From contig SHMW01000019.1 in assembly GCA_008080735.1 (NCBI GenBank), forward strand, positions 18,581-33,613: a stretch of DNA of 15,033 nucleotides, given 5' to 3'. Below the pieces are notes generated by a model. It had not been told where the DNA came from. It searched no databases and saw only the letters and a list, made by a program, of their open reading frames with translations. Below, in pieces: positions 1 to 15,033 of the stretch (positions are counted from its first letter, which is position 1; every line of letters starts with the position of its first letter). The stretch comes from Promethearchaeota archaeon (lineage in GTDB: Archaea; Asgardarchaeota; Lokiarchaeia; Sigyniarchaeales; SOKP01). Both the position numbers and the translations under genes were made by a program.

Positions 1-134
1 GCCTTAATATATTATTCTTAGCTATACTATGTACCTTAGAAAAAAAATCTAAAAAAGATTTCAATTCTAAAAAAAATCCGTTTTATTATTATTCCTATTA
101 TTCTCTTACATTTTATGGAACCCATTGGTTTTTA

Positions 135-386
135 ATGTATATTCCGATTCCGTCTTTAAATTTGATAACTTTTTCAATTCTTATTTTAATTATTTTTGTA
201 TTTTATACTCTTTTTTTAGTTATTATGTATCGTAAATTTAAAGGATTGTTCTCTGGTAAATATATCCTGGGTATTATTGCGGAATACATCTCTCTAAAAA
301 TTGAAGAATTTAATTCTCGGACAGAATTAAAGCCATTTGATAATATGATCTCTAAAATCAAACTTAATATCCTCCCTAATAAATAA
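135..386 (+). CDS. Doubtful hypothetical small membrane protein (83 aa)
   Basis: ORF track; hydrophobic N-terminal stretch, but this derives from T-rich low-complexity DNA and no family motif is recognised. May be spurious. Confidence 0.2.
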   Translation: MYIPIPSLNLITFSILILIIFVFYTLFLVIMYRKFKGLFSGKYILGIIAEYISLKIEEFNSRTELKPFDNMISKIKLNILPNK

Positions 387-546
387 TGGTCATTATCAAA
401 AGTGTAAAGTATTTCATCAATAAAATTTCTATATTATAAAAATTCAATTTCCTTTTGGGTTTGCTAAAAATCTTGATTCTGTACAAAATTATATTCTTAG
501 TTATTTAAGAGAAATTTTGTTCTTGAGGGGGTAACAAAATAGATTT

Positions 547-567
547 GAAAAACTATCTTTTTTATAG
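547..567 (+). promoter_or_regulatory. Putative archaeal promoter (purine-rich BRE-like GAAAAA plus TTTTATA box) for the 590-745 transcript
   Basis: GAAAAA at 547-552 and TTTTATA at 560-566, about 25 nt upstream of the start of the structured element at ~591. AT-rich background lowers specificity. Confidence 0.35.
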
Positions 568-589
568 AGTGGAATAGTATTAGATATTA

Positions 590-745
590 AAGAAGGGTTA
601 GCAACTAAAAAATTTGCGATGAACATTACCGTTCCACTAACATTGGATTTCGCCCTCTTTAAACTCTCACCGAGTTTAATTCTCTCCCTCTTTCTTTCAT
701 TTGTGTGGTGGTGATGTTCACCCTTTTCACTTATTCTTTTTTTCT
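590..745 (+). ncRNA. Candidate structured small RNA of unknown family
   Basis: Manual fold: AGAAGGG 591-597 / CCCTTTT 721-727; hairpin GCAA 601-604 / TTGC 614-617; TGAACATTACCG 620-631 / TGGTGATGTTCA 709-720; CCAC 634-637 / GTGG 705-708; apical perfect 8-bp hairpin TTAAACTC 659-666 / GAGTTTAA 672-679 with loop TCACC. G-U wobbles work on the + strand only. Upstream TATA-like box, downstream T7 tract, locally higher GC than the flanks. Confidence 0.55.
619..714 (+). CDS. Possible 31-aa hydrophobic peptide MNITVPLTLDFALFKLSPSLILSLFLSFVWW (below ORF-track cutoff)
   Basis: ATG 619-621 to TGA 712-714, read manually; C-terminal ~20 aa are TM-like. May be a by-product of a pyrimidine-rich RNA. Confidence 0.25.
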   Translation: MNITVPLTLDFALFKLSPSLILSLFLSFVWW

Positions 746-766
746 AACCAAAAAAAGGGTTATTTT
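734..766. terminator. Bidirectional oligo-T terminator region with small hairpin
   Basis: T7 tract at 737-743 on +, A7 tract at 750-756 (T7 on -, downstream of the MBL hydrolase stop), and TAACC 745-749 / GGTTA 758-762 inverted repeat. Confidence 0.45.
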
Positions 767-799
767 AAAAAATAATCTTATAGAGATAATAAAATCAAT

Positions 800-1603
800 T
801 TAGGATAAGAGCTCTAAAATATTGAGTTTAAGTCCATCTTCTCCTGCTATCACGCGCTCTATGTTTGTTAGGGCTTGAATTTTTGCGACTTGACTCGGAA
901 CAAAATTTTTTTGTGAAAGTGGACTGTCCATATACGCACCAAAGTGATTTAATATAAGTGTTTTTGGAGGAGGGCTGATTTTATTTAGTTCTGGTAAGAC
1001 CTGATCAGTTGAGAGATGCCGACGACAAATGACGGAATCTGGACGTAAAAGATTGAGGATTAATATATCTACCCCAATAAATTGCTTTCCAAATCCCTCA
1101 AACACAGTAGTGTCACTACTATAAGCGATTGAATACTCATTTAAGTCAAAAATGATTCCAAATCCTTCTACATCGGCATGGGTTATTTTTGTACCATTGA
1201 GTTTGAGATCCTTATACTGAATCGATTTTGTGGCATTTAGAATATGAACTTGTTCAAGCATATTTAAATGATATTGCGAAAGGTTTTTGACGACTTCTTT
1301 TGTTGTGATTAGCGTTCCCTTTCTGTAGTAAATATGATTTTTATCATGGAGTACTCTTCTGGACCCTTCAATCATAACAGCTAAATCATTATAATGATCC
1401 AAATGAAAATGGGTGACGATAAATAATTCTGTTTTTGTTGGGTCTTCTTTATATTGATTAATACGCACAATAGCACCTGGACCAGGATCGATATGAGTTT
1501 GTATACCACCTATTTTTAATAAAATTCCCCCCGTTGCTCTATATTGTGTTCTAACATGGTGTCTTCCGCCCCCTGAACCAAGAATAATTATTTCATCATT
1601 CAT
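800..1603 (-). CDS. MBL-fold metallo-hydrolase (RNase Z/PhnP-like archaeal family), ~267 aa
   Basis: LGSGGG start motif, DPGPG, THFHLDH (HxHxDH), TH, SDT, HLS and HFG metal motifs. ATG at 1603 (MNDEIIILGSGGG) is preferred over the ORF-track TTG at 1669 because the family fold starts there. Confidence 0.9.
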   Translation of the reverse strand: MNDEIIILGSGGGRHHVRTQYRATGGILLKIGGIQTHIDPGPGAIVRINQYKEDPTKTELFIVTHFHLDHYNDLAVMIEGSRRVLHDKNHIYYRKGTLITTKEVVKNLSQYHLNMLEQVHILNATKSIQYKDLKLNGTKITHADVEGFGIIFDLNEYSIAYSSDTTVFEGFGKQFIGVDILILNLLRPDSVICRRHLSTDQVLPELNKISPPPKTLILNHFGAYMDSPLSQKNFVPSQVAKIQALTNIERVIAGEDGLKLNILELLS

Positions 1604-1684
1604 TAGAATAAATGTTTTTGATTTAATTAAGAAAAGATTAATTGAACTTATTTTTATCCTTAAGCTCAAATCATAAGGGTGTGA

Positions 1685-2212
1685 TTATGGGTTTTTTCGA
1701 TTAATAAGCTTTTTTGCCATCATCCTAAATGCTTTCTCAACATTATGCCCTGTCTTAGCAGATGTCTTTACATACCCCATCATATTAAAAGTATCCATTA
1801 TATTAAGCATTTGCTCGTCATACACCGCAATAAAATCTTTCAAATCATATTTTGTACCCACAAGAATAATAGGCAAGGTGATATCATGGAGACGAACAAT
1901 ATTAACCCATTCCACCAATTCATCCATGACGGGCTCACGAGTGAGGTCGGTTAATAATAAAGCGCCCCGCGCTCCCATTACATAATTCTCAAGTAGATGT
2001 CTAAACCGCACTTGCCCCCCAAAATCCCAAAGTTGAAGTGTGCATTCTGCTTTGGAATCAAATTCAATTTCTTTAATGAAGAAATCTACGCCGACCGTCA
2101 TAATAGTTGATTCATCGAACTTACCCTCCACATATCTCCGTAATAAGGAGGTCTTCCCTGAGCCCGCATTCCCAGCTACTAAAATTTTATAGAGATATTT
2201 TTTTTTCTCCAC
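1685..2212 (-). CDS. Rab/Ras-like small GTPase (Asgard type)
   Basis: G1 GNAGSGKTS, G2 with RabF1-like TVGVDF, G3 LQLWDFGGQ, G4 GTKYD, G5 TSAKTG; 175 aa, GTG start, no C-terminal Cys. Confidence 0.95.
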   Translation of the reverse strand: MEKKKYLYKILVAGNAGSGKTSLLRRYVEGKFDESTIMTVGVDFFIKEIEFDSKAECTLQLWDFGGQVRFRHLLENYVMGARGALLLTDLTREPVMDELVEWVNIVRLHDITLPIILVGTKYDLKDFIAVYDEQMLNIMDTFNMMGYVKTSAKTGHNVEKAFRMMAKKLINRKNP

Positions 2213-2378
2213 ACAACCAGCCTTTTTCTAATGTAATGGGTCTCTATTGTTATTATATAGTAATGCATATTTAAATATGGATTCTTTGTTTTTGTAGCAA
2301 TCCCTTTGAAAAGAATTCTATAAATTTCCAAGAAAGCTTATATGGATGTCAAGATTAATAAAAGAAAAAAAAGTAGAT

Positions 2379-3689
2379 TTAAAAGACACTTCCCTTAATT
2401 GAAGGATAAATAAATTGAAGGAAACTTTGAAGAAGTCCGTTGAAATGAAATATTACTATTAGGAAAAGTACAATCATGAAAATAGAAACTCCTAAGGCGA
2501 CAAAATTTAATGCGATTTTTTTCTTGGATAATTTTGGTTCAGAGAGATTCTGCGTTTTATAGAAGATTTCAATACCGGCAATCCCTATTAAGACAAATGA
2601 ATTGAAATAAAAGAGAAGTTTAAACACAGGAAATCCATATGACCAGACAATAAAGCCCTCTTGATTAACTTCAATCACTTTACCCATATATTCCGTAGAG
2701 ATAAGGTAATTTCCGTTTTCTAATTGGTCGGATTCATAAGGAATCATTAAATCTCTCTCAAACATCCAGACGATTTCTTGTGTTGTTCTATTTATTTCAA
2801 GAATGCGGTTATTATAACTATCGGTAATAAGTAAATTTCCGTTATCTAACTCATCGGCATCTCTTGGCCAGCGTAATTCTATCACACTTTCCCATACTTT
2901 TTCTTTGTTAGAATAATTTACTTCAACAATTCTATCATTTTCGGAATCTGCAATAATCACATTACCGTTTTCTAAGTAATCAGGGTTATGTTGGCGTGAG
3001 AGTAGAGTTGCATTTTCATAATCTCCATACCACCATACTATATTTGATGCATTATTCGCATTTATGGATTCTGCGCTATAATTTAATTCGACCACTAAAT
3101 CAAAATTCCTGAGAGACACCAAACAAGCATTCCATTCCCCGTATTGCTTAAAATCCACATCATTAATATGAGTCCAATCATAGGTTTTGGGATTATTATA
3201 ATAATGATTCTCATCCCATTCTTCATTAACCTCCGTCCAGTTAATTTTAGACGGCTCCCAAGACCAAATGATTTCTTTAGTATTATAGTTAATTTCTATT
3301 ACCCGATCAAAAGTGGTATCTGCGACTAGTAAATTCCCATTAGGTAGTTCTTCAACTTCATGTGGCATTGCTAAACCCGAGATTTCCCAAGTTATCCTTC
3401 CATTTTCATCTATTTCAATGATCCTGTTATTTGCCGAATTAATAGGCATAGGAACTTGATTGCGAACACGCGGAGGATGTGCAAACATTTCATTTAAACT
3501 CACCGCACAGATTAGAGTGTTGCCATTTGCTTTTCGATCAACATCGTGAGGGGCTAAAAAATTGTTGTTGAAAAATAATTGGGGGATCATTACCAAGTTA
3601 AAGGAAACTAATAGTAATATTATCAGTATGCGTATTTTGGTTCGAATTCTTAATCTTTGTATCCGCTCAATAAAATCATCAAGCGTCAT
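2379..3689 (-). CDS. Membrane-anchored arylsulfotransferase (ASST)-like beta-propeller protein
   Basis: DWTHINDVD and SRQHNPD motifs typical of the ASST family; repeated blades (E/D)LxNGNxLIxDxxNxRIxEIN..IxW; one N-terminal and two C-terminal hydrophobic helices. Confidence 0.8.
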   Translation of the reverse strand: MTLDDFIERIQRLRIRTKIRILIILLLVSFNLVMIPQLFFNNNFLAPHDVDRKANGNTLICAVSLNEMFAHPPRVRNQVPMPINSANNRIIEIDENGRITWEISGLAMPHEVEELPNGNLLVADTTFDRVIEINYNTKEIIWSWEPSKINWTEVNEEWDENHYYNNPKTYDWTHINDVDFKQYGEWNACLVSLRNFDLVVELNYSAESINANNASNIVWWYGDYENATLLSRQHNPDYLENGNVIIADSENDRIVEVNYSNKEKVWESVIELRWPRDADELDNGNLLITDSYNNRILEINRTTQEIVWMFERDLMIPYESDQLENGNYLISTEYMGKVIEVNQEGFIVWSYGFPVFKLLFYFNSFVLIGIAGIEIFYKTQNLSEPKLSKKKIALNFVALGVSIFMIVLFLIVIFHFNGLLQSFLQFIYPSIKGSVF

Positions 3690-3746
3690 ACATTTCCTAA
3701 AAACCAGATGATATTTAAGATTTGTTAAAAAGCTATAAATGCCAAT

Positions 3747-5954
3747 CTATAAAGACACCCTTACTATTTTGTTAATCTTATCTAGAAGTTGATCAAGTCT
3801 TTGAGCTATTTGCTTTTCTAATTTTCTTTTGGACAAATTTATTTTTTGGGATTTTTTTAGATTATAAAGGTTTCTTACTTTTTTCTCCCCTAACTTTCCG
3901 TAGTATGCTAATTTTTGATGATAAATGTTTTTTTGATTAAATTTTTGTATAGGTAAATTAAATGGAATTTTAAATATGTGCCGTGAGCTTTTCATAATTC
4001 GGACTTTTTTGGTTAATAATGGAGAATTAAGAATTGCCGAAAGATAATAGGCCTCTTCTAAAGAAGATGAATTATAGAAACTTAAATCCCCTGTAACGAT
4101 AAAATTTCCTTTTAGAACTGCCGCTTTCAAAAGCGACCCTGAATTATTGTAGACGACTTTAAGCCTTGCTTTTTGTCTTTCATTACATAATTTAGACCAT
4201 CTATTTAAATTATCCATTAAAGAATTGGTTTTCGTTGTGCTTTTTTTCAAATTCATGTATGTTTTATTAATTTTGTCATAAAATTTCTTGGCTTTAGGTG
4301 GAAGGTTGGTATAGTTAAATTGAAGCGTCTCCCGAGATATAGGAAGGAAAACATTATATTGATCGAAAATAAAAAACTTTACAAGTTCAGTGCTTTTAAT
4401 TACTTTGAAAATATGTAGTTTTTCAACGATCTCATCATTAAATTCTTTCTTTTTCCATGGAGCTTTCGCACGCTTAAAGATTCTTTCATCAGGATTTATC
4501 TTATAGTATTCATTATTAATATCTTCAATATTTACAAAAATAAGATTTCTGGGATTTAGATCCGCACCTTTATGAAACAATTCTTTATAATAACTTTCTT
4601 TAAGATTACCAAGTTCTTTTTTCGTGTCTTTTGGGATTAACTTTTTAGTATACATTTTCCCATTTTTTTTAATAGAATCAAAGGGCACTAATGGTTCTTG
4701 TTTAACTAATTTAAGAACTATGTTTCTGAAGTAATCTACATCTTGATTATTGTTTTTCAGACCATATATGAAATTTAAAACTTCCTTTTGGTAATGATTA
4801 TTATTTAACTTTTTTTTCGCAAAGAGACAGATAAAATTCACATTAAATGTTTTTTGGATTGGATCTGAAAAAGACCATATTTCTACATCTTCCAAATCAT
4901 GAAAATTTCTGAATCGAGAAGCGTGCGAACCATTGATGATTCCCTCTGATAATACAAAAAAGATTTTTCCCCCATCTTTCAAAAAAATTCTATGAGCTTG
5001 ATAGAAAAAAAGAGTAGCTATTTCTGTATTCAAAATATTTTTTGCTCTGGGTTTAATTTTCAGCGATTCCGCCAAGTGTTTAATAAATTCTTGTTCTTTC
5101 GCTGAATTTACGTCTCTTAAAGTATACCATGGAGGATTTCCTATAATTAAATCAAATTTTTGTTTGATAAATTTTTCATTAGGATTTAACGAGTTAATAT
5201 TATAAAGATTATTGTTTAAATCAGAGAAAATTTTTTTTAGTAGAAGGAACAAATTACATCTCGAGATAAATATAGAAATTGGATTGATATCATATCCAAA
5301 AATTTTGTTAATCCATTCAACCTTCTTTTCTCTGGAGTTATCTGATTCGATTATTCTTTTTGTTATCGCAAGTAAAAAATTGCCGGAGCCACAGCAAGGA
5401 TCAAGAACCTTCTCTCCAACTTCATAAATATCCACCATCTTTTCTGTTAGAAACGGAGGTGTGTAAAATTCTCCAGTATTATGACGAATATGGGAAGGAA
5501 TTAATTTCTGTAGTGCAAAATCTAAATAATAGTAAGACTTTATTTTTTTAGATTCAATTGAGTCTAATAATTTCTGAATAATCGCCCCTATTTTGGAGAA
5601 ATCATTTTCAGATAATAAATGTTGAATGGGATTAAAATAATCGAGATCATCTGCAATTAATTTTGGGTAATTTTGCTTGATTTCTTTTTTGATTTTAATC
5701 AACTGCTCCTTATAATTCTTATGAGAATTCCCAATAGTTCTCTGGAATCCAAACTTTGCGATTAAATGAAAGCAGAGAAAATAAATTAAGGAAAAATAGA
5801 TATATAAATCCATATTTACGTTCTTTTCAAAATAAAATTTACTAAATACTGTTTTCCATTTTCTATACTCTTTAGTCTGTTCAAGCTCATATTTCTTAAA
5901 TAAAATTTTAAAAGAGCTAAATTCATGCTTAAAATATTCCCGAAATTTTTCCAT
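3747..5954 (-). CDS. N6-adenine DNA methyltransferase (gamma class, type IIG/Eco57I-like M + target recognition region)
   Basis: GEFYTP (motif X), VLDPCCGSGNFL (motif I), GYDINP, FDLIIGNPPW (motif IV), LKDGG; C-terminal EAYYLSAILNS typical of TaqI-C/IIG specificity regions. Confidence 0.9.
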   Translation of the reverse strand: MEKFREYFKHEFSSFKILFKKYELEQTKEYRKWKTVFSKFYFEKNVNMDLYIYFSLIYFLCFHLIAKFGFQRTIGNSHKNYKEQLIKIKKEIKQNYPKLIADDLDYFNPIQHLLSENDFSKIGAIIQKLLDSIESKKIKSYYYLDFALQKLIPSHIRHNTGEFYTPPFLTEKMVDIYEVGEKVLDPCCGSGNFLLAITKRIIESDNSREKKVEWINKIFGYDINPISIFISRCNLFLLLKKIFSDLNNNLYNINSLNPNEKFIKQKFDLIIGNPPWYTLRDVNSAKEQEFIKHLAESLKIKPRAKNILNTEIATLFFYQAHRIFLKDGGKIFFVLSEGIINGSHASRFRNFHDLEDVEIWSFSDPIQKTFNVNFICLFAKKKLNNNHYQKEVLNFIYGLKNNNQDVDYFRNIVLKLVKQEPLVPFDSIKKNGKMYTKKLIPKDTKKELGNLKESYYKELFHKGADLNPRNLIFVNIEDINNEYYKINPDERIFKRAKAPWKKKEFNDEIVEKLHIFKVIKSTELVKFFIFDQYNVFLPISRETLQFNYTNLPPKAKKFYDKINKTYMNLKKSTTKTNSLMDNLNRWSKLCNERQKARLKVVYNNSGSLLKAAVLKGNFIVTGDLSFYNSSSLEEAYYLSAILNSPLLTKKVRIMKSSRHIFKIPFNLPIQKFNQKNIYHQKLAYYGKLGEKKVRNLYNLKKSQKINLSKRKLEKQIAQRLDQLLDKINKIVRVSL

Positions 5955-6096
5955 TAATTTTCTCCTTTTTTTTAAAAGCTAAATTTTGTCATCTTTCTCT
6001 ATATACATTTATGAATTATATTAGATTTAAATATCAATTAAAGAATTAGATAGATAATTAATTCCTAATCTGATAGTTACTAATAATAAAAATTAA

Positions 6097-6111
6097 ATAG
6101 ATCAAATCTAT
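6097..6111. promoter_or_regulatory. Perfect 6-3-6 inverted repeat ATAGAT-CAA-ATCTAT, possible operator
   Basis: Lies in the divergent intergenic region, 33-47 nt upstream of the TTG at 6144 and next to TATA-like sequence. Confidence 0.3.
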
Positions 6112-6143
6112 AAAATCTTTAAAAATAAGCTAATATAAGAATA

Positions 6144-6746
6144 TTGACTTCTACGGATAACCTTTCAAAATATTTTAAAGACGGGATTTATTTCTCTTGC
6201 CAACTCTGTGGAGAATGTTGTAAAGGGTTTAATAACGGGGAGGTGTATTTATACCATGACGACATCGTAAACCTCGTTAAATACATAAATGAAAATATGG
6301 ATAGAGACGAAACACTAACCTCATTTTGTAATAAGTATGTAAAAATAATTCATACCAGCTTTTATTGGAAAAAAGAGGGTGCAAGCAGAGGAAGAACCTA
6401 TTCATTTAAGACTCTTGGATTCAAATTTGAGGGGGACGATGAACACTGCCCGTTCATTTCGGATGAGAATCTCTGTACTGTTCATGAGGGGAGACCTTTT
6501 CAATGCCGAGCTTATCCGATTGGATGGAATATGCTTATTAAAAGTATAAGAAATTTTAGGAAATATTCACGAGAATGCCCAGGACTTCAAAAGGCTCTTA
6601 AGAATGAGGGGCATTATTATTCCCCCGAGGAAGTAATTGATTGGGCTCAAAAAGAATATGAAATCGAGAAAAAATTTTTCTTAGAAATGAAAGAAAATGA
6701 ATTTGATATTTATAAAGTGTATCCATATTTACCCAAAGATCTCTAA
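6144..6746 (+). CDS. YkgJ-family (CxxCxxCC) Zn/Fe-S cluster protein
   Basis: FSCQLCGECC, CPFI...LCTVHEGRPFQCRAYP, ECPG motifs; TTG start. Confidence 0.9.
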   Translation: MTSTDNLSKYFKDGIYFSCQLCGECCKGFNNGEVYLYHDDIVNLVKYINENMDRDETLTSFCNKYVKIIHTSFYWKKEGASRGRTYSFKTLGFKFEGDDEHCPFISDENLCTVHEGRPFQCRAYPIGWNMLIKSIRNFRKYSRECPGLQKALKNEGHYYSPEEVIDWAQKEYEIEKKFFLEMKENEFDIYKVYPYLPKDL

Positions 6747-7822
6747 TCTCTAACCTTTTTCTTCTCTTTACCTTGATATATAGCTTTTCCTAAAGCTAGA
6801 ACTCTTTCATAAGGTTCTTCCCTGTCCTCTCTTAATTCCATGTTTATAGCATTTTCAGGACATACACTTGCGCATAAGCCGCATCCGATACATCGCTCTC
6901 CATCAATAATTGCATATTCCGTTAATGATATTGCATTGATTGGACACCTCTCAACACATTGTCCACAAGAAATACATAGATCTGAATTAAAGGAAGATAC
7001 AAATAAAGCATTCAAAAATCTATGTTTATCTAATCCATATTTGGTAATTCCTTTCATAGATGCACAACAGCATGGACAACAATTGCAAATATTTGATAAG
7101 TGGGTAGTGTTGGCTCCAGCATGAACTAACCCTGCCTCGTCTGCTTTTTCTACGATTTCAATTGCTTCTTCTGCCGAAATCTTACGACCGAGCCCATTCT
7201 CAATATAATACTCTGCAGCTGCACCAAAACTCAAACAAGTCTCTAAGGGATAGTCACATCCTTCCCCTAATAACCGCGTTTCTTTTCGACATATACAATC
7301 CGTTACAGAAATAACTCTTGCTTCCTTAATACTTTCTTTTAATCGATGGTATGGGTATAAAGTTGTTGTTGAATCAATATTCTCCTCTATAGGTATTACT
7401 TTAAACCCTGGTACTCCGCTAGCTCCTAATTCCTCCATATATGCTTCATTATAATATTGATTAAAGAGTTTGGCTAAGTTCTTATCAATTTTTTTCACAG
7501 AATATTCGTACAATCCAATCATAAAAGGCGCAGTATTATAATATATTTGTCCGTCTCTACGAATTCTAAAAATAAGTCCCTTTTTTGACATAGAATAGAG
7601 TTTTTCTTTAAGATATTTCTTATCAATATCATGTTTTCTGGCAATTTGTTTAACAGTTAAGGGAATAGGGTTTAAAAATGTGGCAATTTCGGCCTCCTCC
7701 TCTGAAAATAGAGCTTTTAAAATATCTATTTCAATACCCGAAGAAGTTTTAGGAAATCCTAAAGGTAACTTGTCAAGAAATTTCCTTAATTTTGTGTATG
7801 GGTCATTTTTACTTTCATTCAT
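6743..7822 (-). CDS. 4Fe-4S dicluster protein with N-terminal winged-helix-like domain and Cys-rich central domain
   Basis: N-terminal LFSEEEAEIA...QIARK...LYSMSKKGLIFR; CICR..C..C and ICNCCPCCC; C-terminal CISCGQCVERCP and CIGCGLCASVCP. Stop overlaps the convergent YkgJ stop by 4 nt. Confidence 0.88.
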   Translation of the reverse strand: MNESKNDPYTKLRKFLDKLPLGFPKTSSGIEIDILKALFSEEEAEIATFLNPIPLTVKQIARKHDIDKKYLKEKLYSMSKKGLIFRIRRDGQIYYNTAPFMIGLYEYSVKKIDKNLAKLFNQYYNEAYMEELGASGVPGFKVIPIEENIDSTTTLYPYHRLKESIKEARVISVTDCICRKETRLLGEGCDYPLETCLSFGAAAEYYIENGLGRKISAEEAIEIVEKADEAGLVHAGANTTHLSNICNCCPCCCASMKGITKYGLDKHRFLNALFVSSFNSDLCISCGQCVERCPINAISLTEYAIIDGERCIGCGLCASVCPENAINMELREDREEPYERVLALGKAIYQGKEKKKVRD

Positions 7823-8036
7823 TCTTTTCTCACATAGTATATTTTCCGTGCTTGGGAATGATTACTCTACTTAATTAATAGTTAAAATATTATGGCTAAG
7901 ATTATATTAAATTAACTTTCTTTTAGTCAAAAATATCTTATTGAAATCTCATTATTTTTGTGAACAGACAACATTATTTTTAATAATTATTTACAATACC
8001 TAGAATTATAATAATTATATTATGAAAGAATATTAC

Positions 8037-8042
8037 GAGTGA
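8037..8042 (+). promoter_or_regulatory. Shine-Dalgarno-like GAGTGA for hdrA TTG start
   Basis: 6 nt upstream of TTG 8049; resembles archaeal GAGGTGA. Confidence 0.5.
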
Positions 8043-8048
8043 GTTTCT

Positions 8049-10439
8049 TTGAAAATTGGGTTATTTTTATGCGATTGCGGGAAGAACATAAGCGGTGTTA
8101 TTAATAACGAGAAGCTTATTGAATATTTTTTGGATTCTCCAGATATTGTCGTTTTTCGCGAAACCTATTTATGCTCAGAACTTGGATTGAAGGAAATTAC
8201 CGAACAAATTAAAGAAGAAGGCATAGATAGAGTTATTATTGCTGCGTGTTCTTTCAAATTACATGGTTCGCTTTTTAGAAAAACCATAGAAAAAGCGGGT
8301 ATCAATAGGTTTTTAATTGCATTTGCTAATATTAGGGAACAAAATTCATGGGTTCATGCTAATCAACCAGAAAAAGCAACTAGAAAAGCGATTGACCAGA
8401 TAGAAATGGCGATTGCTCAAGTAAAACTTTTGGAACCATTAGATGTGCAACACGCGGAAATTACTCCCAGTACCTTAATAATTGGAGGCGGAATCGCAGG
8501 GATAAGATCCGCGTTAGTTATTGCAGATGCGGGATACAAGGTATATTTAGTGGAGCGCGAGCCGACGATTGGGGGGCATATGGCTCTATTTGATAAAACT
8601 TTTCCGACTTTAGATTGTTCGATATGTGTATTAGGACCTATGATGACGGAGGTAAAAGAACATCCAAATATAGAATTGATAACATATGCTGAAGTTGAAG
8701 AAGTGGATGGATATATTGGCAATTTTAAGGTAAAAATTACCAAAAAGCCACGTTTTATAGATGAGGAAGAGTGTGTGGGATGTTTTGACATATGCAGAGA
8801 GGTATGTCCAATTGACGTTGAAGATACCTTTTTTCCACGAAAAGCTATCGACGTACCTTATCCTCAAGCTATCCCACTTTTACCCAATATTTTGGAAGAA
8901 TACTGTATAGGATGCCAAGCTTGCGAACAAGCATGCGATAGAGAGGCGATAATTTTCGATCAGAAACCCGAAAGTATTGATATTAAAGTAGGTTCTATTA
9001 TCGTCGCAACAGGTCTTAAAACCTTTGATCCATCAATCTTAGCAGAGCTTAACTATGAAAAACATCAAGATGTAATAACGACCTTTCAATTGGAACGCTT
9101 ATTAAATAATGATGGTCCAACAAACGGGAGAGTCGTGAGACCATCTAATGGAAAACCTCCCAAAAAAGTTTCGTTTATTCTCTGTGTTGGTTCTAGAAAT
9201 AAGAAAATAGATCATGAATATTGTAGTCAAGTATGCTGTAATGCATCTATTAAACAAGCGATTTTATTGAAAAAGGAGCATCCAAATATCAATATCAATG
9301 TGTATTATACCGATATTAGAGCTGTTGGAAAGAATTGTGAGGAATTTTATAACAGAGCCAGAGAAGATTTTGGAATCCGTTTTATAAAAAGCAATATTTC
9401 TGAAGTTGTTAGAAGTGATACATCCGACGAACTAATTGTAAGGGGGGAAGATGTAATTGAAAATATATTATTTGAAAATAAGTCTGAGATGGTTGTGTTA
9501 GCTGTCGGCATTGAACCCGCTGAGGGGACTGACGATCTAAGTAAAGAATTGAATATTTCACAAGATAATTATGGATTTTTGCTAGAAAAACATCTGAAAG
9601 TGAGACCTTCAGAATCCTCTGTAAATGGGATATATATCGCAGGTGCAATTCAAGGTCCAAAAGACATTCCAAATAGCATAGCACAAGCGGAAAGCGCAGC
9701 CTCGAAGGCAATCGCATTAATTTCGAAAGGAAAAGTCGAATTAGATCCACATATAGTATATTATGATGAAGAGAAGTGTGACCTTTGCCGATTATGTGAA
9801 AATATATGTATTTATCAAGCTATTCAAATTAAAGATAACAAGTTAAAGATTGTTCCAGCAAATTGCTCGGGATGTGGAGCATGTGCTGCGATGTGCCCTA
9901 ATGAAGCTTTATATATTCCCGGATTTACTAAGAATCAAATTTCAGCTCAAATTAAAGCGACATTAAAAGAGAAGAGTGAATTTCCATTAATTATCGCATT
10001 CTTATGTAATTGGTGTTCTTATATGGGTGCAGACCTCGCAGGAACAAGTAAAATTAACTATCCTTCTAATATCCGACCAATTAGGGTTATGTGTACCGCA
10101 ATGTTAGATCCTGCATTAGTTTTCGAAGCTTTTGCAGAAGGAGCCGATGGAGTTCTAATAGCAGGATGTTATCCTCAAGATTGCCATTATGAAACAGGAT
10201 TTATTAAAGCAAGTACGAGATATAAATCGATTAGAGAACTGCTAAGAGAATCGGGGATAAATGAAAAACGCGTTAAAATCGAAAGTGTATCTGCTGGCGA
10301 AGGGGAAAAATTTGCCAGGGTTATTAAAGAACTTACTGATCAGCTTGAAGAAATTGGTCCTATACGACCGAAAGAATATCACAAAGAAGTACCCACTAAA
10401 CCTAAACCGAAAGAAAAAGCAAGTCTAGATGAAATTTAA
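8049..10439 (+). CDS. hdrA: Heterodisulfide reductase subunit A fused to C-terminal MvhD/FlpD [2Fe-2S] domain
   Basis: KIGLFLCDCG, AACS, ANIREQ, GGGIAG FAD motif, DKTFPTLDCSIC, inserted ferredoxin, CVGSR..YCSQVCC, GPKDIP, C-terminal ferredoxin, then MvhD motifs FLCNWCSY.GAD.AG, RVMC, AGC...DCHY, SAGEG from ~9981. Confidence 0.95.
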   Translation: MKIGLFLCDCGKNISGVINNEKLIEYFLDSPDIVVFRETYLCSELGLKEITEQIKEEGIDRVIIAACSFKLHGSLFRKTIEKAGINRFLIAFANIREQNSWVHANQPEKATRKAIDQIEMAIAQVKLLEPLDVQHAEITPSTLIIGGGIAGIRSALVIADAGYKVYLVEREPTIGGHMALFDKTFPTLDCSICVLGPMMTEVKEHPNIELITYAEVEEVDGYIGNFKVKITKKPRFIDEEECVGCFDICREVCPIDVEDTFFPRKAIDVPYPQAIPLLPNILEEYCIGCQACEQACDREAIIFDQKPESIDIKVGSIIVATGLKTFDPSILAELNYEKHQDVITTFQLERLLNNDGPTNGRVVRPSNGKPPKKVSFILCVGSRNKKIDHEYCSQVCCNASIKQAILLKKEHPNININVYYTDIRAVGKNCEEFYNRAREDFGIRFIKSNISEVVRSDTSDELIVRGEDVIENILFENKSEMVVLAVGIEPAEGTDDLSKELNISQDNYGFLLEKHLKVRPSESSVNGIYIAGAIQGPKDIPNSIAQAESAASKAIALISKGKVELDPHIVYYDEEKCDLCRLCENICIYQAIQIKDNKLKIVPANCSGCGACAAMCPNEALYIPGFTKNQISAQIKATLKEKSEFPLIIAFLCNWCSYMGADLAGTSKINYPSNIRPIRVMCTAMLDPALVFEAFAEGADGVLIAGCYPQDCHYETGFIKASTRYKSIRELLRESGINEKRVKIESVSAGEGEKFARVIKELTDQLEEIGPIRPKEYHKEVPTKPKPKEKASLDEI

Positions 10440-10441
10440 GC

Positions 10442-10464
10442 TTTTTCATTCTAATTTTTTTTTT
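10442..10464 (+). terminator. Oligo-T terminator after hdrA-mvhD
   Basis: T5 followed by a T10 run (10455-10464) directly after the stop. Confidence 0.5.
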
Positions 10465-10535
10465 GAGTTAATTTTAATTAATAAGTGTGGCTTATTTATT
10501 ATTTAATATTAATTTGAAAAACAGAAGAAATCTCA

Positions 10536-11819
10536 ATGAAGATTAGAGCAATTACTATTGGTGATAAAATTCCATATCTCTCAAAGAACGATGAATTAGA
10601 AACCTCTGTGGAAGAGAATCTCTTCAAATTCCGTAGATTGAACGAAGATCTAACTGATGAATTTCAAAAAATTAATTTAGCAGTTCAAAGCAGAAGGATT
10701 TGCTCTCAACCATTGTTCTCCTATGCTGACCAGCATTTTTACAAAGAAAATTTGAAAGAGACCTTACAAAGATTAAATCATCAATTTAAACTCATAAGAG
10801 ATTTGTTTCGAAGATATAATATCGATTACCTAGCATGTTGCGCAATGCTTGCAGATAAATTGGAAAATTTTGGAGTCTTTGAAAAACTACTCCTTAATGA
10901 AATACCTCAATATTTAAAAAATTATGAATATCTTTTTTCATCTATTAATGTGGCTTCAAAAGATAAAGGAATAAATCTATCAGCATTGAAATCGAGTGCC
11001 AAAATCATAAAGTCTCTCTCCTCGGATCCTTTTAAAAATTTGAATTTCTGTGTCAGTTCAAATATAACTCCAGAATTGAACGTCCCCTTTTTTCCCGCGT
11101 CATATCATTTTTCCGATACCCCCGGATTTTCGTTAGCCTTAGAAATGGCAGATGAAGTAGTAAAAATTGCTACAGAGCATCAAAATTTTTCAGAGTTCAA
11201 AAATCAGCTTAAAAGTAAGTTCAGAGAAATTTATAACATTTTATTAAAGATTTCAGAAAAACTGGCAGAAAGATATGAGCTAGAATTTAAAGGAATAGAT
11301 CTTTCGCCGGCTCCATATCCAGAATTGGATAAAAGTATTGGAAATGCGATTGAAAAGTTGGGATTTGAATATTTTGGGGCCCATGGAACGACTTATGGGG
11401 TAGCATTGATTAAGAATAGTATACCCGATAATTTAGAGAAGAAGATCGGTTTTAGTGGGTTTATGCAACCCGTTTTAGAAGATTTTACTATCGCAAAACG
11501 GCTTTCGGAAAAAAAATTTAATTTAGATACCCTTTTGTTATATTCTTGTTTATGCGGTACAGGTTTAGATTGCATTCCTTTACCTGGAGATATAACTGAA
11601 AAAGAATTATATTACATTCTACTGGATGTTTGTACTATTTCACTAAAATTAGACAAACCGTTAACGGCGAGATTAATGCCGATACCAGGAAAGTCTGCTG
11701 GAGATGAGATCAATTTTGAATTTGAATATTTTGCCCCTTCTAAAGTGATCGATTATAAAACAGTTGGAAATAACCATATTGGATTATATGAAAGAAAAGA
11801 CACGTTTCTTAAATTATAA
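10536..11819 (+). CDS. DUF711 (UPF0210) family protein
   Basis: MKIRAITIG, PFFPASYH, GIDLSPAP, GFSGFMQPVLED, CGTGLDCIPLPGD, KPLTARLMP motifs. Confidence 0.9.
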   Translation: MKIRAITIGDKIPYLSKNDELETSVEENLFKFRRLNEDLTDEFQKINLAVQSRRICSQPLFSYADQHFYKENLKETLQRLNHQFKLIRDLFRRYNIDYLACCAMLADKLENFGVFEKLLLNEIPQYLKNYEYLFSSINVASKDKGINLSALKSSAKIIKSLSSDPFKNLNFCVSSNITPELNVPFFPASYHFSDTPGFSLALEMADEVVKIATEHQNFSEFKNQLKSKFREIYNILLKISEKLAERYELEFKGIDLSPAPYPELDKSIGNAIEKLGFEYFGAHGTTYGVALIKNSIPDNLEKKIGFSGFMQPVLEDFTIAKRLSEKKFNLDTLLLYSCLCGTGLDCIPLPGDITEKELYYILLDVCTISLKLDKPLTARLMPIPGKSAGDEINFEFEYFAPSKVIDYKTVGNNHIGLYERKDTFLKL

Positions 11820-11889
11820 TCCTTGTTACCAATAAAAATAAAATAAAGATAAACTATATTTTATATAACGAAAGTCAAGGTGATAATGC

Positions 11890-12384
11890 TTGGATGAAAA
11901 GGAATTTCGAAATGAGGATACTGGAAAACTCTTGTTTTTTAATGAAGCTGTTGAATATATGAAAAAATATGAATATATTGATCAAACTAGAATCCAGTAT
12001 GAAAAAGAAGGCTCTTCCTCCGATGAGAATGTCGATTTTCCAAGTGAAAATTGTTTGAGAAATGAGATGCTAGAAGAACTCAATAGGTTGAAGGAACTTA
12101 TTCTCAACAATCCAGATAGAAAGCTAAATAAACTATCCAAGGATGAAAGAACCTTATTTAATAGATTCATTGGCTTTTATAAATTTTGCCCTGTTTGCGG
12201 GAACTATAATCATTACCATAATCTCAAAACTATTTATTTTAATGAAGAACTAAGCGAATTCAAAATTTTCTTAATTGATTATATGACGGAGAAAATTGAT
12301 AACCGAAAACTAAGTAAATTTAATATTAATATCGGGGTCTTATGCTGTAATTGCTATAAAACCCTTTATGAGCAAGATGAATAA
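11890..12384 (+). CDS. Hypothetical protein with putative Zn-binding CPVC...CCNC motif
   Basis: 164-aa ORF, TTG start with SD GGTGA at 11879-11883; two Cys pairs about 47 residues apart. Confidence 0.75.
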   Translation: MDEKEFRNEDTGKLLFFNEAVEYMKKYEYIDQTRIQYEKEGSSSDENVDFPSENCLRNEMLEELNRLKELILNNPDRKLNKLSKDERTLFNRFIGFYKFCPVCGNYNHYHNLKTIYFNEELSEFKIFLIDYMTEKIDNRKLSKFNINIGVLCCNCYKTLYEQDE

Positions 12385-12385
12385 T

Positions 12386-12718
12386 TTATTCAAGATAATC
12401 AACAATCTTCCCATTCTTAGTAAGCCTATATATCTTGGCATCCATTTTTTCAATTCTTTTGATGCAAAATGCCTTGAGAAGATAATCGAGATTATATTGT
12501 AAATCCTTTATATTCTTGATTGTTCCTTGTTTTTTTAATTCGCTAAATAGGAAATCTTCCGAAACATCTCCTCTTTCGTTGATAATATTTAAAATTTCTC
12601 TTCGGACAGGATGATTAACTGCTTTTAGATATACATCGTGAATATATCTATATCCCTCTACTGATTTAGCATATTCTTCGAATGATTTATATTTTTTAAA
12701 ATCAAATTCGTCGGGCAT
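12386..12718 (-). CDS. ArsR-like winged helix-turn-helix protein
   Basis: LKAVNHPVRREILNII, LQYNLDYL recognition helix, wing IYRLTKNG. Confidence 0.75.
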   Translation of the reverse strand: MPDEFDFKKYKSFEEYAKSVEGYRYIHDVYLKAVNHPVRREILNIINERGDVSEDFLFSELKKQGTIKNIKDLQYNLDYLLKAFCIKRIEKMDAKIYRLTKNGKIVDYLE

Positions 12719-12805
12719 AGTTAATTATAAAAACACATAAACTTCAAAAAAATTTTTGCTTTGGAAATTTTTATATTCTGGGTTGAAAGTTAGGTTTATT
12801 ACTAA

Positions 12806-14452
12806 TTAGTTCTTGGTTTTTACAACATATAAAGGCCATTTCTTTAAGATCCCTTTAGGATATAATCCTTTTCTTACTTTTTCCAGTACTTCTGATCTAG
12901 GTTCTAAGAAACTGATAATATTTTTATCGAACACATCAATAGTAATACTCCCATTGCGTAAATTATCCTTCAATTCTGGCTCATCTGGACAATTTAATAT
13001 AATATTTTCTATTTCATTTTTAGATACACATTTTTCTTCAGAAGTAGGTACTATAAATTTCCATCGTGAAGATTCTCTTATTGATTCAACCAATACTAGA
13101 GAATCCCCATTTAAAGAGCAATGCTGATTAATACAATTATATAATGTTTGAGAATTAAATATTACAAATTTATCAAAAGTGAGAAAGTTTCCTGCTTTTA
13201 TAACGGGATTGGGGGGATAATCTATGTTTTTATTAATTTTGACATTATATTTCAATTTGAATTCGCCTCGCAAAATATCACCTTTTATTATTGGAAGGGA
13301 ATTATGACCAAGCAGCGAAATGACATCGCCTGTGTCTATGTTAAGCAATGGGTGGTAATCATGATTTCTTGAAATCAATAATCGCCCTTTATTAGATTCA
13401 AATTGATGGATTGGTTTGATCTCGTCTCTATATTCAAGCGCTGGTAAGGTTAATGGGAGTACATACATCTTATTTTCTTTAGAAATCTGAAAGTTATCTT
13501 TTGGAAGGCTTGAAGCAAATGGACCGATTTCTGAACCAACATATAAATTAGTAAATCGTTCATTGCCTCTAGTCCAATGCATAAAATCTCTGATCATGTT
13601 CCATTGTTCCGGGTCAAGAGAGCTTATACTAAAAATAGCTACGGACTTAGAGAATTTCATTGATAAATCTTTCTGGATCTCTCTTACTGCGTTATCTAAT
13701 CCCTTGATTACAACTTTTTTAATTAGTTTATTTTCGCTGTGGTGGTAATTCTTATTTTTTTTTAAGTTGCTAAGATATTGCTGTATACCTGATTTCAATC
13801 TGCTAATATCTGCCCATTTTAAGAGAGTTGCTGCAGGAGCGGAAATAATGGCGATGCTTTCTAAATTTAAAATTGAACTGAGGACTTCAAGATTATATAC
13901 ATCTTTATAAGGATACAAGATATAAGATTTTGGTCTAAGTTGAGATACCACTAACCTCTGCGAAAATTCGGATGAATAAAGCGCTAGATATTTCTCACCT
14001 TTATATTCATTTATTCCATCAAATTTCATTCTAGATGGGACGAAAATAACTGCTGATGAGGAAGAATTCAATCCACTTGATTCAAAAATAGCTTCCATAC
14101 CGGGAACCCAGAGACTCTTAATTATCGATTCTGACATATGAAACCATTTAAGAGCTTGAGGATTATTATTGGTTGTCCCCGAGGTATGACAGAGAATTGG
14201 AGGAAAGTTTTGATCCCAACTTGCTAAAAAGGATTCTAAATCCACTGAAAATTGTCTTGAGTTTGTTTTTACGTTTCTAATTTTATCAAAAATATCATTC
14301 ACGCAATCTAAACCCGAATTTTTCAAACATAAATCCAGATATTCTTCTTTATTTGATATTTTAAGCCATTGCTCCCAATTCGTTTCACATTCATGAAAAT
14401 AATATTCGTTGAATATGTCTTGGGTTTCGGAGTCAAAATCAAAATGTATCAT
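12806..14452 (-). CDS. Divergent adenylate-forming enzyme (ANL superfamily; GH3/PaaK/LuxE-like)
   Basis: HTSGTT (A3 P-loop), LYVGSEIG (A5-like YGxxE), DTGDVI (A7-like), ILR (A8-like), C-terminal Lys-containing KGILKKWP (A10-like). Confidence 0.65.
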   Translation of the reverse strand: MIHFDFDSETQDIFNEYYFHECETNWEQWLKISNKEEYLDLCLKNSGLDCVNDIFDKIRNVKTNSRQFSVDLESFLASWDQNFPPILCHTSGTTNNNPQALKWFHMSESIIKSLWVPGMEAIFESSGLNSSSSAVIFVPSRMKFDGINEYKGEKYLALYSSEFSQRLVVSQLRPKSYILYPYKDVYNLEVLSSILNLESIAIISAPAATLLKWADISRLKSGIQQYLSNLKKNKNYHHSENKLIKKVVIKGLDNAVREIQKDLSMKFSKSVAIFSISSLDPEQWNMIRDFMHWTRGNERFTNLYVGSEIGPFASSLPKDNFQISKENKMYVLPLTLPALEYRDEIKPIHQFESNKGRLLISRNHDYHPLLNIDTGDVISLLGHNSLPIIKGDILRGEFKLKYNVKINKNIDYPPNPVIKAGNFLTFDKFVIFNSQTLYNCINQHCSLNGDSLVLVESIRESSRWKFIVPTSEEKCVSKNEIENIILNCPDEPELKDNLRNGSITIDVFDKNIISFLEPRSEVLEKVRKGLYPKGILKKWPLYVVKTKN

Positions 14453-14629
14453 TCTCGTTTTTAAAAATTAATAAAAATAATCATTATTTAATAATATTCA
14501 TCGAGTCTAAATTAACGCTCTCTCTTTAAATTATTAAACCATTTCTGGTTTCTATGCAAGCTCAATAAATTTTGTCGAAAATCTTTATTCACTCAAAAAT
14601 TGAGGATTAATTATGAAAAAATAAGTAGG

Positions 14630-14637
14630 TTTAAATA
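14630..14637 (+). promoter_or_regulatory. TATA-box-like TTTAAATA upstream of the 44-codon ORF
   Basis: Consensus archaeal TATA box ~100 nt upstream of ATG 14738; AT-rich background. Confidence 0.3.
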
Positions 14638-14737
14638 GGAGTTGTTTGATTACTATTGTGTAAAATCATATCCAAAATATTATTAGAATTAGTAAAACAA
14701 TTACAAAAAATAATCATCTAAGGGGGTTAAAATAAAT

Positions 14738-14872
14738 ATGTGTCAATTTGGTGGTGGATATTGGAAGGTTGAGGATATTAAATTAACACAAAGAAATAAT
14801 AAATTCACAAATGATAACAAGAATGTTGAGGAAACTCACAATCTTCTCTCTGCCCAAGAAAAAAGTACTTAG
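14738..14872 (+). CDS. Unannotated small protein, 44 aa: MCQFGGGYWKVEDIKLTQRNNKFTNDNKNVEETHNLLSAQEKST
   Basis: ATG 14738 to TAG 14870-14872 read manually; G-rich SD-like AAGGGGG at 14720-14726; purine-rich coding-like composition; T-tracts downstream (~14954-14972). Confidence 0.55.
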   Translation: MCQFGGGYWKVEDIKLTQRNNKFTNDNKNVEETHNLLSAQEKST

Positions 14873-15033
14873 ATTTTCATATAGTATATCATTTCATCCT
14901 TAACTCAATCTGCGAGATAATAGTTATTAGAAACGAAAAATCTTTCTAAAATATTTTTTATTTTTGTTTTTTAGCATTCAAAAATAGATATGTAAAATAA
15001 GGAAAGATTAATTAGTTCCAAGAATCTTTTTTT

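Follow-up and report, generated by a model that had tools for sequence, protein, structure and literature searches.

The segment from position 592 to about position 745 (+ strand) of the 15,033-nucleotide stretch of Lokiarchaeal DNA analysed here, referred to below as the window, is very probably, judging from its sequence, a gene that is transcribed on its own into a hairpin-shaped small RNA (~135-150 nt), which represents an uncatalogued family confined, as searched, to one GTDB family of Lokiarchaeia. In the model, the outer stem (P1) is followed by a bulge on the 5' side, a stem of variable sequence (P2), a very large internal loop (~45 nt), and the apical hairpin (P3). The preliminary description of this DNA had proposed a structured RNA that stands alone on the + strand, and its fold, the covariation among its relatives, and the promoter-like and terminator-like signals around it all bear out that proposal. 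Among known organisms, eukaryotes have their closest relatives in the Asgard archaea, on whose non-coding RNAs, to our knowledge, almost nothing is known.

The features of the locus, in window coordinates, are the following:

559-568, + strand: TATA-like box, 24-33 nt before the first base of the outer stem (read in the sequence)
592-726, + strand: structured RNA core, outer stem to outer stem (matches to covariance models R1 and R2; fold z = -4.05)
592-598, + strand: 5' strand of P1, starting with GAAGGG and pairing with 720-726 (compensatory changes in all 7 pairs; 93% of cells paired)
601-617, + strand: optional small hairpin (601-604/614-617) in the 5' bulge between P1 and P2 (MFE fold)
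620-637, + strand: 5' strand of P2, variable in sequence, pairing with 705-720 (helices 2 and 3: 12 pairs, all with compensatory changes)
640-658, + strand: invariant 19-nt 5' strand of the large internal loop (alignment and BLAST relatives)
659-679, + strand: apical hairpin P3, 659-666/672-679, of 8 bp in the window and 9 in the model (helix 4: compensatory changes in all 9 pairs; 97% of cells paired)
680-704, + strand: C/U-rich 3' strand of the internal loop (alignment A3)
705-726, + strand: 3' strands of P2 and P1 (fold and covariation)
727-745, + strand: C/U-rich tail with a T-run at 737-743, a likely terminator (sequence and 85 members)
800-1669, - strand: MBL-fold hydrolase gene that converges on the RNA gene (Pfam Lactamase_B_2, E 2.5e-13)

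Predicted fold of the window RNA

The minimum free energy calculated by RNAfold for the core (592-726, + strand) is -33.9 kcal/mol, as compared to -21.6 +/- 3.0 kcal/mol for 200 dinucleotide shuffles, none of which (0/200) folded at an energy as low. For the region 590-745 of the same strand, the respective values are -35.2 kcal/mol and -22.8 +/- 3.2 kcal/mol (200 dinucleotide shuffles), which corresponds to a z-score of -3.87. Thus, the comparison with shuffled controls that the preliminary description had proposed turned out in favour of a structured RNA. The helices named in that description, namely P1, 601-604/614-617, 620-631/709-720, 634-637/705-708, and the 8-bp hairpin, were all reproduced by RNAfold, with 620-631/709-720 and 634-637/705-708 as the pairs within the P2 region. 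Also the 8-nt word present twice (653-660 and 686-693) and the UCACC loop of the 8-bp hairpin (667-671) can be read in the window sequence.

Not all of these elements are properties of the family. The relatives described below share the outer and middle stems, the apical hairpin, and the big loop, but the weak pairing proposed between 644-647 and 696-699 and the UCACC loop are not conserved, the P3 loop being variable in sequence and ranging from 1 to 20 nt in length. The small hairpin 601-604/614-617 is lineage-specific and missing from most genera, while one genus (g8) has an unrelated hairpin at the same spot. In the 3' strand of the internal loop (680-704), the first ~10 nt form a semi-conserved C/U-rich word, and the remainder is A/U-rich and variable; it is in this strand that the paralog groups differ. 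A 31-aa open reading frame at 619-714 was considered as a possible small protein gene and rejected, as it is interrupted by a stop in most relatives.

Covariation and conservation in the RNA family

The window's own assembly (4.1 Mb in 140 contigs, 93% complete) contains two copies of the RNA gene, the second of which was found by BLAST on another contig (L153:6086-6196, minus strand). The loop strand of this second copy is letter-for-letter the same, its stems differ from those of the window copy yet stay complementary, and its hairpin loop differs. When 21 members were aligned with MAFFT (A1), misalignment of the variable stems left no consensus structure. The seed of the covariance model R1 consisted of 13 similar members, for which the structure was set by hand (A2); its 97 hits were realigned to give alignment A3, which comprises 87 distinct rows, and a second model, R2, was built from all 97 hits. 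The core of the window RNA is a full-length match to both models (62.2 bits and E 2.6e-11 for R1, 75.6 bits for R2).

In alignment A3, which was fitted to the model and therefore favours its structure, compensatory changes are found in 28/28 modelled base pairs (87 distinct sequences), standard pairs occupy 92.8% of cells, a share that drops to 35-57% once the 3' partners are shifted by 1-3 columns, and 0/500 shuffles reach any of the five observed measures of covariation. Two independent checks agree with the modelled structure. Minimum free energy folds of six single sequences, taken from different genera and having a common layout, showed the same architecture in five cases (z-scores from -3.5 to -5.0), while the sixth had the same layout with z = -1.6. 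RNAalifold applied to A3, with the structure not supplied, recovered the inner part of the middle stem P2 and the apical hairpin.

The preliminary description had assigned the RNA to the + strand on the basis of wobble pairs. This assignment holds for the whole family, in the alignment of which G-U pairs (144) exceed A-C mismatches (52), which fits the + strand as the RNA; additionally, the fold z-score of the minus strand of the window locus is only -1.28.

Conserved letters of A3 concentrate in the unpaired loop, and the stems vary, with P1 and P3 keeping most of their sequence in addition to their pairing. The 19 nt of the 640-658 strand are identical in the window, in its paralog, and in every relative found by BLAST. 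The central 12 nt (644-655) are unchanged in all 87 distinct A3 rows covering this region, including hits that were found solely by the model and not picked by the loop word. In the case of loci L034 and later ones, the invariance of the 19-mer is partly by construction, as they were found by that word, although the loci found by BLAST and those found solely by the model have the same core. Altogether, the invariant loop spans 13 genera and their paralogs. The loop strands are G-poor, which explains why they stay unpaired, as they are in the centroid folds. A pseudoknot between the variable loops was sought, and the native pairs were no better than pairs mixed between sequences. The RNA of genus g8 has 8 nt of its own that can pair with the invariant strand and that have the same letters as the core of the 16S rRNA 690 loop; this observation concerns three near-identical sequences and carries little weight.

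Promoter and terminator signals

In archaea, the TATA box is located about 25-30 nt upstream of the transcription start. The TATA-like box (559-568) and the U-tract (T-run 737-743), which the preliminary description had ascribed to this RNA, have counterparts at fixed distances in 85 members of the family. The region from -32 to -25 before the start of P1 is T/A-rich in a position-specific manner, with T at -30 in 74/85 distinct members. Downstream of P1, positions from +1 to +10 are nearly G-free and T-rich and are followed by a T-run in these 85 members.

Distribution and copy number

The distribution counts given here concern samples that include many incomplete genomes, and absence means "not found among those searched". 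A BLAST search of the genomes of 60 relatives gave matches in 35/36 genomes of the window's own GTDB family, designated here as f1, which belongs to the class Lokiarchaeia (Promethearchaeia). With model R1, the RNA was found in 116/126 f1 genomes (~92%) and in 0/24 genomes of six sister families of the same class, and with model R2 in 24/25 f1 genomes and in 0/125 genomes from 26 other Asgard families. The homologs and the compensatory changes that were to be looked for across Asgard genomes according to the preliminary description do exist, in f1 only as far as the searched genomes show.

A scan of 185,579 species genomes revealed the 19-nt loop word in at least 119 contigs, nearly all of them labelled Promethearchaeota or Promethearchaeia, and more than 120 metagenome contigs hold this word. 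A few MAGs labelled Hermod-, Hod- or Odinarchaeota carry copies near-identical to those of Loki genomes, and because of this near-identity we do not trust their labels. The exact 19-mer occurs also in a handful of bacterial contigs, none of which matched the covariance model, and these were rejected as chance hits. Among viral contigs, there were four exact matches to the word, and none of them was a model match.

The number of copies per genome ranges from 0 to 7 by model. Tandem pairs are common, with the copies ~300 nt apart at several loci, and in one genome four identical copies are located exactly at contig ends, which makes the copy counts lower bounds. Multiplicity of this kind would be expected also of a DNA-level repeat or a part of a mobile element, which is how the tandem pairs and the four copies at contig ends might be read if the locus were not an RNA gene. 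However, the copies occupy stable, syntenic chromosomal places across genera, and neither a transposase nor terminal repeats were seen near them. The pairing is strand-specific and includes G-U pairs, promoter and terminator signals are found at fixed distances, and none of the four viral matches to the word was confirmed by the model. We consider the repeat explanation extremely improbable.

Relation to known RNA families

The RNA is a member of no described family. A search of Rfam 15 (4227 families) with the whole window and with the paralog locus gave no match at the gathering score, which confirms that the RNA was rightly described as belonging to no recognised family; at E <= 10, there were four chance-level hits, the best of them of 19.6 bits against a cut-off of 35. 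The literature searched yielded no account of such an RNA from these archaea.

Searches for the hallmarks of particular RNA classes were negative as well. No cloverleaf characteristic of tRNA or tmRNA was detected by ARAGORN or by the Rfam tRNA model. Box H/ACA guide RNAs carry an ACA (ANA) box directly 3' of the lower stem, ~14-16 nt from the pocket, and the strands of their pocket flank an unpaired U-N of the rRNA, with the 3' strand bound upstream in the target. In the Loki RNA, there is no conserved ANA in the 3' flank, which is a G-free C/U tract, and the lower stems total 12-20 bp; P3 is a plain Watson-Crick stem of 8-9 bp with a variable loop, with no K-turn or K-loop for L7Ae, and the 16S rRNA segments complementary to the loop are in reverse order and touching, unlike in the pocket of these RNAs. 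Box C/D RNAs are characterised by C (RUGAUGA) and D (CUGA) words, neither of which is conserved in A3, and the match to snoR9 scored 10.9 bits against a cut-off of 90. A resemblance to Y RNAs and 6S RNA, suggested in the preliminary description, found no confirmation in Rfam, as neither RNA matched. Moreover, no match to Ro60/TROVE (PF05731) was found in the window's own genome (93% complete), while control genomes were matched.

Genes adjacent to the RNA copies

The gene that converges on the window RNA gene encodes an MBL-fold hydrolase. Its start is probably near position 1603, as its relatives are 267 aa long. The score of this protein against the NCBIfam model of RNase Z (45.5 bits) is far under the cut-off (293), and the canonical RNase Z is encoded elsewhere in the window genome. 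One group of RNA copies is located at the 3' end of the 267-aa MBL gene, which follows genes of a Ras-family GTPase and of an Eco57I-like N6-methyltransferase; in the window genus, the RNA gene is inverted relative to this arrangement and thus convergent with the MBL gene. The second group is located ~170-250 nt upstream of a gene encoding a beta-CASP/RMMBL RNase, and the second copy of the window genome belongs here, 169 nt upstream of such a gene of 500 aa (L153:4415-5917). A methyltransferase module shared by both copies was considered and dismissed, as the BLASTP comparison of the two upstream methyltransferase-like proteins was not significant.

These neighbourhoods raise the possibility that the RNA serves as a substrate, guide or regulator, either for the RNase Z-like hydrolase next to copy 1 or for the beta-CASP RNase next to copy 2. 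U7 RNA, which works with the nuclease CPSF73, would provide a loose analogy. Among the ~27 f1 genomes compared, at least 18 have a copy of the RNA situated within ~0.1-1 kb of the MBL gene's 3' end and oriented either way, and the adjacency to the beta-CASP RNase gene recurs in eight loci. Additionally, the 7 bp of P1 continue without interruption, on the 3' side, into the initial 5 bp of P2, which may resemble the geometry of a tRNA acceptor/T-arm minihelix. However, the adjacency to the MBL gene is not universal (exceptions are G007, G013, G022, and G036), and the beta-CASP gene is patchy in its occurrence, being present in just 13/36 f1 genomes. Relatives of the MBL protein (40-47% identity) are encoded also in genomes of sister families without the RNA, and a search for a divergent homologue at the matching place after the MBL gene revealed nothing RNA-like in these genomes. 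The function of RNase Z has its canonical enzyme elsewhere in the genome, and conserved gene order among relatives can be a matter of simple inheritance. The linkage of the RNA with the MBL and beta-CASP nucleases is suggestive at most, and we find a functional dependence of this kind rather improbable.

The anti-Shine-Dalgarno question

According to the preliminary description, the UCACC loop represents the core of the anti-SD sequence, and the RNA could pair with ribosome-binding sites. Such an RNA would mimic the anti-SD and pair broadly with these sites through the UCACC loop and the C/U-rich words. In agreement with this, UCACC is present in the 16S rRNA 3' end of f1, the SD of the window genome is GGAGGTGA-like, and multicopy C/U-rich sRNAs masking ribosome-binding sites exist both in bacteria (LhrC, PMC4132741) and in archaea (sRNA41, as reviewed in PMC5867862). 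However, few of the 87 distinct members have the UCACC loop, the others having unrelated loops, which leaves the argument from this loop unsupported for the family.

The wider claim of pairing with ribosome-binding sites in general found no support either. In the region from -22 to -1 of 3234 starts, which were crudely predicted as the first ATG of long open reading frames, hexamers complementary to the conserved strands of the loop show no enrichment (at most 2-fold, several core words being depleted), as compared to a 4-7 fold enrichment of the anti-SD control words, complementary to the 16S rRNA 3' end, at the same starts. Word counts, for which the control works, were used in place of a duplex-energy test, which had no power at start sites, as its anti-SD control was also flat. 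As a property of the family, anti-SD mimicry is largely refuted by these results, and we regard it as very unlikely.

Search for a partner RNA

The window's own MAG contains no SSU or LSU rRNA, and sequences of relatives (four f1 16S rRNAs and two f1 23S rRNAs) were used instead. The duplex predicted between the invariant strand and the region of helix 23 and the 690 loop of 16S rRNA from a genome of the same genus, g1 (L159:1034-1098), has an energy of -26.5 kcal/mol, as compared to -17.7 +/- 2.3 kcal/mol for shuffled sequences, of which 0/200 were as good. In the case of the full 16S rRNA of genus g11, the energy of the best duplex (-22.4) was equalled by 5/100 shuffles and is not significant, and in two other f1 genera the helix-23 site differs while the RNA is unchanged. 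Another stretch of 16S rRNA, of 16 nt at the boundary of helices 21 and 22, is complementary to the loop segments abutting P3 (652-658 and 681-688) and is common to 4/4 of the f1 16S sequences. The sister-family 16S rRNA differs at 2/16 positions of this stretch, and both changes weaken the pairing. The order of the two 16S segments is opposite to that in a pseudouridine pocket, and there is no linker between them, so both loop strands cannot pair at once unless P3 opens. The pairing with 16S rRNA, as predicted from these complementarities, is a weak lead only.

No other candidate target stood out. The best sites in 23S rRNA differ between genomes and fall in variable parts of the molecule, and the best duplex with tRNAs (-16.6 kcal/mol) is unremarkable. 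A scan of the window's own genome revealed no long antisense site apart from the two RNA genes themselves; the best non-self site (-30.7) is located 47 nt inside a gene on contig C25, and the next best ones are scattered within genes, showing no pattern.

Possible modes of action

The conservation of the loop and the variability of the stems may suggest a mechanism in which the stems would serve only to hold the internal loop open and to display it. The working surface would then consist of the invariant 5' strand (640-658) and the C/U-rich 3' strand (680-690), and the loop strands would recognise another RNA in trans by base pairing. As 19 bases never change, such a partner would have to be highly conserved. 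That the always-open invariant loop pairs with another RNA in trans seems to us quite possible, if short of an even chance. The central domain of 16S rRNA (helices 21-23) is the sole candidate seen, and were it the partner, the RNA would be an assembly or occupancy RNA and not a general translational repressor. Taken by itself, 16S rRNA as the pairing partner is unlikely. Specific mRNAs may be considered as alternative pairing partners.

A more specific version of trans pairing would make the RNA similar to snR30/U17 or U3. Through its invariant loop, it would base-pair to the central domain of 16S rRNA (helices 21-23, including the 690 loop) and either chaperone the assembly of the small subunit or occupy the site, without H/ACA or C/D proteins and possibly with the participation of the neighbouring MBL-fold nuclease. 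We regard this combination as improbable.

Alternatively, the RNA may be a protein-binding scaffold or decoy, in which the loop strand, perhaps together with P1 and the C/U tail, provides sites for Sm-like, KH-type or lineage-specific protein(s), and the RNA tethers, sequesters or assembles them in the manner of Y, 6S, 7SK or SRP RNAs. A run of 19 bases that never change is no less characteristic of a protein-binding site than of a pairing seed, and in this RNA the run is invariant over 13 genera and their paralogs although the candidate 16S site varies. The largely conserved sequences of P1 and P3, the U-rich 3' tail, and the fact that no convincing RNA target was found in the own genome, in rRNA or at start sites also speak for a protein partner. 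Nevertheless, a TROVE/Ro60 gene was not found in the own genome, none of the neighbouring genes encodes an RNA-binding protein by Pfam, and the RNA has no known protein-binding motif, nor are K-turn-type G-A pairs conserved in the alignment. Considered alone, the scaffold role is a real but minority possibility, nearly as likely as that of a trans-acting RNA, which is our best guess.

The 19 unchanging and permanently unpaired bases point to one conserved partner. The identity of this partner would open Lokiarchaeal RNA biology, be it ribosome assembly, RNA processing or gene regulation. Should 16S rRNA prove to be the partner, the RNA would have a bearing on how snoRNA-like assembly factors originated. 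Even as no more than a regulator specific to this lineage, the RNA would be a useful marker and a new entry in RNA family databases.

Comparison with known systems

Similarly to the orphan structured RNAs of Weinberg-type motif surveys (PMC2864571), the Loki RNA is known from its sequence, covarying helices, and distribution alone. Unlike them, it is not among the 4227 Rfam 15 families and is restricted, as searched, to one Asgard family.

With Y RNAs and 6S RNA it shares the ends paired into a long stem, the large pyrimidine-rich internal loop, and the U-rich 3' end, but it has no Rfam match to either of them, and no Ro60/TROVE gene was found in its own genome. We know of no 6S-type RNA-polymerase decoy in archaea.

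Non-modifying snoRNAs of the snR30/U17 type pair with SSU rRNA through an internal loop. The Loki RNA resembles them in being a hairpin with invariant internal-loop strands that are complementary to the central domain of SSU rRNA. In contrast to them, it has no ACA box or K-turn and no sign of H/ACA proteins, its complementarity is not significant in every genus, and the order of the segments bars both strands from pairing at once.

By analogy, the Loki RNA is most like multicopy trans-acting sRNAs with C/U-rich single strands, such as LhrC and sRNA41, which are its closest working likeness. The RsaE/RoxS-type sRNAs belong with these multicopy C/U-rich trans-acting sRNAs. LhrC1-5 of Listeria are multicopy, C/U-rich sibling sRNAs that act in trans by masking ribosome-binding sites (PMC4132741), and sRNA41 of Methanosarcina mazei is an archaeal C/U-rich sRNA of the same kind, as reviewed in PMC5867862. 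The Loki RNA differs from LhrC, RsaE, and sRNA41 in that it has no homology to them, in that its conserved strands are placed in one giant internal loop and not in hairpin loops, in that its longest conserved strand is 19 nt long and not simply C/U-rich, and in the lack of general complementarity to ribosome-binding sites, as tested at the 3234 starts. What it has in common with them are stand-alone genes of ~100-150 nt with promoter and terminator signals of their own (read from the sequence in the case of the Loki RNA), the presence of several copies per genome, often in tandem (0-7 model matches for the Loki RNA), and conserved G-poor, C/U-rich single-stranded stretches.

Genomic surroundings of the RNA copies

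The RNA gene of the window lies next to a block of minus-strand genes (window 800-5954) that is kept throughout the archaeal family in which the RNA occurs. The grouping of an N6 methyltransferase, a Ras-family GTPase and an MBL-fold hydrolase in one block is an odd one, and in the genome of the window (G000) it is additionally interrupted by an inserted gene of the NHL/beta-propeller type:

window 800-1603, minus strand: MBL-fold hydrolase gene, conserved block
window 1685-2212, minus strand: Ras-family small GTPase gene, conserved block
window 2379-3689, minus strand: NHL/beta-propeller gene, inserted into the conserved block in this genome
window 3747-5954, minus strand: Eco57I-like N6 methyltransferase gene, conserved block

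Two genes precede the second RNA copy of the same genome (locus L153):

L153:6327-6971, minus strand: 214-aa coiled-coil gene, upstream of the second RNA copy
L153:7105-8499, minus strand: TaqI_C-domain methyltransferase-like gene, upstream of the second RNA copy

The similarity of the latter methyltransferase-like protein to the Eco57I-like protein of the window is weak and collinear.

In many of the RNA copies located beside the MBL gene (group A; e.g., loci L008, L011, L013, and L016), a second conserved T/A-rich word is present between -50 and -40 from the outer stem P1, which places it some 17 nt before the TATA-like box. This word may serve as the target site of a regulator or as a further element of the promoter.

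Variant members of the RNA family

In the copy at locus L026 (G031:C30; ~1417-1577, plus strand), about 41 nt are inserted into the loop strand that is invariant in other members of the family, and the match to the covariance model is then confined to positions 40-98. Such an insertion could represent either the decay of this copy or a tolerated expansion. In the variant of genus g8 (L027:1458-1585, plus strand; L028 and L029), 8 nt of the invariant strand are able to pair with 8 nt of the apical region, the letters of which are identical to those of the 16S 690-loop core; this pairing is in competition with the homologous apical hairpin P3.

Copy number, rRNA and tRNA genes

Four identical RNA copies (L200-L203, on contigs C16, C42, C64, and C76 of genome G016) each stop exactly at a contig end, which indicates that near-identical tandem copies break assemblies and that the copy numbers are therefore underestimates.

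In the relative G102, about 50 kb separate the 16S and 23S rRNA genes on the contig C35 (L168, L176, and L172). The 16S gene is followed there by a tRNA gene that, at a length of about 102 nt, is probably intron-bearing, and the same 16S-tRNA order occurs at locus L160. In the whole G000 genome of 4.1 Mb, ARAGORN detected no more than 12 tRNA genes, none of them in the window (1-15033). A preprint (10.64898/2026.10.13.758758) reports tRNA genes in Asgard archaea that are heavily interrupted, and interruptions of this kind may account for the low tRNA gene count of G000.
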